Shown here piece by piece: positions 1 through 55,055 of a DNA stretch of 55,055 nt. This stretch comes from a virus. How positions within the stretch are numbered: position 1 is the stretch's first letter; each line of letters starts with the position of its first letter. Under the pieces are notes generated by a model. It was not told the DNA's origin. It saw only the letters and a program-made list of their open reading frames with translations, and did not search any database. The position numbers were made by a program, and so were the translations under genes. The DNA is taken from UHGV virus genome UHGV-0209657. One strand, written 5' to 3'.

Positions 1-3
1 ATT

Positions 4-207
4 TTAAACCTCGTCTATTACACCGTCTTTCACCCGCTCTTTTATATCCCATACATGAGGTTTGCATATTTCCTGATAATAGTGATCAGGCCTGCTGCCG
101 AAATACCATTTGCCTTCCATATAAAAGTAAACGCCCGAAAAGTTTCCGGGCGCTGCCTTTGTTGCTGCTTCTGGGATTTTCCACTCTTTATAGCGTTTAT
201 ACTTCAT
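4..207 (-). CDS. hypothetical protein (67 aa)
   Basis: Complete ORF in co-directional early-left gene string; no recognisable motif. Confidence 0.3.
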   Translation of the reverse strand: MKYKRYKEWKIPEAATKAAPGNFSGVYFYMEGKWYFGSRPDHYYQEICKPHVWDIKERVKDGVIDEV

Positions 208-388
208 ACATTTTTACCGCCTGTTTTAGATCTTTTAATGTGCAAGGCATCAAGCGAAAATGCTGAACGCCTTTAATGATGCAGATTAGGTAAATGTCAC
301 CGATTGAGTTGTAGTAATAACATCCGCAATAACCGACACCAGCTAATTTGGCGTTGTCCGGTAACTTATATTCTCCAACGCATTTCAT
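197..388 (-). CDS. hypothetical protein (63 aa, Cys-rich)
   Basis: ORF in same operon string; no motif recognised. Confidence 0.3.
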   Translation of the reverse strand: MKCVGEYKLPDNAKLAGVGYCGCYYYNSIGDIYLICIIKGVQHFRLMPCTLKDLKQAVKMYEV

Positions 389-486
389 ATATCACCTCAT
401 ATGGTATTCAATAAACCATCTGATAAACAGGCATAAGGCAATAAAACCCCAGCAACAGCACATATAAAACAATGTGTCGTCCATAA

Positions 487-705
487 TTAAGCCTCAATAA
501 CACCGTAATCAAACGCACCTAAATACCGTTCGATGCTTACAACCTCAATACCATCAATGCACCGTTTCCACACAGACACCTGGCTTTCATTTTCCCGGAA
601 GTGCATATTAGAAAGCACTTCATCGGCTGGATAGCTTTTCCCGGCGACGTAGGCATCATGGCCTACGCCACCCTCAACGCAATAAAGCATGTATTCGCGG
701 GCCAT
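487..705 (-). CDS. hypothetical protein (72 aa)
   Basis: ORF in early-left operon. Confidence 0.3.
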   Translation of the reverse strand: MAREYMLYCVEGGVGHDAYVAGKSYPADEVLSNMHFRENESQVSVWKRCIDGIEVVSIERYLGAFDYGVIEA

Positions 706-804
706 CTTGTTTTCCTCCGTGCCGTAAACCTTTTGATTTCGGTTTACAAAACGGATACGCGATCACAACACAAAATGTATATTTATGTGATCGCAATCAC
801 GCTG

Positions 805-1434
805 TTAATGCAGTACACGTTTTTCCGGTTCAGGCATTGGCTGTGAGTTTTTCCGTGCATCATTAAGCACAGCTATAGCCGCCTGCACGCCGAAATCATT
901 TGCACGCATATCAGTGCCAACCATTTCGCCGTAAAACAATGGCATAAGGTGTTTAACTTCTTCTTCTTCGTAACCGTCATCAACGAACTTCTCTAGCAAT
1001 TTAACTTCAAACAGTTTTTTCATCATGTCACGCATAGTATGCAGTGCAATGCTACCCATATGATTTTCATCCAGCGGGAAGATAACAGCACTTCCGAACG
1101 CCATCGGGTCAATCTCTTCCGGCACTGGCACTCGACCAAAATCCTCTTCCATGCGTTTTACGAAAGTAAGGCAGAAGACATAACGAGCTACAACCGTTTT
1201 TTCTTCAGCGTTTAAAGAAACATAATCGCGGATCGACGCGTCCATCACAATATCAACGATCTGCATAGCCAGGTTTAAATCAGCGTCATACGCGCCAGCT
1301 TCCATATCTTTTAATACTTCGTGATAATCCTTCGTTTCCACTTCATGAACACTTGCGTCTTCAGTGTAGCGAGTGATTAACATGCCATTGCCGCCAAGTG
1401 AATAAGCTGTTTTGATGTCGTTCATGATGTTCAT
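805..1434 (-). CDS. hypothetical acidic protein (209 aa)
   Basis: Long ORF, D/E-rich, co-directional with erf/ssb; function unknown. Confidence 0.4.
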   Translation of the reverse strand: MNIMNDIKTAYSLGGNGMLITRYTEDASVHEVETKDYHEVLKDMEAGAYDADLNLAMQIVDIVMDASIRDYVSLNAEEKTVVARYVFCLTFVKRMEEDFGRVPVPEEIDPMAFGSAVIFPLDENHMGSIALHTMRDMMKKLFEVKLLEKFVDDGYEEEEVKHLMPLFYGEMVGTDMRANDFGVQAAIAVLNDARKNSQPMPEPEKRVLH

Positions 1435-1438
1435 CCTT

Positions 1439-1771
1439 TTATAGTGGGTGATGCCATTTCATTTCAGTTTCTGGGTTGAACGGGTTTCCTTCACTTGAAA
1501 GGAATAAATCACGCGCCCGTTTTAGCTCTTCCTGGCCTATTTCTATTTCATCAATCTGACCGAACGATCCAGGCATCATCCGTTTTAAATCAGATAGCGG
1601 GCGCATAAGGCCGCAACCGCGCAACAACATGTCTAACGCGAACTGTCGCCGCCCTGCTGCATCATTAAAGCGACGCGCCCACGGTACACACACGATCCGG
1701 CGTTCGAACTCAATAAATAGTGATAGCTTATTTGTTTCGCTATCATAGGCCTTATGTAATTTAATTTTCAT
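1439..1771 (-). CDS. hypothetical protein (110 aa)
   Basis: ORF packed 4 nt after neighbouring gene. Confidence 0.35.
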   Translation of the reverse strand: MKIKLHKAYDSETNKLSLFIEFERRIVCVPWARRFNDAAGRRQFALDMLLRGCGLMRPLSDLKRMMPGSFGQIDEIEIGQEELKRARDLFLSSEGNPFNPETEMKWHHPL

Positions 1772-1952
1772 TTAACACCTCAACATATTGTTCAAGATGC
1801 CATTTACCCACCTCGTCGTCTTCTTCATCAAATAATGTTACTTGACCCCCTGACCCGAAAGAAAAGGCAGCGACAATAAATTTATAGCCATACCACGTGC
1901 GGATCTTTTCGCCGCCTTTCAGGTCTTTAACTTTCACTAATTTTATAGCCAT
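1761..1952 (-). CDS. hypothetical protein (63 aa)
   Basis: ORF overlapping neighbours by a few nt (operon-style coupling). Confidence 0.3.
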   Translation of the reverse strand: MAIKLVKVKDLKGGEKIRTWYGYKFIVAAFSFGSGGQVTLFDEEDDEVGKWHLEQYVEVLNEN

Positions 1953-2215
1953 ACGCCAAACATCCCATTCAGTCCGGCGAACAATTTCCGCCAGTGGTTT
2001 TCAACATAAGCACGGAACGGCTTAACGCGAACATTGTGGGCCTTTAGTTCAATCTCATCAAAGTAGCGCGGTTCTATGATTGTTCCGTCCAGGTATTTAA
2101 CCACTAGCGGGCGCTCGAGATCGTTATATATCTTATTCAGTACAACCAGGCCAGGGTCATCACGATATTCAGGCAACACAACAAGATCACCAGCCTTTGC
2201 ATCCCATGTTTTCAT
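1943..2215 (-). CDS. hypothetical protein (about 90 aa)
   Basis: ORF; listed start is GTG at 2216-2218, ATG at 2213-2215 taken instead. Confidence 0.35.
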   Translation of the reverse strand: MKTWDAKAGDLVVLPEYRDDPGLVVLNKIYNDLERPLVVKYLDGTIIEPRYFDEIELKAHNVRVKPFRAYVENHWRKLFAGLNGMFGVWL

Positions 2216-2334
2216 CACGGCAACCCTCTAAAAATAAAGCTAACCAACGCAGCAAATGCGCCACAAGAAACAACCACAAACAGGAAGCAAATAATGCAAA
2301 ACGCGACAGTCACAATATCCTTACCGACTTTCAT
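2215..2334 (-). CDS. small hydrophobic peptide (39 aa, MKVGKDIVTVAFCIICFLFVVVSCGAFAALVSFIFRGLP)
   Basis: ATG-initiated micro-ORF, stop overlaps next start (TGATG); single predicted TM helix; below 60-aa ORF-track cutoff. Confidence 0.3.
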   Translation of the reverse strand: MKVGKDIVTVAFCIICFLFVVVSCGAFAALVSFIFRGLP

Positions 2335-2342
2335 GATTGGCC

Positions 2343-2456
2343 TCACATGTTAGTAATGAGTTTAATGATCGCTACCGTGATATAAAGAGATACACTGAGA
2401 TACAGCACGGCGATAGATAAAGCCGCAAGCAATGCGGCAATTTTTGCAAAGCTCAT
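2343..2456 (-). CDS. small hydrophobic peptide (37 aa, MSFAKIAALLAALSIAVLYLSVSLYITVAIIKLITNM)
   Basis: Micro-ORF whose ATG overlaps stop of upstream gene (ATGA); hydrophobic helix. Confidence 0.3.
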   Translation of the reverse strand: MSFAKIAALLAALSIAVLYLSVSLYITVAIIKLITNM

Positions 2457-2677
2457 TTGCCACCCTCCGCAATTAACTTATCAAGCCATTTGTTATTAGC
2501 CAGCCGTTCGGCATCTTCGCCGAATGATTTACGGTCGCTTAATTCCTGGCGAGTAGGCTTAGGCCATTTATCGTGCCACCCTGCAGACGTTTCGAACTCA
2601 TACAGGCCGCCGTCAAAACAAATAAGCTCATCACAACCGTCAGGAATTTCCTTGTCTACTTCTTTTTCTTCAATCAT
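2453..2677 (-). CDS. hypothetical protein (74 aa)
   Basis: ORF in early-left operon. Confidence 0.35.
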   Translation of the reverse strand: MIEEKEVDKEIPDGCDELICFDGGLYEFETSAGWHDKWPKPTRQELSDRKSFGEDAERLANNKWLDKLIAEGGK

Positions 2678-2689
2678 GATAACACCTCA

Positions 2690-2968
2690 TTAATCGTTAA
2701 TGACCTGGCCCATACGCCCGCGATATTTGCGCATACGTGGATCGACATATTCAGGCCAGTGCATATCCGGTTTTCTTTGCAGCGGATAAAAACTTGCCTG
2801 CCAGTTGTCGAACCATATTTGTTTTGCGTACAGGTCACTAAATCTTTTTGCCATCCGTTCCGCTGCCGTGCCGCATAAAAAAAGCCCGCGATCGATTTGA
2901 TCACGGGCTTCTTTTAATACTTGCTCTTTTGTTCGTGGCGGTGGTGGCGGTTTTAGATAATCAACCAT
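2690..2968 (-). CDS. hypothetical protein (92 aa, poly-Pro near N-terminus)
   Basis: ORF immediately downstream of ssb. Confidence 0.35.
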   Translation of the reverse strand: MVDYLKPPPPPRTKEQVLKEARDQIDRGLFLCGTAAERMAKRFSDLYAKQIWFDNWQASFYPLQRKPDMHWPEYVDPRMRKYRGRMGQVIND

Positions 2969-2983
2969 CGCTAACCTATTGGA

Positions 2984-3388
2984 TCAAAACGGGATATCGT
3001 CATCAAAGTCCATCGGCGGATTATTCCCGTTATTATTCTGCTGCTGCGGAGGCGCTTTCTGCTGCTGGCCTTGTTGGTTAACGTTCATGAATTCAAATTC
3101 GTTAACCGCCACTTCTACCGCCGTTCCCTTCGTGCCGTCGTTCCGGTCATATTGCCGAACATCCAGGCGACCGCTTACCACTATTTTTCCACCCTTGCGG
3201 ATATGTGGCGCTAATTTTTCCGCACGCTCACCAAATACCAGGCAAGTGACCCACATTGTCCGCTTATTATCGCCGTAGCCATTCGTTACAGCTAACGGAA
3301 AACTACCAATCGCTTTCCCGTTTTGTGTGTAGCGAACCTCCATATCATTACCGATATTCCCGCCCAGCGTGATTGAATTTAAACTCAT
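2984..3388 (-). CDS. ssb: single-stranded DNA-binding protein
   Basis: OB-fold-like N-terminus, Gln/Pro-rich linker and acidic C-terminal tail DFDDDIPF typical of SSB; ATG confirmed at 3386-3388. Confidence 0.9.
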   Translation of the reverse strand: MSLNSITLGGNIGNDMEVRYTQNGKAIGSFPLAVTNGYGDNKRTMWVTCLVFGERAEKLAPHIRKGGKIVVSGRLDVRQYDRNDGTKGTAVEVAVNEFEFMNVNQQGQQQKAPPQQQNNNGNNPPMDFDDDIPF

Positions 3389-4032
3389 TAACCCATCTCC
3401 CCGTTAAGCTCTGCTACCCGGATGTCATAAACATCTTTTGCCTTGATTCGATGTTCCGATCCTTCCGGTAGTAATTTCCAGCATTTGCCAAATATTTCAC
3501 GCAGCTTGTTAGCGTCCTGCGCTTTCGCTGCTGCATCACAGAAACGTGCTAATACTTCATCAGGATTTGGCGGCGCTTTCTGCTGCTGTGGTTGTTGTTT
3601 TGGTGGGTTTTTCTGCTGGCGAGGCTGCTGGCCTGTCTGCTTAGCGTATGCGTCAGTATCAGGATCTCGCGCATCATCAATGCAGAATAAACCGTTCAAA
3701 GCATATTTTCGCGCGTAACTTGATGTCGCACCTGTTAGCTGGCTTGCGTCCATTCCCTTCTTGCTTTCTTCTTCCCTGGCGTAAGCCGTTACCGCTATTT
3801 CGTCTTCACCGTCGCTTAGCGTCGCCGTAGCTTTCACATAATAGCGATTGCCGATCAGGACAATTTCATCGCTTACAGTCAGCGTAATACTTTGAAGCAG
3901 TGGTTTAACCGCCTCTAAAATATCCTCCGCCGACCTGTAATTATATCCACCAAAATTATTACGCTGATTTTTCGGCGCGTTCAGCGTTTGCTGAATCGTC
4001 CATAGCTTTTTATGTAACTCTGTTTTCACCAT
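3388..4032 (-). CDS. erf: Erf-family single-strand annealing recombination protein
   Basis: Motif GATSSYARKYALNGLF recalled from ERF-type annealing proteins; translationally coupled to ssb; Q/P-rich C-terminus. Confidence 0.6.
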   Translation of the reverse strand: MVKTELHKKLWTIQQTLNAPKNQRNNFGGYNYRSAEDILEAVKPLLQSITLTVSDEIVLIGNRYYVKATATLSDGEDEIAVTAYAREEESKKGMDASQLTGATSSYARKYALNGLFCIDDARDPDTDAYAKQTGQQPRQQKNPPKQQPQQQKAPPNPDEVLARFCDAAAKAQDANKLREIFGKCWKLLPEGSEHRIKAKDVYDIRVAELNGEMG

Positions 4033-4178
4033 TTAATCTCCCGTGCTGTTAACACTATGTATAAGGCTTTATTCGCGGCGCTCCACATTTCGGCATCGTG
4101 AAGCATTTCCGCTACTGCCAGTTTGAATTGAAGCGCCTGAATAACCATAATGTCACCTCCGGATGTTTACATTTTGTA

Positions 4179-4469
4179 TTAATGGTAGCGGACTTTATCC
4201 AGGGGTTTTTCCCCTAAATGGCGTGGTTGCGTTGCGTGGTAGTAGCTGCCGCTTTCATTTTCCGTATACCATTTTACTGATCCTTTGCGACGTTCTTTAA
4301 TGCTATTTGGTTTGCATCTTTCCTCGTTTGCAAATCGAATAGCTTTATCCACATTGTCTGTTTTATTGATTGCAGGTGATGATTTTCTTTCGTTTTCTCT
4401 TTTTATTTTTCTGCGTTCCCTGGCATTCAGTTTACTGTCACATTTGCCATACATGATTGTAACGCTCAT
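4179..4469 (-). CDS. basic protein with N-terminal arginine-rich motif, possible N-like antiterminator
   Basis: First gene after candidate leftward promoter; NARERRKIKRENERK resembles an ARM; GGAG RBS before ATG. Confidence 0.3.
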   Translation of the reverse strand: MSVTIMYGKCDSKLNARERRKIKRENERKSSPAINKTDNVDKAIRFANEERCKPNSIKERRKGSVKWYTENESGSYYHATQPRHLGEKPLDKVRYH

Positions 4470-4807
4470 AATCTGATCTCCGTATATCCTTGATGATACT
4501 TAATAAAAAATCATCTTCGTTAATTGCCGCACTTCCAGCGGCTGACCAGATTGTTAATGAGCGGCTTAACATCTTTCAACTAATCCCGCAATCATCGCCG
4601 TTCCCGGCGTGACCTTGCTCACTCCAAGCAAGCTGACTCGTCGCCTTGCGTGCGGTTTCGTGGGGGATGTAACGCTTTAAACACCCCATGCGCCTTGTTA
4701 TCAGTGCCGCTTTCGGTCCCCCATCGGGGAGTTACTCCACGGTTGACAAGGTGTTAAGCCTGATTTTTAAAGTGCCAGGAAGTTGCTTTTGTTACCTGCG
4801 ACCTTCC

Positions 4808-4836
4808 TTTGACTCGCAATATACGCCCCGTAAAAC
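4808..4836 (-). promoter_or_regulatory. candidate leftward early promoter (TTGACT - 17 nt - TATATT)
   Basis: Read on minus strand: -35 at 4831-4836, -10 at 4808-4813, between cI and the leftward operon. Confidence 0.4.
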
Positions 4837-4935
4837 ATCGAGTCAATCCATTTTGTATACTTTTTTAAAATATTTTATATGCTATTGATATTTAAACAAT
4901 AAATAACGTTTTCTGTTTACGTTTTGGCGTTTTCC

Positions 4936-4965
4936 AGGCAAAGAAAAGCCGCCATCCGGCGGCTA
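4936..4965 (-). terminator. rho-independent terminator after cI
   Basis: Hairpin AGCCGCC-atcc-GGCGGCT followed on minus strand by TTTTCTTTG. Confidence 0.5.
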
Positions 4966-4969
4966 ATGT

Positions 4970-5617
4970 TTATGGCAGGTTTACGATCTTCGCATCAACC
5001 ACCACGCCTATAATTTTTGATTCTGGATTCATAGGGATTGGCGGATACAGCGGATTGAGCGAACGTAAAAGCCTTTGACCTCCATCAATAATCAACTGTT
5101 TAAACGTCGGTATCTGCCCTTCCTCAAGCTGGGCTATAACCAGTTTGCCGTCAATAGCTGGCGCGTGCGGGTCAACAAGTATCATCGTCCCCGCCGGGAT
5201 GCTCAACCCCTGCGGCGCGTTCATTGATTCACCTTTGGCAACCAGCCAGTAACTATCATCTGAACAAATAACGCTAGTCGTAACGTGTGGTAATGCTGAT
5301 CGCCTTGTGTCATCCATATTGTTTACTGTGTCCTTCCAGTCAATAACCGGGTAACTACCTAAATCACGCGGCGGTGCGGCCTGAAGTGTATTAGAAACAG
5401 AATCATCAATGACCATACCATCATGTGTAACAGTGAACTGCCGACGACCAAGCGCCCGCATAATCCGCGCAATATCTTCAAGATTTGGCTCGCGGCGACC
5501 GTTCAGCCAGTGTGACAGGCCGCCTTTAGTTATCCCCATGAGATCTGCGAGTGAATCCTGACTCATGCCCTGCGCCCGCATGAGCTGCTTTGCTAAGTCA
5601 TACCATTTTGTTTTCAT
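4970..5617 (-). CDS. cI: CI-like repressor (HTH plus S24 LexA-type autopeptidase domain)
   Basis: N-terminal HTH, C-terminal GESM Ser motif and downstream Lys; divergent from rightward operon. Confidence 0.85.
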   Translation of the reverse strand: MKTKWYDLAKQLMRAQGMSQDSLADLMGITKGGLSHWLNGRREPNLEDIARIMRALGRRQFTVTHDGMVIDDSVSNTLQAAPPRDLGSYPVIDWKDTVNNMDDTRRSALPHVTTSVICSDDSYWLVAKGESMNAPQGLSIPAGTMILVDPHAPAIDGKLVIAQLEEGQIPTFKQLIIDGGQRLLRSLNPLYPPIPMNPESKIIGVVVDAKIVNLP

Positions 5618-5676
5618 GTCGCTACCCTATAACCTCAAAAAGTTTGATGCAAGTCACAAAACGTGTATTTTAAGCC

Positions 5677-5704
5677 TTGATCTTAAAATTCCATTTTGTA
5701 AACT
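5677..5704 (+). promoter_or_regulatory. candidate rightward early promoter (TTGATC - 16 nt - TAAACT)
   Basis: Sigma70-like hexamers in cI-cro intergenic region; spacer ends with CCATTTTG. Confidence 0.4.
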
Positions 5705-5741
5705 TGCAGACAAGGTAAGGCCATACTTGCAAAGACGCAAG
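5703..5741. promoter_or_regulatory. candidate repressor operators
   Basis: Inverted repeats CTTG-N4-CAAG (5703-5714) and CTTGC-N6-GCAAG (5726-5741) overlapping the promoter -10/+1. Confidence 0.35.
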
Positions 5742-5922
5742 GAAAAAGATAACTGAAGGCACAAAAAGGCACTTACCTTATGCTCTTTAAAAATCCGGTG
5801 TCGCTGCGAAGCGAAAAACAAATATCACGCAACGGCGGGATCTGTTGAGCGGTCAGTCACTGCTATCTAATGCTAATGGGATGCCCGCCCGCGCGTTCAC
5901 TCTAACCATAGGAGAAAATGCG

Positions 5923-6180
5923 ATGAGTATGAACATGATTAGTAAAGCATGGAACGTAAAACTTAATAGCCCGATTCAAAAACTTGTCTTAATGGCTCTG
6001 GCTGAAAAGGCAGATAACAAAGGACGGGTACATGATGCATCACGCAAAGAAGTAGCCGCAATGTGTGAACTTCCTGTTCATACGGTACATGATGCCTTCG
6101 CCGCGTTAATGGATAAAGGATTTGTTTGTCGTCTTGATGCATTCAGTGATGTCTATGTAGTGATGTTGCCGGAGGGATGA
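5923..6180 (+). CDS. small HTH DNA-binding protein (Cro/CII position)
   Basis: ATG at 5923 with GGAG RBS (listed start 5845 is non-ATG); helix-turn-helix-like segment; first gene of rightward operon. Confidence 0.5.
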   Translation: MSMNMISKAWNVKLNSPIQKLVLMALAEKADNKGRVHDASRKEVAAMCELPVHTVHDAFAALMDKGFVCRLDAFSDVYVVMLPEG

Positions 6181-6183
6181 TCT

Positions 6184-7230
6184 ATGAAGTGGTTTAAGCA
6201 TGACAGCGATGCGAACCGCGATGAAAAACTTCAAAACGTTTTGTTAGATTATGGCCTGGAAGGGTACGGGCTTTATTGGTATTGCCTCGAACTAATAACT
6301 TATGACGTAGATCAGCACAATCTGAATTTTGACCTACGACATGACGCGAGAATCATTGCGCGAAACGTCGGATCTACTGAAAAACGTATAGAAGAAATGA
6401 TGAAATACTTCATCGAAATTGGTTTGTTCGAATGTTCTCAAGGCCACATAACTTGCCTAAAGTTATTAAAAAGGCTGGACCAATCAATGACTTCTAAGAG
6501 CGCTTATAGGGCTGCTATAAACACAGCGAAGGAGCAATTAAAATTAGAGAAGTTAATCAATCCAACACCAAAAGGTCATGATAGGGTCATGACCGGGTCA
6601 GGAAAGGGTCATGAATTAGAAGTAGAAGAAGAAAGAGAAAAAGATATATACACTTCGTGTATTAGCGAAAATGGACAAAAAACGGTCAATCAGGATGGCG
6701 TAAACGAAGCGGCATTGCGTTGCTTGGCCTTCTACAACGACAAAGCTGGATGCAAGTGTCGTGATGCTAAGCCATTTATCGAACTACTGACAGAAACAAA
6801 AACACGTAAGGCATACACGGAGGATGAGATCACATTAGTAATCGAATGGGCTTTGACGCAATGGCGCAGCCGTGGTGGAACACCTAAGCCTATCAACATT
6901 TGCCGGGTAACTAAATTCGATGGGTATCTGGCTGACGCTGAGCAATGGCGCAAGCTATCAGCTACTGTAAACGCTGCCGACGTGGTGGAAGCATTTAACA
7001 GCACGTTTGACGGCCTGTTACCACCTGCCGAACTGGATCGGGATCTTGAACGCAAGATCTATGCGTTCACTGACTACCTGAAAGACAAAAGCATTAACGG
7101 CTTTGTCGCCTACTTCGAAACGTTCAAAAACACGGCTTCAGATTTTTACTTCGGCAATGGCTTCACTGCGACACTTGATTTCCTGCTTAAACCAAAAACG
7201 CTACGTGATACGCGCGCTGGCGCTCTTTGA
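6184..7230 (+). CDS. replication initiation / replisome organiser protein
   Basis: N-terminus MKWFKHDSDANRDEKL...GLEGYGLYWYCLE matches recalled DUF4373 replication N-domain; GGAGGG RBS; upstream of helicase. Confidence 0.7.
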   Translation: MKWFKHDSDANRDEKLQNVLLDYGLEGYGLYWYCLELITYDVDQHNLNFDLRHDARIIARNVGSTEKRIEEMMKYFIEIGLFECSQGHITCLKLLKRLDQSMTSKSAYRAAINTAKEQLKLEKLINPTPKGHDRVMTGSGKGHELEVEEEREKDIYTSCISENGQKTVNQDGVNEAALRCLAFYNDKAGCKCRDAKPFIELLTETKTRKAYTEDEITLVIEWALTQWRSRGGTPKPINICRVTKFDGYLADAEQWRKLSATVNAADVVEAFNSTFDGLLPPAELDRDLERKIYAFTDYLKDKSINGFVAYFETFKNTASDFYFGNGFTATLDFLLKPKTLRDTRAGAL

Positions 7231-7363
7231 CCAACCACGATCCGCAAAAATCCAAAATTACCCACAAAACAACCTCACCAGCGAGCTAAATCGCATGTGG
7301 TGCTACACTTGCTTACCTTTTTGCGATTAGCTCGTTAGAGAGCGTTACAGAGAGGATTTTAAA

Positions 7364-7465
7364 ATGGATAGTAAACACGTTTTCGCCCTGGCTTTCGCCA
7401 TAGCTGCGGCAATAGATGTTAACGTCGTTTTGTTCGGCGGTTTGTACCTTCTCGTTAATCCATAA
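7364..7465 (+). CDS. small hydrophobic peptide (33 aa, MDSKHVFALAFAIAAAIDVNVVLFGGLYLLVNP)
   Basis: ATG micro-ORF with GAGAGGA RBS; below ORF-track cutoff. Confidence 0.25.
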   Translation: MDSKHVFALAFAIAAAIDVNVVLFGGLYLLVNP

Positions 7466-7618
7466 CCTACCTACCAGTCTGTAAACCGAAAATTAGCCAC
7501 CTGATAGCGTCTCTGGCGCAATAAGACACTGCAACCTGTGCAAACGGGTTACGCGGTGGGATTTTTGCGTTGTAGCGCGTCTGAGGCGTTATATAGAAAA
7601 TTAATAAAGGAGGTATAT

Positions 7619-8674
7619 GTGATTGCTACTTATCATATGAAACTCAATTGTAAGGACACGCAATTACTGTCTGTTAATAATCTGGTTTCTGAACTTGAAA
7701 TTGATAGACTTAAATCATTTGTTAAATACTCTGATCTTTACGGATTTGAGGAATACAAGGATTTTATTGTTGATGGTGATGATGTGTATATCACACCCAT
7801 AACGTTTATTAGATTCGTTACACCTGGTAAATATAGACATTATGAATATAATGAAAAATGGGTTAAGCCAGTTATTGAATCTTGTGGATTAGTTGACTTG
7901 CAAGATATCTTTAATAAATATTCAAATAACACCAAAAAAGATAGTCCTTATGCTTATAATTATATTTTATGGTGTAACAATTATGTTGAAACGAGTGATA
8001 CTCCTGGGCGATGTTCTGTGTATGTGTCAAAAGAAGATGCTGAAAAGTACAAAAAATGGTTGTTCGTCACTCGCGGAGTATCAATAGAAAAGCTATGGGT
8101 AAGGTTGTTCCATTCAAGCGATATTGCAGATCCAGATGCGTTTTTAACTGAACACCTCAATAATGATGAGTTTACCATTGATTTAAATATTGAATATTTT
8201 ATAGTTAAAACAAATTATGGGTATGAAAGATATATTAGCGATAAGATAGCAGAAAAGTATCATGCATGGGGTGAAAATAAAGGTCTTAATAATAATTTTG
8301 AATGCGGGAATTATAACGACATAGAAAACTTTATTGAATTAAAAAGCGATAAAAATGTAATTGAAGAAATAAAAAAGGAGTACGACTCGAAATTATCAGA
8401 AATGAGAGATAATTGTAAAAATATGATTAGGAAGCGTTATGAACATGCTGGCTTAACTATGTATGAAAAACTAAAAGGAGTTAAATTAATAAGGCAATAT
8501 CCTGTTGATGTTGCTGGCAATAAGTATTTTATTGATGGCTACGATCCTGTGAATAACGTTGCTGTAGAAATTGATGAGTCACATCACAAACGGCAAGTAA
8601 AAAGCGATGCGATAAGACAAAAACGCATTGAAGATTATTTGGGGTGCAAGTTTTTCCGTTGTGCTATATCCTAA
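7619..8674 (+). CDS. AT-rich hypothetical protein with C-terminal DUF559/Vsr-like endonuclease-fold domain
   Basis: GTG start 5 nt after AAGGAGG; markedly lower GC than flanks; C-terminus YFIDGYD..VAVEIDESHH..D..R..LGCKFFR matches recalled DUF559 pattern. Confidence 0.5.
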   Translation: MIATYHMKLNCKDTQLLSVNNLVSELEIDRLKSFVKYSDLYGFEEYKDFIVDGDDVYITPITFIRFVTPGKYRHYEYNEKWVKPVIESCGLVDLQDIFNKYSNNTKKDSPYAYNYILWCNNYVETSDTPGRCSVYVSKEDAEKYKKWLFVTRGVSIEKLWVRLFHSSDIADPDAFLTEHLNNDEFTIDLNIEYFIVKTNYGYERYISDKIAEKYHAWGENKGLNNNFECGNYNDIENFIELKSDKNVIEEIKKEYDSKLSEMRDNCKNMIRKRYEHAGLTMYEKLKGVKLIRQYPVDVAGNKYFIDGYDPVNNVAVEIDESHHKRQVKSDAIRQKRIEDYLGCKFFRCAIS

Positions 8675-8710
8675 TGTATACAAATTGTAAACCGCAATGT
8701 ATACGATTAG
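8671..8710. repeat. palindromic element at 3' end of AT-rich gene
   Basis: CTAATGTATAC (8671-8681) and inverted GTATACGATTAG (8699-8710); AATGTATAC direct repeat. Confidence 0.4.
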
Positions 8711-8851
8711 TTATTCATTAAGTGGTTATTTCAATTTGCATAAGTTGTTGATTAACCCTACTGGCATTTTTTGACACCGTGAAATCCATGTTAATAAAAA
8801 TTAGTTATTTATGAATAAATACTCATTCCGCGAACCGGAGGTAATAACGTT

Positions 8852-9970
8852 ATGTCACAAAGAAAGATCAGCGATGAGGAACTGATCGCCGAGTACAACA
8901 AGGGGAAAACTTACAAGCAAATAGCAGAAGAATATGGAATGGCAAAACGCAACGTCGAACGCCTGGGCGCACGGTTGGCGAAACGCGGTTTAATATCCAC
9001 GCGTCGCGCGCCGGGCTTTGGCGTCAATGGTGAGTCATTGCTCGTCGATAAGGATGGCAATGTGATTATGCGCTGGATTAAAACAGCCCGTGATCGCGAT
9101 GAAATGGAAAGGCTAATGCAAGCGGCTTGCGATGCTTTCACGGAAGACATGCCACGCGCGGAGGCCGTGCCAGTGCCGGAAATTGATTTCCAAAAAAGCC
9201 TGGCCCTTTATCCGGTATTCGATCTGCATATCGGGGCGCTTGCTCATAAAGCTGAATGCGGTGAGAGCTACGACACCGGGATCGCTGAACGCGTGCTAAA
9301 TGATTTCTTTGACTACGCGGTAGGCGCAGCGCCGATGTCTGAAAAAGCTGTATTGCTTCTCGGTGGGGATGTTCTTCACACTGATGGGCTGTTGCCAGTG
9401 ACGCCATCAAGCAATCACGTACTTGATTGCGATTCACGCTACGCAAAACTTGTTTATGTGGCGATCCGGTCAGTCCGCCGTGCTGTAGGAAAGATGTTGT
9501 TAAACCACAAAGAAATCGAAATCCAGGTATTATCAGGTAATCACGATCAGTCGGGGATGATTTGGCTACGTGCTGCGCTGGCGGCTTTTTACGAAGATGA
9601 ACCGCGCGTAACGGTTGACGTGTCACCTGCTATCGTACACCACACACAGTACGGCAAAACATTCCTTGCTTACCACCACGGACACACCATCAAAAAACCA
9701 GAAAATTTGTTGTCTGCCTGCGTCTCTGACTGGCGGGAAGATTTCGGTAAGTCTGCGGCGGTTTATGCTCATTGCGGGCACTGGCACCACCAACGGTTGA
9801 TTGAATCATCGTTAGGCGTTGTTGAGTATCACGGCACGTTAGCGGGCAAAGACGCTTATTCAACGAATGGCGGCTGGCGGTCGCGGCGTCTGGCGGCGGT
9901 AATAATTTACAGTCCTGATCACGGGGAAATCGGGCGCTTTGTTTATTACCCTGAATATTCCATTTTGTAA
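8852..9970 (+). CDS. HTH-domain protein fused to calcineurin-like metallophosphoesterase (GNHD type)
   Basis: N-terminal HTH; motifs DLHIG, GGDVLHTD, GNHD, GHWHH in canonical order; ATG at 8852 with GGAGG RBS. Confidence 0.55.
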   Translation: MSQRKISDEELIAEYNKGKTYKQIAEEYGMAKRNVERLGARLAKRGLISTRRAPGFGVNGESLLVDKDGNVIMRWIKTARDRDEMERLMQAACDAFTEDMPRAEAVPVPEIDFQKSLALYPVFDLHIGALAHKAECGESYDTGIAERVLNDFFDYAVGAAPMSEKAVLLLGGDVLHTDGLLPVTPSSNHVLDCDSRYAKLVYVAIRSVRRAVGKMLLNHKEIEIQVLSGNHDQSGMIWLRAALAAFYEDEPRVTVDVSPAIVHHTQYGKTFLAYHHGHTIKKPENLLSACVSDWREDFGKSAAVYAHCGHWHHQRLIESSLGVVEYHGTLAGKDAYSTNGGWRSRRLAAVIIYSPDHGEIGRFVYYPEYSIL

Positions 9971-9988
9971 ACCGGAGGTAATGCCATA

Positions 9989-11404
9989 ATGGATTCTGTT
10001 AACTCACTGCGACAAGAACGAGAGTCTGCTGTGATAGGCGGACTCCTGTTAGGCGGGCTTACACCTAACGCGCAAGACGTTCTTGCTACGCTCGATCCTG
10101 AAGTATTCACTATTCCGCTATATAAGCGGGCTTTTGAAATTATCCGGGCGCAAGCCAGAAACAGAAATCTTATCGACGCGTTACTGGTTGGTGATGAGAT
10201 TGGTAATGAAAACTTTGTACCGCTAATGCAAACGGCGCGATCGTGCCCTTCTGCTGCCAACCTGAAGGGATATGCACAGCTACTACGTGAAGAGCACCAG
10301 CGGCGGCAGATGTTGGAACTCATCGACGATATGCGCTACAAACTGGAAACTGGGACACTTGAGGTCGTCAAAGAGACGATGAAAGATTTTGATTCCCGGT
10401 ATTCAAAATTAAAGGTAACAAAAGATCAAATTATCCCGGTGCTGTTGCGCGATGCGGTCCAGGAATACACGGAAGTGCTAAGTAAACGCATGGAGTGTGG
10501 CGTGAACTCTGACAACATCAAAACAGGTATTGACCCACTCGACGAAATGTTAGGCGGCATTAATGCTACTGATCTGGTGCTTATCGCCGGACGCCCAGGG
10601 TCTGGTAAATCGGCGTTGGCGTTGGCAATTGCCCGCGCGGCGGCTGAACGTCCATACCCTGGCGGCGAAGGTCAGCGGGTCGGCGTTTTGCTGTTCACGC
10701 TTGAAATGTCGCTCGATCAGATGACTGAACGTGCTATCGCTGGCGCTGGGAACTTATCAACGGATTGCCTACGTAATCCGGTAAAACTGGATGACGAAGG
10801 TTGGGCGCACGTCACCCAGGGAATGAGTGCCCTTGCCGATCTCGATGTGTGGATTGTTGACGCATCGCAGTTAACGGTCGAGGAAATACGCGCCACCGTC
10901 GAACGGATGAAACAGGACCATCCTAACCTGGGGATGGTAATGATTGACTACATCGGGTTAATGAAGCTGGCTAAGGCCGAACGTCATGATCTCGCCGTAG
11001 GGCAATTGTCGTGGTCATTGAAAATGATGGCGAAAGAGTTGCGCGTGCCAGTGGCGGCGCTGGCGCAATTATCCCGCCGCGTTGAGGAACGACCGAACAA
11101 GCGCCCGAACAATTCTGATCTGCGTGATTCCGGTAATCTTGAGCAGGACGCAGACCGGATCATCATGGTCTACCGCGACGGCTACTACAACGAACAATCG
11201 GTTGCCCGCGAATATATGGAGATCATCGTTTCAAAAAACCGTCACGGGAAAACGGGGACTGTTTACCAGCGGTTTGACGATAACGGCAACATCATCCCAT
11301 GCGACCAGGCCCGCGCGGCGTCCGCTTGCATTCAGTCAATGCAACAACGTCCGGCGGCAAGTAGATTCTCCCCACGAAACAGCCAGAACAACGCATCTTT
11401 TTAA
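9989..11404 (+). CDS. dnaB: DnaB-family replicative DNA helicase
   Basis: Walker A GRPGSGKS and DnaB C-terminal domain layout; 471 aa. Confidence 0.9.
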   Translation: MDSVNSLRQERESAVIGGLLLGGLTPNAQDVLATLDPEVFTIPLYKRAFEIIRAQARNRNLIDALLVGDEIGNENFVPLMQTARSCPSAANLKGYAQLLREEHQRRQMLELIDDMRYKLETGTLEVVKETMKDFDSRYSKLKVTKDQIIPVLLRDAVQEYTEVLSKRMECGVNSDNIKTGIDPLDEMLGGINATDLVLIAGRPGSGKSALALAIARAAAERPYPGGEGQRVGVLLFTLEMSLDQMTERAIAGAGNLSTDCLRNPVKLDDEGWAHVTQGMSALADLDVWIVDASQLTVEEIRATVERMKQDHPNLGMVMIDYIGLMKLAKAERHDLAVGQLSWSLKMMAKELRVPVAALAQLSRRVEERPNKRPNNSDLRDSGNLEQDADRIIMVYRDGYYNEQSVAREYMEIIVSKNRHGKTGTVYQRFDDNGNIIPCDQARAASACIQSMQQRPAASRFSPRNSQNNASF

Positions 11405-11483
11405 TTAACTTGAGCAAACGGCTTACCGGAAAGTTGACCGCTTTCTGGTGGCTGTTTTCGCGCTTAAAACGAGGCGAAAAACA

Positions 11484-12041
11484 ATGAGCATTGAACTTGA
11501 AGCAAAAATTATCAATATCCTTGAACTTGATGGCATCGCAACAATGCACCAGCTACGCCAGAAAACCGGATTATCAGCGGAATACGACGAAGCCGGATGC
11601 TTGCCGGAAACAGTTAAACACCTGATCGACACTAATCTGGTTGAGCGGGTGTATACATATTTTGGCCCGCGCCGCCGCTTGCTGGGCTATCGAATTAAAT
11701 ATTTATACGAACAACGACGCGAGCGTGTAGCCGCGTTATTTACTGACTACAACGTTAGAAAGCGAATGAGAGATATTAGCGCGGAAACTGGTATTCCGTG
11801 GAATTACCTTTCGCGCACGCTGCGTTTAATGGTGCTGGATGAAACGCTTTGCATAGATACCAATAAACACGGCCTTAATTTTTACTCACTGTTTAAACCT
11901 GGTCGCTTTGGTCACGCTAATGATCTCGCGTTTGATTTTGACAGCCGCCTGAATGAATACCGGAAAAATAACGGACTGTTACCGGATAAACCAGTATTTG
12001 AGATCGAAAAACTTAACGGTGAAACGGGGTTAGAATTATGA
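11484..12041 (+). CDS. hypothetical protein with N-terminal winged-helix-like segment
   Basis: ATG at 11484 (listed 11448 is GTG); function unknown. Confidence 0.35.
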   Translation: MSIELEAKIINILELDGIATMHQLRQKTGLSAEYDEAGCLPETVKHLIDTNLVERVYTYFGPRRRLLGYRIKYLYEQRRERVAALFTDYNVRKRMRDISAETGIPWNYLSRTLRLMVLDETLCIDTNKHGLNFYSLFKPGRFGHANDLAFDFDSRLNEYRKNNGLLPDKPVFEIEKLNGETGLEL

Positions 12042-12244
12042 GACGGGTAATCTTTTATTCAGTTGAAACGTTTGTCGACGATACGCGTGTTTATTATCCG
12101 TGGGAAGTATACGACGCAAAGGTGTATACACCGCCACTGATGCGGAAATATAAACACGTAAAATTTAACCGGTTTTTTGTACCAATGCGTGATGCACTGC
12201 GGGTGCTGCGCGGTGAATTACGAAACACAATGCGTATTGTGTGA
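12038..12244 (+). CDS. hypothetical protein (68 aa)
   Basis: ORF overlapping upstream stop. Confidence 0.3.
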   Translation: MRRVIFYSVETFVDDTRVYYPWEVYDAKVYTPPLMRKYKHVKFNRFFVPMRDALRVLRGELRNTMRIV

Positions 12245-12253
12245 GGGGCGATC

Positions 12254-12451
12254 ATGAATAAGGAGTTAGATTTAACCATTGAAGACTTTAGCACTATTGC
12301 GGAATACATGCGCGGTGACGATCCTGATAAACCTGTTGTGGTTGATATGAGATACTTAAAAAGCGCTTTCATGACAAGCTCACGTCTAATTTCTTTGCAG
12401 GCGATCATGTATGCGCGGGCGCAGTGGAAAAACAGTAACGGTGTATTATGA
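12254..12451 (+). CDS. hypothetical protein (65 aa)
   Basis: ORF in operon string. Confidence 0.3.
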   Translation: MNKELDLTIEDFSTIAEYMRGDDPDKPVVVDMRYLKSAFMTSSRLISLQAIMYARAQWKNSNGVL

Positions 12452-12879
12452 GGCAAATTAGATTTGAAATAGTAAACGACGCCGTAAAAGAAAACGCTAT
12501 CAGGCAGATAAGAGAGATCCAGCCTGATAGCAAAAGCCCGATGATAATTACCATCCAGGAGAAAACCCGCTCGCTAAGCCAAAATAGCTTTCTATGGGCG
12601 TTGCTAACCGACATTAGTGATCAGGTTAATTGGTACGGTAAGAAGCTGTCGCCGGAAGACTGGAAAGCGGTATTCACCGCCGGGCTTAAAAAATATGGCG
12701 TCGTGCCTAATCTGGATAAATCCGGCTTCGTTGTATTGGGAACATCTACAAGTCGAATGAGTAAATCAGAATTCAGTGAACTAATCGAATTAATTTACTC
12801 GTTCGGTGCTGAACATGATGTTCAATGGTCGGGTGATACGAAATTAAACGAGGAATTCATAAAACGCTGGGGGCAATAA
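12448..12879 (+). CDS. ninB: NinB-family recombination protein
   Basis: Size and sequence pattern recalled from lambda NinB/Orf family. Confidence 0.65.
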   Translation: MRQIRFEIVNDAVKENAIRQIREIQPDSKSPMIITIQEKTRSLSQNSFLWALLTDISDQVNWYGKKLSPEDWKAVFTAGLKKYGVVPNLDKSGFVVLGTSTSRMSKSEFSELIELIYSFGAEHDVQWSGDTKLNEEFIKRWGQ

Positions 12880-13055
12880 TGGTTGAGTATTTTAAAGCTA
12901 AACCGACCGGGATTTATTACAAGGTAGAAAATGGTAATGTGTTTTATCTTAATCGCGCGGCTAATGAGTGGCGAGAGTGTCAATGCTACTACCTGAGAGA
13001 TATTAGAAATCATCCACATTATTTTATTAAAGTTGACGATGTACCAGTGGCATAA
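12879..13055 (+). CDS. hypothetical protein (58 aa)
   Basis: ATG overlapping ninB stop, RBS GGGGG; below ORF-track cutoff. Confidence 0.25.
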   Translation: MVEYFKAKPTGIYYKVENGNVFYLNRAANEWRECQCYYLRDIRNHPHYFIKVDDVPVA

Positions 13056-13069
13056 TTGAGGATAAACAA

Positions 13070-13729
13070 ATGAGTAAATCAAAAGCAATCGGTGTGATTA
13101 GCCATCGCACTAACCCTGAGTGTTACCCATCGTTTGAGGTAACAACATGCCGCACAGAATATAATTTTGGAACATACTATTTATTGGGTGTTCGCGCTGA
13201 CACTGGCGGCACTTATTCTGTTATGGCTGCGGGCTGGAAATTTGATAAATACGCTAATTTATCTAATAAGGATGATGATGGCATGAATAAAGAAAGTGAA
13301 ATCATTGATGAATTAATCGAAGATGAACGCCATGACTGCGAAACACAACCAGAAAAAACGGAATGGGCCGCAGGTGATAAACCTCCTGTTAATGTATGGC
13401 TTGATTGTGTGGGTCTTACGAGCGGAACGGTTCTCGATGTCGTTAAATTTAAATATGTTGGTGATAAATGGGCTATATGTGAAAGCAAGGAAGATTGCGG
13501 TGGCGAGAGGCCGCTATCATGGAAAACATGCTCTTTCAAGCTGTATATAGATCCGCGCAACCAGGCGTTGGGGAGAATAGCTAAATCTCTGGCTATTGTC
13601 GTTATTGGTAAAGATGCGGCAAAAGAGATTGATTTTTATCATGAAAACGAATGGTCGCATGATTATCGCAACATGGCCTGCGAGATCATTGATGGCAATA
13701 TCCCGTTCACTGAATACAAGGGGGAATAA
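13070..13729 (+). CDS. hypothetical protein (219 aa), accessory position next to alpA/int
   Basis: Long ORF, Cys-containing, lower GC than replication genes; no motif recognised. Confidence 0.4.
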   Translation: MSKSKAIGVISHRTNPECYPSFEVTTCRTEYNFGTYYLLGVRADTGGTYSVMAAGWKFDKYANLSNKDDDGMNKESEIIDELIEDERHDCETQPEKTEWAAGDKPPVNVWLDCVGLTSGTVLDVVKFKYVGDKWAICESKEDCGGERPLSWKTCSFKLYIDPRNQALGRIAKSLAIVVIGKDAAKEIDFYHENEWSHDYRNMACEIIDGNIPFTEYKGE

Positions 13730-13959
13730 TGGATAAAACCGGGACAATTCTTCTTAGTCGCCCTGCCATCTGCCGGATGCTGGGAGGAATTAGCAGGGGA
13801 ACGTTTTATTTATGGCGTAAAAAGTGGGAACGGAACGGAACTCCGTTCCCGGCCCCTGTTGATGTACTTGGTACCGGGCGTGGCGTTATGTACCGCTATC
13901 AGGACGTAATGCAGTTCTTTGATCAGATTGGTTTAACGTCAGCCAAAGATAATACATAA
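13729..13959 (+). CDS. AlpA-family phage transcriptional regulator / excisionase-like
   Basis: Small HTH protein (RPAICRMLGGISRGTFYLWRKK); 3' end overlaps integrase. Confidence 0.65.
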   Translation: MDKTGTILLSRPAICRMLGGISRGTFYLWRKKWERNGTPFPAPVDVLGTGRGVMYRYQDVMQFFDQIGLTSAKDNT

Positions 13960-15113
13960 TCCGCAAACTTATTTAGTGCCTCCTTTTGTTCATCAAGATA
14001 ATCATATTTATCGTACACCGCCAGTATCCCCCTTAATGAATGGCCTAAGACCTTTTCTGCAATATGTACCGGAACACCTATAGCTGAAAGGTGTGTCCGG
14101 CACGTCCTGCGGAGGTCGTGACAGGACCATGATTTACCGCCCATCCTTTTACGCACGAATATTGCAGCTACTTTTATCACTGATGCGTTTACTGGCCTGT
14201 TGCCGCCGTTAATCACTGGCGGGAATACATAATCATACTCATGGGAGGTTAAAACCTCCCTGAGCATTTTTATCGACAAGTCAGATAATCCCCGCCTGAT
14301 TTCACTTCTTGTCTTCGCCACCGCCGCCGGAACGGTCCACACACCGTTGTCCAGGTCTAGGTGTTCCCTTCTCATTTTCTGCAATTCACCAACCCTGCAC
14401 CCGGTTAGCAATAATAGCTTTAAGGCTATTTTGTTCTGCGGATAGATCTGCGAACTGTCTACCGTGCGCCAGAAGTGGCCTATCTCCTCACATGAAAGGT
14501 AACGCTCCCCCACCGCATAATGCTCGCCAACGTCAGCTACACGGATATTGTTTATCGCCGTGTTAGTCATTAGCCCGCGCCTGATTGCGCTGTTAACGAT
14601 GATTTTCATTCGCTTCAATATCAAACCAGCCGTAACCGCGTGACCCGCCGCAGTGATCTCGCCAAATATATCCATCCACTGTTTTGTCGTTACGTCGTCA
14701 GCTATGTAGTCGCCGTACTTGTTGACAACATGGCGCATCAATGCGCTTTTGACTTCTTTATATGCCACCAGCTTAATGATGTTCGGCAGGGATAGATAGT
14801 CTTCCACTACGTCTGTTATCGATCTCTTGCCCTGTTCAAAGGCTATGGCCTGCTTTACGCACAGTGCCGGATTCTTCCCTTTCGCAAGCAACTCCCTGTA
14901 TTCAGCCACCGCATAGCGGGCGTCTTTCAGACTCATTTTCCCGTACTCGCCGATCTTCATTCGCACTGGCTTGCCGTTGAATCTGTAACGGTACTGGAAA
15001 GTAATTTTCCCTTTTGGACTTATCCTGGCTGACAGACCGTCACGATCAGCTATCTCGCTTGGGCCGTCATATGGCTTGTTGGCAATAGTCCTTAACCTGG
15101 TATCCGTAAGCAT
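13923..15113 (-). CDS. int: tyrosine integrase (P4-type)
   Basis: N-terminal arm-binding-like domain, C-terminal HDLRRT box and catalytic Tyr region; ATG with GGGGGTG RBS. Confidence 0.9.
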   Translation of the reverse strand: MLTDTRLRTIANKPYDGPSEIADRDGLSARISPKGKITFQYRYRFNGKPVRMKIGEYGKMSLKDARYAVAEYRELLAKGKNPALCVKQAIAFEQGKRSITDVVEDYLSLPNIIKLVAYKEVKSALMRHVVNKYGDYIADDVTTKQWMDIFGEITAAGHAVTAGLILKRMKIIVNSAIRRGLMTNTAINNIRVADVGEHYAVGERYLSCEEIGHFWRTVDSSQIYPQNKIALKLLLLTGCRVGELQKMRREHLDLDNGVWTVPAAVAKTRSEIRRGLSDLSIKMLREVLTSHEYDYVFPPVINGGNRPVNASVIKVAAIFVRKRMGGKSWSCHDLRRTCRTHLSAIGVPVHIAEKVLGHSLRGILAVYDKYDYLDEQKEALNKFADYVLSLADVKPI

Positions 15114-15126
15114 GTTGCACCCCCAA

Positions 15127-15390
15127 TTTTGGTCACGTTTTGGTACACAGTTTTTGTTGTACGGATATTAACAGTATTGTACGGAATTAGAAACGCGATG
15201 CTGGGTTTTGGTTACAACAGGATGATTTTTAAGTAATTTTAGTGGAGAGATTGAACGGAGTTAAACACCTTTAAACATAGTGCGCTGGTCCTGTCTGGAA
15301 TGATTAGTGTAACGAATAATCATTTATAAAACATAATGTTATGTTGTTTTTGATTTTAGTTTTTGATATTTGGTCACTATTTGGTACACA
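15127..15390. other. candidate attP / integrase arm-site region
   Basis: 22-bp imperfect direct repeats TTTGGTCAC..TTTGGTACACA at 15127-15149 and 15369-15390; TTGTACGGA repeated twice; next to int. Confidence 0.35.
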
Positions 15391-15418
15391 AAAAGAAACG
15401 AGGCGTTAGCCTCGTTTC
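15385..15418 (-). terminator. terminator at end of late operon
   Basis: 10-bp stem GAAACGAGGC/GCCTCGTTTC with T-run on minus strand. Confidence 0.55.
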
Positions 15419-15461
15419 TCGGCGATGCTTTCAACATCACCATGCTATCACTGCCGCATCA

Positions 15462-15728
15462 TTAAGCCCATGCGCGGACGCCTGGATCTGGAACGATGAA
15501 AGGCTCAAGCTGAGAAATATCAACATCGTCACCAGTTATACGCACGTTGACGTAATAACCTTTTTTCCCAATAAGTACAGGTGTCTCGCTTTCTGGATCG
15601 TCGAATACAAGGACAAAACCGATATCATCAATAAACACGGTTGACCAATTGGCATCCAGCCAGCCGCTATTAATCACAATGTCGTTGTATTGCTGTTTGT
15701 CAGTAAATTGCAAGCTAACGTCTTTCAT
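15462..15728 (-). CDS. hypothetical protein downstream of tail fibre
   Basis: ATG at 15726-15728 with AAGGTGG RBS; last gene of late operon. Confidence 0.35.
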   Translation of the reverse strand: MKDVSLQFTDKQQYNDIVINSGWLDANWSTVFIDDIGFVLVFDDPESETPVLIGKKGYYVNVRITGDDVDISQLEPFIVPDPGVRAWA

Positions 15729-15738
15729 GTTAACCACC

Positions 15739-17535
15739 TTAAACAATTTCGCTTAATTGCGCATCAGTTAATGCCTTATGCCATACTCGAAAATTTCTAA
15801 CATGACCAAATAAATGACGTTGTCCTGTCGTTGTCTGACCACCGATACGAATAGTTGCGGAGCTTTGAATATAAGTCCAGGTTGTTTTTGTTTCGCTGCT
15901 TAACTTACCGTTACTGACTACACATGTGGACCGTTCGGACTTTACCCGCATACCAATAAGCATTTTTTCCAGCCCGGCATTTTCATTTATTCGTCGGTTT
16001 GAACCACCTATATCACAATACGGAAAACCGTCGTACCCACCTGATGAACCAAACCCCATTACGATCGCCGCTCCGGTTTGATGACCGCCGGTATCAAAAA
16101 CACGCGGCGCTGCATTTGGCGTTTTATACCAGTTCTTATGTACCTCACAAAGAACCGTAAAAGGAAGATTATAAAGGTTATTCTTGATTGGGACTGTCAC
16201 CATATCGCTTGCCCGCGTTGCTGGTGCCGACCCCGTAACAATAAAAGATGATGCGCCTGCACCAGCCTCAATCTGTGGAGTGGTTACATCGAGACAATCC
16301 CCTGATGCCACCATCTGACCTGTATCCGGAGAATACTGGACGAAACCACCAACCGTATTTTCTGTTGTATCTGCTTTTAATGTAGCCTCAAAAAATATCC
16401 AGCCAGTTGCATCATCCTTAACAGACCTTGCTGTAACACGGCTTGTCTGACCTGTCTTGCTAATTATGCGGGTGGTAAGGTTCAGGTTTGCTGCTCCTAT
16501 TGATGTCCTTACCTCCCCATCATAATGTTCAAATAAAATACGAACGGCGATATTATCAACTTCACTTTTTACCCGACAGGATATAGTTACATGCTTTTCG
16601 TCCCCTGAAGTATCAACCCCTCCGGCACTCGAATACAGTCCGATAATGGTATGCGCTTTACTTGTACCAACAATCGAATCCTGTACGACAAACCGGCCAT
16701 AATTAAACCCAAAACTATCTGTGCCTGTTTCTGTAACGTCCAGTGAAGTTGACTTATTCCACTTCGAAGGGTCTGTACTGTTTATTAACAGGTTTGTGCG
16801 CGTCCCCTCAATCAGTAATCCTTCGCGTTCAAAACGTGGCTCATTAATACCAGCCACAGTTAAAACACCTGATTTGTTAATGTAAGTAGCAGTGCTTGCG
16901 CGTGAGAAAGAAACAACTTTATCTGATGATATTGTTTTTTCTTCCCCATTAATGGTTACTTTTTTAGTACCAGGGCCGTAGCCCGTGATCATATCGAGAG
17001 AATCGTTAAACGGTATCCATACGTCCGGCAGCGGTTGCAAAACATACGCGTAAGGCTGTGCGGTCTGATTGGCGTATTCGTGGGCTTCGTCTCTGTATGT
17101 CTTAGCTGAATCGGCTGCGCTTGTCGCTGTTGTTGCAGCGTTGGTTGCAGTGGTAGCTGATTGTGATGCTAATTTTGAGGCTGAAATCACATCTTTGTTG
17201 TCGCTAAAAAATTCAACTGCGTCCGCTATTTCTGATTCTTTGCCCTGATAGTAACGCAGTGTTTCGGCGACATCCTGAGCAAGACCATCCACAGAGATCG
17301 AATCTGAAAGCAGGATGCTAAATTTAGTTCCAGCCGGAATAGCCGGACTTGCCGCAGGAGTTACCGACAAACTTGTTGCGCTTTTTACCTTTGTGATTGA
17401 AAAAATCTGCACCGGATCGCTAATGGCAATAAGAGTGCAACCCACTCTGATCAGAGATAATGCGGCGTTGAATTCAGTCCCTGCCCCGGTAACTGTGTTT
17501 CCGCTAACAGCTATAGTGCCTGTTGTGTAAATCAT
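15739..17535 (-). CDS. side tail fibre protein
   Basis: 598 aa, Ala/Thr/Ser-rich N-terminal shaft-like region, position after J. Confidence 0.55.
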   Translation of the reverse strand: MIYTTGTIAVSGNTVTGAGTEFNAALSLIRVGCTLIAISDPVQIFSITKVKSATSLSVTPAASPAIPAGTKFSILLSDSISVDGLAQDVAETLRYYQGKESEIADAVEFFSDNKDVISASKLASQSATTATNAATTATSAADSAKTYRDEAHEYANQTAQPYAYVLQPLPDVWIPFNDSLDMITGYGPGTKKVTINGEEKTISSDKVVSFSRASTATYINKSGVLTVAGINEPRFEREGLLIEGTRTNLLINSTDPSKWNKSTSLDVTETGTDSFGFNYGRFVVQDSIVGTSKAHTIIGLYSSAGGVDTSGDEKHVTISCRVKSEVDNIAVRILFEHYDGEVRTSIGAANLNLTTRIISKTGQTSRVTARSVKDDATGWIFFEATLKADTTENTVGGFVQYSPDTGQMVASGDCLDVTTPQIEAGAGASSFIVTGSAPATRASDMVTVPIKNNLYNLPFTVLCEVHKNWYKTPNAAPRVFDTGGHQTGAAIVMGFGSSGGYDGFPYCDIGGSNRRINENAGLEKMLIGMRVKSERSTCVVSNGKLSSETKTTWTYIQSSATIRIGGQTTTGQRHLFGHVRNFRVWHKALTDAQLSEIV

Positions 17536-17732
17536 CGCAATAACTCCGTTTTGTTAATTAACTAAACAATTCTACCATTTTGTGATCTGTGTTACACTTT
17601 GGGCTTATACATAATGTATTTTTTGATCTATATCAACATACGAAATGATAGCTTCTGCGGTGATTTGCTCATCGGATGGGTGGATCATCACGAACAACAA
17701 ATGACAGTAAAACAAACAGTAAGGTGAATACA

Positions 17733-17978
17733 ATGAAAAAACTAATTGTTGCTTGCATCTTATCAGCTCTGTCTTTTGGTGCTTTTGCTTCTGTAAATTC
17801 GACAGATAAGAGTGATGCTGGCACTGCTCAATATGGTGATACTGGCCTTGATAACCAACGTTCGAGTTATTTCAATACTGACTCATGGAAAGAAAAACAA
17901 CTACAAGGTAAAATTATTGACAGTGAATGTAATTTACCTATCCATTTTTCTGGTGTAAATGATGGGTGTAAAAAATAA
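17733..17978 (+). CDS. small secreted protein with signal peptide (opposite-strand moron)
   Basis: MKKLIVACILSALSFGAFA signal peptide; AAGGTGA RBS; between J and tail fibre on opposite strand. Confidence 0.5.
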   Translation: MKKLIVACILSALSFGAFASVNSTDKSDAGTAQYGDTGLDNQRSSYFNTDSWKEKQLQGKIIDSECNLPIHFSGVNDGCKK

Positions 17979-17989
17979 AAACAATGCAT

Positions 17990-18020
17990 AAAAAAAACGG
18001 GGCTTATGCCCCGTTTTTTA
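17990..18020. terminator. bidirectional hairpin terminator
   Basis: ACGGGGC-ttat-GCCCCGT flanked by A-run and T-run. Confidence 0.6.
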
Positions 18021-21000
18021 TGCTGTCGTTGATGTTCTAAATGATCCGGTGCCTCTTGCTACTATCATTGTTGGAGAATACAACGCGGTACAATATGCGT
18101 ATCCTTCAGATGATGATGTTTGAGGACAATATATTTTCCCGATAATATCTGATGCTTTTAAACCAGAAAAAGCGCATTGCACTGTTAATGTGCATCCACC
18201 ATAAGGCACGTAATATGAAATTGTTTTGTTTTTATCTCCGCAACTAAACGTTACGTTATAAGTGGATCTATATTCACCAGACATTAATGAAATAGTCGCC
18301 ATAAGCATAACTGATTTCGTCAATGCATTATCCGTGCTGTCTTTATATGTGATGGTTGCGCTATAACTTCCGTTATGCCCAAGCACTCGATCTGGACCAA
18401 CCCCCATGTTAGCAACGTCACCGACAAATGATTTTGCCTCTACTGTACCTTTAAACTTCCCGCTTGTGGCCTGAATCTCACCAGTGAATTTACCAGATGT
18501 TGCGTACACCGTACCGCGTACAGTGACGTTGTTGAACTCCGCATTGCCGTTTTTATTTAGCATCCAGCCAGCCGAACCAGCTTTATAGTTGGTTGACTGA
18601 ATTTGCTGCGCAATCTTCGCGGTAGTGATTGATGCGTCTCTGATCCACGCATCACGGATGTAGCAAGCACCGTTAGTAACATAGAACGGGGTCTGATAGG
18701 AGCCACCTGCCGCAGTCATAAGCACGAAACGGTCAACGAGGAAAATACACTGCGATTGAACGTTAGTCCCGCTACCAGTAAGGCCGAGCGACATTCCTGT
18801 AGCGTATTTCATACCGTTTTTATCAGTGGCAATCTTAATTGAATATGACGCATCAACGTTACCTTTGAAGTCAGTCAGTGCTTTTGATGTCGTTTCTATC
18901 GCCGTTGTGTTTCCGTTAATAGTTACTTTCAACTGGTCGATTCTGGTTGACAATGCCTCGTCTGCCGTTGCCATAGCCTGTGACCATTCCGTGATGCTTG
19001 AGTTTACATCGTCGAAAGATGCCGAGATCTGGCCAAATTTTTCCGCGCTTGATGTTTCATGCGTAGAAAGTGCAGTTGACACTTCGGATACTTTCGAATT
19101 AATCGTACTGGTAAGCGATGAGTTAAGGCTGCTGATTGCGTCAGTGCGTGCATTCTTCTCATCTGCGATCGCTTTATCCATCCTGGTTACGTTGCTTGTC
19201 ACCTTGCTATCGAGCGTGGAAATTGACGCATTAACCCCGCTAATAGCTTCTGCGCGTGCGCTCGCCTCATCTGCGATTGCTTTATCAAGACGGGAAACGC
19301 TCGCGTCGGTTTTGCTTTCAAGACTACTGACGCTGGCGTTAACGTTGCTAATAGCTTCTGCGCGTGCGCTCGCCTCATCTGCGATTGCTGTGTCTACCCT
19401 TGCTATTTCCGCTTTTGTTTTTGTTTGTCCTTTCCTGTATTTCGCCTCAATAACAGTGCTCATCTTGCTTTGCGCCATTGAGTTATTAATAAGCGCCAGA
19501 GATGCGTTTTGCAGACTTGCTTTCGCCTGTTCTATCTCGTCGCTGTTTTTATCAACCTCACTTTTAACGCCGCCAAGCGTCGCGCTGATACCTGATATCG
19601 CCTGAGCACGTGCGCTTGATTCATCAGCGATAGCTTGATCAAGACGGCTAACACTGGCATTTGTGTTATTTTCAAGCGTTGTTAAATCAGCTTTAACCAC
19701 TGTTATTGCGTCGCTTCTTGCCTGCGTTTCATCTGATATTGCATTATCGAGGCGCTTAACGCTGGCGTCAGTTTTCTTGTCAAGTGTTGAGATACTTGCG
19801 TTCACGTCGCTGATAGCCTGAGTACGCGCACTTGTTTCGTCTGCAATTGCCTGATCAAGACGGTTTACGCTGGCGTCAGTTTTCTTGTCAAGATTGCTTA
19901 TTGAGGCATTTACACCGTTAATAGCTTCAGCGCGGGCGCTGGCCTCGTCAGCTACTGCGCGTTGCACATTAGAGATCTGACCTTTAAGGTTTGTGTCCAT
20001 CACATTCATTTCTGCCGTGATGGTTTCCAGTGATTCCGCTGTCGCTTTTTTCTCTTCAGCGATAACGTTGTCAATGCGGTCAATTTCCGCTTTCGTCTCT
20101 GTCCTGCCTTTCTTGTACTGAGCGGTAAGAGTTACGCGAGTGTTAGTCTGTGCAAGCGAGTTATTAATAAGAGCAAGTGAGGCGTTTTGCAGACTTGCTT
20201 TTGCTTGCGCCAGTTCGCTGCCAACTTTTTCGCTAGACACCTCCAGCGAGTCGATTCTCGACTCATGCTGTCCAATATCATCGGCGTTTTCCTTAACTTT
20301 TTTATAAAGATCTTCCGTTTCTTTTTTGAGCGTATCAGTATCAGCTTTTATTGATCCTGTTTCTATGGTTAGGTTGTCAGTTTCAGTCCTTAAATCGTCA
20401 GTTATGTTGGTCAGATTATCAGTTGCAGTTTTGAGGTTGTCAGTAGCAGTTTTAAGGTCATTCGTAGCGCTTTCGATAAGATCAGTGCGGTCGCCTAGAT
20501 CTTTAATGTCACCAACCATTTCTTTAAATTGTTTGGAATTCATTACGTCTTTGGTGACGTAATCGGTAATTTCATCAAAGTTTTCTGTTGGCTTACCTGA
20601 CGCTTCCACAAAGTCAGACACACCAAAAGCGTTACGCGCGCGCACATAAACGTAATATGTGTGACCTGTATTCATGCCGCCAAACGTCCACTGATGACCA
20701 CGCCCGGTATATTGTGCTTTAGTGGTTATTGATGCCGGATCAGTGATCTGCGTTTCACCTGAGTAATAAAACTCGTAACTGGTATCAGTGGTGAGCGTTG
20801 TTCTGCTGATCGGGTAAACTGTAGCCTGGAATACACCGGGAACCCAATTAACGCCAACTGGGGCCGCTGGTGCGCCAATAACCAGATCGACAATGCTTTC
20901 CGCACCCTTCATGCCCGTGTCATTTCTGCCACGAATGCCTAATGAGTAGTTGCCAGCATCAATGCCATAAAAATCATAACTGTAATTCGTGGTTTCGTAG

Positions 21001-22988
21001 CTTTTAACTACAGCGCCTTCGGCGTTATACACGCGAATCTCAAAGGTCAGGCGACGCGTTGTCGTCTGTGTTTCCCATGTTGCGCGACATTGAACCGTTT
21101 CAGATCCAACGTTTAACACCTTCAGATTTTCAATGTTCGGCACGCGGAAGTGATTAAGCGTGTCGTTATTGATCTCGAAGATTGCGCCATTATCGACTAC
21201 GGCCTGCTTATGTGGATCATGCTGTGCGGCCTCGATGGTGTATACGCTGTTATTTTCTGTTTCTGCTACACTGGTGATTCGACATAAAACGGGTTTTGCT
21301 GCGTTGGTTGATACAGCAAAAACAGTGCCGTTACGAATCCACGCCGGGGCGGCTGCAAGGGTGATAATGTTCCCGTTAACTCCGATGATCTGGTGTTTTT
21401 TAAATTTACCATCGCTATCAAGTAAGCTGATGGTGTCGCCAGCCGCGATATATTCAGAATCAACCTTGTCGACCGTGATCGCTCTGCCATTGTTCGCCAC
21501 GATGCGACCGCCTAAACGAGCGCCTGCGCGATTATTATCGAGGATCTCGATTATATCCCCCGGCGTAAAGTGAATGGCGTCACGGGCCATTTTAAATGTG
21601 AATTTTGACGGCTCGCGTTTCGCTGTTTCGATCAGCCATTTACCAGCGCGGTGCGCTTGCCCGCGTGAAGTGCAACCGAACGCCTCCAACGTGGTTTCGT
21701 TATAACCATCACGGGCGATTAGTTTATCATCTGCGACATATTCTTTTGATTGCTCCCAGCCGTTTTCAGGGTCAGTCCAGGATACGATCACGGCGTTGTA
21801 GCATTCTGCGCGTGCGATACTTGAACGAGTAAACGCGCCATCAACGACGTTTGCATTTGTGATGGTGGCGATTGGATCTTGTGGCGCATCAATCATCACG
21901 GTAAGACGTTGTCCGTCCCATAACGCGATACCACGGAACATACCTGCGATGTTATCCAGTAGGTCGCGGGCGCTCATTTGCTCCGTAATGTAAGCGTTAA
22001 GCGTCATGCGAGGTTCAAGGCCACCATAGCCATCATCAACCAACTGATCGCAGTATTGAGAAAGCACGTACAAAGCGCCATCATCAACATCAATGTAACC
22101 AGCATGTCGAGCAAGTCCAAAGCGCTCGTTTTTAACCAGATACCGGAAAAGCCATGCAGGGTTATTGGTATACGCCTTTTTAAATCCACCAAGCCATAAA
22201 CCTGAATATGTGCGCGTTTCAGGGTTGTAATTGTCAGGCACATCAACAATCAGGCCGCGAAGGTGATAGGTGCGGGTAGGCGTATCAGTATACTGATCAT
22301 GGTCAATTACGGCGCCAGCTACAGCGGTATGAGGATAAGACAGATTATCATCTATTATTTCGCTGTAACTACTCCACCGCGTATCATTCCGCAATAGATC
22401 GCCGTTGCTGTCTGGTGTTATGCGACGAACGCGAATATCAAACGGTTTTTCATCCGGCGCTTTAATGATGTGAGCTTCCAGGTATTCACCGCTTTGTTTA
22501 CCAGGGCCAATGTGTATGTCTTTAATCAGCGACCACGTAGAAGATGATGACGGTTTAACATCAACCATCAACATGACGGATGTATTATATTGATTGCCCT
22601 TTTCATCTGACTGAACGAGAGCATCAACACCAAGATTCAACCTGACGCGGGTAACGTTTGGATCTGAAACAGTCCTGATTATTGGTGTGTCGTGAGTTAC
22701 CTTTGCGTTGACAATAACGGTTGACTCAATGGCGTTAAAACCATTAATCGGCGATTGGTCAGCCGTGCCGTTGCGCCAGGCTATACTAATCCCCGGAATT
22801 GATGTATTCCCGTTTGCGTCAGTAACAGGAGTGTCATTAAGCATCACGTCATTCAATGGCGCTTTCTGGTTTACCGGACCGTATATCGGCCCTTCGCTGA
22901 GAATATCTAAAACACGATAAAACTGTTTGTGATACAGGTTATCGTTCAATAATGTTGGTGTTTTGGCTTTGCCGCCGCCGCTACTCAT
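18018..22988 (-). CDS. J: host specificity protein J-like tail tip protein with expanded coiled-coil repeat region
   Basis: N-terminus GGKAKTPTLLNDNL..ILSEGPIYGP matches recalled lambda J; 1656 aa; central repeats. Confidence 0.85.
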   Translation of the reverse strand: MSSGGGKAKTPTLLNDNLYHKQFYRVLDILSEGPIYGPVNQKAPLNDVMLNDTPVTDANGNTSIPGISIAWRNGTADQSPINGFNAIESTVIVNAKVTHDTPIIRTVSDPNVTRVRLNLGVDALVQSDEKGNQYNTSVMLMVDVKPSSSSTWSLIKDIHIGPGKQSGEYLEAHIIKAPDEKPFDIRVRRITPDSNGDLLRNDTRWSSYSEIIDDNLSYPHTAVAGAVIDHDQYTDTPTRTYHLRGLIVDVPDNYNPETRTYSGLWLGGFKKAYTNNPAWLFRYLVKNERFGLARHAGYIDVDDGALYVLSQYCDQLVDDGYGGLEPRMTLNAYITEQMSARDLLDNIAGMFRGIALWDGQRLTVMIDAPQDPIATITNANVVDGAFTRSSIARAECYNAVIVSWTDPENGWEQSKEYVADDKLIARDGYNETTLEAFGCTSRGQAHRAGKWLIETAKREPSKFTFKMARDAIHFTPGDIIEILDNNRAGARLGGRIVANNGRAITVDKVDSEYIAAGDTISLLDSDGKFKKHQIIGVNGNIITLAAAPAWIRNGTVFAVSTNAAKPVLCRITSVAETENNSVYTIEAAQHDPHKQAVVDNGAIFEINNDTLNHFRVPNIENLKVLNVGSETVQCRATWETQTTTRRLTFEIRVYNAEGAVVKSYETTNYSYDFYGIDAGNYSLGIRGRNDTGMKGAESIVDLVIGAPAAPVGVNWVPGVFQATVYPISRTTLTTDTSYEFYYSGETQITDPASITTKAQYTGRGHQWTFGGMNTGHTYYVYVRARNAFGVSDFVEASGKPTENFDEITDYVTKDVMNSKQFKEMVGDIKDLGDRTDLIESATNDLKTATDNLKTATDNLTNITDDLRTETDNLTIETGSIKADTDTLKKETEDLYKKVKENADDIGQHESRIDSLEVSSEKVGSELAQAKASLQNASLALINNSLAQTNTRVTLTAQYKKGRTETKAEIDRIDNVIAEEKKATAESLETITAEMNVMDTNLKGQISNVQRAVADEASARAEAINGVNASISNLDKKTDASVNRLDQAIADETSARTQAISDVNASISTLDKKTDASVKRLDNAISDETQARSDAITVVKADLTTLENNTNASVSRLDQAIADESSARAQAISGISATLGGVKSEVDKNSDEIEQAKASLQNASLALINNSMAQSKMSTVIEAKYRKGQTKTKAEIARVDTAIADEASARAEAISNVNASVSSLESKTDASVSRLDKAIADEASARAEAISGVNASISTLDSKVTSNVTRMDKAIADEKNARTDAISSLNSSLTSTINSKVSEVSTALSTHETSSAEKFGQISASFDDVNSSITEWSQAMATADEALSTRIDQLKVTINGNTTAIETTSKALTDFKGNVDASYSIKIATDKNGMKYATGMSLGLTGSGTNVQSQCIFLVDRFVLMTAAGGSYQTPFYVTNGACYIRDAWIRDASITTAKIAQQIQSTNYKAGSAGWMLNKNGNAEFNNVTVRGTVYATSGKFTGEIQATSGKFKGTVEAKSFVGDVANMGVGPDRVLGHNGSYSATITYKDSTDNALTKSVMLMATISLMSGEYRSTYNVTFSCGDKNKTISYYVPYGGCTLTVQCAFSGLKASDIIGKIYCPQTSSSEGYAYCTALYSPTMIVARGTGSFRTSTTA
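19000..20560 (-). repeat. intragenic tandem repeats within J
   Basis: Near-identical DNA blocks (19240-19295 vs 19350-19400; 19480-19530 vs 20160-20210) encoding about 33-aa repeats ASVxRLDxAIADExSAR; boundaries approximate. Confidence 0.5.
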
Positions 22989-23001
22989 GGTTTTTCTCCT
23001 G

Positions 23002-23532
23002 TTAACTTACAACGTCTAAGGCGTCTCTATTGTTGCTTGTGTCTATGCCTAACGATCCGACGTTTGAACCTATTTTCATTTCACCTAATAGTATTGGCAC
23101 TGGTCTACCCTGGCCCACCTTGTTTTCAATGCTGGTGTAGGTGTTGTTCGTTATGGTGTTATCTTGTGCGCTTTCTGCCGATGTTTTTATCTTCATGTTG
23201 CGGGACATAAAGATTGAGAACGCAACGCTAACCACCGAAACACCAATCAGGATCCAGCCTACAACACCAATCCCAGCAATACCGCCTTCAACTACTGGCG
23301 CAATAATGACGGTAGTTCCGTCAGGGTATTTACTATTAACCGCTGCCGGGGCCGTCTTTTCGTTATAATCTTTCCCGGCAATCCGTAACCGCAAAGGTGT
23401 ATTTAAAAAAGCCTTCTTGAACTCCTGATTCTGCGCGGTCAATAGGCTAAGTCCTTGTGCTGGCGTATCAACGTTTAAACACACTTTGCCGTAATATCTT
23501 CGAAGATTGCCCGTAAATCTAAATTTGAGCAT
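23002..23532 (-). CDS. I: tail assembly protein I
   Basis: LLGEMKIGS and hydrophobic central segment as in lambda I; follows K. Confidence 0.65.
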   Translation of the reverse strand: MLKFRFTGNLRRYYGKVCLNVDTPAQGLSLLTAQNQEFKKAFLNTPLRLRIAGKDYNEKTAPAAVNSKYPDGTTVIIAPVVEGGIAGIGVVGWILIGVSVVSVAFSIFMSRNMKIKTSAESAQDNTITNNTYTSIENKVGQGRPVPILLGEMKIGSNVGSLGIDTSNNRDALDVVS

Positions 23533-24206
23533 TTGTCAGATCTCCATATTGAATGCGTTTGTCGAACATACGCGGGCCGCATTTGCTCGCGGCGGCTTAG
23601 CAGTCCGGCATTGTCATGATGCAAAACAGTGTTATCGCCCAGGTAAATCATCGCGTGACATGGGTCAGCACCCTTGAACGGCTGGCGAATAATCACGTCA
23701 CCAGGCTGAATGCTTTGCGCATCAACCATGAAAAACCCGTTCAATGGCAGGTTTTTTATGTACAGGTTTTCCCCACGCAGCCACCACCCATCGTGGCGTT
23801 CAAAGTCAGGCAGATCCACGCCGCAAAGGTGATAGGCGTCACGAAAAAGCGAGTAGCAATCTGTTTTCCCGTGTTCAAATTTACGGCCTAACAGGTGCGC
23901 CACCGGGCGGAATTTCCTCACCATGCCACCGGAACATAAAAACCACGGCAGGCCGGAAATAACCTGCTGTTGTCGATCCCGTGCCGACAATACCGGAATA
24001 TCTTCAACGTGAGAGTGGAAAACGGCTGTTATAACGCCCAATTCGTCAGCTTTGATATAATCGTCAGGCGAGATTTTAAAGCTGTTGTGCGGCGTTTCAG
24101 ACACGTTAGCGCACGGGTAAAAATAATCGTTATCTATCACCAGCCCGCACACTTCCTCGCGCGGGTGGGCTGCTGCATAGCGAATCATTTTATCTTCAAG
24201 TGCCAT
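23475..24206 (-). CDS. K: tail assembly protein K (JAB/MPN plus NlpC/P60-like)
   Basis: Strong recalled similarity to lambda K (EEVCGL, FEHGxTDCYxLFRDAYHL); ATG at 24204-24206. Confidence 0.8.
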   Translation of the reverse strand: MALEDKMIRYAAAHPREEVCGLVIDNDYFYPCANVSETPHNSFKISPDDYIKADELGVITAVFHSHVEDIPVLSARDRQQQVISGLPWFLCSGGMVRKFRPVAHLLGRKFEHGKTDCYSLFRDAYHLCGVDLPDFERHDGWWLRGENLYIKNLPLNGFFMVDAQSIQPGDVIIRQPFKGADPCHAMIYLGDNTVLHHDNAGLLSRREQMRPAYVRQTHSIWRSDKCSNLDLRAIFEDITAKCV

Positions 24207-24208
24207 AA

Positions 24209-24913
24209 TCAACCCACCTTGCTCGATCCTGGGAAACATGAAATTGGTAACGGATTCGGGCGCGGGAAACGTAAACGGCAACCGCTCAGGCGGTGGCTGC
24301 ATTTATCCAGCTTTGGATCGCTGGTCGATTCGTCTTTATCAGTAGCTACAGGGCCGCCACTGTATCCGCAACCGTCGCCGCGATATTGCCATTGGCAAAC
24401 GTCAGCAAGGATTGTGCGCCCTGGGATAACCGCCTTGTCAGCATCAATTGGCGTTGACAGCTCATATTGCACCTGGTCGGCTGTTTCTTCGCTCATCGCC
24501 TCAACGACGTAAAAAGACACCGCCTCGATAGACGGATCTGCATCCGGGTTGCCGTTGGGGAAGTTGATGGCGTCCAGGTATTTTACTTCCACCTGGCGGC
24601 GTGTAACTTTCATTCCTCGCAGGTCGTTGAAATCGTTATTCATCCCGGTGATTAGGCCGCCAATGTTGGCTACAACCATTTGCGGGCGTGAATAGACACC
24701 CTCGTTTTTCATTTCGAAGCCAGTGGCCTCGATAGGGTAGCTGTTGTAAGCCACCCCCTTCCAGATAACCGGGCCGTAATAGCCATTCACGCCGGAATGG
24801 AAGCGGATAACCTCGCCACCCAGGGGCGTGAGGTCTAATTCAAACAAGTCAATTACCGCGCCGACTCCGGCATCGACGGAATCAATAATCATTTCTCTCG
24901 GAATATTGCGCAT
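24209..24913 (-). CDS. L: minor tail protein L
   Basis: Recalled similarity to lambda L (TGFE, YLDAINFPNGN, CxxxLSGC). Confidence 0.85.
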   Translation of the reverse strand: MRNIPREMIIDSVDAGVGAVIDLFELDLTPLGGEVIRFHSGVNGYYGPVIWKGVAYNSYPIEATGFEMKNEGVYSRPQMVVANIGGLITGMNNDFNDLRGMKVTRRQVEVKYLDAINFPNGNPDADPSIEAVSFYVVEAMSEETADQVQYELSTPIDADKAVIPGRTILADVCQWQYRGDGCGYSGGPVATDKDESTSDPKLDKCSHRLSGCRLRFPRPNPLPISCFPGSSKVG

Positions 24914-25042
24914 TTTCTCACCTTGTCATTCTGTGATCTGCGTCACGCTAAATCATACCAAAATGGATTGATCGCGGTTTTTACAATATGTATATTTTAC
25001 TCAAACGGAAGCATAGTTAACAAAATGGCGCGGAGGTGCGTT

Positions 25043-25231
25043 ATGACTGAAAAGCTATGGAAGTTGACGGTATTCATGACAGACGGTAGGGAAAAGGTTA
25101 TCGCCCTGTATGACGACGAGGGTGAAGCATTGGTTGACGCGCTTTTACTTGCTGAGGATGACCGCCTTTTGGGATACCAGATCGAACCTGTCAAATATGA
25201 GGCTAACAAAAATGAAAAAATACAGTCTTGA
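25043..25231 (+). CDS. hypothetical protein (62 aa), moron cassette gene 1
   Basis: GGAGG RBS; opposite strand to flanking tail genes. Confidence 0.35.
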   Translation: MTEKLWKLTVFMTDGREKVIALYDDEGEALVDALLLAEDDRLLGYQIEPVKYEANKNEKIQS

Positions 25232-25559
25232 TGTGTGGTTAAGTGGTAGCAAGGAGTGTTTCGGATTATTTGATAGCGAAGAAGTAGCCCTGGAAGAAGG
25301 CAGGATTCTTGAATGTAGTTTAGGCCATCCAGTGAAATATGCTGCTAATCCGGTACAGATAGTTGATGAGGTGGAAGATATGAACCCGAAAGATATTAAT
25401 GGTAGCTTCACTGCTTATTATGCAGATTCTATGGACCAGTCTTGCCCTGGTGAAATACACGCAAAAGGTTTCCCGGCTGACGATCCAGAAGCAAAACGCG
25501 AATACGAAAAAGCGGCGAAAGATTTCTGTATCGATAACCTTTCAGCATTCGATAAATAA
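25212..25559 (+). CDS. hypothetical protein (115 aa), moron cassette gene 2
   Basis: ATG overlapping upstream gene end. Confidence 0.35.
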   Translation: MKKYSLDVWLSGSKECFGLFDSEEVALEEGRILECSLGHPVKYAANPVQIVDEVEDMNPKDINGSFTAYYADSMDQSCPGEIHAKGFPADDPEAKREYEKAAKDFCIDNLSAFDK

Positions 25560-25568
25560 GGCGGCAAC

Positions 25569-25817
25569 ATGGGGCGGCGCAATCACGGTGATTATGTGTA
25601 CACGTTGAAACAGGCCGCCCGCCTCATCGGTTATCATGAACACGAATTTATTGATTTGCTGATTGAGCGCGGGATACTGTACCAGGTCTGTTTAACGCTG
25701 TACCCGAAAGCGAAATACCTACATGAAAAGTTATTCATCATCATGACGGATGAAAACCAGGTTAACCATTCATTCGTCACTGATAAGGGCGTTAATTATC
25801 TGCGTGATAACTTATAG
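25569..25817 (+). CDS. hypothetical protein (82 aa), possible HTH, moron cassette gene 3
   Basis: Segment YTLKQAARLIGYHEHEFIDLLIERGIL looks HTH-like. Confidence 0.35.
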   Translation: MGRRNHGDYVYTLKQAARLIGYHEHEFIDLLIERGILYQVCLTLYPKAKYLHEKLFIIMTDENQVNHSFVTDKGVNYLRDNL

Positions 25818-25940
25818 GTGACTGATTATAAAAATAGAAGTTTTGGCGCTAATAATAATGGGGTTGATAGTATTTGGCGTTCATGCTGTAGATCTGGACT
25901 GGAAAACGATAGCAGAAAATATAGCATTAATGGAAATAGA

Positions 25941-25975
25941 ATAAAAATAACCCCGCTTCGCGCGGGGTCGTGTTT
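25941..25975. terminator. hairpin terminator between moron cassette and tail gene M
   Basis: CCCCGC-ttcgc-GCGGGG preceded by A-run. Confidence 0.45.
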
Positions 25976-26171
25976 ATACGCCATCAACCAAAAATAAAAC
26001 CTCCTTCCCTTCCCGGGATCTACACCCAACGTACCCATCACCAACGTCGTGAAGATACCATATATCGCCGTTGTCAGCTTTTACAGTAAGGTCGTTGATC
26101 TCATAGTCGTCAAACAATGTAAAAGCGTAAGTTTTGTCAACTACACAAGTCCCGTACATAACAACCCCCAT
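25974..26171 (-). CDS. hypothetical protein (65 aa) downstream of M
   Basis: ATG overlaps M stop; same strand as tail genes. Confidence 0.35.
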   Translation of the reverse strand: MGVVMYGTCVVDKTYAFTLFDDYEINDLTVKADNGDIWYLHDVGDGYVGCRSREGKEVLFLVDGV

Positions 26172-26524
26172 TAGCCAACAACTTGCTCAAACGTTGCGTT
26201 TAGCGTGTACAAAGGCCCGTCTTTAGTCATGCTCCATTGCCGACAGACAAAAAGCCTTTGCACGTTATCCATTGACGGCGACCAGTAAAAAGCCTCGACC
26301 GCGCCGCGCGCCCTCAAGAATGCTTCCGCCTGGATTGCTACGTTTCCACCATCACCACATCCGGCGCTACTGCCTTTAAACACCAGGGTGTAGCTATCAA
26401 GCAATGGATTGATACCTTTTACCTGTCTTTGCTCATAACCATCGCCCAGCTTAACAACAGATACGTCTGGCTTCCTGGTCACGCTGTAGCTTCTTTGCGG
26501 CGTCCATCTGAACACTTCCGGCAT
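26171..26524 (-). CDS. M: minor tail protein M
   Basis: 117 aa, position between H and L. Confidence 0.75.
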   Translation of the reverse strand: MPEVFRWTPQRSYSVTRKPDVSVVKLGDGYEQRQVKGINPLLDSYTLVFKGSSAGCGDGGNVAIQAEAFLRARGAVEAFYWSPSMDNVQRLFVCRQWSMTKDGPLYTLNATFEQVVG

Positions 26525-26622
26525 AAAACCCCCACAAGTTACATTTTGTATATATCTTTACGCGCTTCTACGCGAAAAATAAGATCATTGTCACAATGAT
26601 TATAGCTAGTTTACAAAATGGA

Positions 26623-26651
26623 TTCACATAGCACGCAACAAGATGTATATA
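26623..26651 (+). promoter_or_regulatory. candidate sigma70 promoter for moron cassette (TTCACA - 17 nt - TATATA)
   Basis: Hexamers with 17-nt spacer about 40 nt upstream of AAGGAGG RBS. Confidence 0.3.
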
Positions 26652-26691
26652 GAAAGCAAGAAGAAAGTAGTACCAACGAAGGAGGCCCAAA

Positions 26692-26847
26692 ATGAAACGC
26701 TATGTAGTAGTAATGCTAAATAACGCATTCGAACAAGTGGAAATAGCAATCGTTAAGGGTTTCGACGACGCATTCAAATACGGTCAATTCATGATGAATG
26801 CGAAAGAAGATGAATACCGGGACTTCTTCCTGAAGGCACTTAACTAA
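26692..26847 (+). CDS. hypothetical protein (51 aa), moron
   Basis: Strong AAGGAGG RBS; opposite strand within tail operon. Confidence 0.35.
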   Translation: MKRYVVVMLNNAFEQVEIAIVKGFDDAFKYGQFMMNAKEDEYRDFFLKALN

Positions 26848-26864
26848 GGATGATGGGGTGAGTT

Positions 26865-27119
26865 ATGAAACTGGTAGCGATTGACAGAAATCTGAAAGCA
26901 CAGAAAAACGCACAGGACCGGATCATCAAGAAAGGTAAGGAATTACTTAAAGCCTTTCTGAGAAAAGAAGTTTACCCCAAAAAGTTACGCGACGGTTACG
27001 GATACAAAATGGATATCAATCTTGATTGGAGGCTGTTTAGCGAAGATTTGAAGGTTTGGTTAATTGTTGAGCACCATGCCTATAACAAGTTATGTGGCGT
27101 GAAAGGCACTCATAAGTGA
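26865..27119 (+). CDS. hypothetical basic protein (84 aa), moron
   Basis: GGGTGAG RBS; followed by terminator. Confidence 0.35.
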   Translation: MKLVAIDRNLKAQKNAQDRIIKKGKELLKAFLRKEVYPKKLRDGYGYKMDINLDWRLFSEDLKVWLIVEHHAYNKLCGVKGTHK

Positions 27120-27174
27120 GTCGAGATATTCGAAAGGGGATATATCGCGCGGAATGGTCGTTTATAAATACGAA

Positions 27175-27212
27175 AAATAACCCCGGCATTGCACCGGGGT
27201 TTAGTTTATTTG
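27175..27212. terminator. bidirectional hairpin terminator
   Basis: CCCCGG-cattgca-CCGGGG flanked by A-rich and T-rich runs. Confidence 0.55.
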
Positions 27213-29548
27213 CGGCGAGGTTGCAACATTCCGCCTGGTCTTTGAGATTCCCTTGTTATCATTTTCATGGCTACACGTTCCATTGTTAATTCAAGTCTGC
27301 GGCTGTCTTCGTCGCTGAATCCGTTCGTGGTCTGAATGCTGATACTGACAGGCATACTAATACCGCCACCGCCGCCAATATCACGGCCCGGAATAACTCT
27401 GCCGTTCTCGCCAGGGATCATATATTGATTGCCGTTAGATGTCTGGAATAGCTCCGGCCTGTTGTGTTCCCCTACGCGGTACATATTACCACCAATGACG
27501 CTACCACCATTAAAGCGACCGCCGCCGAAAATTGACGTAGCCAGCGACATGATCGCAGTGAGCGCCGCCGAACCAGCCGCCGCCCAGCTACCGCCAGTTG
27601 ACGCCGCAGTTGCCGCCGCTGCTGGGGCCGCCGCCGCAGCAATGCTTCCCTGAGCTGCTACCGCGCTTGCTGTTGTACTTGTTTGCGTGGCCTTGCTTTG
27701 TGTCTCCATCATGATCTGATCTGCTATCCAGTTTGCAGCTATGTCTGAGAGTCTGTTACCGATATTGCCGAGTATATTGCTTCCTAAGTTAGCAAAAACA
27801 TCACTCAATGATTGAGTGCCGTTTAACAGGCCAACAAGTGCATTGCTCATACCACCTTTAAGGCCATTAACGCAATCACCGATAAGGCTGTTTGTGTCGC
27901 TTTGCGCCTGCCATTGCTCCCACTTCAGATCGCGGATCTGTTGCTCATAGGCTAACAGTTCCTGTTTCTGTTGCGCTTCCGTCACGCCCAGGTCGATAAG
28001 CATTTGCTTACGGACGGCCCATTCATTTTGAACCTGCTGAATAGGGTCTACTTCGCCCTTTAGCTGATCCATCGGGCTTACTATTTGCTCCCATTTGTCG
28101 CGCAATTCCTCTACCGGAATTTGTGCTAATTCTTCCTTTAGTTCCTTACCTATCCCTTTTTGCGCGGCGCGGTACTCAAGGAGAGTGATTTTACCCTGGG
28201 CGAATGCAGCATCAATGGCCTTGCCGCTCTCTAACGCTTTGCGCATAGCGGCGGCGTCTTTGTTGTACTGGTCAGAAACGCTTATACCTTTATCGCCAAG
28301 ACGATCAGCTTCAGATTTCTTCTCTTTTTTCTGTTTTTTCGGTTTGTCTACTGGCTTGTCGAATCCGGTAATCGCTCCGTCATTGGCGGCATTCTGTTCA
28401 TTTTTCCTTGCTTCTTCTGTAGCCTGGATTGCTGCGGTCAGATCATCCTGTAGTTGCATGACCTTGCCAACGGTCTTACCGTATTTCTTCTCGTAGTTGC
28501 TGTTATATTCGTCGGTTTGCTCTCCTACGACCTCCTTCATCCATTTGTAGGCATCCATTAGTGCCTTGATTGGCGTCACCATTGCGATGATCTTCTCGGC
28601 TACCTCGCCAGCCTTGATTCTGACATCTTCAAACATGTCGATGAATTCGCCACCAGCCGTCTTCAGGGTGTTAAAGCAGGTTTTAGCGAAATCAGCGCCT
28701 TCACCTAAAGCCTTAACACCTTTCGTTACAAGATCGATACCAGCAACAACCGTATCGGATACACCGAAAAGATCATCCAATTGCTCAATAAGTCCCATAA
28801 CCTCGACTTTAAGCTCATTCAGGGCCATGCCGGATGTGCGCGGCAACTGCGCAAACTTCTCGTTTGTTTCCTGCGTAGCCGCCTGGATTGCGTTAACCAT
28901 CCTTTCTGCCGTGATCTTACCGTCCAGCATTTCGGCGCGGAATTGGCCCATTGATAACCCCATCTGGCGTGCCATTGTCTGTACGATGGTCGGGGTGTTT
29001 TCTAACAGGCTGTTGAATTCTTCAGCACGCAACACGCCACCGTCGATAGACTGACGGAATTGACGCATTGAGTTTGACATCTGCTCCGCTGACGCGCCGC
29101 CCAACGCCCCCATTTTCTGAATCGTACCTACCAGGTTAAGCAATTGCCCTTCAGTGGCGGACGTGTTCTTCAGTGAGATAGCTAAGCCTTGCCACAGATC
29201 CCCGGTATCCTTCATGCTTTGGCCTGTTTCTTTTGATATTGCTTTCAGGCCATCAAAAACCCGTCCGGCGGACTCCGCATCGCCCGTAAGCATTTTGATT
29301 TTTACGCGAAGCATTTTTGCTTGCTCCGCCATATCCATAAATTGACGCACGGCCTCCGCAGCAATTAGCAAATGGATAACCCTGGTCAGTGCCTTGATGG
29401 ATGTTTTCAGGGTGTTTACCTGGCGGTCAGCCTGTTTTGCGCCGCGCTCTATACGCCCAAAGGCCTGGTCTGCCTGTCGTTGTGCAACGAGAAGTTGACC
29501 AGTTTTCGCATCAACTTCGTAATAAATTGTACCTACACTGGTAGCCAT
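27206..29548 (-). CDS. H: tail tape measure protein
   Basis: 780 aa, coiled-coil/Ala-Gly-rich, upstream of M-L-K-I-J. Confidence 0.85.
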   Translation of the reverse strand: MATSVGTIYYEVDAKTGQLLVAQRQADQAFGRIERGAKQADRQVNTLKTSIKALTRVIHLLIAAEAVRQFMDMAEQAKMLRVKIKMLTGDAESAGRVFDGLKAISKETGQSMKDTGDLWQGLAISLKNTSATEGQLLNLVGTIQKMGALGGASAEQMSNSMRQFRQSIDGGVLRAEEFNSLLENTPTIVQTMARQMGLSMGQFRAEMLDGKITAERMVNAIQAATQETNEKFAQLPRTSGMALNELKVEVMGLIEQLDDLFGVSDTVVAGIDLVTKGVKALGEGADFAKTCFNTLKTAGGEFIDMFEDVRIKAGEVAEKIIAMVTPIKALMDAYKWMKEVVGEQTDEYNSNYEKKYGKTVGKVMQLQDDLTAAIQATEEARKNEQNAANDGAITGFDKPVDKPKKQKKEKKSEADRLGDKGISVSDQYNKDAAAMRKALESGKAIDAAFAQGKITLLEYRAAQKGIGKELKEELAQIPVEELRDKWEQIVSPMDQLKGEVDPIQQVQNEWAVRKQMLIDLGVTEAQQKQELLAYEQQIRDLKWEQWQAQSDTNSLIGDCVNGLKGGMSNALVGLLNGTQSLSDVFANLGSNILGNIGNRLSDIAANWIADQIMMETQSKATQTSTTASAVAAQGSIAAAAAPAAAATAASTGGSWAAAGSAALTAIMSLATSIFGGGRFNGGSVIGGNMYRVGEHNRPELFQTSNGNQYMIPGENGRVIPGRDIGGGGGISMPVSISIQTTNGFSDEDSRRLELTMERVAMKMITRESQRPGGMLQPRRK

Positions 29549-29602
29549 GATTTAACCTCATGCAAAAATGTGATCTGTGTATCTATTTTATACAAAATGG
29601 CT

Positions 29603-29631
29603 TTACTTCAACGACTCCATTTTGTATAAAG
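29603..29631 (+). promoter_or_regulatory. candidate sigma70 promoter for lipoprotein moron (TTTACT - 17 nt - TATAAA)
   Basis: Hexamers with 17-nt spacer; inverted repeat TACAAAATGG/CCATTTTGTA overlaps; CRP-like half-site at 29569. Confidence 0.4.
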
Positions 29632-29675
29632 AAGCCAAAGGGAATGGTCAGTAAATCAAGTTAGCGTGGTGGGTT

Positions 29676-30335
29676 ATGAAACGGTTAGCAAAAGTGGCAA
29701 TGATTGCGGCGGTATTGGGTCTGGTTGGTTGCAATGAGGATAATGAAAAAGCGCCTATAGTGACCACTCAAGAACAACAAGCATTAGCAGAGAAAAATGC
29801 TAAATGGCTTGCAGAACAACAAGCAAAACAAGCCGCATATGAGGCACAGTTAGCAAAAGAAAAAGCTGGTAAACAGTGGCTTGTGGTCGAAAGAAAAGAT
29901 GATATGCAGGACACAAAAAACGTGTTCCTTTTCGTGAAAGCAGAACATTTCAGCGGAAGTCTTGATGCTTTCCCTACACTGAAAGCACGGGATGAAAACA
30001 AACCTGTATTAACAATCGCTTGCCAGGGTAATAAAACAAAAATGTTCGTAGCATGGTCAAACCATGTAACTGACGCTGGGGACACTACTTATATTAACTA
30101 CCGGATCGGCGATCACAAAGCTGTAGCTACTGAATGGAGTCGGTCAACTAACTATAAAGCTCTTGGATTATGGAACGGCAAAAAAGCCATTCCAATGATT
30201 AAAAAACTGGTTAACGAAAAACAATTTATCATTGAAGTAGTGCCGGAAGCTGGCGACATTGAGAAAGCAGTGTTTAACATTGATGGTCTTTATAACCACA
30301 TCGACAAAGTGAAAAACGCTTGCAACTGGAATTAA
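29676..30335 (+). CDS. lipoprotein (signal peptide plus lipobox LVGC)
   Basis: MKRLAKVAMIAAVLGLVGC N-terminus; opposite strand between tape measure and tail chaperone region. Confidence 0.6.
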   Translation: MKRLAKVAMIAAVLGLVGCNEDNEKAPIVTTQEQQALAEKNAKWLAEQQAKQAAYEAQLAKEKAGKQWLVVERKDDMQDTKNVFLFVKAEHFSGSLDAFPTLKARDENKPVLTIACQGNKTKMFVAWSNHVTDAGDTTYINYRIGDHKAVATEWSRSTNYKALGLWNGKKAIPMIKKLVNEKQFIIEVVPEAGDIEKAVFNIDGLYNHIDKVKNACNWN

Positions 30336-30344
30336 GGGTGAAAC

Positions 30345-30665
30345 ATGAAACGCGATGAATGGATGAGAAAATGGGAACATAAACAAGTAGCATATAATCG
30401 CAAGATGAACCGCGAATTTGACTTCGGTGTCGCAGAGCGTGATTGTGGGTATAAAGGAAATCTAAATGGTGCATATGTTCAACATGTTGGCGATAAACAG
30501 TATTATTACATTGTCAACTTCAACCATGTATTGCACGCAGATCTGGTTGTTATTGATGGGAAAACAAAAATAGTAGCGAATAAACGCATTAATAAGAACG
30601 CAGCAATCAATATATTAACAGTGATTCGCACCCAGATGAATGTGCTTTACAAAAAAATAGCATAA
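30345..30665 (+). CDS. hypothetical protein (106 aa), co-transcribed with lipoprotein
   Basis: 9 nt downstream of lipoprotein gene; followed by terminator. Confidence 0.4.
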   Translation: MKRDEWMRKWEHKQVAYNRKMNREFDFGVAERDCGYKGNLNGAYVQHVGDKQYYYIVNFNHVLHADLVVIDGKTKIVANKRINKNAAINILTVIRTQMNVLYKKIA

Positions 30666-30677
30666 GCGAACTTAACA

Positions 30678-30706
30678 AAAACGCCCGGATCTACCGGGCT
30701 TTTTCT
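30678..30706 (+). terminator. rho-independent terminator after moron pair
   Basis: GCCCGG-atcta-CCGGGC followed by TTTTTCTTG. Confidence 0.55.
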
Positions 30707-31368
30707 TGCTCGCGATTTTTCATTCTTTTTAGTATCTCCATAGCACCATTCATTCCATCGTCATAAGCCTTTTTATCCAGCAATACATTTGGGCGTTTTT
30801 GTTTGTTTCTTGCTTCTGGCGGCGTTTTAGCGCGTACAACGGCCCTATATCCGGTCATTGTCATATTCCATGCTTCTGATTCTGATAACCCCAGGTGAGC
30901 TACGGCAGAATAAACGAATTCCAGCACGTTAAAAGTCGGCTTATATTCCCCTTCCCGGATCTCTCCGGCGTCTTCTTCTGGCCCGTCACCGATTAAACCG
31001 TGGTACATGCAATGTTGTGCCAGCGTGATAACGTCACTGGTCGGCATCAGTCCGGGTTTTAGTCGTAACTTGCCGGAAGAAGTTAACCTACATTCACCCA
31101 ATAACGGGGCTATTTCGTCGTCTGAGCAACATTTCAGGATGCGCATTGACGTTTGTACTATCTCACCATAACACCGCGCCATAATGCGATTGCGGAGGCC
31201 TGGATCTGTAGGCAATCGTGATGGGTATTTGCTGCCGTGGATAAGTGCGAAATATTCGACAAGCTCACTATCGTTGCCGATTTTAGCCATCGCAGCAAAG
31301 CAAGGATTAAACTCATAGCGCTTACCGTTCACCACAGCCGCAAATTGTCCTGTACGAACATGGATCAT
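30691..31368 (-). CDS. putative tail assembly chaperone (positional)
   Basis: Between major tail protein and tape measure; ATG at 31366-31368 with AAGGTGA RBS. Confidence 0.35.
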   Translation of the reverse strand: MIHVRTGQFAAVVNGKRYEFNPCFAAMAKIGNDSELVEYFALIHGSKYPSRLPTDPGLRNRIMARCYGEIVQTSMRILKCCSDDEIAPLLGECRLTSSGKLRLKPGLMPTSDVITLAQHCMYHGLIGDGPEEDAGEIREGEYKPTFNVLEFVYSAVAHLGLSESEAWNMTMTGYRAVVRAKTPPEARNKQKRPNVLLDKKAYDDGMNGAMEILKRMKNREQEKAR

Positions 31369-31423
31369 AGTATTCACCTTAAAAGAAAAGGGGCCAAATG
31401 GCCCCGATTGTTAATATTGGCTG

Positions 31424-31900
31424 TTATGCTGGCGGAACGTCGCCTACCGTTACCTTGCCAGCGCTTTCGCACTCAATGGACCAGGTGGAAACATCATCGT
31501 GTGGATCTTCTTCTTTAAAGGAAGTGCAAAGGAATGGGCCTTCAGTTACGTCTACAGGAGAAACGATCTTCAGCCATACATAAGGTTGTGATCCGGTGGT
31601 TTCACCTGGCGTAATTACGTGGCGTTTCAGCGCTTTCTGATTATGGATTTCTTCAGTGCGGGACACACCGTCGCCGGAGAAAGAAACGGATTTGTAAGTA
31701 ACCATTGATTCTTTCGTGTAATCGGCTGATTTATCGGCGGTGGCGTCAGCGGTTTCCCATTCAACGGAAAGTGTTTTACCACGCATCATGCCTAACGCTT
31801 TGTACGCTCCAGTTTCCGGCTTCGCATTTGGACAAGCGATAGCGAAGAATACAGCAACGTCACGGCCTGTAAACGTGCCTTTTTCGCAAGTCTGAGACAT
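31424..31900 (-). CDS. major tail tube protein
   Basis: 158 aa, position and beta-rich composition. Confidence 0.55.
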   Translation of the reverse strand: MSQTCEKGTFTGRDVAVFFAIACPNAKPETGAYKALGMMRGKTLSVEWETADATADKSADYTKESMVTYKSVSFSGDGVSRTEEIHNQKALKRHVITPGETTGSQPYVWLKIVSPVDVTEGPFLCTSFKEEDPHDDVSTWSIECESAGKVTVGDVPPA

Positions 31901-31913
31901 GTTAATTTACCTC

Positions 31914-32300
31914 TTATCTTGATATGATGGTTTGAAAAGCTACGGTAAAAATAAAGCGCCCTTCTCTTGTCTGCATTGCAGGGATAGCGCCAACTGGCTT
32001 CATGTGTGTAATTTTATCAGTTTTATATTCTGTTAACATACTTTGACGGATGGCATCGGCAAGGTCTTCCACTTCACTGATATTTGTATCATTACGCGCT
32101 GAAATAACCAGAATGCGGAAATAATCACGGGTTATTGCTTCTTCACCAGCCGCGCCGCCGTTTTGCTGGATTACGATGTATCTGTCATTATTCGAATTGC
32201 TCCGCTCATTCCAGAAACGGGCCTGCAAAATATAGCCCTCATCGTATCCGTGGGATTGAATCCAATCCCTTATTTCGTCGTATACTTCGCTGCGCTTCAT
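31914..32300 (-). CDS. tail completion / terminator protein (positional)
   Basis: 128 aa ORF directly upstream of major tail gene. Confidence 0.35.
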   Translation of the reverse strand: MKRSEVYDEIRDWIQSHGYDEGYILQARFWNERSNSNNDRYIVIQQNGGAAGEEAITRDYFRILVISARNDTNISEVEDLADAIRQSMLTEYKTDKITHMKPVGAIPAMQTREGRFIFTVAFQTIISR

Positions 32301-32761
32301 GTTTTGTAACCTTCTACAATCTCTTTATAAATATCGTCGGCGTTGTTTGGATCTTCGAATGCCTTGCGCAAGAATTCCGGCTCCGCGTTTGGGTCCCAAT
32401 ATTTACCTTTGCCAGTACCGCCGCCGAACTCAATTACCTGTTTCGGCCCGAAATCTGAAAGGTTATTTGTTTTCCCGAAATGTTCACGCGGCTGGCCTTT
32501 TAATGTGCCTGGCATATTGTGCACCCATTCAGCGTAACGGGCTGTATATCCCAGCCGTAACTGCATACCCTCCGCCGTGTTACCTATATATTGAAATTGG
32601 CTGTTAATTAAAAAACCCGTATCAACTGGTGTCATGTTTGCCGCAAAGCCACCAGCCAGCATACCGACGCGCCATAAAACTTCGTGCGTCTTTTTATCGG
32701 TGATTTCCTTTAGCTCCTGCTTTAATCTCTCACGGACGCGTTTAACTCCCCTGATAGGCAT
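32297..32761 (-). CDS. HK97 gp10-like head-tail joining protein
   Basis: Size, position and recalled family pattern. Confidence 0.45.
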   Translation of the reverse strand: MPIRGVKRVRERLKQELKEITDKKTHEVLWRVGMLAGGFAANMTPVDTGFLINSQFQYIGNTAEGMQLRLGYTARYAEWVHNMPGTLKGQPREHFGKTNNLSDFGPKQVIEFGGGTGKGKYWDPNAEPEFLRKAFEDPNNADDIYKEIVEGYKT

Positions 32762-32763
32762 GA

Positions 32764-33153
32764 TTAACCCCCTGTCACGATCTTATAATCCGGCGTGTCG
32801 TTAAACATGCTCATATCCCATTCAACGATCCCGGTTATAACGTTGGCCCCAGCCGCAAGCGGGTCGGCAATAGCAGTAGTGTCACCAGTGGCAAGCATCC
32901 ATCCTTTTTCCGGGCGCTGTACTGGCTGCATCTTGTGAAGCAGTTCGGTATATACGGTTATTGTGTTGCTCACCTCGTTGCCGTTTGCGTCTGTTGCAGT
33001 TCCGTCAGTACGCTCCCATGCACAATCTACCAGGTATGGCGTACCGTATACATCGGAGTTTGTCCAGTCGTCACGCGTTACGGGGTAAATGGTGGCTAAC
33101 GCCTTGTAAGTAAATCTCGATAGCTTACTCATAGCCGTAACTCCATTTAACAA
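32764..33153 (-). CDS. head-tail adaptor protein (positional)
   Basis: ORF in connector module. Confidence 0.35.
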   Translation of the reverse strand: MLNGVTAMSKLSRFTYKALATIYPVTRDDWTNSDVYGTPYLVDCAWERTDGTATDANGNEVSNTITVYTELLHKMQPVQRPEKGWMLATGDTTAIADPLAAGANVITGIVEWDMSMFNDTPDYKIVTGG

Positions 33154-33316
33154 TTTTCGGATGAGTTTTCGCCACGCGCGGGCAAAGAATTACCCATAAG
33201 CCAGCATCATTGAGGTAGGCCGCCACCTGGCGTCCGCTATCCGTTTTAACCCACACGCGGGTAAATGGTTTCGGCAATACTGGATTTGGTAATGTCAGGT
33301 CGTTCCACATTGTCAC
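33125..33316 (-). CDS. hypothetical protein (63 aa)
   Basis: Small ORF in connector module. Confidence 0.3.
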   Translation of the reverse strand: MTMWNDLTLPNPVLPKPFTRVWVKTDSGRQVAAYLNDAGLWVILCPRVAKTHPKIVKWSYGYE

Positions 33317-33699
33317 ATCCTCCTGCTCTTACCAATCCACAGCCCGGCGTGCGCGGTGTTTTCTGGATCTGCTGGAATCAGTTCGGCTGTACAGTGATGT
33401 TTATCAATGGAGTAAAGCAACGAATAGGCCGCCTTCCATCGTTTGTTGAAATCGACATAGCGGTATGACTGACTCGCACCGTTCGGCCCAGTCTGCGAGG
33501 AAACGTATTTATCAGCCTGGCTTAGTCCTAACAGGCCAATCAGATAAAGCTGAATCAATGTTGCAGTGGAGGCCGGATAGTTGGCATCAAGGCATTCATT
33601 AACGCTATTTGCCTGCTCCACCAGCAAAGATAAGATAATGTCTGGCAGGTCAATACCCTGGCTTTCAAGATATTCCCGCGCCTGTTCTGTAGTGACCAT
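33313..33699 (-). CDS. head-tail connector protein (gp6-like)
   Basis: ATG at 33697-33699; first gene after capsid terminator. Confidence 0.4.
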   Translation of the reverse strand: MVTTEQAREYLESQGIDLPDIILSLLVEQANSVNECLDANYPASTATLIQLYLIGLLGLSQADKYVSSQTGPNGASQSYRYVDFNKRWKAAYSLLYSIDKHHCTAELIPADPENTAHAGLWIGKSRRM

Positions 33700-33711
33700 T
33701 TTGTTTGCTCC

Positions 33712-33746
33712 ACATACAAAAAAAATCCCCGGCATCGCGCCGGGGA
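33712..33746 (-). terminator. terminator after major capsid gene
   Basis: Perfect 8-bp stem TCCCCGGC/GCCGGGGA followed on minus strand by 9-T run. Confidence 0.65.
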
Positions 33747-33764
33747 GTTACAGGAAATACGAAA

Positions 33765-34817
33765 TTATTTGTGACCGTAAACAACACCGGAACGGCCCAG
33801 CATGTCGCAGGTGATTTGTAAGCCTTCGGCAGACATGATTTTGAAGTTGTAGTTATCGGTAGGCATGGTGCGCGGCAGAGGCACTACGCCAGTAGTCATA
33901 CCAACCAGCGGGGTAATGACGTTGCGGCGGCGTTGATAGGCAATGAACTCGTTGCCTTTCAGTGCATAGGTCTGACGGATTTCTTTAACCGGAATGAACG
34001 GTTTAACGATATTCAGAACACTGCCTACGACAGTCCCGTTTGCAATGTGCGGCGCTGCCAGGTTAGCCATAATTTCAGGTGACACCCACATGAGATCATA
34101 CTGGTCAACGCGGTTGTTGCGGGCCATAACACCGAATGCACCAGTGGTGAAGAATTTGATGAGAGCATCGAATCCGTCAGTGGTGAGATCTTCGGAGGTC
34201 ATGACTAGTTTCTGGGTATTGCGGTGATTTTTAATACCCTGGCCAGGTTTACCGTTGACGTTGATTTTTGCGTTACCGTTAAGGTAATAATCAACGCGGG
34301 CCTTGTTGAATTTTTGCAGTTTCAGGCGCTGGCTATCCAGTGCAAGGTCAATACCAACAGTTTTCAGACCTTCGGAATGACGCCAGCTGACACCGTAACC
34401 CGCTGCGAACATCGGGATCGGGTCGCCATCGCTGCCATATTCAGTGTGATCGAAGCCATGCGGGGCTTGACCATCGATACTAACGACAACTTCATCGTTA
34501 ATATCACCGGATACGCTGTACATTTTCTCGGTTTTACCGATTGGCAATACGGTTTGCACAGCCATCAAATCGTTTACGATTTCAATACCAGTCTCTTCGG
34601 TGCTCATTTCGATAATCTGGTTATCGACAGCTTTCCAGAACTCCTGATCGAAGCCGCCAACGGCATTACATGCCAGGATGTCAGCGGTCATGTTTGCCAT
34701 ATTTGCGGCAATAAGAGCGCCGTCCTGATCATTGAACATGTTGCGCTGCGCCCAAAGGTGATCCCACTGGGCACGAATGCGGCTGTTGGTAGCAAGGTTG
34801 TGTTTATTAAACAACAT
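33765..34817 (-). CDS. major capsid protein
   Basis: 350 aa, GAGGTGA RBS, followed by strong terminator, preceded by decoration and protease genes. Confidence 0.8.
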   Translation of the reverse strand: MLFNKHNLATNSRIRAQWDHLWAQRNMFNDQDGALIAANMANMTADILACNAVGGFDQEFWKAVDNQIIEMSTEETGIEIVNDLMAVQTVLPIGKTEKMYSVSGDINDEVVVSIDGQAPHGFDHTEYGSDGDPIPMFAAGYGVSWRHSEGLKTVGIDLALDSQRLKLQKFNKARVDYYLNGNAKINVNGKPGQGIKNHRNTQKLVMTSEDLTTDGFDALIKFFTTGAFGVMARNNRVDQYDLMWVSPEIMANLAAPHIANGTVVGSVLNIVKPFIPVKEIRQTYALKGNEFIAYQRRRNVITPLVGMTTGVVPLPRTMPTDNYNFKIMSAEGLQITCDMLGRSGVVYGHK

Positions 34818-34836
34818 AGTTTTTCACCTCTTATTA

Positions 34837-35238
34837 TTATGCAACGCGGACACGTACAAAATCAGCCGCTTCAAGGGTTACAGTTTCCTGGCAGAAAGCG
34901 AAAACAGGTTCATCAGATGTAACCAATTTAAAGCCACCTTCACCAATGGTGATGGCAGCGTCTTTGGTGTAAGCACCTTCAGGAAGCAGAATCGCAAATT
35001 CACGTCCTTCTTCTGCGTAGTCAGCAACCACGGAATGACCAACCGGGATCGCATCTTCAATGCCTAAACCTTCATGGTATGCCGGGTTAACAACATAAAT
35101 ACGTCCTGTGGTATCAGTTGCGGCAGCGAATTTACCAGACGCCATTTTTACCGGAGTACCCGGCTTAAGTGCTGCGGCAGATACTGCTGTTTCAGTAACG
35201 GATTTGCCGTCAATATTTACACGACGAAAACGGGCCAT
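34837..35238 (-). CDS. head decoration-like protein
   Basis: 133 aa ORF immediately upstream of capsid gene. Confidence 0.45.
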   Translation of the reverse strand: MARFRRVNIDGKSVTETAVSAAALKPGTPVKMASGKFAAATDTTGRIYVVNPAYHEGLGIEDAIPVGHSVVADYAEEGREFAILLPEGAYTKDAAITIGEGGFKLVTSDEPVFAFCQETVTLEAADFVRVRVA

Positions 35239-35248
35239 AATTCACCTC

Positions 35249-36535
35249 TTATGCGAAATAGTTGTTAATGTCAGGGGTGGCAGGTTTATTTCCACCAGCG
35301 GCTGAGTTTGCTGCCATTGGTGCTGCTTTACCCAGGGATTTAAACATTGCGTCTAACGCTTCACCACTTAATGCGTTAGCAACAATTTCGCCGTGTACTT
35401 TTGCTACTGCGGCGCGTTTTTCTGCTTCTTCTTTATTTGCGTTTGCTGCGATCTCTTCTTTAATCGCTTTCTGATTGGTCTGTAATTCTTCAACGCTTGC
35501 CTGTACTGGTTTTAATGCCTCTGCTACTGCATTAGCGATATTGGCGGATAAGCCTTCGTTAATTTCTTTTACCAGTTCGGCGCGTTCTTCTTTGGTCAAA
35601 GGCATGGGATCGTCCTCCGATTTATTGGCCTTAATTTTTTCATTCAGGGAGAAAAGATTAGAAAGGTGTTCAGCGAACTGCGTAAACCAGGATTTACTTT
35701 CCTCGTTGGTTGCAAGCTCGCCATTATTGAGAATAATTTTATCAGCCTGTTTTTCATATGCGCAAACTTGAGCACTTTCTGTATTAGTGGCGATCGTCAC
35801 TTCTTTATCAGTGAAGTCCACCACATACACGTAATCGGCATCAGGAAATAATTCACGCGCCGCGTCGGTTAATTGTTTCTCAAGCGTACGGTAACTGTTT
35901 TCTTTCATTGCCACCGCCATTAACGGTTTCGCCTGGTCAGTATTAACCATCAACCCTACACCCTGTTCAGGTGATGCGGCTGGCGGCTCATGCAGCAAAA
36001 TAGCGTCATGGTCGATCGACATAATTTTTACTACATGGTCAGCGCCCTGGGCTTTCATCTCTTCAGTAGCTGGCATACGCTGACGATATACAGCGACGGA
36101 CGACCAGATAGGATCTTTGCTTTCTCCTTTCTCCAGTGCTTCCAGTCGGGTTAATAATTCACGCCCCTGTTCTGAATGGCTGGCTGTTTCAATATCCACC
36201 CATTTTTCCACATAAACACGATTGCCGCGTAATTCAACGTTTCTGTTCCACGCTCCACAAAACCCGGTGTTCAATCCTTCCGGGCTAAATGCGGAAACAA
36301 ATTTACCGTCAACGGTAGGATGACCCAGCGGGGCGAGTGTCCCCTCCAGTGACTGGTAATTAGCGATAATTTCAGCTTCCGGGTAATATTCACGATTCAT
36401 AACGATATTGAATGGCAGCGTATATGATGGCACAACAATGTGCTCGCGTCCGTTATAAGTTTCCCGGCGTATGGTATTAGCGGTTAATTTGGTATTAACC
36501 TGAATCAGTTCTTTACTCACGGTTTTTACTCCCAA
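35249..36535 (-). CDS. prohead protease / scaffold-like protein
   Basis: 428 aa with coiled-coil Ala/Glu/Lys-rich C-terminal half; between head morphogenesis and decoration genes. Confidence 0.45.
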   Translation of the reverse strand: MGVKTVSKELIQVNTKLTANTIRRETYNGREHIVVPSYTLPFNIVMNREYYPEAEIIANYQSLEGTLAPLGHPTVDGKFVSAFSPEGLNTGFCGAWNRNVELRGNRVYVEKWVDIETASHSEQGRELLTRLEALEKGESKDPIWSSVAVYRQRMPATEEMKAQGADHVVKIMSIDHDAILLHEPPAASPEQGVGLMVNTDQAKPLMAVAMKENSYRTLEKQLTDAARELFPDADYVYVVDFTDKEVTIATNTESAQVCAYEKQADKIILNNGELATNEESKSWFTQFAEHLSNLFSLNEKIKANKSEDDPMPLTKEERAELVKEINEGLSANIANAVAEALKPVQASVEELQTNQKAIKEEIAANANKEEAEKRAAVAKVHGEIVANALSGEALDAMFKSLGKAAPMAANSAAGGNKPATPDINNYFA

Positions 36536-37467
36536 TCTTCGCCATATTTAGCGTGCGCAACTTTATAGTTTTCTTGCGCCCGATCTAATATTCGTTCGTT
36601 TAATATGTTACCGTCTTCGTCAACTAATACGGTAATCGTGCTACATTTGCAGTTAATTGAATTAGGGGATCTACTCCACCATTCGCGCTGCTCATCTATG
36701 GTGTATGTTTTACCGTGCCGCTGCGCGTGCGATAGCCTGGTAGTCGGTGATAATGCCGAAATGTGCATTTGCATAGTGCGCAGATTAAATTCTTCTGTCG
36801 CCGCTTCTGCCTCATCCATACGCGCTGTGCGTAACGCTGTGCATATTTCAGTTCGAGCAATACGTTTACACCTGTATAGCGGTAATTGCGTCTCCTGATT
36901 CAATGTGCGCGCTATTTCCAGTGGGTTTAAACCACGGGCCATGCCTTCAGTTAATCGCCGGGCCATATCCTTTTTGATCTGTGCGGTCAGCCCGCGCATT
37001 TCCTCAAATACACGGGTACGGACCAGAGCAAGGCGTGTTCGGTAAGTTGTACTGGATAACACGGCAGATACATCAGGGTAGGCGCTTGAGTACGTGACAG
37101 ACTGGTTAGCAAGGTTGGCATGTTCCTGTGCCGTGCCGCGCTGATAGGCCACCTTCACGTAATTCTGCCAGAACCAGAAGTTTTCCTGGTCTGTTAGCTC
37201 GAATATCTCATCAATCATGTCGCTGGCATCCTCCAGCATGTCGTGAAATTCATCCATGTAAATCTGAAAGGTGTATTTCTTATTAACAGCCAGGCTATAT
37301 TGTATCCTGTCCAATATGGCGATATATGGATCGGCTACTTTTTTCAGGCAGGATTTGAAACGCTTAATAGCGCCAGACCTCAACCTCCCTGTCATGGTCG
37401 GGTCTTCGGTGTTAGATGGCATTATCGCGGCTGGAGGTATTCGCCTGATTATTTTCTTCACCTTCAT
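36526..37467 (-). CDS. minor head morphogenesis protein (Mu F-like)
   Basis: 313 aa directly after portal; recalled F-like family pattern. Confidence 0.55.
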   Translation of the reverse strand: MKVKKIIRRIPPAAIMPSNTEDPTMTGRLRSGAIKRFKSCLKKVADPYIAILDRIQYSLAVNKKYTFQIYMDEFHDMLEDASDMIDEIFELTDQENFWFWQNYVKVAYQRGTAQEHANLANQSVTYSSAYPDVSAVLSSTTYRTRLALVRTRVFEEMRGLTAQIKKDMARRLTEGMARGLNPLEIARTLNQETQLPLYRCKRIARTEICTALRTARMDEAEAATEEFNLRTMQMHISALSPTTRLSHAQRHGKTYTIDEQREWWSRSPNSINCKCSTITVLVDEDGNILNERILDRAQENYKVAHAKYGEDWE

Positions 37468-38785
37468 TGTCGTTTTCCTCGTCGTCCAGTTCTACTTCCT
37501 GCGTTGGCCCTTCATACCCGGCAGCCTCGCGGATCTCGTCACCGTCGAATACTTGTTCACCTGTGGCGAGACATGCCTGATTGATTTGCGCCATTTTGTA
37601 TGCCGCGTCGAGTAGCTCGGCTTTCGTCATGGCGTTAAGGTCGTCCCACAGTACCGACACGTCGACTGGCATACTGATAAGGCGGAGATCTGCCATCTTG
37701 CGGAATAGTTCCTCAAGCTCGCCTCCTATTTCCTCCCGGCGGGTCATACAGCGGTTATTGAAGTAGCGGAGGTCTTCGGTTGATGCACGCTCACCCTGCT
37801 GATTCCCAACCAGGATACGCGTTGGAATGTCGATACCAGCGGCGGCGGTTTGCAGGTTGACGTCATAGGTAGCTGATGGATCCGCCACGGCAGTAACCAG
37901 CGGGCTAACGGTTGCTCCCTGTAATGCCATCATCACATCATTACCTTTATTTATATCCTCTGCCGCTTCATTGAATTTTTCGCGTAGCTCTGCAACGTCG
38001 CAACCGTATGTTGCAGCCAGGGAACGAAAATCAATCTCTTTGTCGAATGAGATAGCCAGTTGACGCGCTGCGTTTTTCAGAAAGGATTCACCGCTACCGC
38101 CTTCCACTTTCTCCAGCGATACAAAAGCGTTATAGGACGGCTCAAGGAAAGCGATGGCATCATCAGAATAATCACCGAAGATAAATATGCGATCTGGATG
38201 TATCTTTCTTGCTATGGTCTTACTGTTAATGCGCTCCTTGTATTCCCACCATGTCGGCAGGCCATAGCTTTCACTTTCCGGATCTTCTTCGAAGTCCTTC
38301 GGTGTAAGAGCACCAGCCCATACAGGGGTAAATTTGGCAATGCCTACACCTTTCGTCACTGGCTGATCCCACGGCTGGTTATCCCTGACGTGAATTAACA
38401 GGCCAGCATAACGACCAATGAGGCGGCGGCGATCGCATTCAGCTATGACGCGCCAGAAACGATTATCAAATCGTTTTTTGATTTCTCTTTCCCACGGCGT
38501 TTCCTTTTTTGCTTTCTCGTCTTCCGTACCTTCGATCAGCGTTGGCCTGGTGCGCCAGCACGTAGTGATGATCTTCTCAATAGCACCGTGAGCGATACCA
38601 CCGCGACGATACAGTTTGTATAAATCGGCATAGGTGATTTCTTCTTTGAATCCGTATTCACTCCACGCAGCATCACGTTTTGCATCAATACCCATTGAGA
38701 ATGGGTTAGCGGCTGCATAGCGGGCAAAGGCCGCCTGTCGTTGTGACAAGGCAGCATTAACCGCCAGTTCTACATTAGATGGCAT
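37412..38785 (-). CDS. portal protein
   Basis: About 457 aa after terminase large subunit; ATG at 38783-38785 with AGGAG RBS; acidic C-terminus. Confidence 0.7.
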   Translation of the reverse strand: MPSNVELAVNAALSQRQAAFARYAAANPFSMGIDAKRDAAWSEYGFKEEITYADLYKLYRRGGIAHGAIEKIITTCWRTRPTLIEGTEDEKAKKETPWEREIKKRFDNRFWRVIAECDRRRLIGRYAGLLIHVRDNQPWDQPVTKGVGIAKFTPVWAGALTPKDFEEDPESESYGLPTWWEYKERINSKTIARKIHPDRIFIFGDYSDDAIAFLEPSYNAFVSLEKVEGGSGESFLKNAARQLAISFDKEIDFRSLAATYGCDVAELREKFNEAAEDINKGNDVMMALQGATVSPLVTAVADPSATYDVNLQTAAAGIDIPTRILVGNQQGERASTEDLRYFNNRCMTRREEIGGELEELFRKMADLRLISMPVDVSVLWDDLNAMTKAELLDAAYKMAQINQACLATGEQVFDGDEIREAAGYEGPTQEVELDDEENDNEGEENNQANTSSRDNAI

Positions 38786-38933
38786 AATGTTTACTCCTGA
38801 ATACATGTTTACGCGTTGCTACGCGAAAAATAGAAAAACTTGCGGGGGATTGTGGGACAGATTTTATGTAGCCAATTGAGAATTATTCTTGTTCATCTTC
38901 GAAAATTTTTCGAAGTTGATAATAATCAATAAC

Positions 38934-40412
38934 TTAAAATCCGCGCAGGCGTTTAGGTAACATAAGACCCATCGCCTGTGGTTGGCTTAATTCAGTGATC
39001 CCCCATACCATCGCATCCATACGGTCAGGGGATTTTTTAGCGGTAGCTGGCACATATTCCATCATTTGATTTTCCAGCGTGTACAGGCTGCCTGTGTGGG
39101 CCACCCTTCCTTGTGCATACAGTGCTGATATTGGCTCGGCGCGGGCGAATTTACCTTTGCTTGCGTGCACCTTAACAATGCGGCCTTTGAATCCGGCATT
39201 ACGCAACGTGGCCTCTGCCATTTCCCCGCCCTGGTTGGTTTCGATAACTATCGCGTCAGCTTCATGGATGTCATATGCTTTCATTGATGCGTGCGCCCAG
39301 TCGTTAGGCGACATGCGGCCCGAATAGTCACCATCAACAGAATACTGAGCATTCTTACCGCCACCATAAGCGGAACACGCCACAATCCCGGTTTCGTCAG
39401 ATTCATCAGATGATGTTGTCGCCGGGTCAATAGCTATCACGGTGCGGATCTTGTCCTGCGTTATCTGCATCCGGTGCGCGGCGGTTATCATCGCTTCAGT
39501 CCATAACGCACCCTCTTCGTCGAATTTACGCGGGCGCTGCATGTACTGGGCTTCAAATGACCGTCTGTGTGCTTTCAGTCCAGCTTCATGGATGTCATTG
39601 TGCTTTTTAGGCCATAGCCAGCCATCTGGCAGGTTGTGAGGAATAGGGATAGCGAACTCGTTTTCAGGGTACAGATCCCAGTAGCCCAGGCTATTGTCTA
39701 TCTTCACTGGCAGGTTAAGGTGATGCCACTTCTCGCCACTGCCACCGCGTAGCAGGTAGCCGGACAAATCATCATAGTGGATGCGCTGCATGATGACGAT
39801 AACAGGCGTTGTTTGCACTGCCAGACGTGAAGCAAGCGTATCGTTATAGTTGGTGTTTACCTGCTTTCTCACCACGTCGGAGTAAGCGTCAGCGGGTTTT
39901 AATGGGTCGTCTATGATTAACGCGCCGTTAAATCCTGATTCCATGTACCCCGCACGGAACCCAGTCACCTGACCAAGTGATGACGTCGCATACACGCCGC
40001 CACCGTATTCGGTCCACCACATCGATTTTGAGTTTGCATCGTTGCGGATCTTCATGGGCCACATTGCCTGATAGTCAGGCGTACAGATCATGTTTCTTAC
40101 AGTAGAGGAATTGAGTAATGCCAGGTTGTTGGAATAGGAAACGTGAAGGAAGCGTGTGCGGGGATTTATTGCGAGGGACCGCGCCATCATGTTGATGGTT
40201 GCGATCATGGTTTTACCGTACCCTGGAGGAATGTTAATGATGAGTCGGGTTATCTCACCATTAATAACGCGTTGCAGTGCATCACGGATGGCTAAATGAT
40301 GGCCTGAGATTAACATCTTCGTTCCGTTCGCTTGCTTGTAGAAATAGCGATTGAAAAACAGGCCGTCGTTTTCACATTTGGACTGAATAACTCGTTCTTT
40401 GATTGTCAACAT
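38934..40412 (-). CDS. terL: terminase large subunit
   Basis: Walker-like ATPase N-domain and nuclease C-domain layout; ATG at 40410-40412. Confidence 0.9.
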   Translation of the reverse strand: MLTIKERVIQSKCENDGLFFNRYFYKQANGTKMLISGHHLAIRDALQRVINGEITRLIINIPPGYGKTMIATINMMARSLAINPRTRFLHVSYSNNLALLNSSTVRNMICTPDYQAMWPMKIRNDANSKSMWWTEYGGGVYATSSLGQVTGFRAGYMESGFNGALIIDDPLKPADAYSDVVRKQVNTNYNDTLASRLAVQTTPVIVIMQRIHYDDLSGYLLRGGSGEKWHHLNLPVKIDNSLGYWDLYPENEFAIPIPHNLPDGWLWPKKHNDIHEAGLKAHRRSFEAQYMQRPRKFDEEGALWTEAMITAAHRMQITQDKIRTVIAIDPATTSSDESDETGIVACSAYGGGKNAQYSVDGDYSGRMSPNDWAHASMKAYDIHEADAIVIETNQGGEMAEATLRNAGFKGRIVKVHASKGKFARAEPISALYAQGRVAHTGSLYTLENQMMEYVPATAKKSPDRMDAMVWGITELSQPQAMGLMLPKRLRGF

Positions 40413-40414
40413 AA

Positions 40415-40900
40415 TCACACCTCGTCTTCTACTTCCTGGACGATGCGGGCGATCTCTTCTTTTGTGACTTCTACCTGTACGGGCGCTTCCTCCCTGTTGC
40501 CGACGATCTCCTGTGTGACGCGTTCACCGTATTTACGCGGTTGCAGTTTTGCCAGTAACCATTTACGCGTTTCAATCATTAGTTGGTGGCGGCGTAATTC
40601 ATCTTTATCAATGTTCTCCGCCGCATCAGCTATATCGATGATCTCATCAGCTAATACCTCAAAACCTATTTCCTTCGCTCTCACATACATGTCCGAAAAT
40701 TCCGGCACATCACGGAACCACTTAAGGATTGTTGAACGTGTTGGCATACCTGGCATCTTCGAAATTTTATTAACGCTATGACCGTCCGCCACCAGTTCAC
40801 AGATCTCTAATGCCTTTTCTTCGGTATAACCATGCGGACGGCCCACCTTTCTAGCTGCTGGCTTTTTATCGTCAGCATTTGCCTTTTTAGTGCGGGCCAT
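40415..40900 (-). CDS. terS: terminase small subunit
   Basis: 161 aa with HTH-like segment, directly upstream of terL. Confidence 0.7.
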   Translation of the reverse strand: MARTKKANADDKKPAARKVGRPHGYTEEKALEICELVADGHSVNKISKMPGMPTRSTILKWFRDVPEFSDMYVRAKEIGFEVLADEIIDIADAAENIDKDELRRHQLMIETRKWLLAKLQPRKYGERVTQEIVGNREEAPVQVEVTKEEIARIVQEVEDEV

Positions 40901-40910
40901 ATTTCACCTC

Positions 40911-41057
40911 TCAATTATCTTTTTCAAATTTTAATTTAAATTCATCCATCATCTTTTCTACTTCCCGTTCGGAAAAGTAGACGGTTTCATTGTTTTCTGC
41001 CGCGTCAAGTGCCTTTCTGATTTCATCAGCCATTTTTAGTTCTTCATTGCTCACCAT
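40911..41057 (-). CDS. small acidic protein (48 aa)
   Basis: ATG with AAGGGGTGA RBS; last gene before terS. Confidence 0.35.
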   Translation of the reverse strand: MVSNEELKMADEIRKALDAAENNETVYFSEREVEKMMDEFKLKFEKDN

Positions 41058-41066
41058 GTCACCCCT

Positions 41067-41150
41067 TTAATATTTATTGATGATATATACGCAAGCCACA
41101 AAACTTGCGCAGTATGTTAATACTTCCAACCAGTCGAATAGCTCTTTCAT
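41067..41150 (-). CDS. micro-ORF peptide 1 (27 aa, MKELFDWLEVLTYCASFVACVYIINKY)
   Basis: ATG, AAGGG RBS, one hydrophobic helix; member of tandem array. Confidence 0.4.
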   Translation of the reverse strand: MKELFDWLEVLTYCASFVACVYIINKY

Positions 41151-41160
41151 TGTTTACCCT

Positions 41161-41241
41161 TCACATAATAGAAAGCGCCCAGGTAATAAGGACGATAGCC
41201 AAAACCATATAGATAAAATCTGACTCTCTCATGTTGTCCAT
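41161..41241 (-). CDS. micro-ORF peptide 2 (26 aa, MDNMRESDFIYMVLAIVLITWALSIM)
   Basis: ATG, AGGA RBS, hydrophobic helix. Confidence 0.4.
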   Translation of the reverse strand: MDNMRESDFIYMVLAIVLITWALSIM

Positions 41242-41246
41242 CCTGC

Positions 41247-41315
41247 TTACTCGAAGAAAACGATAACAACTAACAACGCGCTTATAGCCATAATTAAGAA
41301 ATCACGGTCAGACAT
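41247..41315 (-). CDS. micro-ORF peptide 3 (22 aa, MSDRDFLIMAISALLVVIVFFE)
   Basis: ATG overlaps stop of peptide 4 (ATGTCTGA). Confidence 0.4.
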   Translation of the reverse strand: MSDRDFLIMAISALLVVIVFFE

Positions 41316-41382
41316 TGATAATCACCCCAACGATAATTAACGCAGCGATGCATACGAATAATACGGCTTCGATAACATCCAT
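41308..41382 (-). CDS. micro-ORF peptide 4 (24 aa, MDVIEAVLFVCIAALIIVGVIINV)
   Basis: ATG, GGTGAG RBS, hydrophobic helix. Confidence 0.4.
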   Translation of the reverse strand: MDVIEAVLFVCIAALIIVGVIINV

Positions 41383-41390
41383 TCGCTCAC

Positions 41391-41459
41391 CTATTGAGTC
41401 AGCGCGGTCATGGTAAGAACAATCGCAACGATCAGGAAAAAGAAATCAAGCCATTTCAT
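41391..41459 (-). CDS. micro-ORF peptide 5 (22 aa, MKWLDFFFLIVAIVLTMTALTQ)
   Basis: ATG overlaps stop of peptide 6 (ATGA). Confidence 0.4.
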   Translation of the reverse strand: MKWLDFFFLIVAIVLTMTALTQ

Positions 41460-41536
41460 TTTTTAAACTCCCGATAAACATCTACGGCAATGACTACAAC
41501 TACAGCCACCAGCAATAGCATTTCGTATGCGTTCAT
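41456..41536 (-). CDS. micro-ORF peptide 6 (26 aa, MNAYEMLLLVAVVVVIAVDVYREFKK)
   Basis: ATG, AAGG RBS, hydrophobic helix. Confidence 0.4.
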   Translation of the reverse strand: MNAYEMLLLVAVVVVIAVDVYREFKK

Positions 41537-41547
41537 TGTGGATGCCT

Positions 41548-41622
41548 TCAGCTTTCAATGAATATCATGATCGCCAGCCATACAGCGACGCAGGCAGAAA
41601 GGATAATGAGCGGGTCAATCAT
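41548..41622 (-). CDS. micro-ORF peptide 7 (24 aa, MIDPLIILSACVAVWLAIMIFIES)
   Basis: ATG 1 nt after stop of peptide 8; GGAGGGG RBS. Confidence 0.4.
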   Translation of the reverse strand: MIDPLIILSACVAVWLAIMIFIES

Positions 41623-41623
41623 C

Positions 41624-41731
41624 TTACCCCTCCACCAAATACTTGATATATACGTTTATCAGCGCAACTATAATAGAACCCACCAGAAACACAGAGATAC
41701 CGATTAATCCGGCGATAATGTAATCATCCAT
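41624..41731 (-). CDS. micro-ORF peptide 8 (35 aa, MDDYIIAGLIGISVFLVGSIIVALINVYIKYLVEG)
   Basis: Codon-by-codon translation verified; AGGA RBS. Confidence 0.45.
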   Translation of the reverse strand: MDDYIIAGLIGISVFLVGSIIVALINVYIKYLVEG

Positions 41732-41733
41732 AA

Positions 41734-41823
41734 TCAATCCTGCTTAGACATAGCCACCAGAAACATGCAAAGAATGAATCCAGCCGCCATACCGCCTATA
41801 AACGTTAATATTGATGCAATCAT
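41734..41823 (-). CDS. micro-ORF peptide 9 (29 aa, MIASILTFIGGMAAGFILCMFLVAMSKQD)
   Basis: ATG 2 nt after stop of the HExxH gene. Confidence 0.4.
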   Translation of the reverse strand: MIASILTFIGGMAAGFILCMFLVAMSKQD

Positions 41824-41825
41824 AA

Positions 41826-42368
41826 TCAGCCTCGTTTAAAGCTCATTACACGCGGGACTAACGCATCTTTTTGCTTAGGCTTACGTTTACCTTTCTTCGC
41901 TGGCTTTTCTTCTTCCTTCGGCTGTTCTGCCTGTTCCAGCGCCTGATCGACGACTTCTGCCGCCTGCATTGCTGCAACCTGTGCTTCGTTTGATTCTGCT
42001 AGGATAGGGAAAAACGCATCGAAGATACGGCCTACCATGTAAGCGTAAGTCTCATTCGCCGGATGGGTAGGATCCGTGGTCGCCACGACGCCTACATCAC
42101 TTAAAACGTGGAATGTAGTGTGAGCGCATTCATGGACCAGCGTTCCAGTCTCATTGTTGAATACTGCGATCACGTAGAAATTACCGCCGGTCTCACCAGT
42201 ACAGGTTAACGTCAGACCGCCAGCTAGTTCGAAATCAGGTTCGATTGGTATTCCGGCCTTTTCGCAAAATTCATAGAACATCTCGCGGGTCGGGCAAAAG
42301 AAAACGGTTGTATGCTCAAAGAGCGGGACTTTGAATTGAGGCAACTTAATGCCTTTAGCCTTAGCCAT
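41826..42368 (-). CDS. HExxH-motif protein (putative zincin-like metallopeptidase) with Lys-rich C-terminal tail
   Basis: 180 aa; LVHECAHTTFH motif; between lysis cassette and micro-ORF array. Confidence 0.45.
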   Translation of the reverse strand: MAKAKGIKLPQFKVPLFEHTTVFFCPTREMFYEFCEKAGIPIEPDFELAGGLTLTCTGETGGNFYVIAVFNNETGTLVHECAHTTFHVLSDVGVVATTDPTHPANETYAYMVGRIFDAFFPILAESNEAQVAAMQAAEVVDQALEQAEQPKEEEKPAKKGKRKPKQKDALVPRVMSFKRG

Positions 42369-42636
42369 CAGAATAATCTCCTGTCTGGTTTGCTTTTACT
42401 TCCTGTTTATACAGCGGCAGGAATGACATAAAACACTGAGAACGGCGCTTCATCAGTACCGTTTCCAGAATTTTATAAAATTGGTGAATGGCGCTTTCTT
42501 CTACCCAGGTAGCGCCCGACCTGTTAATGGGACTGTTGATCCGGTATTACGTGTTTTTGAATTTCCGCCGTCGCTCGCGGGAAGGATTGGCCCGGTTATG
42601 GCTGGCTGGCGGAAACGGCGACACGTCCGCGCGCTG

Positions 42637-43107
42637 TTATTCTTTGCGTATGCACTGCGTTTTGATGTAGTCCTGTAATCCGGTGATCTTCGCGTCTTTC
42701 TCTTTTAGTTGTTCTCTGAGGGATAGATAATTTGATTGAGCACTGGCAGTAAGTCTACAGGTGGCTCCATTAATGCTGCTGGCGGTTCCGGTGGCGTCGT
42801 GCACGTACACTGGCTCGGCGTTGACGTGCAACCTGATAGCACCGCTATCAATGCCAGCGCGAAGATCGGCAATGTCAGATCTGATAGCTTTAATCTCATC
42901 GTGATACCTCTTATCAAGTTTTGACAGTTCGGCGTTTCGCTCCTTCATCTGCTGGATAGTGTTACTTGCTGTTTTTAGTGCGCCTTTCGTCACCGTGACT
43001 TCTTCCTGTAACCTTGCCGCCTCACCCTGGTAATAACACGTTACGGCGGTAAGCCCGGCAATAATGCAAACAACAACGGCGATGATTAACGTCTTCACCT
43101 TGTCCAT
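42637..43107 (-). CDS. Rz: i-spanin Rz
   Basis: N-terminal TM segment, coiled-coil periplasmic domain, directly after endolysin. Confidence 0.7.
42705..42899 (-). CDS. Rz1: o-spanin Rz1 (embedded in Rz, alternate frame)
   Basis: Embedded ORF with lipobox LSGC and Pro-rich mature region. Confidence 0.6.
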   Translation of the reverse strand: MRLKLSDLTLPIFALALIAVLSGCTSTPSQCTCTTPPEPPAALMEPPVDLLPVLNQIIYPSENN

Positions 43108-43586
43108 GTTTCACCCCATTCGCAAACGGCATACTCAACATCACGGCGATTAATTAACCCTTGCCACTGCTTACCGCCAGCATATATCCAGCGTTTAAGC
43201 TGTGCGCACGCCTCTGATTTCTTACCGTCATTGAGTAGTTTTAATAAGGTTGATGTCTTAAAGTTGGTAGCGCCTACGTTATAGGCGAATGAATAAAGCG
43301 CCGCGCGGGTAAAATCTGATATTTCGACTTTAATATATGGGTCAATCGCTTTTGCGGTTTTGTGAAGATCTTTGTTTAGTAACGCTTCACACTCTGCTGG
43401 TGTATAAGTTTTTCCCAGCATGATGTCTTTTCCGGTATGACCATAACATACAGTCCATACACCGATAACATCACGATACGGATCGTATTCCACGCCTTCC
43501 AATGGTTTAACCATCACAGCCGCAATAGCGATAGCCCCACCAGCCGCCGCAGCAATAATTTTATTCTTTAGCGATTGGCTAATCAT
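43095..43586 (-). CDS. SAR endolysin (T4-lysozyme-like)
   Basis: N-terminal weakly hydrophobic Ala/Gly-rich segment then E..D..T lysozyme core; ATG at 43584-43586 overlaps holin stop. Confidence 0.75.
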
Positions 43587-43587
43587 G

Positions 43588-43788
43588 TTACTTATTCCCC
43601 ATTCGCGCGTCATGTTCCTCTTGCGCTCGCTTGTTCTCCTGTGATTTGAAGTAATAGTTGACGGCAAATGTGCCTATGGTTGATAAGATACCCACAAATA
43701 CAGCAACATCATTAATGGTTATCGCACCAAAAAAGGCCGTTACGACCCCTACTGCATACGCACATGCCTCCCGTATTTTGTCGAACAT
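43588..43788 (-). CDS. holin (pinholin-like, two TM segments)
   Basis: 66 aa, two hydrophobic helices, charged C-terminus, directly upstream of endolysin. Confidence 0.7.
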
Positions 43789-43804
43789 AGATTTTCCTCC
43801 AACA

Positions 43805-43830
43805 AAGCAAAAACCCGGCGCGGGGCCGGG
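43805..43830 (-). terminator. hairpin terminator upstream of holin (tR'-like)
   Basis: CCCGGC-gcggg-GCCGGG then T-run on minus strand, about 25 nt before holin RBS. Confidence 0.45.
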
Positions 43831-44067
43831 TAATTACAATTTCGCATTGTTAGGAAATATTTTAATCTGTTTGTTTACGCTCTACAAATACGGCTTACGC
43901 AGTTTTGTATATCAGGCCATTATCAAACAACATTTGCATATGCCACCGATCCATGTCGCTTGATTCCCAATGTGGATCGTCATCAGGTCTTATCATCACC
44001 TTATTACCTTTAAGTAAATAGACGATGTTAAATACCTTATGCAAATAGATGCCGTCTTCGATCTCGT

Positions 44068-44250
44068 TCACAGGTCGCTAACCTTCACCACGTCGCCGTT
44101 ATAAAGCATGATTTCAATTATTTCCCGCGTCATATCCATGAATGGCTCTTTCCACTCGCCACCATCGATACTGATACGAATATCATTACCCTCCACGCGG
44201 TAAAACATTTCATCAATGAGGTTCACGGCGTATATACCATCTTCAATCAT
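44068..44250 (-). CDS. island ORF (60 aa), paralogue of adjacent ORF
   Basis: FYRVEGNDIRI/EPF pattern shared with 44251-44475. Confidence 0.35.
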   Translation of the reverse strand: MIEDGIYAVNLIDEMFYRVEGNDIRISIDGGEWKEPFMDMTREIIEIMLYNGDVVKVSDL

Positions 44251-44475
44251 TTAACCGCCCTCTTTAAACATCCTGAACTTAATATCGCCAATCTTGCTCC
44301 AATGTCCGTGATTAAACATCATGATAACTTCTTTCGCTGTCACAGGTAAAACCGTTTCATGCCACGGTTCAAACTGGCGTGATCGCATCATTACGTGTTC
44401 ACCTTCAAGGCGATAATAAGCGCGTGACACCAATGACTGATAAACGCCGTCATATTGATGGTCGCTATTTCCCAT
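44251..44475 (-). CDS. island ORF (74 aa), paralogue of adjacent ORF
   Basis: YYRLEGEHVMM/EPW pattern shared with 44068-44250. Confidence 0.35.
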   Translation of the reverse strand: MGNSDHQYDGVYQSLVSRAYYRLEGEHVMMRSRQFEPWHETVLPVTAKEVIMMFNHGHWSKIGDIKFRMFKEGG

Positions 44476-44665
44476 TTTTACGCTCCTTAATGGCTCGCTT
44501 AATCTGCACTAGCGTTGCATCGAAGAAAGCGATAAACACCGCTACAGGCCAGAAAGGAATCTCAAGGCCACCACGATCGAGATCGTTACATTTGATGAAA
44601 CAAGACATCAGGATAGCGCCAGCGATATAAAGGAGAAATACAGCAAAGATAAGACATTCAATCAT
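44465..44665 (-). CDS. island ORF, small membrane protein (66 aa)
   Basis: Two hydrophobic segments. Confidence 0.35.
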   Translation of the reverse strand: MIECLIFAVFLLYIAGAILMSCFIKCNDLDRGGLEIPFWPVAVFIAFFDATLVQIKRAIKERKNGK

Positions 44666-44798
44666 CCTCTTTCTCCCCGCCTAAATATTGATAGATTTCT
44701 TCAGCATTTTCCCCGCGCTCAAAACAATAATGTTCAAACATGCGCCAGTTCTCACTAAGAAACATAACAATAAAATTTTTAACGTATTCGTCATTCAT
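44658..44798 (-). CDS. island micro-ORF (46 aa)
   Basis: ATG 2 nt after upstream stop; below ORF-track cutoff. Confidence 0.25.
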   Translation of the reverse strand: MNDEYVKNFIVMFLSENWRMFEHYCFERGENAEEIYQYLGGEKEDD

Positions 44799-44800
44799 AG

Positions 44801-45097
44801 TTAATCATCCTCTTCATCGTCTTCATGTTCAGCCAGGAAATCATCAACGACGCGGTAAGTTACTGGCGGTACGTATTCGAAATCATCAGAATCAAGATCG
44901 AGCGTCCTGCTGTCGCCGTCGTCGTCCATCGTATTCATTCCAAGTTCACCGAAAGGGCCGTACCCAATATGGCCCAGGTATTCGCAACCAACCGTAAAGC
45001 CAGGATATTCACCTTTACACCTGACTTTATACAGCTTGTTTGATGCGCTCAATTTCCGCCACTCCGTTTTCTCCTTCAGTGATTTTGTATTCCACAA
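44801..45097 (-). CDS. island ORF with strongly acidic C-terminus
   Basis: Ends DDFLAEHEDDEEDD; listed start is TTG, internal ATG at 44936-44938 may be the true start. Confidence 0.3.
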   Translation of the reverse strand: MWNTKSLKEKTEWRKLSASNKLYKVRCKGEYPGFTVGCEYLGHIGYGPFGELGMNTMDDDGDSRTLDLDSDDFEYVPPVTYRVVDDFLAEHEDDEEDD

Positions 45098-45368
45098 CCA
45101 GTTCAGCGCCGATCAAATCCACTTCGTTTTTAGATGTTTTATGGCTAGAATCAAACATCAGCGAGGCAAAAACGAAGTGTTTAACGTGATTTTCATCTTC
45201 AAGGTGTTTCACATCGAAAGGCGGTTCAGATACATGGAAGCACTTGATGTGAGCGTCGTTATCAGTAGCTACGCGGAAACATGCGCCAGGTTGCCCGGCG
45301 TACTGTCCCAATCTTTCTTCGTTCGGTAAAGTACCACGGAAAACTTTAACGCTGACAAAACTAGACAT
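45027..45368 (-). CDS. island ORF (113 aa)
   Basis: Co-directional packed ORF; start unverified. Confidence 0.3.
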   Translation of the reverse strand: MSSFVSVKVFRGTLPNEERLGQYAGQPGACFRVATDNDAHIKCFHVSEPPFDVKHLEDENHVKHFVFASLMFDSSHKTSKNEVDLIGAELVVEYKITEGENGVAEIERIKQAV

Positions 45369-45371
45369 TGA

Positions 45372-45629
45372 TTATTCCCCTTCGTAAAGAATTGCCACCA
45401 GTTCGGCATCTGTTAGCGTGTTGTGATCTTTATAAGTCCCATAGCGAGCAACGAAAGCTATTTCACCAGCTATCTTCCGCCACATAGGGATTGACTCATC
45501 AAAATAGGTATTCTCCATTCCCTCCCTGTATGCCAGTTCATAAAAACGCCCACGGTTAACATCTTCAATCACGCGGCTATATGTGCCATCAATCTTACTT
45601 ACGCCGCGCCATAGTCTGAACACAACCAT
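45372..45629 (-). CDS. island ORF (85 aa)
   Basis: Co-directional packed ORF. Confidence 0.3.
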   Translation of the reverse strand: MVVFRLWRGVSKIDGTYSRVIEDVNRGRFYELAYREGMENTYFDESIPMWRKIAGEIAFVARYGTYKDHNTLTDAELVAILYEGE

Positions 45630-45631
45630 AA

Positions 45632-45931
45632 TTAAAACTCCGCACCAGATAAGCTACGCGCTTTATTCACCGCGTCATGCTTTAAACATAGGCAGGCGTG
45701 GTAGTTCATAATCCCCATATTGCCTACAGGTATTTCATTATTTTCTGCCTTTATTCTGAATAACTGGTTTTTGGTGAAGATCCTGTCACCATCAGTGATA
45801 TATAACCAGTCTCCGCGCTTACCAACAACAACATGAGATCTGCCTAAACTGTCTTTAAATTCATAATTGCAGAAAACATCACCTTTAGGCACTTCAACAA
45901 AACAGCACGCAATGAATTTATCGCTTTTCAT
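45632..45931 (-). CDS. island ORF (99 aa)
   Basis: First gene after internal promoter-like region. Confidence 0.3.
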   Translation of the reverse strand: MKSDKFIACCFVEVPKGDVFCNYEFKDSLGRSHVVVGKRGDWLYITDGDRIFTKNQLFRIKAENNEIPVGNMGIMNYHACLCLKHDAVNKARSLSGAEF

Positions 45932-45960
45932 GATTTTGCCATCCGTCTTTCAGTGGCTTA

Positions 45961-46022
45961 TATATAACAAAATGGCACTACCGAAACAATGCCATTTCGT
46001 AAACATTGTGATACAGATCACA
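45961..46022 (-). promoter_or_regulatory. candidate CRP-dependent class I promoter inside island
   Basis: Perfect TGTGA-N6-TCACA at 46007-46022; -35 TTGTTT (45984-45989) and -10 TATATA (45961-45966) on minus strand; CRP centre about 61 nt from inferred start. Confidence 0.35.
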
Positions 46023-46023
46023 T

Positions 46024-46248
46024 TTACGTTTCTTCAGTAAAAGTAACCTTCATCGCCCCATCCGAACTACGGACAACATAGCGACCAGCTCCCCGGCGCG
46101 GCTCTGCATACCATAAGTGACCGTAAGTGTCAGTAACGACGATAAACGGCAATTTAGGAGACAATCCCATCGGTTTTTCAGCCGTATACTGTGCGCCTTC
46201 TTCAAAACAGCCTAATTTCGATTCGTTACACGTTAAAATCATTTTCAT
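46024..46248 (-). CDS. island ORF (74 aa)
   Basis: Shares F..G..Y...D..W pattern with neighbours. Confidence 0.3.
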   Translation of the reverse strand: MKMILTCNESKLGCFEEGAQYTAEKPMGLSPKLPFIVVTDTYGHLWYAEPRRGAGRYVVRSSDGAMKVTFTEET

Positions 46249-46481
46249 ACCCCTACATACGAAAACGCAGCAAAAGCACCACCAGCACGCGCATAAACAA
46301 GTGCCGTGCCATACCCCATCTTATAAAATCGCCATAACTGACCCTGGTCGTCAGTAATGGCATGAATATATTCCTGATCCTTTGCGTCAACCAATGCCGC
46401 GTCAACCTCGTAGATCTTGCCATTCTTAAAAAACGCGCTGCATCGTGAGTATGTGCACTGGTATCTATGTTTCCGATTCAT
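46245..46481 (-). CDS. island ORF (78 aa)
   Basis: Putative paralogue family (FKNGKIY...LWRFY). Confidence 0.3.
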   Translation of the reverse strand: MNRKHRYQCTYSRCSAFFKNGKIYEVDAALVDAKDQEYIHAITDDQGQLWRFYKMGYGTALVYARAGGAFAAFSYVGV

Positions 46482-46491
46482 AGCACCTCAC

Positions 46492-46785
46492 TTATTCCGG
46501 TTTACTGCCTTCGCGGGCGCAAAACTCCGCGATCTCACGGAAATCATGCACTATGCGATAAATATACAAACCAGCGGCGTTATTGATATGGCTAACATAA
46601 GCGAAATAAACTTTATCATCATCGCCAGTTATCGCCATTGCACCATCACCGCCCGGTGCGCCGTGGAGTTGAACGCCGCAATAGATCTTCCCTTCTTCAA
46701 AAATATTGCGGTCGCGCGTCTGCAATACCTCAAAATATAAATGTTTCATTGTTGCCCCTTTAATAACGTTCAAAGCTGGCAGCAA
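46492..46785 (-). CDS. island ORF (97 aa)
   Basis: Putative paralogue family (FEEGKIY...VYFAY). Confidence 0.3.
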   Translation of the reverse strand: MLPALNVIKGATMKHLYFEVLQTRDRNIFEEGKIYCGVQLHGAPGGDGAMAITGDDDKVYFAYVSHINNAAGLYIYRIVHDFREIAEFCAREGSKPE

Positions 46786-46972
46786 AACCTACACCGGATA
46801 TTTCACCGCCTTCATAGCTCGGCCTGAATACCCATATTTCGTCATGATTATCAATCAAGGCAAGGCAATTACTCATTGTGTGTGCTTCATTGCCATAAAC
46901 GATGTGAACGTCATAAATACTCCCAATCGTGAAAACACTGTCATTGCTTGAGTATGAGCATTTAACTTGCAT
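46760..46972 (-). CDS. island ORF (70 aa)
   Basis: Putative paralogue family (GSIYDV...IWVF). Confidence 0.3.
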   Translation of the reverse strand: MQVKCSYSSNDSVFTIGSIYDVHIVYGNEAHTMSNCLALIDNHDEIWVFRPSYEGGEISGVGFAASFERY

Positions 46973-47217
46973 CAGAAAACCCCTTTATAATCGACCGTGT
47001 ATTTTGCTATCAGATTCCAGTCGCAGTAATTAAGCATGTCGCGAGGCTGCCAGCCTTTCATCCCGACCGCCCGCCGCGCAGCGTGACGGCGATAATCATC
47101 GTTATAGTCAGCTATGCACCACGGCTGGAGAACAAACATATAATTTGCTTCATTAACCAGGATAGCCACCCGCTTTCCTGTTGCCTTGTCTTTTGCCCTG
47201 AAATAATTCACTTTCAT
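46972..47217 (-). CDS. island ORF (81 aa)
   Basis: Packed ORF. Confidence 0.3.
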   Translation of the reverse strand: MKVNYFRAKDKATGKRVAILVNEANYMFVLQPWCIADYNDDYRRHAARRAVGMKGWQPRDMLNYCDWNLIAKYTVDYKGVF

Positions 47218-47429
47218 TTTAATACCTCGTCGATCAGCATTTCTTCTTCCAGGTTAGCCGGACGTTTACGGAATATCCCGGCAAAAACCAGGTCATCAAG
47301 TAGGTCTTTGCGTTTAAATAGCCACTCTTTCATTATTACCCCGTCATCGCTGCGATATACGACGCCGTTTTTCAAAAAATAAAAAGTGCTGGTATTTGTT
47401 TGAAGGTATAAATCTTCGTAAACGTCCAT
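47214..47429 (-). CDS. island ORF (71 aa)
   Basis: Packed ORF. Confidence 0.3.
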   Translation of the reverse strand: MDVYEDLYLQTNTSTFYFLKNGVVYRSDDGVIMKEWLFKRKDLLDDLVFAGIFRKRPANLEEEMLIDEVLK

Positions 47430-47433
47430 GATA

Positions 47434-47661
47434 TTAACCCTCGACTACTTGCAAGCCGCGCCCCTTATCGCCTACGAAGTCGCCCAGGCTAAACGTATAT
47501 GACCACGCCGGGTTAATGTAGTAATCATCAGCACCGTGAGCGATAAGGTCTTTACCCAAAATGACGCAGGTCACATCATCAGAATGAACAACGTCTACCG
47601 TTTCCCCTACCACGCGTTTTAATGATGGGTAGCCGTGATCGTGCAAGAATTTAACTTTCAT
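47434..47661 (-). CDS. island ORF (75 aa)
   Basis: Packed ORF. Confidence 0.3.
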   Translation of the reverse strand: MKVKFLHDHGYPSLKRVVGETVDVVHSDDVTCVILGKDLIAHGADDYYINPAWSYTFSLGDFVGDKGRGLQVVEG

Positions 47662-47945
47662 ATTTCTTTCCCTTTATAAGTAACAGCATCAGCGATCAAC
47701 AATACCGCCAGCAATTCACCGTCATGTAACGGGTCTGGAATAGCAAAAAATATGTCGCTGTTTTTGTCCGGCACTACTACGCGCATATTTCCCTGTTTGT
47801 CTTCATGCACGAACCACGGCTTTTCGTGTGGCTCAAACATGCCGAAAAGTAATTTAAGATCTATTTCTTCACCCTTCGTGAATAACGACACATCAGTTGT
47901 AGTGATAACTAACGCTTTCTGATCTGCTGTTTTCTTCGCTCTCAT
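47658..47945 (-). CDS. island ORF (95 aa)
   Basis: Packed ORF. Confidence 0.3.
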   Translation of the reverse strand: MRAKKTADQKALVITTTDVSLFTKGEEIDLKLLFGMFEPHEKPWFVHEDKQGNMRVVVPDKNSDIFFAIPDPLHDGELLAVLLIADAVTYKGKEI

Positions 47946-48220
47946 TCCTCTGTCTCCCAGCGGTCTATGCTGATTAAAAAGTCCCGGATAGCGTGTCGCT
48001 CGTCGCGCGTCGGTTTACGCTTCCGGTAAATCTTGAAATCAAACCATTCTTTTTCTTGTTCGAAATCCAGATCGTAAGCAAGCGCCTCGATATATCCGCA
48101 GTCGTGATACTGGTAAGCCACGCCAGCACGAACAAAAAAGCGGGTTTTATCCCGCTTGTGTTCATAGATACACATATTTGCCCCACTATGCAGTTGTGTA
48201 ACTATCAACCAGCTTTTCAT
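47942..48220 (-). CDS. island ORF (92 aa)
   Basis: Packed ORF; preferred over overlapping 47974-48186 frame. Confidence 0.3.
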   Translation of the reverse strand: MKSWLIVTQLHSGANMCIYEHKRDKTRFFVRAGVAYQYHDCGYIEALAYDLDFEQEKEWFDFKIYRKRKPTRDERHAIRDFLISIDRWETEE

Positions 48221-48416
48221 CCTTCATTCTGGAAAGCTGCATGATATTCATCGTGTAGCCGTTGTCAGAGAAAAGCCACTCCGCAGCCTTGCGACGAAAA
48301 ACAATATCATCATGGTTATGCGTCCATGTAGCGATAACCACGCGCTTTCCGTCAGTGGCAAACATTGTTAATTCATTATCAACTACGTCGATAGCCTGCC
48401 AGATTTTTAGCTCCAT
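48186..48416 (-). CDS. island ORF (76 aa)
   Basis: Packed ORF. Confidence 0.3.
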   Translation of the reverse strand: MELKIWQAIDVVDNELTMFATDGKRVVIATWTHNHDDIVFRRKAAEWLFSDNGYTMNIMQLSRMKDEKLVDSYTTA

Positions 48417-48772
48417 GATTTACCCCCGTAAATTTTGAATAATTCCCGTGCCTCCTGATCTCCAAATATCTTCATATGCAGGTCATGCAGTCGTCGCATT
48501 GTGCGGAAGCGCGGTCTAAATTCCTGACTTCGTTTAATGTATTTACCGCCAATTGAATAAATATGCCCGTATGCATACCATCTGTTTCCTACCCATATGT
48601 CATATTCTTTGCCTTCGTAATTAAATTTGATTGTTAGCTCCCCGAATTCCATTATTAACCCTTTGTCGAGGATGTCATTAAGCATTTCGTCCCATTCTTT
48701 CAGGAATGGTTGCTGATAAAAACCGAAAAGCGTATTTGCAGCGTGGCAAAGGTAATCAATGATTATTTGCAT
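48407..48772 (-). CDS. island ORF (121 aa)
   Basis: Packed ORF. Confidence 0.3.
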   Translation of the reverse strand: MQIIIDYLCHAANTLFGFYQQPFLKEWDEMLNDILDKGLIMEFGELTIKFNYEGKEYDIWVGNRWYAYGHIYSIGGKYIKRSQEFRPRFRTMRRLHDLHMKIFGDQEARELFKIYGGKSWS

Positions 48773-48776
48773 ATTA

Positions 48777-48992
48777 TCACCACATCATATAATAAACGTT
48801 ATCGTTAGCTACTTTGTCGGCTCGTTCTTGTGTTAATAGCGGCGCACTTTCCATAAAAGCATCAAAATAATGCCACTTATAAACAAGCATACGCGCCCAT
48901 TTGCGGCGCTGGCGCTTATTGTGTCGCAGATCATCAAAAGCCTTTAACGCTTTGTCATACGCCCTTACCAGGCGTTTACGGTTACTTTTCAT
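48777..48992 (-). CDS. island ORF, basic protein (71 aa)
   Basis: Packed ORF. Confidence 0.3.
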   Translation of the reverse strand: MKSNRKRLVRAYDKALKAFDDLRHNKRQRRKWARMLVYKWHYFDAFMESAPLLTQERADKVANDNVYYMMW

Positions 48993-49197
48993 TTTTCACC
49001 CTTCCTATTTCCTTGATCTCAATATTGCGCAACCGGACGTCGCACGGCGTTTCAGATTTACCAGTAAGCGCCAGCGTCAGGTTTTCAGGTGTCGTGTAAA
49101 GAATTATCTCTTTACCAGTGCTAAATTTAATTTCTATGCGGATCTCGTTTTCATCACCGCACAATACGCGGCTAATTGACAGGCCAGCTTTTTTCAT
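48982..49197 (-). CDS. island ORF (71 aa)
   Basis: Packed ORF. Confidence 0.3.
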   Translation of the reverse strand: MKKAGLSISRVLCGDENEIRIEIKFSTGKEIILYTTPENLTLALTGKSETPCDVRLRNIEIKEIGRVKNEK

Positions 49198-49210
49198 TGC
49201 TCAACAAACC

Positions 49211-49510
49211 TTAAAATCTGTATTGCCAGTAAATATCACACTTTATTGCGAATACCTTCACCGGATCAGGGCCGAATAGTGGATGTTGAATCAACTTGAT
49301 TTCGTACCCCATGTAAGGCAATACGATAATCCGGTCTTTCTCATCATCCGATGGATAACCCCATTTAATGATTAATCTTGTGTACTCCCGCCCCTCCAGG
49401 CGTTTACGCCAGTATTCATTGTAAAGCCGGTATTCTTCCACCTTCTTTCCCGCCCGGATGGCGTGGAAGTATTCACCTTTTAAATTCAAATGTAAGTGTT
49501 TATTTGCCAT
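49211..49510 (-). CDS. island ORF, ASCH/DUF3850-like (PUA-fold) protein
   Basis: LHLNLKGEYFHAIRAGKKVEEYR resembles recalled ASCH-like N-terminus. Confidence 0.35.
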   Translation of the reverse strand: MANKHLHLNLKGEYFHAIRAGKKVEEYRLYNEYWRKRLEGREYTRLIIKWGYPSDDEKDRIIVLPYMGYEIKLIQHPLFGPDPVKVFAIKCDIYWQYRF

Positions 49511-49961
49511 CGCTATGATCCTGTAAACAGTCGTTATAGCCTTCGATGTATCCGGTTAATCCGGTATTACTTACTGACCATTCAGCCGTCCGGCGCTCGA
49601 TGGCCTTATCAACCGTCATTTCGTCACCAGGCCCGCCAGGCTCAATATATTTTTTCAAATCCCTTGCTATCCACGCCAGTAATTGTTGTGTATCACCACA
49701 CAACCGCGCTGATAACGTCAGGTCATTAACAAGTTTTGCAAAAAGATGTTCTTTTAATTTAGGCTTCATTGTCGTTACCCGCCCATAAATATGAACAGGC
49801 TTAATAGGTACGGCGGGCAATTCGCCATCGTTTAATGCGCTTGCCATTCCCAATATTAAACGCGCTTCAGCACCAGTGACTTTCTTACACCATGCACCGC
49901 CTGTTTTATCCTCGAACAAGATAACAGCAAACTGATCGTTTATTTCCAGTTTATCCATCAT
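49500..49961 (-). CDS. island ORF (153 aa), first gene after Q
   Basis: Start overlaps Q stop. Confidence 0.3.
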   Translation of the reverse strand: MMDKLEINDQFAVILFEDKTGGAWCKKVTGAEARLILGMASALNDGELPAVPIKPVHIYGRVTTMKPKLKEHLFAKLVNDLTLSARLCGDTQQLLAWIARDLKKYIEPGGPGDEMTVDKAIERRTAEWSVSNTGLTGYIEGYNDCLQDHSDGK

Positions 49962-50680
49962 TCACCTCGCGTCACTCGTTTAATTTCGTTATCAGCCCGC
50001 GCCTCTTCTTTGAACAATTCAGCGATGGCGTCTTCATAGAAAACCCGGTATTTTTTCCACCATGTTGATCGGCTTACCGGAAATACAAGCTGATTAACCG
50101 CACGCCGGACAAGATCTACAGGGAAACGCGAGTACCCGCGCCCGCCGCAATGCTGGCACGTTTTGAACACTGGCATTTCCGCTGCTTCACTGGCTGCTTT
50201 ATCCGGTATCTCGCCGCGCCCTTTGCATCGTTTACAATGATTGCGAACTTTTCCATGCCCCTTGCATTTTTTGCAAAGGTGTTTTTCTCCGTAGTCGTCA
50301 AACGTAAATTTATATCCGCCGCAATCCATACAAGTTTTTTCTGTCGCGGCACTCTGGCAGTAATCCCGAAACGCGAAAACGGCAACAAGAATAATAAGAT
50401 CATTGCGTTGTTCTTCATTTAATTCCATCACGTATTCGTAATCTTTCGCCATAACCCTTAAACGCTCTGTAAGCAAAATTACAGCCCTGTGTTTTTCAGC
50501 TTGCGATAGCTCCATTTTCCCTAAAAAAGCACTATAGCCAAGCTCTACGCGCGATTGCGCCATACCAGCGGCGGTAAGCGCATCCGTCGTATTAAGTGCA
50601 TCCGGGGATGTTCCCCGGCTTTCGCCTGATAATCGCGGTGATTTGGGAAAGTGGAATTTCAGAATGGATTCTAAATTCAT
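49958..50680 (-). CDS. Q: late-gene antiterminator Q (lambda type)
   Basis: LESILKFHFPKSP, AAGMAQS, ELSQAEK, FAFRDYCQSAAT, CGGRGYSRFP match recalled lambda Q; Cys-rich zinc-binding centre. Confidence 0.85.
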   Translation of the reverse strand: MNLESILKFHFPKSPRLSGESRGTSPDALNTTDALTAAGMAQSRVELGYSAFLGKMELSQAEKHRAVILLTERLRVMAKDYEYVMELNEEQRNDLIILVAVFAFRDYCQSAATEKTCMDCGGYKFTFDDYGEKHLCKKCKGHGKVRNHCKRCKGRGEIPDKAASEAAEMPVFKTCQHCGGRGYSRFPVDLVRRAVNQLVFPVSRSTWWKKYRVFYEDAIAELFKEEARADNEIKRVTRGE

Positions 50681-50862
50681 TATTTGCCCCCATAGCGAGC
50701 AATAAGGCGTTTGCGATCAGAAATGGTTTGCACCAGTTTTCTTTCAAGCTCTTTCAGCGCAAGTAATTCCTGCATGTGAAAAGCCTGGATTCGTCTGACT
50801 GTCGCTAAATCATGCTCGTCACGTTGAACATCTATTTGCAGATCTTTAATTTCGTTTTTCAT
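50680..50862 (-). CDS. hypothetical coiled-coil protein (60 aa)
   Basis: ORF between rusA-side genes and Q. Confidence 0.3.
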   Translation of the reverse strand: MKNEIKDLQIDVQRDEHDLATVRRIQAFHMQELLALKELERKLVQTISDRKRLIARYGGK

Positions 50863-51107
50863 TTCTCTACCACCTTAAACCGAGTTTTAAAATGACCCTG
50901 CAAAAAATACTCATTTTTTGACGGGAAATACTGGACTAATCGCCATGCGTCGGCGTCGTCGAAATCAGATACAAGATCGTCTTGTAGAATGAAAGCAAAG
51001 CACCCATGCTTTATAAAACCTGAATATTTTTTACCTTCAGTGAAAAAATCGACGCTTGATTGAGTGCATTTAACAACAATGTTTATTAGCTCCATTGTCA
51101 CCCCCAC
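50859..51107 (-). CDS. hypothetical protein (82 aa)
   Basis: ORF in nin-like region. Confidence 0.3.
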   Translation of the reverse strand: MGVTMELINIVVKCTQSSVDFFTEGKKYSGFIKHGCFAFILQDDLVSDFDDADAWRLVQYFPSKNEYFLQGHFKTRFKVVEK

Positions 51108-51499
51108 ATATTCGTCGCGTATTCGTCAATATCCGGTAGCAGGTCGCCGCGTTCGCGGATCTTAATAAACAAGCGTCCGCCTTTTACCTTCCGGCAGCGG
51201 ACAATTTTTATTGAGTCAATTTGCCCGTCATCCTTCCAAAATCCGGCATAGGTAAGGCTATCAAAAAGGCATTTAGGGATATTATCCAGATCTCTGATCC
51301 GGTTATCCGGCGGCGCGGCATAGATGGCGATTGCCAGTCGGCAAGGTAGGTTAATGTTTAAATTTAATAGCTCGATGATGTCTCTTACTTGTTCCCGATA
51401 TTCCTTCCCCACTTTGCTTATATAGTGAAAACCGCGCGAATGTCGGTAATAGCGATTGTTCGATGGCGGGTAAGGCAGGCTAAAAGAATATTCATTCAT
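51098..51499 (-). CDS. rusA: RusA-family Holliday junction resolvase
   Basis: N-terminal LPYPPSNNRYY motif and size; nin-region context. Confidence 0.75.
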   Translation of the reverse strand: MNEYSFSLPYPPSNNRYYRHSRGFHYISKVGKEYREQVRDIIELLNLNINLPCRLAIAIYAAPPDNRIRDLDNIPKCLFDSLTYAGFWKDDGQIDSIKIVRCRKVKGGRLFIKIRERGDLLPDIDEYATNMWG

Positions 51500-52101
51500 G
51501 CTGCCTTTCTCCTTAAGGCGTCCAATTTCGCCTGATAGATGTTTATTAGCTCCTTACATTCTGCAATCGTCCATTTGTGAGTTTCGTTGTTGTTCTCCAG
51601 AGCTACCACCCTGGCGAGGCCAATTTTTCGAATCAGCGCCGGGCGATACCCTCCGATGTTGCCGTCTAGTGTCTGGTTGCAGTGCCTGCATTGCTTGTGA
51701 CAATTATCCTCGTTGAAGCGAAGGTGTCCGGCGGCTGCTACCGTCCTGTAATGGCCTGCATCCCACCCGCATTGCTCACCGTAGTAAGTCCCGCATGATA
51801 TGCACGGCAATCGCGCGTCACGCTCGCGTATATAAGCGTTAAAAACGTTTTGCGCCTGTTTAATCCAGTAGCTGCGCGGATTTAACTGCTTCCGCTTCCG
51901 GTTGCGTTCTTCCCGCTGGCTATCACGGTGTTTCTTTCGTTCCATAGCCTTCATAGCCTTTTCACGATCGCGGCATAGCTGATCAAACTTCAGTTCTTCC
52001 AGACATTCATCGCTGCACCACGTTTGATTGTGATATTTAGGCTCAAAAAAAACGCCGCAGCATTTGCAACGGCGTCTTATGGGTTTTTTAGGGTTCTGCA
52101 T
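51496..52101 (-). CDS. ninG: NinG/Rap-family recombination protein
   Basis: Basic N-terminus then Cys-cluster (RRRCKCCG...WCSDEC...CISCG...CRHC); ATG at 52099-52101 with GGGGTGG RBS (listed start is GTG). Confidence 0.7.
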   Translation of the reverse strand: MQNPKKPIRRRCKCCGVFFEPKYHNQTWCSDECLEELKFDQLCRDREKAMKAMERKKHRDSQREERNRKRKQLNPRSYWIKQAQNVFNAYIRERDARLPCISCGTYYGEQCGWDAGHYRTVAAAGHLRFNEDNCHKQCRHCNQTLDGNIGGYRPALIRKIGLARVVALENNNETHKWTIAECKELINIYQAKLDALRRKAA

Positions 52102-52115
52102 AAAAACCACCCCGA

Positions 52116-52292
52116 TTATTTTTGATTCTCTGTTTCGTTCAGCCTTTCGGCGTGTCCGGCCATTAGCCAATGATCTAGGCATTCGTTGCACTCGTTACAG
52201 CCTCCTTTCTTTGTGCTGCATACATTGCACATTGCACGCATGACGCTCTCTCGTTCATAGTCGTCATGCCATTGGTAATCATCAAAAGACAT
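52116..52292 (-). CDS. small Cys-rich zinc-ribbon-like protein (58 aa)
   Basis: ATG with AGGAG RBS; translation verified; CNVC..x8..CNECNEC; below ORF-track cutoff. Confidence 0.4.
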   Translation of the reverse strand: MSFDDYQWHDDYERESVMRAMCNVCSTKKGGCNECNECLDHWLMAGHAERLNETENQK

Positions 52293-52368
52293 AATGCTCT
52301 CTCCTTTTCAGGTGATTTCTACGCATTTCAGCGCTGCCGGATTTTTAAAGAGCATTTCGTTTGCTTGA

Positions 52369-52429
52369 AGTATACAAAATGGATACACCAGAACAAGGTG
52401 AATAGCGCCATTATGTGATCCACATCACG
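52369..52429 (-). promoter_or_regulatory. candidate promoter with CRP-like site upstream of nin genes
   Basis: -10 TATACT (52369-52374), -35 TTGTTC (52391-52396), TGTGA-N6-TCACg at 52414-52429, within nested inverted repeats. Confidence 0.35.
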
Positions 52430-52451
52430 CAATGGCGCCATTTTGTAAATT

Positions 52452-53240
52452 TCAGTCCGGTAAAACGCGGTTAAGCGTAGTGCGATTGATGGCCCGGTCG
52501 TTAGCCAGGAATACAGCACGGGCAAAGCCGCGCGGCGTTAGTGAGCGGATCATCTTAGTGCGTTTCGACTTTCCTCCTAACTTAGCGTGCTGCTTACTGT
52601 CTTCCCATTCATCAGGCATTGGCACAGGCCGGAATAGCGGCTGCTTAAATCCATTCCCGCACCAGATACAAGTTTTCTTCGTGTATGCGTCGCGGGCCGC
52701 TATGTATTCAGGGAAAGCAGGGTGTTTATCGTCTTCCGGCAGGTAGCCACCGTAAGCGCACGGGTTGAAGATAAAATCAGGTTTGCGCCATAACGTTGAC
52801 AGTGCGCCCACCGGATTTTCCACCATCCACGGCACGTTATACATATTCGCCAGTTTTTCTACCAGTTTTGCGTTATACGCCGCCTTTACCTGGAAGGCAG
52901 GATCTTTTTCCCGTTTACCAGCGAACCAGCGAGCGCCTGAAACGGCGAGATCGTCGCACGGCGGAAAGCCCAATATAATGTCAGGTGCTGGATAAGAAGA
53001 CAATTCAGGCGAGAACATTACCAGGAAATGGCTGTCAATCCACACGTTAACGTATTCAATATTAGGATGAATGATTTTAACGCCTTCATAATCGCCGTGA
53101 TTTGCACCGTCATAATTGAAGCAATAGCACTTATATCCCGCTTCCGCCCAATCTTTAACGGCGTACCCGCTGCCGTCGTACAGCGACCACACCACCCAAC
53201 TTCTAAGCCAATTATTTAACCAATGTTTGCCCTTGCTCAT
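52452..53240 (-). CDS. C5-cytosine DNA methyltransferase-like protein (compact)
   Basis: Motif I-like LYDGSG, motif IV-like GFPPC, motif VI-like ENPVG in canonical order; 262 aa. Confidence 0.5.
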   Translation of the reverse strand: MSKGKHWLNNWLRSWVVWSLYDGSGYAVKDWAEAGYKCYCFNYDGANHGDYEGVKIIHPNIEYVNVWIDSHFLVMFSPELSSYPAPDIILGFPPCDDLAVSGARWFAGKREKDPAFQVKAAYNAKLVEKLANMYNVPWMVENPVGALSTLWRKPDFIFNPCAYGGYLPEDDKHPAFPEYIAARDAYTKKTCIWCGNGFKQPLFRPVPMPDEWEDSKQHAKLGGKSKRTKMIRSLTPRGFARAVFLANDRAINRTTLNRVLPD

Positions 53241-53740
53241 TTTCTTCCCTCAAACGTGAAATAGCGGCGCATGATGATAGTGATCACCGTTACCGCTGCC
53301 ATTTTTGAGATGAATTGCATCGCTGATATTTCCGGCATAAACGCCATAAACGATAGTGTAGGGAAAATCAACGCATCGCCTATGGCTGACGCTATATTTG
53401 CAGGCCAGCGTTTCGAATCGAAATCACCAGGTAAAACCCGGTAAACGCCGCCAGAAATAAGCGCACCGGAAACAACCGCGACGAATGAGGCGATCGCCAC
53501 CATTCCGGCGTCGTAATTTATCAGCACCGTGATTGCGCCAGCGGCGGCGCATGTTGTAGCCGACCATTTAAGGCCGCCGTCATATAACAGAAAATCACGA
53601 ATCATCATATTGACACACACGGCGGCTACCGTGGTGATCGGAATTACCCACGGGCCACAGTGGTTAACAATAAGATTGATGATAACGAAAACGGCGACAT
53701 AAACGCAGGCTAATAACCTGTCAATTGCCACCATCTTCAT
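53237..53740 (-). CDS. integral membrane protein, possibly VUT/YhhQ-like transporter
   Basis: 4-5 hydrophobic helices; segment ASFVAVVSG..RVL..W.ANIASAIGDALIF resembles recalled YhhQ. Confidence 0.35.
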   Translation of the reverse strand: MKMVAIDRLLACVYVAVFVIINLIVNHCGPWVIPITTVAAVCVNMMIRDFLLYDGGLKWSATTCAAAGAITVLINYDAGMVAIASFVAVVSGALISGGVYRVLPGDFDSKRWPANIASAIGDALIFPTLSFMAFMPEISAMQFISKMAAVTVITIIMRRYFTFEGRK

Positions 53741-54059
53741 TTAGCTCTTCCTCCCGATACGCTAATATCTGTTCGGCCTTAAGCGCGTTATAAGCAATAA
53801 GGTCTATAAGAGTGTCGAGCGGATCAGTTCCATTAGCGAGAATAGCCCCTAAACGCGCTTCCTTGAGGCAAATCATTAGATCCCATACATCAAGTGGGGT
53901 TAAATTCGCATTCATCTTAGCGTTGAAAATAGTGGCTATTTTTGGCGCTGATTTTTCTTCTTTTCGATCGTATCCGTTTTGCTCCCCTCTTGCCTCGATA
54001 GTTTCAGCCGCAAGTCTCAGCAATTCAGCCGCTTTATTCATTTTCTGCACCTCTTGCAT
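53721..54059 (-). CDS. hypothetical protein (112 aa)
   Basis: ORF between membrane protein and Dam. Confidence 0.3.
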   Translation of the reverse strand: MQEVQKMNKAAELLRLAAETIEARGEQNGYDRKEEKSAPKIATIFNAKMNANLTPLDVWDLMICLKEARLGAILANGTDPLDTLIDLIAYNALKAEQILAYREEELNEDGGN

Positions 54060-54585
54060 ATAGCTCTTTACGTGTTATCTGCGTGAAAATACATTCATGT
54101 CTGCACCGTGGATGCCAGATCAAGAACAAGCTACCCTTATTGTTTCCGCTTGCTGGCTTACCAGTAGCGGCATTGATAAACGCCAGACGCCCGCGCGTGA
54201 TTAATCGGCATTCGTTTGCCGTCTCCACGCCGTTCATAAACCAGCTAACAGAAATGTCAGCGGGCAATAGCATTACACAGCCAATATGATTTCGTTTATG
54301 TTCAAGCGCCGCCTTATCAACGAATGGCCCAGGATTAGAATATGGTGGATTAAGCCAAACATACTCACCAGGCATTGCCACCGCTCCCCACGGATAATGC
54401 AACGTGTCCATTTCTTCGGTTATATATCGCGGAACTAGCGCGTTTGCTTTGTTTGCCGCCACGTCCGCGACAAATTCAAATTCGCGGTCCATTCCTCTGA
54501 AAACTGGTTTAGGCGTCTGCCATAGATCTTTAATTTCCTTTGGAGTGTGACTACCTCCAAAATCATTTTTCATCATGACCCCCAT
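54034..54585 (-). CDS. dam: phage Dam-type N6-adenine DNA methyltransferase
   Basis: NPPY catalytic motif (LNPPYSNPGPF) and size; ATG at 54583-54585. Confidence 0.8.
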   Translation of the reverse strand: MGVMMKNDFGGSHTPKEIKDLWQTPKPVFRGMDREFEFVADVAANKANALVPRYITEEMDTLHYPWGAVAMPGEYVWLNPPYSNPGPFVDKAALEHKRNHIGCVMLLPADISVSWFMNGVETANECRLITRGRLAFINAATGKPASGNNKGSLFLIWHPRCRHECIFTQITRKELYARGAENE

Positions 54586-54833
54586 CAGAAATAATCCTGA
54601 TCAGTACCCCACCGATTATTTAGATACCCAACCAACCACACAAAACGCTCAATGCTGATTAGTGGGGCAACCTTGCGATAATGCTTCTCTAATATCAGCC
54701 GCGTGGCTTTATCGCTGTAGCCGTTCTTCTCTACCTCCGCTTTGCAGGCCGAAAGCGCGGCGCGGGCGGCAGTCTTTACGGCGTTAAATTGCGGCTCTGA
54801 CATATTGAATAAAGCCATAGGATCACCATTCAT
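54585..54833 (-). CDS. hypothetical protein
   Basis: Listed start is TTG at 54950; internal ATG at 54833 chosen; stop overlaps Dam start. Confidence 0.25.
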   Translation of the reverse strand: MNGDPMALFNMSEPQFNAVKTAARAALSACKAEVEKNGYSDKATRLILEKHYRKVAPLISIERFVWLVGYLNNRWGTDQDYF

Positions 54834-55055
54834 CCTAATCACGCGAAACAGTAAAGCAAAAACCGATGAATGCGCTACCAGCCAATAAAGCGCGTACAGT
54901 AAAAAGAATGCTTTCAATGTCGTTAAATTCAGGTACTGACCATGTAACAAAAATCATACCCAGCGTAAATATGACGATAGCGCCACTGAACACCAAAAAA
55001 AACAAAAAGCGTAACCAAAAGCCACGCCTTTAACCAGTTTAAAAAGCTCTTAACC

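Follow-up and report, generated by a model that had tools for sequence, protein, structure and literature searches.

The window analysed here, a 55,055-nt viral genome (UHGV-0209657), belongs to an mEp021-like (mEpimmI) temperate coliphage, a siphovirus, and carries an array of nine micro-ORFs that comparative sequence evidence confirmed to be real coding genes under purifying selection at the amino acid level. The array is a lineage-specific, cassette-like accessory insertion between a predicted metallopeptidase gene and the small terminase gene (TerS) of these phages. The best explanation of the array, in which our confidence is evenly balanced, is that its cassettes encode separately translated, single-pass inner-membrane microproteins that are expressed late.

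Organization of the locus

On the minus strand, a 180-aa HExxH gene is followed by nine ATG-initiated micro-ORFs and then by a 48-aa acidic ORF (Table 1); an earlier note, made from the sequence alone, had placed all ten ORFs and the HExxH gene correctly, with the right spacings and overlaps. From the HExxH stop codon down to the TerS start codon, the successive gaps are 2, 2, 1, 11, -4 (ATGA), 8, -8 (ATGTCTGA), 5, 10, 9 and 10 nt. Flanking the array are genes for endolysin and Rz/Rz1, and for the Sf6-type TerS and the large terminase TerL, and the lysis genes are set apart from the array by the metallopeptidase gene and a conserved non-coding element of 270 nt. For the conserved stretch between Rz and the protease, an antisense gene was considered and rejected, because its 60-aa ORF is frameshifted among relatives. 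Elsewhere in the window there are further small transmembrane ORFs, at 2215-2456 (minus strand) and 7364-7465 (plus strand), both of which had been pointed out previously. The window and the E. coli N25 chromosome lose collinearity before these positions, the N25 region examined carrying sitABCD, uspF and ompN instead.

Table 1. Features of the micro-ORF array and its upstream neighbor (window coordinates; those of micro-ORFs include the stop codon)
Feature	Length	Peptide	Coordinates	Strand	Remarks
HExxH protein	180 aa		41826..42368	-	zincin-like; HECAH 79-83, Glu106 third ligand, acidic helix, Lys-rich C-terminal tail
Micro-ORF 1 (F01)	29 aa	MIASILTFIGGMAAGFILCMFLVAMSKQD	41734..41823	-	11/55 arrays; pN/pS 0.20; SD pairing -5.9 kcal/mol
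Micro-ORF 2 (F05)	35 aa	MDDYIIAGLIGISVFLVGSIIVALINVYIKYLVEG	41624..41731	-	18/22 loci; pN/pS 0.35
Micro-ORF 3 (F06)	24 aa	MIDPLIILSACVAVWLAIMIFIES	41548..41622	-	near-core; 21/22 loci; pN/pS 0.18; SD pairing -9.8 kcal/mol
Micro-ORF 4 (F10)	26 aa	MNAYEMLLLVAVVVVIAVDVYREFKK	41456..41536	-	near-core; 53/55 arrays; pN/pS 0.26; stop/next start overlap ATGA
Micro-ORF 5 (F13a)	22 aa	MKWLDFFFLIVAIVLTMTALTQ	41391..41459	-	near-core; 50/55 arrays; SD pairing -6.9 kcal/mol
Micro-ORF 6 (F12)	24 aa	MDVIEAVLFVCIAALIIVGVIINV	41308..41382	-	39/55 arrays; pN/pS 0.38
Micro-ORF 7 (F14)	22 aa	MSDRDFLIMAISALLVVIVFFE	41247..41315	-	35/55 arrays; pN/pS 0.29; SD pairing -6.0 kcal/mol; 8-nt overlap with micro-ORF 6 (ATGTCTGA)
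Micro-ORF 8 (F13c)	26 aa	MDNMRESDFIYMVLAIVLITWALSIM	41161..41241	-	F13b paralogue (z 8.4); SD pairing weak, -2.5 kcal/mol
Micro-ORF 9 (F18)	27 aa	MKELFDWLEVLTYCASFVACVYIINKY	41067..41150	-	near-core; 54/55 arrays (G22+G23); pN/pS 0.25
F17, acidic non-membrane small protein	48 aa		40911..41057	-	optional, at 3' end of array; 7/55 arrays; pN/pS 0.41 (n=3); PGAP WP_023278320.1

The prediction that annotators would see a gap at this place was borne out. PGAP leaves 750-1000 nt blank at the array in the E. coli N25 prophage (99.9% identical) and in 15 other prophages, calling only the 48-aa ORF, and PHANOTATE-based records call the array genes only in part; the exact F05 peptide is called 'hypothetical protein' on 98 contigs. 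For the 48-aa protein itself, a search of 5.8 billion proteins gave just 5 close clusters, every one of them from this lineage. The mEpimmI paper reports virion proteins only and leaves the array region undiscussed, and full-text literature searches, together with PMC11893012, PMC11188072 and PMC12648545, yielded no description of such arrays.

The micro-ORFs are coding genes

Within the 771 nt of the array, the sense strand contains 9 hydrophobic ATG ORFs of 20-60 aa and the antisense strand contains 0, whereas 1000 shuffles of the array gave 0.58±0.68 such ORFs, with a maximum of 3. Other 770-nt intervals of the 55-kb sequence never held more than 3-4, and the maximum in 623 kb of other phage loci was 3 per 800 nt. 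Because the shuffles, the antisense strand, the other intervals and the other phage loci all give far fewer ORFs, a chance origin of the micro-ORFs is excluded.

Selection on these ORFs is specific to the reading frame. The pooled pN/pS, computed pairwise so that the values are not phylogenetically independent, was 0.28 in frame, and the two remaining sense frames gave 1.04 and 1.14. Family by family, the in-frame value ranged from 0.18 to 0.53 (0.18-0.38 in most). Variable sites were distributed 149/125/241 over the three codon positions. At the extreme, one identical 27-aa F18 peptide is encoded in 33 arrays by 34 nucleotide variants, and for F06, 12 identical peptides come from 14 different nucleotide sequences. 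The integrity of the ORFs is kept across 55 distinct arrays, and so the concern raised beforehand, that they might prove unconserved or frameshifted in relatives, was not realized. Pairing with the anti-SD sequence averaged -4.97 kcal/mol at 518 starts and -1.99 kcal/mol at 941 other ATGs, and in the window's own array it was -4.4 kcal/mol or better at 8 of the 10 starts, in agreement with the earlier description of SD-like sequences at most of them. The description of one-helix hydrophobic peptides made from genuine genes was likewise upheld.

That the ORFs are not functional genes, and represent chance frames within T-rich spacer DNA, an RNA structure or a DNA site, or what frameshifts have left of a gene for a multi-pass membrane protein, is therefore scarcely credible: although the array has a low GC content (∼0.40, compared with ∼0.50 in the flanks) and a T-rich coding strand, and although PGAP leaves its ORFs uncalled, such a spacer would not account for the ORF excess, the frame-specific selection, the intact ORFs and the SD enrichment at starts, nor for indels that keep to cassette boundaries, and searches of Pfam, NCBIfam and PHROG found no similarity to larger proteins. 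The structured RNA with fortuitous ATGs, which the earlier note had named as an outcome that would overturn its reading, was rejected; Rfam gave no match and the RNA fold z-score was +0.85.

Whole cassettes are gained, lost and duplicated

Array copy number, singled out previously as a feature to compare among related phages, varies widely. All 66 of the 66 pooled related loci contain hydrophobic ATG micro-ORFs, numbering from 3 to 13, and together they represent 55 distinct arrays and ∼20 families in collinear order. The smallest array, in locus L045, has three genes, and mEp021 itself has five. In the 22 first-round loci, the micro-ORFs cover 75-95% of the gap, with the exception of mEp013, in which an HNH endonuclease gene between protease and array occupies part of it. 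Four near-core families (F06, F10, F13a and F18) are found in 50-55 of the 55 arrays, in fixed order.

Comparison of array sequences showed that number and content are altered by gain, loss and duplication of whole cassettes. An indel comprising F08-F09 has boundaries that run exactly from start codon to start codon, and sequences containing the ribosome binding site and start codon are duplicated between cassettes, with F12 and F09 being 78% identical over 27 nt. Paralogy was detected among F13a, F13b and F13c (z 4.9-8.4; 4.9-5.6 for F13a with the other two) and among F08, F09, F10 and F12 (z 3.5-4.4). The proposal that the peptides form one diversified paralogous family is thus supported for at least these two groups, and by the duplicated start regions, rather than for every family. 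The polar and small residues of the helix interiors (S, C, G, T, Y, W) show conservation from family to family.

One cassette family has a wider distribution. In tblastn searches, F05 and F18 were confined to phages of the mEp021 group, while a homologue of F01 (∼80% nucleotide identity) is present as an intact 29-codon ORF in ∼90 genomes of rV5-like Vequintavirus phages, which are lytic and unrelated, and is annotated as a 29-aa CDS in phage AlexBoehm. In the rV5-like phages, F01 lies among unrelated small genes and is not beside lysis genes. UniRef labels F01 'DUF3789', a label that our Pfam scan did not reproduce.

Predicted expression and membrane topology

Consensus matches place a promoter-like site at 43946-43919 and a terminator at 43831-43813, both immediately 5' of the holin gene; between the array and TerS, no terminator was found. 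The array itself contains 3 promoter-like sites, compared with 8.4 expected from shuffles, and the antisense strand has only two weak ones. Since the late promoter-terminator lies upstream of holin and neither a promoter nor a terminator separates the array from TerS, RNA polymerase would have to pass through the array on its way to the terminase and head genes. The array would thus be carried on a late polycistronic mRNA, and its peptides would be made late, alongside the lysis and packaging proteins, and partly by coupled translation through the ATGA and ATGTCTGA overlaps.

The peptides are 22-35 aa long, with uncharged cores of 13-26 residues. Among 206 peptides, the N-terminal flank is net negative in 158 and positive in 7, whereas 83 peptides have a positive C-terminal flank and 32 a negative one. 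Because the short N-terminal tail is acidic and the C-terminal flank is often basic, resembling the topology of Pf3 coat protein, the peptides are predicted to insert into the inner membrane as single-pass proteins with the N-terminus out and the C-terminus in.

Possible functions of the microproteins

The favored reading of the array as a set of late, single-pass microproteins is built on sequence and gene context. As to what such proteins might do, we tentatively suggest that they bind by sequence-specific helix-helix contacts to inner-membrane proteins of the phage or host, the most probable effect being to tune holin-dependent lysis or other late membrane processes. This mechanism rests on analogy, because no peptide matches a family of known function, and a role specific to lysis is weakened by the location of F01 away from lysis genes in the rV5-like phages.

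A generic membrane poison is less likely than specific helix binding. In its most developed form, which we consider rather unlikely, the peptides would act as toxin-like depolarizers whose late build-up lowers the proton-motive force and aids or advances holin triggering, with cassette number setting the dose. Single helices of 22-35 aa do resemble small membrane toxins, the array lies downstream of the lysis cassette and in the same direction of transcription, and copy numbers of 3-13 are compatible with an additive dose. However, strong purifying selection maintains every family as a sequence of its own, and identical peptides are retained over many nucleotide variants, which argues for specific contacts; moreover, the 270-nt element and the metallopeptidase gene intervene between lysis genes and array, and F01 in rV5-like phages has no linkage to lysis.

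The microproteins might also constitute a fast-evolving arsenal in which every member specifically inhibits its own inner-membrane protein of the host, although we would give this only a limited chance. Possible targets are abortive-infection effectors that form pores or are anchored in the membrane and that respond to late proteins, and also the inner-membrane components on which rival phages depend for DNA entry. Gain, loss, duplication and exchange of cassettes, the last reaching even lytic rV5-like phages, would then resemble the turnover of anti-defense islands. If this were true, the arrays would be the membrane counterpart of anti-CRISPR loci, made of the smallest possible genes.

An improbable alternative is that the near-core peptides F06, F10, F13a and F18, with or without the variable ones, form a hetero-oligomeric helical bundle that is encoded helix by helix. 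The prevalence and fixed order of these four families, the polar residues conserved within helices, and translational coupling, which favors stoichiometric synthesis, would all fit such a complex, but arrays with as few as three or five genes exist (in L045 and mEp021, respectively) and F01 travels alone in rV5-like phages.

A predicted metallopeptidase, probably independent of the array

The HECAH motif and the Lys-rich tail of the HExxH protein are present as previously described, and its assignment as zincin-like is strengthened by 62 homologues (23-62% identity), in which H79, E80, H83 and the downstream E106 are invariant. In the predicted structure (pLDDT 90), HExxH lies in a helix at 74-91 and Glu106 in a helix at 103-148. 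Residues 1-131 match the phrog_1365 profile (E=3e-31; profile positions 3-124 of 127), and the homologues are standalone proteins of ∼110-190 aa. Based on sequence and modeled structure, the protein is a predicted standalone metallopeptidase of the zincin-like (gluzincin-type) kind, a family widespread in phages. By prediction, its HExxH helix and the Glu-carrying helix that follows, set on a small beta-sheet, are features in common with the PolyVal MPTase (Iyer et al., 2017; PMC5512222), SprT-like proteins and minigluzincins (PDB 3e11). Assignment to PolyVal calls for a domain inside a large multidomain protein, whereas these homologues are all standalone, and the label is a source name found on P0118 only. 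The window protein had no match to SprT-like PF10263, and 17 of the 62 homologues gave weak matches (best E 0.009). Kinship with the neighboring PF18894 'PhageMetallopep' was rejected (hhalign probability 1.4%).

The earlier note implied that this protein and the array form a unit, and a single system, with the peptides regulating the protease, anchoring it in the membrane or being cleaved by it, could be imagined from their shared strand, the 2-nt gap between them, and a basic C-terminal tail that could bind membrane or nucleic acid. We regard such a system as highly doubtful, and comparison of gene order largely refutes it. At 80 distant lambdoid or P22-like loci, fetched with a 10-sequence alignment of the protease, the order is lysis genes, accessory genes, metallopeptidase, TerS and TerL, with the protease followed by TerS or other genes and only 0-1 hydrophobic micro-ORFs. 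In locus L151, the gene for a metallopeptidase with 52% identity and a basic tail of this type lies directly against TerS, with no array, and in mEp013 the HNH endonuclease gene splits protease from array. The protease without an array at the 80 loci and in L151 therefore marks the array as a lineage-specific insertion rather than a partner of the protease, and the best reading of these sequence comparisons is that the protease is probably an independent zincin-type enzyme of the lysis-packaging junction that happens to be the array's upstream neighbor.

Implications

Phages of the mEp021-like (mEpimmI) group are reported to be as prevalent as lambdoid phages in a coliphage collection from human feces (PMC11893012). 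About 2% of each such genome, probably transcribed along with the late genes, is devoted to what amounts to ∼20 microprotein families that are absent from reference annotation and database families. The PGAP blank in every prophage examined and the partial PHANOTATE calls point to a systematic blind spot of annotation. The array offers a compact natural test bed for the origin, duplication and diversification of one-helix microproteins, and for what minimal membrane proteins can do. Direct experiments on it are feasible, since both the phages and the K-12 host are available. In addition, phrog_1365, an uncharacterized family of zincin metallopeptidases, is now placed at a fixed spot immediately 5' of TerS in many lambdoid and P22-like phages.

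Comparison with known small membrane proteins

Type I toxin-antitoxin modules are autonomous. Their toxins (Ibs, Ldr, TisB, ShoB, Hok, Fst, BsrG) are, like the array peptides, small hydrophobic single-helix peptides, some of them prophage-borne, and type I systems are known in prophages (PMC12648545). The likeness of the array peptides to Ibs, Ldr, TisB and ShoB in size and hydrophobicity, from which the earlier note drew a resemblance to type I toxins, did not extend to membership. The nine peptides and F16 gave no meaningful match in Pfam, NCBIfam or PHROG at up to E=10, toxin families included, and at E<=1 neither strand matched any antitoxin RNA family described in Rfam. The number of promoter-like sites falls below chance expectation, and at least nine genes are packed into a predicted late operon with SD sequences and overlaps, none of them having a promoter, long leader or terminator of its own. 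Unlike the type I toxins, the array is tandem and embedded in an operon, and one of its families also occurs in strictly lytic phages, so that addiction modules stabilizing the prophage are an extremely unlikely explanation.

Holins are usually 60-150 aa long with a charged C-terminal domain. Together with antiholins and the lysis peptides of ssRNA phages, they resemble the array products in being small phage membrane proteins with late expression (predicted for the array), encoded near the lysis cassette, and whose transmembrane segments can easily emerge de novo. They differ in that the peptides match no holin family in Pfam or PHROG, and the phage already has endolysin, Rz/Rz1 and a separate holin gene annotated upstream.

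The Pf3 coat and M13 procoat proteins, the coats of filamentous phages, are N-out single-span proteins inserted by YidC. The array peptides share with them a short acidic N-terminal tail, one hydrophobic helix, a basic C-terminal flank and the predicted topology, but are half as large, come from a siphovirus, and have no apparent structural role in virions.

The bacterial proteins AcrZ, MgtS, MgrB, KdpF and CydX are shorter than 50 aa, have one transmembrane helix, usually escape annotation, and exert their effects by pairing this helix with those of larger membrane proteins (PMC12648545). The array peptides are likewise small, one-helix, unannotated and conserved in sequence, although family searches found no sequence similarity between the two groups. 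Whereas the former are encoded by single chromosomal genes and have known partners, the latter come from 3-13 tandem genes, unrelated or paralogous, in a predicted phage late operon, with fast turnover of cassettes.

In organization, the closest likeness is to psbE-F-L-J and petG/L/N, which are tandem micro-genes encoding one transmembrane helix each. Both consist of consecutive one-helix micro-genes, but psb and pet form a fixed set belonging to a known complex, whereas the phage array is hypervariable.

Gene order and micro-ORF density

The region has its matches in the mEp021 group ('mEpimmI'; PMC11893012), temperate siphoviruses that infect E. coli. Identity to it is 84-90% for MagusPhagus, mEp021, mEp044, mEp010, mEp554 and mEp013, 99.9% for the E. 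coli N25 prophage, and 80-90% for prophages of 34 other complete E. coli genomes. GC content is ∼0.40 in the array and ∼0.50 in the flanking genes. Each ORF listed in the earlier note was recovered, with the sequence features described there. All nine micro-ORFs start with ATG and encode peptides of 22-35 aa, in which a short polar or acidic N-terminus is followed by a single hydrophobic stretch, and they are spaced by 1-11 nt or overlap by 4 nt (ATGA) or 8 nt (ATGTCTGA). Anti-SD pairing was -4.4 kcal/mol or better at 8 of the 10 starts in the window. This density is far above chance. The sense strand carries nine hydrophobic micro-ORFs and the antisense strand carries none, whereas shuffled sequences (n=1000) gave 0.58±0.68 (maximum 3), and counts reach at most 3-4 per 770 nt elsewhere in the window and 3 per 800 nt in loci of other lambdoid and P22-like phages (623 kb in total). 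The additional one-helix ORFs mentioned in the earlier note are also present, as a tandem pair of 43 and 37 aa at 2215-2456 on the minus strand (MSFAKIAALLAALSIAVLYLSVSLYITVAIIKLITNM) and a 33-aa ORF at 7364-7465 on the plus strand (MDSKHVFALAFAIAAAIDVNVVLFGGLYLLVNP), with no obvious similarity to the array families.

Coordinates of the genes around the array, and of copies of F01, the family of the first micro-ORF
Feature	Sequence	Position	Strand	Remark
Holin	window		minus	5'-most of block, before endolysin
Endolysin	window	43095-43586	minus	
Rz/Rz1	window	42637-43107	minus	
Non-coding stretch	window	42369-42636	minus	268 nt, between Rz and HExxH gene
HExxH gene	window	41826-42368	minus	
Micro-ORFs (nine)	window	41067-41823	minus	
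48-aa ORF	window	40911-41057	minus	
TerS	window	40415-40900	minus	Sf6-type small terminase
TerL	window	38934-40418	minus	large terminase
F01	window	41734-41823		
F01	locus L003	1506-1595		
F01	locus L024	1206-1295		

Evidence that the micro-ORFs are genes

The array was compared across 66 related loci, of which 6 come from phages, 15 from prophages and 45 from IMG/VR contigs. Hydrophobic ATG micro-ORFs, 3-13 per locus, were present in all 66 in the interval from the HExxH gene to TerS. In the first 22 loci they fill 75-95% of this interval; the exception is mEp013, in which part of it is occupied by an HNH endonuclease gene. The micro-ORFs group into ∼20 sequence families whose collinear order is fixed, and the 66 loci yield 55 distinct arrays. 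Within families, amino-acid sequence stays constant while the DNA drifts; the 27-aa peptide of family F18 is identical in 33 arrays and encoded by 34 different nucleotide sequences. Values of pN/pS ranged from 0.18 to 0.53 in 13 families, and the pooled value was 0.28 in the annotated frame vs 1.04 and 1.14 in the other two sense frames, with 149, 125 and 241 variable sites at codon positions 1, 2 and 3. One antisense frame gave 0.38, as expected for a frame that shares its wobble positions with the sense frame, but the antisense strand is without ORFs. Mean anti-SD pairing in the 55 arrays was -4.97 kcal/mol at 518 starts and, for comparison, -1.99 at other ATGs (n=941). Folding of the sense RNA is unremarkable (z +0.85), and no Rfam family matched either strand. 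Given this conservation, the unremarkable RNA fold and the lack of an Rfam match, the region is neither frameshifted or unconserved in relatives nor a structured RNA, outcomes that the earlier note had held would count against it. On this comparative evidence the micro-ORFs are genes, coding, under selection, SD-preceded and variable by cassette; they are very probably translated, and the reading that they are not genes is scarcely credible.

As anticipated, PGAP leaves 750-1000 nt empty in all 16 prophages inspected, calling only the 48-aa ORF where it exists, and PHANOTATE-based phage records call part of the micro-ORF genes.

Evolution of the array

Array content varies by whole cassettes. 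Relative to MagusPhagus, the window is without F08 and F09, and the ends of this indel coincide exactly with the ATGAA at one start codon and the ATGAA of the next retained gene. Ribosome-binding site and start regions recur between cassettes (ATAGGTGACGGCATGGATATATTCGAA upstream of F09 and ATAGGTGAGCGAATGGATGTTATCGAA upstream of F12 are 78% identical). Families F06 (55 of 55 arrays), F10 (53), F13a (50) and F18 (54) are nearly core, and the others are optional. Peptide similarity beyond composition was clear among F13a/b/c (z 4.9-8.4), moderate among F08/F09/F10/F12 (z 3.5-4.4), and not demonstrable for the remaining pairs, so that the earlier label of a diversified paralogous family is right for parts of the array only.

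F01 is present in 11 of the 55 arrays, and a homologue (∼80% nucleotide identity, 29 intact codons) occupies a 95-bp 'intergenic' gap in ∼90 rV5-like (Vequintavirus) lytic phages, annotated in few records. Its presence in both temperate mEp021-like siphoviruses and lytic rV5-like myoviruses shows that a 90-bp gene has moved horizontally. Matches to F05 and F18 came from the mEp021 group only. UniRef labels the E. coli F01 copy 'DUF3789', a match that a Pfam scan did not give. The HNH endonuclease gene of mEp013 (locus L007, 2033-2518) is an insert that separates the metallopeptidase gene from the array, marking this junction as an insertion hot-spot.

Transcription, topology and possible role

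Directly upstream of the holin gene lie a promoter-like site (43946-43919, minus strand) and a strong GC-rich terminator (43831-43813), resembling the lambda pR'-tR' late-antitermination arrangement; the phage itself is described as non-lambdoid. TerS starts 10 nt 3' of the last ORF, and neither promoter nor terminator was found between array and TerS, so any transcript extending into the terminase and head genes has to cross the array. This anatomy would place the array inside the late transcription unit, and the ORF overlaps suggest partial translational coupling.

In the non-coding stretch that separates Rz from the HExxH gene, most positions are at least 90% invariant among 51 distinct relatives, a conservation above that of the adjacent genes (∼85%). 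The fold z-score of the stretch is -2.3. It contains a hairpin (window, GGAAACGG...CCGTTCTC; most relatives, CCGTTTTC) followed by a U-tract, which the mEp021 annotation lists as terminator TERM_6, and a 57-nt insertion is present in some relatives. The stretch may be a cis element, e.g., a packaging site or late-transcription signal. An antisense 60-aa ORF (42488-42670, plus strand), annotated in mEp013, is frameshifted between relatives and is not coding.

Among 206 distinct peptides, the net charge of the N-flank is negative in 158 and positive in 7, and that of the C-flank positive in 83 and negative in 32. These charges predict N-out/C-in insertion, as is known for small phage coat proteins, and it is likely that the peptides are late, inner-membrane and N-out. 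Each family is conserved over the whole helix, polar and small residues included, and for this reason we prefer binding to phage or host inner-membrane proteins by sequence-specific helix-helix contact to non-specific membrane damage. The most likely phenotype would be tuning of holin-dependent lysis. This functional proposal, helix binding included, is tentative. Generic depolarising peptides, which the same conservation disfavors, are rather unlikely, and a hetero-oligomeric complex of the core peptides is more doubtful still.

The HExxH protein and its relation to the array

The HExxH protein had no Pfam match and matched phrog_1365, a PHROG of unknown function (E=3e-31). An exhaustive search gave 149 representative homologues, mostly standalone and ∼120 aa. 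An alignment of 62 homologues (23-62% identity) shows no variation at G51, H79, E80, H83 or E106, and this HExxH-plus-Glu constellation is that of the zincin-like metallopeptidases of phages and plasmids described by Iyer et al. (PMC5512222), in agreement with the predicted zincin-like nature of the protein.

The earlier note implied that protein and array form a unit. At 80 IMG/VR loci with distant homologues (L070-L149), only 0-1 hydrophobic micro-ORFs lie within 1.5 kb. The next ORFs there are of ∼150-220 aa and then 415-540 aa, which a Pfam scan of four such loci identified as TerS of four types (Sf6-like, P22 gp3, DUF2280 and Terminase_2) and TerL; endolysin or spanin genes and variable accessory genes (e.g., KilA-N, DUF2560, HNH) lie 5'. 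At L151, the homologue is 52% identical, has a basic tail of similar kind and adjoins TerS directly, with a 3-nt gap; at L150, it is 62% identical and is accompanied by an array of seven genes for almost the same peptides. By its distribution among these loci, the array is therefore an insertion peculiar to mEp021-like phages, and in other phages its slot is empty or filled with other accessory genes. The protease appears not to be linked to the array, and a protease-peptide system is very unlikely. The phrog_1365 zincin gene lies directly 5' of TerS in lambdoid and P22-like phages, whichever the TerS family, and in some loci a second, unrelated metallopeptidase (PF18894) is adjacent to it.

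Comparison with known systems

The genes, the zincin and part of the paralogy thus stand from the earlier note, without the link to the protease or the type I toxin reading. With type I toxin-antitoxin modules the peptides share small size and hydrophobicity; the other defining features were not found, Rfam gave no antitoxin match, and we consider this reading extremely improbable. The peptides belong to no family described in Pfam, NCBIfam or PHROG. In the searchable, incompletely covered literature, which included the phage group's own paper (PMC11893012) and an enterobacterial survey of intergenic smORFs (67,297 clusters), no paper was found to describe one-helix micro-genes in a tandem, hypervariable array. 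In this prevalent group of gut phages, the array is a well-founded feature that annotation leaves out and that is open to testing. What is apparently new is the genomic organisation, small phage membrane proteins being known, and the peptides look like, and possibly work like, these and bacterial small membrane proteins.

Follow-up and report, generated by a model that had tools for sequence, protein, structure and literature searches.

The small genes that separate Q from the lysis cassette in the analysed DNA (the window, all 55,055 nucleotides of UHGV virus genome UHGV-0209657) probably form the accessory, far end of the early operon, functionally an enlarged nin-type region that is placed after Q and not before it. 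The window represents an mEpimmI (mEp021-like) temperate E. coli phage, and the array region matches only phages of the mEp021 group and 35 E. coli prophages. The array occupies the minus strand from 43895 to 49961 with 24 close-set small genes, flanked by Q on one side and the holin on the other. An earlier sequence-only reading had counted about 23 ORFs after Q; these exist on the minus strand where it had placed them, and the count becomes 24 with x02 (GTG start, 43895-44071), which extends the array end to 43895. The overlapping stops and starts it had described occur at 13 of the 24 gene junctions within the array, ten junctions have gaps of at most 13 bp, and the sole long intergenic gap is 92 bp (45932-46023).

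Proposed early-operon setting and the late-promoter-like cassette

52321-52354, minus strand: nutR2-like site by sequence resemblance, with boxA TGCTCTTTAAAAA (52354-52342) and the boxB-like hairpin GCGCTGAAATGCGT (52334-52321)
49958-50680, minus strand: Q, late antiterminator of the lambda family, 240 aa (Pfam PF03589, E 8.4e-29)
43789-43894, minus strand: late-promoter-like cassette, 106 bp, with -35 TTGTAG (43887-43882), a 17-bp spacer, -10 TAAAAT (43864-43859), the -10-like pause element AACAAT (43851-43846) and a terminator hairpin (43831-43813) with a T-run after it
43588-43788, minus strand: holin, first gene of the lysis cassette, annotated as holin in related records and followed by endolysin and Rz

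Alignment shows Q to be a true homologue of the lambda protein, with which it shares 34% identity from end to end (E 2e-46); it contains a 31-residue insert with additional CxxC pairs. NinG and RusA homologues are located immediately upstream of the Q-array part. The nutR2-like site stands upstream of the ninG-rusA-Q-array block and downstream of a methyltransferase gene; nutR2 of mEp021 was described with a corresponding position (PMC11893012), and the resemblance suggests that 52321-52354 is nutR2. The gene for a CI-like repressor (4970-5617) has a strong predicted promoter, TTGACT-17-TATATT, on its downstream side. The N-like Gp17 homologue retains R17, R19, R20 and R24, the residues described for Gp17 (PMC11893012). 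The nut-like site, the repressor-side promoter and the Gp17 homologue are all on the array's own strand. We assume a circularly permuted genome, as the early operon runs across the ends of the window, which shows no terminal repeat.

At the other end of the array, the 106-bp cassette separates the last array gene from the holin and is near-invariant in 17/17 of the related loci that served as our comparison set for gene order and presence/absence; its -35 hexamer is replaced in 5/17. Its arrangement, TTGTAG-17-TAAAAT-7-AACAAT with the hairpin, has the same layout as lambda pR' (TTGACT-17-TAAATT-6-AACGAT). This is the only near-invariant non-coding DNA with such a layout, and no second copy of it was found in the window. 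The hairpin, found by the terminator scan, is annotated as TERM_5 in mEp021, and together with the T-run and the promoter-like hexamers it bears out the hairpin and putative late-promoter region read earlier before the holin. Stx genes sit downstream of pR'/tR'. The suggestion that the array occupies this toxin-cargo position does not hold: the near-invariant pR'-like cassette adjoins the holin, so the array lies upstream of the predicted late promoter. Since this cassette stands beside the holin, we place the array between Q and its predicted action site, in the early operon downstream of the putative nutR2.

The lambda nin region comprises ninA-ninI between P and Q, with terminators tR2-tR4. 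The array resembles it as a series of small, largely dispensable genes that overlap and share one direction, and in an N-antiterminated early operon with terminators ignored by the modified polymerase, here predicted from the sequence. Unlike the nin region, the array is downstream of Q, which is 2-7 kb from its predicted action site; it counts 24 genes where the nin region has about 10, and it includes an internal promoter-like module and two families of tandem paralogues.

The 92-bp spacer

45932-46023, minus strand: spacer module with a CRP-type core (46022-46007), the 12-mer TTTACGAAATGG (46003-45992), the -35-like TTGTTT (45989-45984), a hairpin with U-tract (45997-45963) and the extended -10 TGtTATATA (hexamer 45966-45961)

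The spacer module is present in 15/17 loci, at a constant position in the gene order. The palindrome TGTGA-N6-TCACA at 46007-46022, which the sequence-only reading had singled out, is indeed the lone perfect match in the window, versus 0.06 expected, and the site agrees at 18/22 positions with the CRP consensus. Its core is 48.5 bp from the TG-extended -10, and its centre precedes the predicted start by about 60.5-61.5 bp, which fits the class I distance proposed for what appears to be an internal promoter region. The 12-mer is enriched in the genome (25 matches versus 10.1 expected; 0/100 shuffles reached 25) and adjoins strong promoter hexamers at three more sites, where random positions equal the score in 0.5% of trials. 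Homology links the spacer with the DNA just upstream of the VasI-like moron ORF at 29676, and modules of the same type precede the opposite-strand ParE-like and VasI-like moron ORFs of the tail region and the pR-like promoter. These likenesses suggest that the spacer belongs to a genome-wide family of promoter modules, which also precede the morons of the phage.

Morons, as described by Hendrix, are units of promoter, gene and terminator inserted between phage genes. It is possible, though we hold it doubtful, that the distal block W16-x02 (45931-43895) is an autonomous unit of this type, which would extend from the promoter in the spacer as far as the pre-holin terminator, with cAMP-CRP as its activator and with expression from the prophage; such a unit can coexist with the early-operon explanation. 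The block is flanked, as in morons, by a promoter-like module and the strong terminator at which it closes; the consensus CRP core at 48.5 bp from the extended -10, the CRP half-sites preserved around four different spacer sequences and the shared module before the two tail-region morons and the pR-like promoter all favour this unit. However, among 49 related elements the CRP site is complete in 24, and in 25 the right half-site is replaced, the promoter hexamers score 7/12, and the block consists of nine co-directional genes instead of one, with a G+C content that is no different from the remainder of the phage and hence not foreign.

With similarly tentative standing, the spacer could be an intrinsic terminator only, like tR2-tR4 of the lambda nin region, the palindrome being incidental or a second small RNA hairpin. 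The element may indeed serve termination rather than initiation of transcription, as its stem of 12 bp, closed by a UUCG loop (-11 to -14.6 kcal/mol), is followed by AUUUUGUU in the gene orientation, stem variants stay paired through G-U wobbles, ARNold terminators are annotated at this position in mEp044, mEp554 and mEp010, and the palindrome forms a 6-bp hairpin of its own. Against this, the module of the VasI-like ORF has no self-complementary spacer and yet retains both the TGTGATCTG motif and the -35/-10 hexamers, as well as the arms of the 12-mer, and elsewhere in the genome the 12-mer is tied to promoter hexamers.

Array genes, their conservation and possible roles

49500-49961, minus strand: W01, 153 aa; its start overlaps the Q stop (ATGA)
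49211-49510, minus strand: W02, 99 aa, predicted ASCH/PUA-like fold
48982-49197, minus strand: W03, 71 aa (PHROG 1222; 8/17 loci)
48777-48992, minus strand: W04, 71 aa, basic, pI 10.2 (PHROG 8758; 16/17 loci)
48407-48772, minus strand: W05, 121 aa (PHROG 16975; 16/17 loci; dN/dS 0.10)
48186-48416, minus strand: W06, 76 aa, homologue of mEp021 gp38 (PHROG 38280; 17/17 loci; dN/dS 0.13)
47942-48220, minus strand: W07, 92 aa as listed (PHROG 30442; dN/dS 0.066)
48128-48157, minus strand: intrinsic-terminator-like hairpin inside W07, AAGCGGGATAAAACCCGCTT then TTTTGTTCGT, from the terminator scan
47658-47945, minus strand: W08, 95 aa (PHROG 33175; 8/17 loci)
47434-47661, minus strand: W09, 75 aa (PHROG 5009; 16/17 loci)
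47214-47429, minus strand: W10, 71 aa, homologue of mEp021 gp41 (17/17 loci)
46972-47217, minus strand: W11, 81 aa (PHROG 38609; 17/17 loci)
46024-46972, minus strand: family B, four paralogues in tandem that share the pattern F..G..Y...D..G..W (W12 46760-46972, W13 46492-46749, W14 46245-46481, W15 46024-46248)
45632-45931, minus strand: W16, 99 aa (14/17 loci; dN/dS 0.25)
45372-45629, minus strand: W17, 85 aa (PHROG 32200; two copies in strains PAR and LSU61)
45027-45368, minus strand: W18, 113 aa (PHROG 23107; 15/17 loci)
44801-45097, minus strand: W19, acidic protein (PHROG 25234 over residues 16-98; pI 4.05-4.34)
44658-44798, minus strand: W20, 46 aa, acidic (PHROG 15754; 5/17 loci)
44465-44665, minus strand: W21, 66 aa, hydrophobic (PHROG 10061; GRAVY +0.82; two hydrophobic segments)
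43895-44475, minus strand: family A, three tandem paralogues (W22 44251-44475, W23 44068-44250, x02 43895-44071)

Across the 17 relatives the Q-holin interval spans 2.0-7.1 kb and 8-29 genes, and 4.3-6.8 kb in twelve IMG/VR contigs. The order of the array genes is constant; from one relative to another, single genes or blocks are present or absent, doubled or fused. The idea of an accessory gene set stands insofar as just part of the genes are universal among the 17 relatives and eight occur in mEp021. Uniform nin-type conservation, named earlier as part of what would oppose it, applies in part: W06, W07, W10 and W11 are found in 17/17 relatives and several others in 16/17, so some of the array is conserved content of the nin type. 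The tested array families are under purifying selection, with pooled dN/dS of 0.07-0.59, well below 1, in every family with enough relatives (29 tested).

W01 is a fusion of an x04-like N-terminal part and a W01-like C-terminal part (residues 2-62 match PHROG 35000 and 65-153 PHROG 29262; W01/x04 hhalign 100% across 61 columns), which are two distinct ORFs in most relatives. The ASCH/PUA-like call made earlier for W02 is borne out by predicted fold, size and N-terminal motif, in which it equals ASCH/PUA-like proteins such as E. coli YqfB and P. horikoshii PH0355; unlike these, W02 scores under the Pfam cut-off and belongs to a mostly phage-borne family. Homologues of W02 and W03 are carried by many further temperate and virulent coliphages, some adjoining genes annotated EaA/hka, and those of W03 include HK620 hkaF and ORFs of Stx phages and Dhillonvirus. 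The true start of W07 is likely the ATG at 48175, which gives 77 aa: the PHROG 30442 alignment begins at residue 16 of the listed frame, and the 77-aa frame occurs in 17/17 loci. The hairpin inside W07 is identical at 30/30 nt in 15/17 loci, its stem is preserved in mEp010 via a compensatory pair of synonymous changes, synonymous variation is suppressed in codons 7-16, and the mEp554 record annotates it as an ARNold terminator. W09 has homologues, about 43% identical, in virulent rV5-like myophages. W10 is 93% identical to the mEp021 locus annotated 'virion structural protein' and, in the phage collection searched, is restricted to mEpimmI phages; mass spectrometry detected a small virion protein whose gene lies upstream of the lysis region (PMC11893012).

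In the distal block, W16 has no match in Pfam or PHROG. The start of W19 is uncertain (TTG 45097, ATG 44938 or the 83-aa form annotated in relatives); the acidic tail noticed earlier is plain, with 19 Asp/Glu versus 2 Lys/Arg among the last 45 residues, ending in AEHEDDEEDD. W21 is probably a small membrane protein, to judge from its hydrophobic segments. The paralogy proposed for W22 and W23 is confirmed by an hhalign probability of 96.5%, and x02 is a third copy (W23/x02 95.5%); all three match PHROG 15318. Family A comprises 157 clusters, and every organism-named one is from Escherichia.

The recurring pattern noticed in 46024-46972 likewise reflects paralogy, with W12, W14 and W15 linked via the related family x03 (hhalign probability about 96.7% each for W12/x03 and W14/x03, 72% for W15/x03, 66% for W12/W14) and W13 weakly attached (41% to W14). 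One predicted structure matches Gp54 of Bas11, so that family B would consist of rare Gp54-like beta-barrel proteins; at the sequence level no similarity is detectable (hhalign probability 0.2%). Gp54 of Bas11 is a non-essential small protein, suggested as a possible inhibitor of another defence system (PMC11578894). It is a direct trigger of the defence protein CapRelSJ46 (PDB 9AXB). Family B differs from it as a tandem array of 0-5 copies known by predicted structure.

The fold that family B would share with Gp54 fits a more speculative and rather unlikely reading of the array as a counter-defence island, in which several products inhibit host anti-phage systems. The genes are small, dispensable, variable and early-placed; the array codes for an acidic protein and for a homologue of a small protein associated with the virion. 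On the other hand, the array proteins match no named defence or anti-defence family in PHROGs, Pfam, NCBIfam or PADLOC, and their dN/dS indicates purifying, not diversifying, selection.

Late cargo and the proposed course of expression

We consider it quite improbable that the array is Stx-type late cargo, driven by a Q-dependent late promoter immediately behind Q and co-expressed with lysis. Like the Q-to-S cargo of Stx phages it adds genes between Q and the holin, and Stx phages too carry the W02 and W03 families. However, that cargo is Q-dependent and lies downstream of pR' and tR', whereas here the only pR'-like cassette, near-invariant, comes after the array and adjoins the holin. No conserved non-coding site exists just after Q, because the Q stop overlaps the next start and the gene content there is variable. 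In Stx-phage records the W02/W03 homologues are 2-7 kb from one end, some adjoining EaA, a position that we assign to the early-left accessory region rather than to the interval between Q and S. The array also differs in that no toxin, tRNA or known virulence gene was found in it. That the ORFs are chance frames or decayed pseudogenes, as the lack of a named family for most and the length below 80 aa of many might hint, can be dismissed given dN/dS well under 1 in all 29 tested families, conservation over 17 loci, PHROG matches for most ORFs and confident predicted folds for two.

We suggest that the array is expressed as part of the early operon. RNA polymerase would initiate next to the repressor gene, at the pR-like promoter, be modified by the N-like Gp17 at nutR1 and nutR2, and transcribe ninG, rusA, Q and then the array, passing three terminator-like hairpins (within W07, in the 92-bp spacer and before the holin). 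Translation of most array genes would be coupled to that of the preceding gene, and Q made from this early transcript would act several kilobases downstream, at the holin-side promoter. The spacer might be a second entry point. It is built like the pR-like and moron promoters, with the 12-mer TWTACRAAATGG by the -35 and a TG-extended -10, plus a CRP site, so the distal nine genes may be separately expressible. They could be expressed alone, possibly from the prophage and under catabolite control; the consensus CRP site is found in the spacer of about half of the relatives. Family B would supply four beta-barrels like Gp54(Bas11) and family A three paralogues of PHROG 15318; beside these the array would make an ASCH/PUA-like protein, an acidic protein, a small membrane protein and a homologue of a virion-associated protein. 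We suggest that these small accessory proteins most likely act early in infection, when they would bind and modulate proteins or nucleic acids of the host.

Gene content and variability of the array

The only phages that match the region are temperate coliphages of the mEp021 group (seven records, 39–79% coverage, 83–87% identity), and prophage matches are present in 35 of 5426 complete E. coli genomes, the best with 91% coverage and 91% identity. Phages of this group are the 'mEpimmI' Nus-dependent, non-lambdoid phages, which are reported to be as frequent in human gut samples as lambdoid phages (PMC11893012). The minus strand carries, in this order, the DNA methyltransferase gene, a NinF-like ORF, NinG, RusA, two small ORFs, Q, the array, holin, endolysin and Rz. 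Within the Rz gene, out of frame, the minus-strand ORF 42705-42917 has a lipoprotein-type signal and is probably the Rz1 outer-membrane spanin. In the window Rfam gave nothing at gathering scores, and no tRNA genes were found.

The sequence-only reading described about 23 ORFs between Q and the lysis genes. All the ORFs that it listed are confirmed at their coordinates and the array exists; its count is 24, the GTG-start ORF 43895-44071 being a member as well. The overlapping stops and starts also stand: genes overlap at 13 of the 24 array junctions, gaps of at most 13 bp occur at 10, and the sole long gap is a spacer of 92 bp (45932-46023). The last array gene is separated from holin by 106 bp (43789-43894). 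ORF calling in this interval was extended to 16 related loci, and the ORFs were grouped into families, numbered here from Q (W01 to W23, with prefix x for additional ones). Pooled dN/dS is 0.07–0.59 in all 29 families with enough members, hence the array ORFs are real genes. Viable isolated phages have 8–24 of them, in keeping with genes that are individually dispensable, and the G+C content (0.42–0.45) does not set the array apart from other parts of the phage. We regard the array as a genuine set of accessory genes.

The interval between Q and holin is shortest in mEp021 (2.0 kb, 8 ORFs) and longest in strain KKa019 (7.1 kb, 29 ORFs); in twelve more IMG/VR contigs it measures 4.3–6.8 kb. Gene order is constant across the loci; what varies is whether single genes or blocks are present, absent, duplicated or fused. 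W06, W07, W10 and W11 are found in 17 of 17 loci (the window and 16 relatives), and W04, W05 and W09 in 16 of them. The first ORF after Q, W01 (49500-49961, 153 aa), is a fusion of a PHROG 35000 and a PHROG 29262 ORF, which are separate and overlapping in most relatives; the fused form occurs also in strain 2017C-4173W12. In mEp013 (4940-5233 of locus L009) a W14-type and a W23-type gene are joined in frame at their common GGGEW motif; this chimera is the scar of a deletion of about 2.4 kb that shortened the array of this phage. An extra ORF of 228 bp (x08, WP_071834126.1) is present in L003, L011 and L016 (strains M1/5, 2017C-4173W12 and MIN12), between the last present gene of the W22/W23 type and the 106-bp sequence, just upstream of the latter. 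Its position shows that insertions end precisely at the boundary of this sequence. W10 (47214-47429) has C-terminal forms of 71 aa and 82 aa among the relatives; the longer one overlaps the start of W11 by about 38 nt, and the two forms originate from small indels near the gene junction.

Position of the array relative to the predicted early and late promoters

The signals considered here are the following.

49958-50680, minus strand: Q, lambda-Q homologue
4179-4469, same strand as Q and the array: homologue of the N-like antiterminator Gp17, with R17, R19, R20 and R24 present as reported
4970-5617, same strand as Q and the array: CI-like repressor gene
upstream of the array across the window ends, same strand: pR-like strong promoter, TTGACT-17-TATATT
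52354-52321, minus strand: nutR2-like site consisting of boxA TGCTCTTTAAAAA and a boxB-like hairpin

Q is genuinely homologous to lambda Q (PF03589, E 8.4e-29), with 34% identity. Its stop codon overlaps the next start and the genes directly 3' of it differ between relatives, so that no conserved site follows Q. In all 17 loci the 106 bp before holin are near-invariant and better conserved than the genes on either side. They contain TTGTAG-17-TAAAAT-7-AACAAT and then a G+C-rich hairpin with a T-run, annotated as TERM_5 in mEp021; both the hairpin and the late-promoter-like region anticipated before holin are thus present. The arrangement is close to that of lambda pR', TTGACT-17-TAAATT-6-AACGAT, where AACGAT is the -10-like element that pauses the polymerase for the loading of Q. 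Together with the cognate Q, the predicted promoter, the -10-like pause element and the terminator would make up a lambda-type late promoter. The -10 hexamer and everything downstream of it are invariant in the 17 loci, while the -35 hexamer is replaced in 5 of 17. The -35 allele does not track the Q allele, and no second pR'-like cassette or second hairpin element was found within 9 mismatches.

We conclude that the array lies upstream of the predicted late promoter. This contradicts the proposal that the array occupies the cargo position of Stx phages: there the cargo follows pR' and tR', whereas here the pR'-like cassette is downstream of the entire array, with no conserved non-coding site after Q.

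On the early side, the nut-like site, the Gp17 homologue, the repressor gene and the pR-like promoter are all on the same strand and upstream of the array, and the position at which nutR2 has been placed matches that of the boxA/boxB-like site (PMC11893012). No terminal repeat was found in the window, and judging from the sequence it is probably a circularly permuted complete genome, in which the early operon would run off coordinate 1 and resume at 55055. With this assumption the array would belong to an N-antiterminated early operon, downstream of its nut site, as nin-type genes do, and we infer that it may form the far end of this operon. The array is probably a variant of the nin-type early region, located after Q.

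Terminator-like hairpins oriented with the genes are predicted at three places: inside W07, in the 92-bp spacer and before holin. The one in W07 (48157-48128, minus strand) has a T-run and lies within coding sequence; its 30 nt are the same in 15 of the 17 loci. Synonymous changes are suppressed over this stretch, and in mEp010 the stem is kept by a compensatory synonymous pair (CGG to CGC and ACC to ACG).

The internal spacer and its 12-mer module

Of the 17 loci, 15 have the 92-bp spacer, as do 34 IMG/VR contigs, and in each case it follows the block of W12–W15 genes (family B). Its elements are a CRP-type palindrome, a hairpin (12-bp stem, UUCG loop) with a U-tract, and TTGTTT-17-TGtTATATA. 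The palindrome is perfect, as had been noticed, and its core is unique in the window, with 0.06 expected. The class I placement proposed for it is also upheld: between its centre and the first base of the TG-extended -10 there are 48.5 bp, which places the centre at -60.5 to -61.5. The spacer thus has the predicted layout of a class I CRP-dependent promoter, with TGTGA-N6-TCACA near -61.5 and a weak promoter, its -35 TTGTTT being weak. Of 49 related elements, 24 have both CRP half-sites, around four different spacer sequences, and in the other 25 the right half is replaced; 46 retain the left GTGATCT. The spacer was also considered as the late promoter and rejected, as the alleles without the CRP site have no -10-like element upstream of the hairpin. 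Palindromes of the type TGTGATC...(A/G)TCAC(A/G) have 7 matches against 2.7 expected (window 786, 17581, 24932 and 52414, also 46007). Several adjoin the 12-mer described below, upstream of opposite-strand ORFs in the structural region, and one is located in the spacer between the methyltransferase gene and nutR2, within a long hairpin.

The 5' arm of the 92-bp spacer carries the 12-mer TWTACRAAATGG, which has 25 matches genome-wide, four of them perfect, against 10.1 expected; none of 100 shuffles reached 25. Its best sites in the window, and the two ORFs among the tail genes with the module upstream, are as follows.

4848, 5691, 9960, 26610, 29589/29617, 45992, 52371/52438: best 12-mer sites
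26865-27119, plus strand: ORF with a ParE-like toxin domain
29676-30335, plus strand: ORF of the VasI (type VI secretion) family

Read by eye, most of the best sites are non-coding and precede a same-strand start codon by 60–80 nt; the 12-mer often forms inverted pairs spaced 16 bp and stands directly upstream of -35 hexamers. At three sites outside the array, the pR-like promoter and the promoters of the ParE-like and VasI-like ORFs, it adjoins strong promoter hexamers; 0.5% of random positions score this high. About 90 bp of the region preceding the VasI-like ORF can be aligned with the spacer, and TGTGATCTG is found at equal distance in both. Because the 12-mer adjoins promoters elsewhere and the spacer is homologous to this upstream region, we favour the spacer as a promoter module, perhaps also a terminator. 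The 12-mer may act as a promoter element of the UP type; alternatively, it may be an operator for a phage regulator, for instance the CI-like repressor. Its presence before the ParE-like and VasI-like ORFs is as would be expected for morons. The distal block of the array is bracketed by the predicted promoter-like module and a predicted terminator, and its base composition is not distinct.

Array proteins and the predicted fold of family B

Apart from Q, no protein of the array is above threshold in Pfam, NCBIfam or PADLOC, and the ten proteins tested in PADLOC gave no matches. The matching PHROGs are of 'unknown function' throughout, except that W05 has one weak secondary match (E 1e-05) to a 'membrane protein' family, and five ORFs have no PHROG. 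Hence no array protein matches a curated anti-phage defence or anti-defence family (PADLOC, n=10 proteins; PHROGs). W02 (49211-49510), read from sequence as ASCH/PUA-like, does have a predicted ASCH/PUA-like beta-barrel fold; its match to ASCH (PF04266) is below the cut-off, with 17.0 bits against 21.2, E 0.01, over the N-terminal 26 residues only, and 4 of 41 members of its family reach PF04266 with E <= 0.01. Homologues of W02 and W03 occur in Stx phages, HK022, HK620 and Salmonella phages, and those of W09 in virulent rV5-like phages, thus the array is partly drawn from a gene pool common to coliphages. W10 is 93% identical to mEp021 gp41, annotated as a virion structural protein, and a small virion protein encoded upstream of the lysis region has been detected by mass spectrometry (PMC11893012). 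W19 ends strongly acidic, in line with the acidic tail noted for it, and W21 is hydrophobic.

Two tandem families stand out. The paralogy suspected between 44068-44250 and 44251-44475 is confirmed (W22/W23, hhalign 96.5%, both matching PHROG 15318), and it extends to x02: the three genes of family A (44475-43895) pair at hhalign 96.5% and 95.5% and all match this PHROG. In family B, the recurring pattern seen in 46024-46972 proved to be F..G..Y...D..G..W, common to W12–W15. Against the related family x03, hhalign gives about 96.7% for W12 and likewise for W14, and W13 joins weakly, with 41% to W14 (hhalign). x07 was rejected as a member (hhalign <10%). Families A and B are nearly confined to mEp021-group phages: among 5.8 billion proteins they comprise 157 and 63 clusters, respectively, and an exhaustive search of 1.84 billion representatives gave 26 matches to family B. 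Family B has 0–5 copies per phage, in tandem. P0310, of 212 aa, has two tandem family B domains followed by a C-terminal hydrophobic anchor; no other clearly multi-domain relative was found.

Profile searches against PDB sequences with family A, family B, W02 and W10 gave no significant match. In the AlphaFold2 model of W12 (pLDDT 82), six strands form a barrel and a long loop connects strands 1 and 2; this is the architecture of Gp54(Bas11), the small phage protein that triggers CapRelSJ46. Few other small phage proteins are known to be sensed directly by a bacterial immunity protein. In sequence, hhalign gives a probability of 0.2% for family B and Gp54, phmmer E is >1 for all family members, and Gp54 is absent from the family B profile-search matches against PDB sequences. 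Because sequence similarity was not found, what we claim from the model is a common fold, not family membership. Foldseek against viral models returned small uncharacterised proteins of other enterobacterial phages, with TM-scores up to 0.74. A beta-propeller-blade origin, suggested by an apparent match of family B to the 'Cake' designed propellers (E 1.9e-7), was rejected: no single stretch passed, and the match was a sum of weak repeat matches, gone with a deeper profile.

It is conceivable, and we consider it rather unlikely, that family B proteins are diversified Gp54-like barrels that engage host immune sensors, serving as inhibitors or decoys for CapRel-like or other defence, with each of them a possible trigger. 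If this is true, the array records an arms race and supplies natural variants for mapping sensor recognition. The model of W12 also links this orphan tandem family to the rare fold of Gp54(Bas11).

Further, accessory genes can put up to 7 kb between a lambda-type Q and its predicted site of action. Hence position relative to Q is uninformative on whether cargo is early or late, and the late promoter must be located first. The 12-mer common to the pR-like promoter, the morons and the array hints at joint control of the accessory genes of the phage. The candidate parts are the 106-bp qut cassette, the 92-bp CRP-responsive promoter module and three terminators. The accessory genes of mEpimmI phages are unstudied despite the reported prevalence of these phages in the gut (PMC11893012), and the particular interest of the array lies in its Gp54-like tandem family, its displaced putative late promoter and its common putative promoter module.

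Follow-up and report, generated by a model that had tools for sequence, protein, structure and literature searches.

The window analyzed here, the whole 55,055-nucleotide stretch of the virus genome UHGV-0209657, belongs to the published mEp021/mEpimmI group of coliphages. The genome is circularly permuted and complete, as shown by its colinearity with mEp515 across both window ends. Its carrier is a temperate E. coli phage of the mEp021/mEpimmI type, and the locus described below probably represents the distal part of its delayed-early operon. On the minus strand, a Dam-type adenine methylase gene is followed by a DUF6378 gene, the gene for a membrane protein, a Dcm-like cytosine methylase gene, a structured spacer, a gene for a 58-aa protein and ninG. 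The Dam and DUF6378 genes overlap by 8–26 nt, depending on the DUF6378 start, the DUF6378 gene overlaps the start of the membrane-protein gene by 20 nt, and the stop codon of the latter overlaps the Dcm start as ATGA. The four genes from Dam to Dcm are translationally coupled and co-transcribed. Their synteny is conserved, and the same order, including the 58-aa gene and ninG, is also present in L004, a relative at just 48–62% identity. A first-pass annotation had described the region as a DNA-modification cluster of a Dam methylase, a C5-methyltransferase-like protein, a YhhQ-like membrane protein and a small Cys-rich protein. All four genes are present on the minus strand where it had placed them, and their identities hold; it missed the DUF6378 gene, a fifth one inside the same interval.

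The spacer (52293–52451, minus strand) contains a long hairpin at about 52405–52441. Its predicted RNA fold has −55.8 kcal/mol (z = −4.95), and none of 200 shuffled sequences was equally stable. Its position, downstream of the cytosine-methylase gene, is that of terminator t4 of mEp021, annotated there as TERM_4, and of the nutR2 region, which has been described for that phage (PMC11893012). Beyond the spacer follows the open reading frame for the 58-aa protein (52116–52292, minus strand), which is a real gene: the product, with the Cys pattern CxxC-x6-CxxCxxC-xx-H, matches phrog_30170 (E = 1e-43), the dN/dS against three orthologs is 0.14–0.19, and the mEp021 counterpart gp34 is annotated as “putative NinF”. 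Its stop lies at 52116, 14 nt before the ATG at 52101, the likely start of NinG, so that the gene is located directly upstream of ninG (NinG/Rap junction endonuclease; 51496–52101, minus strand; PF05766, E = 1.3e-66; 606 nt in the mEp021 and PGAP orthologs). The protein resembles lambda NinF (PHROG 672) in size (58 versus 56 aa), in its richness in Cys, in its place directly upstream of ninG and in a local similarity, YE(R/Q)ESV-RA-C--C. The overall sequence similarity is weak, however, with E = 0.0018 against phrog_672 (lambda NinF itself: E = 2e-36) and a BLASTP match to lambda NinF of E = 0.002 over 18 residues only, and the protein falls into its own PHROG 30170. The 58-aa protein, NinF-like and encoded next to ninG, with the terminator/nutR2 spacer between its gene and the methylase operon, belongs to the adjoining nin region, probably as the NinF counterpart, and lies outside the DNA-modification unit in which it had been included.

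Two orphan methylases and a DUF6378 protein

The Dam-type phage N6-adenine DNA methyltransferase (183 aa; 54034–54585, minus strand) matches PF05869 over its full length (E = 1.9e-51; 174.5 bits versus a cut-off of 28.1), the TIGR01712 “phage_N6A_met” equivalog (140.6 bits versus 97.05) and phrog_111 (E = 4e-64). The catalytic NPPY, from which it had been recognized before, corresponds to residues 79–82 (DNA 54340–54351) as read from the translation, and the dN/dS is 0.04–0.12. In the full-length profile match, the NPPY and the small size, it shows no notable difference from the phage Dam family PF05869/TIGR01712. Characterized members of this family include the Dam enzymes of phage T1, HP1 and the Stx-phage VT2, which act on GATC, probably also the target of this enzyme. 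Both GATC (O/E 0.98) and CCWGG (O/E 0.94) occur at expectation, and a large number of other palindromes of 6 bp hardly occur at all; the lack of GATC avoidance is compatible with Dam methylation activity, though no test of it.

The DUF6378 protein (53721–54059, minus strand) is 112 aa long from the first ATG, or 106 aa if it begins at M7 (54041) as in the PGAP orthologs. It matches PF19905 with 37.3 bits (cut-off 27.1) and represents a short form, members of this family having mostly 161–170 aa. A “DUF6378 domain-containing protein” from an E. coli prophage has the identical sequence (100%), and the dN/dS is 0.11. A search of PDB sequences gave no match and the homolog search just close DUF6378 proteins. 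The PHROG label “phosphofructokinase” attached to this protein had no support and was disregarded.

For the 262-aa protein (52452–53240, minus strand), the label “C5-methyltransferase-like” is right as to family and too weak, as the protein is an ortholog of a characterized phage Dcm. It shares 60% identity over its full length (E = 1e-102) with the KarlJaspers (Bas06) Dcm, bas06_0055, and matches phrog_757 (E = 1.6e-88). The three motifs claimed for it are all present, each with residues invariant in a 48-sequence family alignment. Motif I reads Y21-D-G23-S-G25 (family consensus FDGSG), with G23 and S24 invariant and F21 and G25 conserved to at least 90%; motif IV is P93-P94-C95, with P94-C95 invariant; and motif VI, E141-N142-P143, is invariant throughout. 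The predicted catalytic residues C95, E141 and K188/K189 correspond to C82, E128 and K175/K176 of the K42/KarlJaspers Dcm.

Direct sequence searches of Pfam, NCBIfam and PDB sequences were empty for this protein and for the 167-aa membrane protein alike. PF00145 was not matched by the 262-aa protein in the Pfam scan at E ≤ 0.1 and was precomputed on just 2 of its 120 listed homologs, and the family profile yielded only weak PDB matches to DNMT3B and M.HaeIII (E = 0.36–1.1), in register over motifs I–IV. The compact Dcm family has diverged too far to be recognized by the Pfam model, and the protein is assigned to the C5-methyltransferases by fold and orthology. The AF2 model (pLDDT 86.3, pTM 0.86) bears out the methyltransferase fold: the best 50 Foldseek matches in the PDB were all catalytic domains of DNMT3A/3B/3C (E from 5e-7, TM 0.38–0.49).

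The family (PHROG 757) is carried by 1513 phage records and found in Drexlerviridae and many other enterobacterial phages. For the K42 Dcm, which is near-identical to that of KarlJaspers, 5mC at CCWGG was shown by LC-MS, and this enzyme triggers retron Ec86 (bioRxiv 10.1101/2023.08.16.553469). With these enzymes the 262-aa protein shares the DNMT3-like compact fold and the orphan state, without a cognate nuclease. It differs in its N-terminus, which exceeds the family norm by about 13 aa, and in its carrier, here a temperate mEp021-type phage and there a virulent T1-like phage. From the identity to the KarlJaspers Dcm and the 5mC produced by K42 Dcm at CCWGG, we judge the 262-aa gene to encode an ordinary phage Dcm; its target is probably CCWGG, 60% identity being no guarantee of the same site.

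Anti-restriction is the standard reading for two orphan methylases. The Dam-type and Dcm-type enzymes would methylate the replicating phage DNA, putatively at GATC and CCWGG, and may thereby protect it from restriction at unmethylated sites, whatever the dam/dcm genotype of the host. The Dcm would also expose the phage to sensors of the retron Ec86 type.

Family membership of the 167-aa membrane protein

All records of this phage group annotate the 167-aa protein (53237–53740, minus strand) as “hypothetical” or “putative membrane protein” only. A resemblance to the YhhQ/VUT transporters had been proposed from its sequence, and transitive profile evidence bears this out. The protein itself did not match PF02592 (Vut_1) in the Pfam scan at E ≤ 0.1, and a 52%-identical ortholog (P0129) reached 20.8 bits (E = 5e-4), under the gathering score of 27.2. 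A profile of seven orthologs, however, retrieved 259 relatives at E ≤ 1e-3 (61 at E ≤ 1e-10), and PF02592 was found in 85 of the 88 that were scanned, with a best E-value of 1.9e-16; five of the ten best relatives exceeded the gathering score. Consistent with this, tblastn yielded, at E = 1e-22, genes labeled “VUT family protein” in phages, and the protein was assigned to phrog_4899 (E = 2.7e-46), which also holds the “VUT family protein” gp18 of PEAT2.

The AF2 model (pLDDT 94) is all-helical. Of its five long helices, one has 45 residues and probably comprises two spans; the mEp021 counterpart, gp32, is annotated with 6 TM. The fold match in BFVD was a “putative vitamin uptake transporter” (probability 0.99), and Foldseek against the PDB gave just weak matches to ECF S-components (RibU; TM ~0.45–0.48) that are not significant. 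Likewise, hhalign with the thin 7-sequence profile placed E. coli YhhQ (E = 0.1) and CAjan gp41 (E = 0.06) in register without reaching significance, and this comparison was given no weight. Taken together, the profile searches place the 167-aa protein in the VUT/QPTR family (YhhQ; PF02592, COG1738) as a short, divergent member. In size it is like the phage versions (155–160 aa), such as CAjan gp41 and PEAT2 gp18, whereas E. coli YhhQ exceeds it by about 55 aa.

The gene is intact in 7/7 sequenced phages of the group, with proteins 97.6–99.4% identical, and also in relatives at 54% and 46% identity. With a dN/dS of 0.02–0.04 at dS 0.29–0.42, it is the most constrained gene of the cluster. The protein departs from the family consensus at S123A, A130S and G149A, and its specificity may have shifted with these replacements.

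We considered whether the protein was recruited to a non-transport role, such as superinfection exclusion, membrane depolarization or lysis timing, with only the VUT fold remaining. Small polytopic phage membrane proteins often act in such processes, the mEp021 protein is annotated as just a “putative membrane protein”, and the partner enzyme of its relatives is absent (see below). We regard this role as quite improbable, since the polar membrane-helix residues conserved in the family (N22, R48, D49, N115, D122 and K146) are kept, which fits a substrate pathway rather than a scaffold, and since the gene lies in an early operon together with DNA enzymes and not with lysis or immunity genes.

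DpdA-like genes next to related transporters

DpdA is a TGT-like DNA transglycosylase, the enzyme by which 7-deazaguanine is placed in DNA. A DpdA-like gene adjoins the transporter gene in 74 of 80 IMG/VR loci (34 of 37 clusters at 90% identity, 8 of 8 at 70%) and in all ten other phage or metagenome contexts with a transporter relative at 28–36% identity, namely PEAT2, Opt-719, AB3P2, LHE71, Phc, RCIP0319, Tbat1_6, ECO111 5-P and two metagenome contigs. The DpdA-like identity rests on PHROG 887 and on the hhalign match of the phrog_887 reading frame to the genetically validated DpdA of CAjan (probability 95%, E = 3.6e-8); Pfam and PDB profile searches did not recognize these neighbors. Any relative of the transporter occurs in 21 phage records only. 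The relatives are typically paired with DpdA alone, and one is a QueF::VUT fusion. In CAjan the short transporter sits in the preQ0 cluster, and its deletion left DNA modification unchanged in rich medium (PMC7544227). Because of the family membership and the association of the relatives with DpdA and QueF, we infer that the 167-aa protein is a predicted importer of a 7-deazaguanine-type base.

Across the whole genome analyzed here, no DpdA was found by tblastn with four DpdA-like proteins (all E > 0.1), by hmmsearch --max of the 438 six-frame reading frames with the DpdA profile A4 (best E = 1) or by phmmer with CAjan DpdA (best E = 0.067). For FolE, QueD, QueC and QueE, phmmer --max with the CAjan proteins, at single-sequence sensitivity, gave a best E-value of 0.027 at 9 bits, which is noise, and no preQ0-synthesis gene was among the 25 window proteins, almost all of them from the early regions, that were scanned against Pfam and PHROG. 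Thus the failure of the first-pass annotation to find 7-deazaguanine biosynthesis genes extends to the entire genome, in which tblastn, hmmsearch and phmmer yielded nothing better than E = 0.027. Its view that a transporter is out of place here stands as well, only that biosynthesis genes are not the key absentees. E. coli makes preQ0 itself. As the host supplies this precursor and the relatives are paired with DpdA alone, the missing partner that matters is DpdA. The phage therefore has a homologous transporter among early DNA-metabolism genes in common with the known DpdA-plus-transporter modules (Hutinet et al. 2019, PMC6884629; CAjan, PMC7544227) and, unlike these, lacks DpdA and all preQ0-synthesis genes genome-wide, so that it is not classifiable as such a system.

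The 167-aa gene is not located beside a DpdA or Que gene, and it belongs to a separate clade of DpdA-less transporters. The members of this clade are the present phage group, one relative at 54% identity, another temperate-like contig and a virulent-type contig of 128 kb; the NJ bootstrap values were 97/100 for the window, L004 and L006 and again 97/100 with L011 added. For L006 and L011, DpdA absence refers to the DNA within about 6–8 kb of the transporter gene. In L006, the transporter gene is followed by two small genes that might have concealed or divided a DpdA between them; this was rejected, as they encode paralogous phrog_2510 proteins. These comparisons show that short phage VUT genes and DpdA form a very tight two-gene module, and that one clade has left it. 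Judged from gene content, the role of the transporter in the phage of the window is predicted to be DpdA-independent.

Possible roles of the transporter

The loss of the usual partner could mean that the gene is a decaying, functionless remnant of a DpdA-transporter module. We rejected such a relic on the dN/dS given above, the lowest of the cluster, and as the gene is also intact throughout the group and in its distant relatives, we give this reading almost no weight.

It is fairly unlikely, in our estimation, that the permease still works on a substrate changed after the loss of DpdA, for instance another nucleobase, a vitamin or a cofactor precursor, without any tie to 7-deazaguanines. The DpdA-less proteins do form a clade of their own, their divergence leaves them without a direct Pfam match and 3 of 17 conserved positions differ; moreover, specificities already vary among QPTR members, with preQ0/preQ1 transported in E. 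coli and queuine in Chlamydia (PMC11130926). Yet 14 of these 17 positions are kept, including all four invariant ones, and no neighboring gene points to another substrate.

An undescribed DNA hypermodification, in which the Dcm-like and/or the DUF6378 protein would functionally replace DpdA and install on DNA a base or cofactor taken up by the transporter, appears very improbable. The translational coupling of the transporter gene to both neighbors, with the ATGA to Dcm exactly where relatives have DpdA, the conservation of this arrangement down to 48–62% identity and a DUF6378 protein without known function would fit such a system. However, the Dcm-like protein is a close ortholog of an enzyme that makes plain 5mC, its family is far more widespread (1513 phage records versus just 21 with a transporter relative), the DUF6378 protein is a small domain without a detectable catalytic-family match, and in L006 the transporter has entirely different neighbors.

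On balance, we consider it probable that the two methylases serve protection, that the membrane protein is a DpdA-less VUT permease and that the genes are accessory members of the operon. There is no evidence of one shared pathway among the cluster genes, which we regard as an accessory set. The short VUT/QPTR permease would descend from a phage two-gene module of DpdA and transporter, whose transporter presumably brings in a preQ0/preQ1-like 7-deazaguanine base that is then placed into DNA. The lineage of the window has no DpdA, and its Dcm gene abuts the transporter gene. The strong purifying selection suggests that the transporter still does something useful, most likely the uptake of a queuosine precursor or a related base during lytic growth. 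The imported base might then enter the Tgt/queuosine tRNA pathway of the host or be used in some other DpdA-independent way. As E. coli possesses a YhhQ of its own and makes preQ0 de novo, an additional importer would be of no obvious benefit. A broader proposal, which we regard as unlikely, is that the DpdA-less short VUT clade as a whole reflects phages that use imported 7-deazapurines, or a related base, independently of DpdA. One option would be raised queuosine in the host tRNA, possibly tuning translation in lytic growth; the other would be the supply of a still unrecognized DNA-modifying activity of the neighboring DUF6378 and Dcm-like genes.

The methylases of this locus are routine. 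As one Dcm from the family is known to trigger retron Ec86, the enzyme would both shield the phage and put it at risk. The useful part of this locus is the transporter, which can newly be assigned to the VUT/QPTR family. With its DpdA-less, strongly constrained clade, one could cleanly address how a queuosine-precursor transporter benefits a phage that is unable to insert the base into its DNA.

Arrangement of the methylase and transporter genes

The genes of interest are all encoded on the minus strand and follow one another, in the direction of transcription, as Ipe, Dam, DUF6378, membrane protein, C5-methylase, a spacer, a 58 aa protein, NinG, RusA and Q. The Ipe homologue (54585–54818; 96% identical to mEp021 gp29) precedes the Dam-type methylase (54034–54585), the DUF6378 protein (53721–54059), a membrane protein of 167 aa (53237–53740) and a C5-methylase of 262 aa (52452–53240). 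Dam overlaps DUF6378, which in turn overlaps the membrane-protein gene, and an ATGA is common to the stop codon of the membrane-protein gene and the start codon of the methylase gene; therefore, these four genes form one translationally coupled unit. The ORF of 121 aa read from a TTG start (54585–54950) is really a 77 aa homologue of Ipe (“inducer of pleiotropic effects”) starting at M45 (54818). The DUF6378 gene is a short form (106–112 aa, compared to 161–170 aa in most relatives, including mEp021 gp31 and MagusPhagus), which explains why the megablast alignments fall into two pieces.

A spacer of 159 nt (52293–52451) follows the C5-methylase gene and has an exceptionally stable RNA fold on the minus strand (−55.8 kcal/mol, z = −4.95). 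Its position coincides with the terminator t4 and the nutR2 site of mEp021. At its core, a long and almost perfect inverted repeat, AAUGGCGCCAUUGCGUGAUGUGGAUCACAUAAUGGCGCUAUU, gives the hairpin at about 52405–52441 on the minus strand; a clean U-tract is lacking. Downstream lies the Cys-rich 58 aa protein (52116–52292), which the first-pass annotation had proposed as an additional ORF and assigned to the DNA-modification cluster. The ORF is a genuine gene (PHROG 30170, E = 1e-43) under purifying selection. It lies beyond the terminator/nut spacer, next to ninG (51496–52101), and is part of the nin region rather than of a modification unit. The protein and lambda NinF agree in size, position and Cys pattern, and their sequences are weakly similar.

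The cluster region shares 88–90% DNA identity with phages mEp010, mEp013, mEp021, mEp044, mEp515, mEp554 and MagusPhagus, and prophages carrying it at up to 95% identity were found in 35 of 5426 complete E. coli genomes. Colinearity with mEp515 across the window ends identifies the window as a complete, circularly permuted genome of the mEpimmI group. In mEp021, the genes are annotated as Dam, hypothetical, “putative membrane protein (6 TM)”, “putative DNA cytosine methyltransferase”, “putative NinF” and NinG; most of the cluster has therefore been described at the annotation level. The cluster noticed in the first-pass annotation, and all of its gene calls, were correct.

Elsewhere in the window, an ORF of 378 aa (7538–8674, plus strand) lies between the replication-initiator and exonuclease genes. 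It has no match in PHROG; its C-terminus weakly matches DUF559 (Vsr-like endonuclease fold; 21.6 bits, just over the cut-off of 20.6) and, below the cut-off, a PvuRts1I-like N-terminal domain (E = 1e-3), and it may encode a nuclease moron or a homing endonuclease.

Two methylases of known families

The Dam protein matches PF05869 (E = 1.9e-51), scores above the cut-off of the NCBIfam equivalog TIGR01712 and carries its NPPY motif at residues 79–82; by sequence, this is a phage Dam of the ordinary kind. The 262 aa protein has no match in Pfam or NCBIfam and belongs to PHROG 757, with at least 7719 relatives in the protein collection and 1513 phage records. An alignment of 48 family members revealed motif I (G23-S24 invariant, F21 and G25 near-invariant), motif IV (P94-C95), motif VI (E141-N142-P143) and a C-terminal IRSLTPRGFA...AN block resembling motifs IX and X. 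The top 50 PDB matches of its confident AF2 model (pLDDT 86) were all catalytic domains of DNMT3A/3B/3C (best E = 5e-7).

Over its full length, the protein shares 60% of its residues with bas06_0055 from phage KarlJaspers (E = 1e-102), whose genome is 95.4% identical to that of phage K42. The 711-bp dcm of K42 has been studied in a preprint: it yields 5mC detectable by LC-MS, targets CCWGG in Ec86 msDNA, triggers retron Ec86 and needs C82, E128, K175 and K176 for its action (10.1101/2023.08.16.553469). These residues align with C95, E141, K188 and K189 of the 262 aa protein, which we predict to be a Dcm-type orphan methylase (Dcm in the following) of a characterised family.

Dam would methylate GATC and Dcm CCWGG while the phage DNA replicates, which would shield this DNA from restriction whatever the dam/dcm status of the host. 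Both motifs occur in the genome as expected (observed/expected 0.98 for GATC and 0.94 for CCWGG). Many other 6-bp palindromes are strongly depleted in the whole window, several of them to nothing or almost nothing (observed/expected: AAGCTT 0/11, CCGCGG 0/19.8, GCCGGC 0/11.2, CAGCTG 1/11, GGCGCC 2/18.6, TCCGGA 3/23), likewise CTAG (17/66). This pattern is compatible with, rather than proof of, methylation protection at GATC and CCWGG.

Phage VUT transporters and their DpdA partners

Only 12 close relatives of the membrane protein were found among 5.8 billion proteins, none with a Pfam match for this domain. A profile built from seven orthologues and run against 1.84 billion representatives found 259 relatives, and 85 of the 88 scanned matched PF02592 (Vut_1, the YhhQ/QPTR family), confirming the YhhQ/VUT resemblance initially noted. 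Five of the ten best relatives exceeded the gathering score of PF02592, and a 52%-identical orthologue matched it with E = 5e-4. The protein shares PHROG 4899 with PEAT2 gp18 (“VUT family protein”), keeps 14 of the 17 most conserved family positions and has an all-helical AF2 model (pLDDT 94), for which a “putative vitamin uptake transporter” ranks among the best structural matches from viruses. Within VUT/QPTR, it is a divergent member of the short phage type (about 160 aa), as is the “preQ0 transporter” gp41 of phage CAjan (159 aa).

One relative (P0221) joins a QueF-like domain to VUT. In about twenty others (P0151–P0262; roughly 290–340 aa), the VUT domain is followed by a hydrophobic, signal-like segment and then by a beta-rich domain with the C-terminus ...F-R-R/K, which resembles an outer-membrane barrel and in two cases matches DUF5020; all of these are candidate fusions or merged gene calls.

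A tblastn search of 50,697 phage records found the transporter gene in seven mEp021-group phages and, at 28–36% identity, in 14 others. We inspected the flanks in eight phages among the latter (PEAT2, Opt-719, AB3P2, LHE71, Phc, RCIP0319, Tbat1_6 and ECO111 5-P) and two metagenome contigs. In all ten, the transporter gene directly adjoins, and mostly overlaps, a PHROG 887 gene (245–275 aa; “queuine tRNA-ribosyltransferase”). These neighbours match the genetically validated DNA transglycosylase DpdA of CAjan (hhalign probability 95%, E = 3.6e-8). In IMG/VR, at least 421 viral stretches encode a transporter relative, and a DpdA-like ORF abuts it on the same strand in 74 of the best 80 loci, corresponding to 34 of 37 clusters at 90% identity and 8 of 8 at 70%. 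Among the non-paired loci of these 80, two had no room on the usual partner side and three had no DpdA-like ORF; the sixth (L059) has none upstream, and its downstream sequence is only 85 bp. By these counts, short VUT genes of phages are tightly paired with DpdA in a module of which they make up one half.

In LHE71, a Dcm-family gene (1175–1854), recovered in two tblastn pieces and possibly frameshifted or interrupted, lies about 2.1 kb from the VUT-DpdA pair, so that a single early region can hold both a Dcm and a DpdA module.

An orphan transporter under strong constraint

DpdA was not found in the complete genome by tblastn, by hmmsearch --max with a DpdA profile or by phmmer with the CAjan protein. 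FolE, QueD, QueE and QueC were likewise absent in phmmer searches with the CAjan proteins, in agreement with the first-pass annotation, which had found no 7-deazaguanine biosynthesis genes. When 25 proteins of the window, almost all of them encoded in the early regions, were scanned with Pfam and PHROG, no DpdA or preQ0 genes came up either. The slot held by DpdA in relatives is occupied by the Dcm gene, and the order Dam, DUF6378, transporter, Dcm, a 59 aa protein and NinG is kept in a relative with proteins 48–62% identical. A 46%-identical transporter (locus L006) is surrounded by small genes of other kinds, with an N6/N4 methylase nearby, and a 35%-identical one lies in a 128-kb contig with T4-type genes; the flanks examined around both contain no DpdA. 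Downstream of the former, two tandem phrog_2510 paralogues of 136 and 144 aa (L006 6516–7363) are followed by the N6_N4 methylase in two of three contigs.

In a neighbor-joining tree, the window transporter, that of the relative with the same gene order (54% identical) and those at 46% and 35% identity form a clade nested among DpdA-linked transporters (bootstraps 97/100 for the first three, and 97/100 with the fourth added). Against three orthologues, the transporter (dS 0.14–0.42) had the lowest dN/dS in the cluster (0.00–0.04), followed by NinG (0.01–0.07), Dam (0.04–0.12), Dcm (0.06–0.15), DUF6378 (0.11) and the NinF-like protein (0.14–0.19). These values rule out a decaying remnant.

The transporter would import a 7-deazaguanine-type base. 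Because there is no DNA transglycosylase, such a base could feed only the queuosine-tRNA pathway of the host or another sink. A tRNA-queuosine boost has been proposed for phages with preQ0 genes but without DpdA (Hutinet et al., PMC6884629), and by analogy the same logic would apply here. Three points count against a strong claim. The transporter differs from the family consensus at three signature residues, and therefore its substrate may have shifted; E. coli already encodes YhhQ and can synthesise preQ0 de novo; and deletion of the CAjan transporter left DNA modification unaffected in rich medium (PMC7544227). A hidden hypermodification pathway that uses the Dcm-like or DUF6378 proteins is unlikely, as the enzyme to which Dcm is closely orthologous makes plain 5mC, and the Dcm family is present in about 1500 phage records, compared to only 21 with any transporter relative.

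Both methylases are ordinary, and the phage group hosting the cluster is published (PMC11893012). The new element is the unannotated membrane protein, a VUT/QPTR transporter outside its near-obligatory partnership with DpdA and still strongly constrained, and this orphan transporter is directly testable in a K-12 phage.
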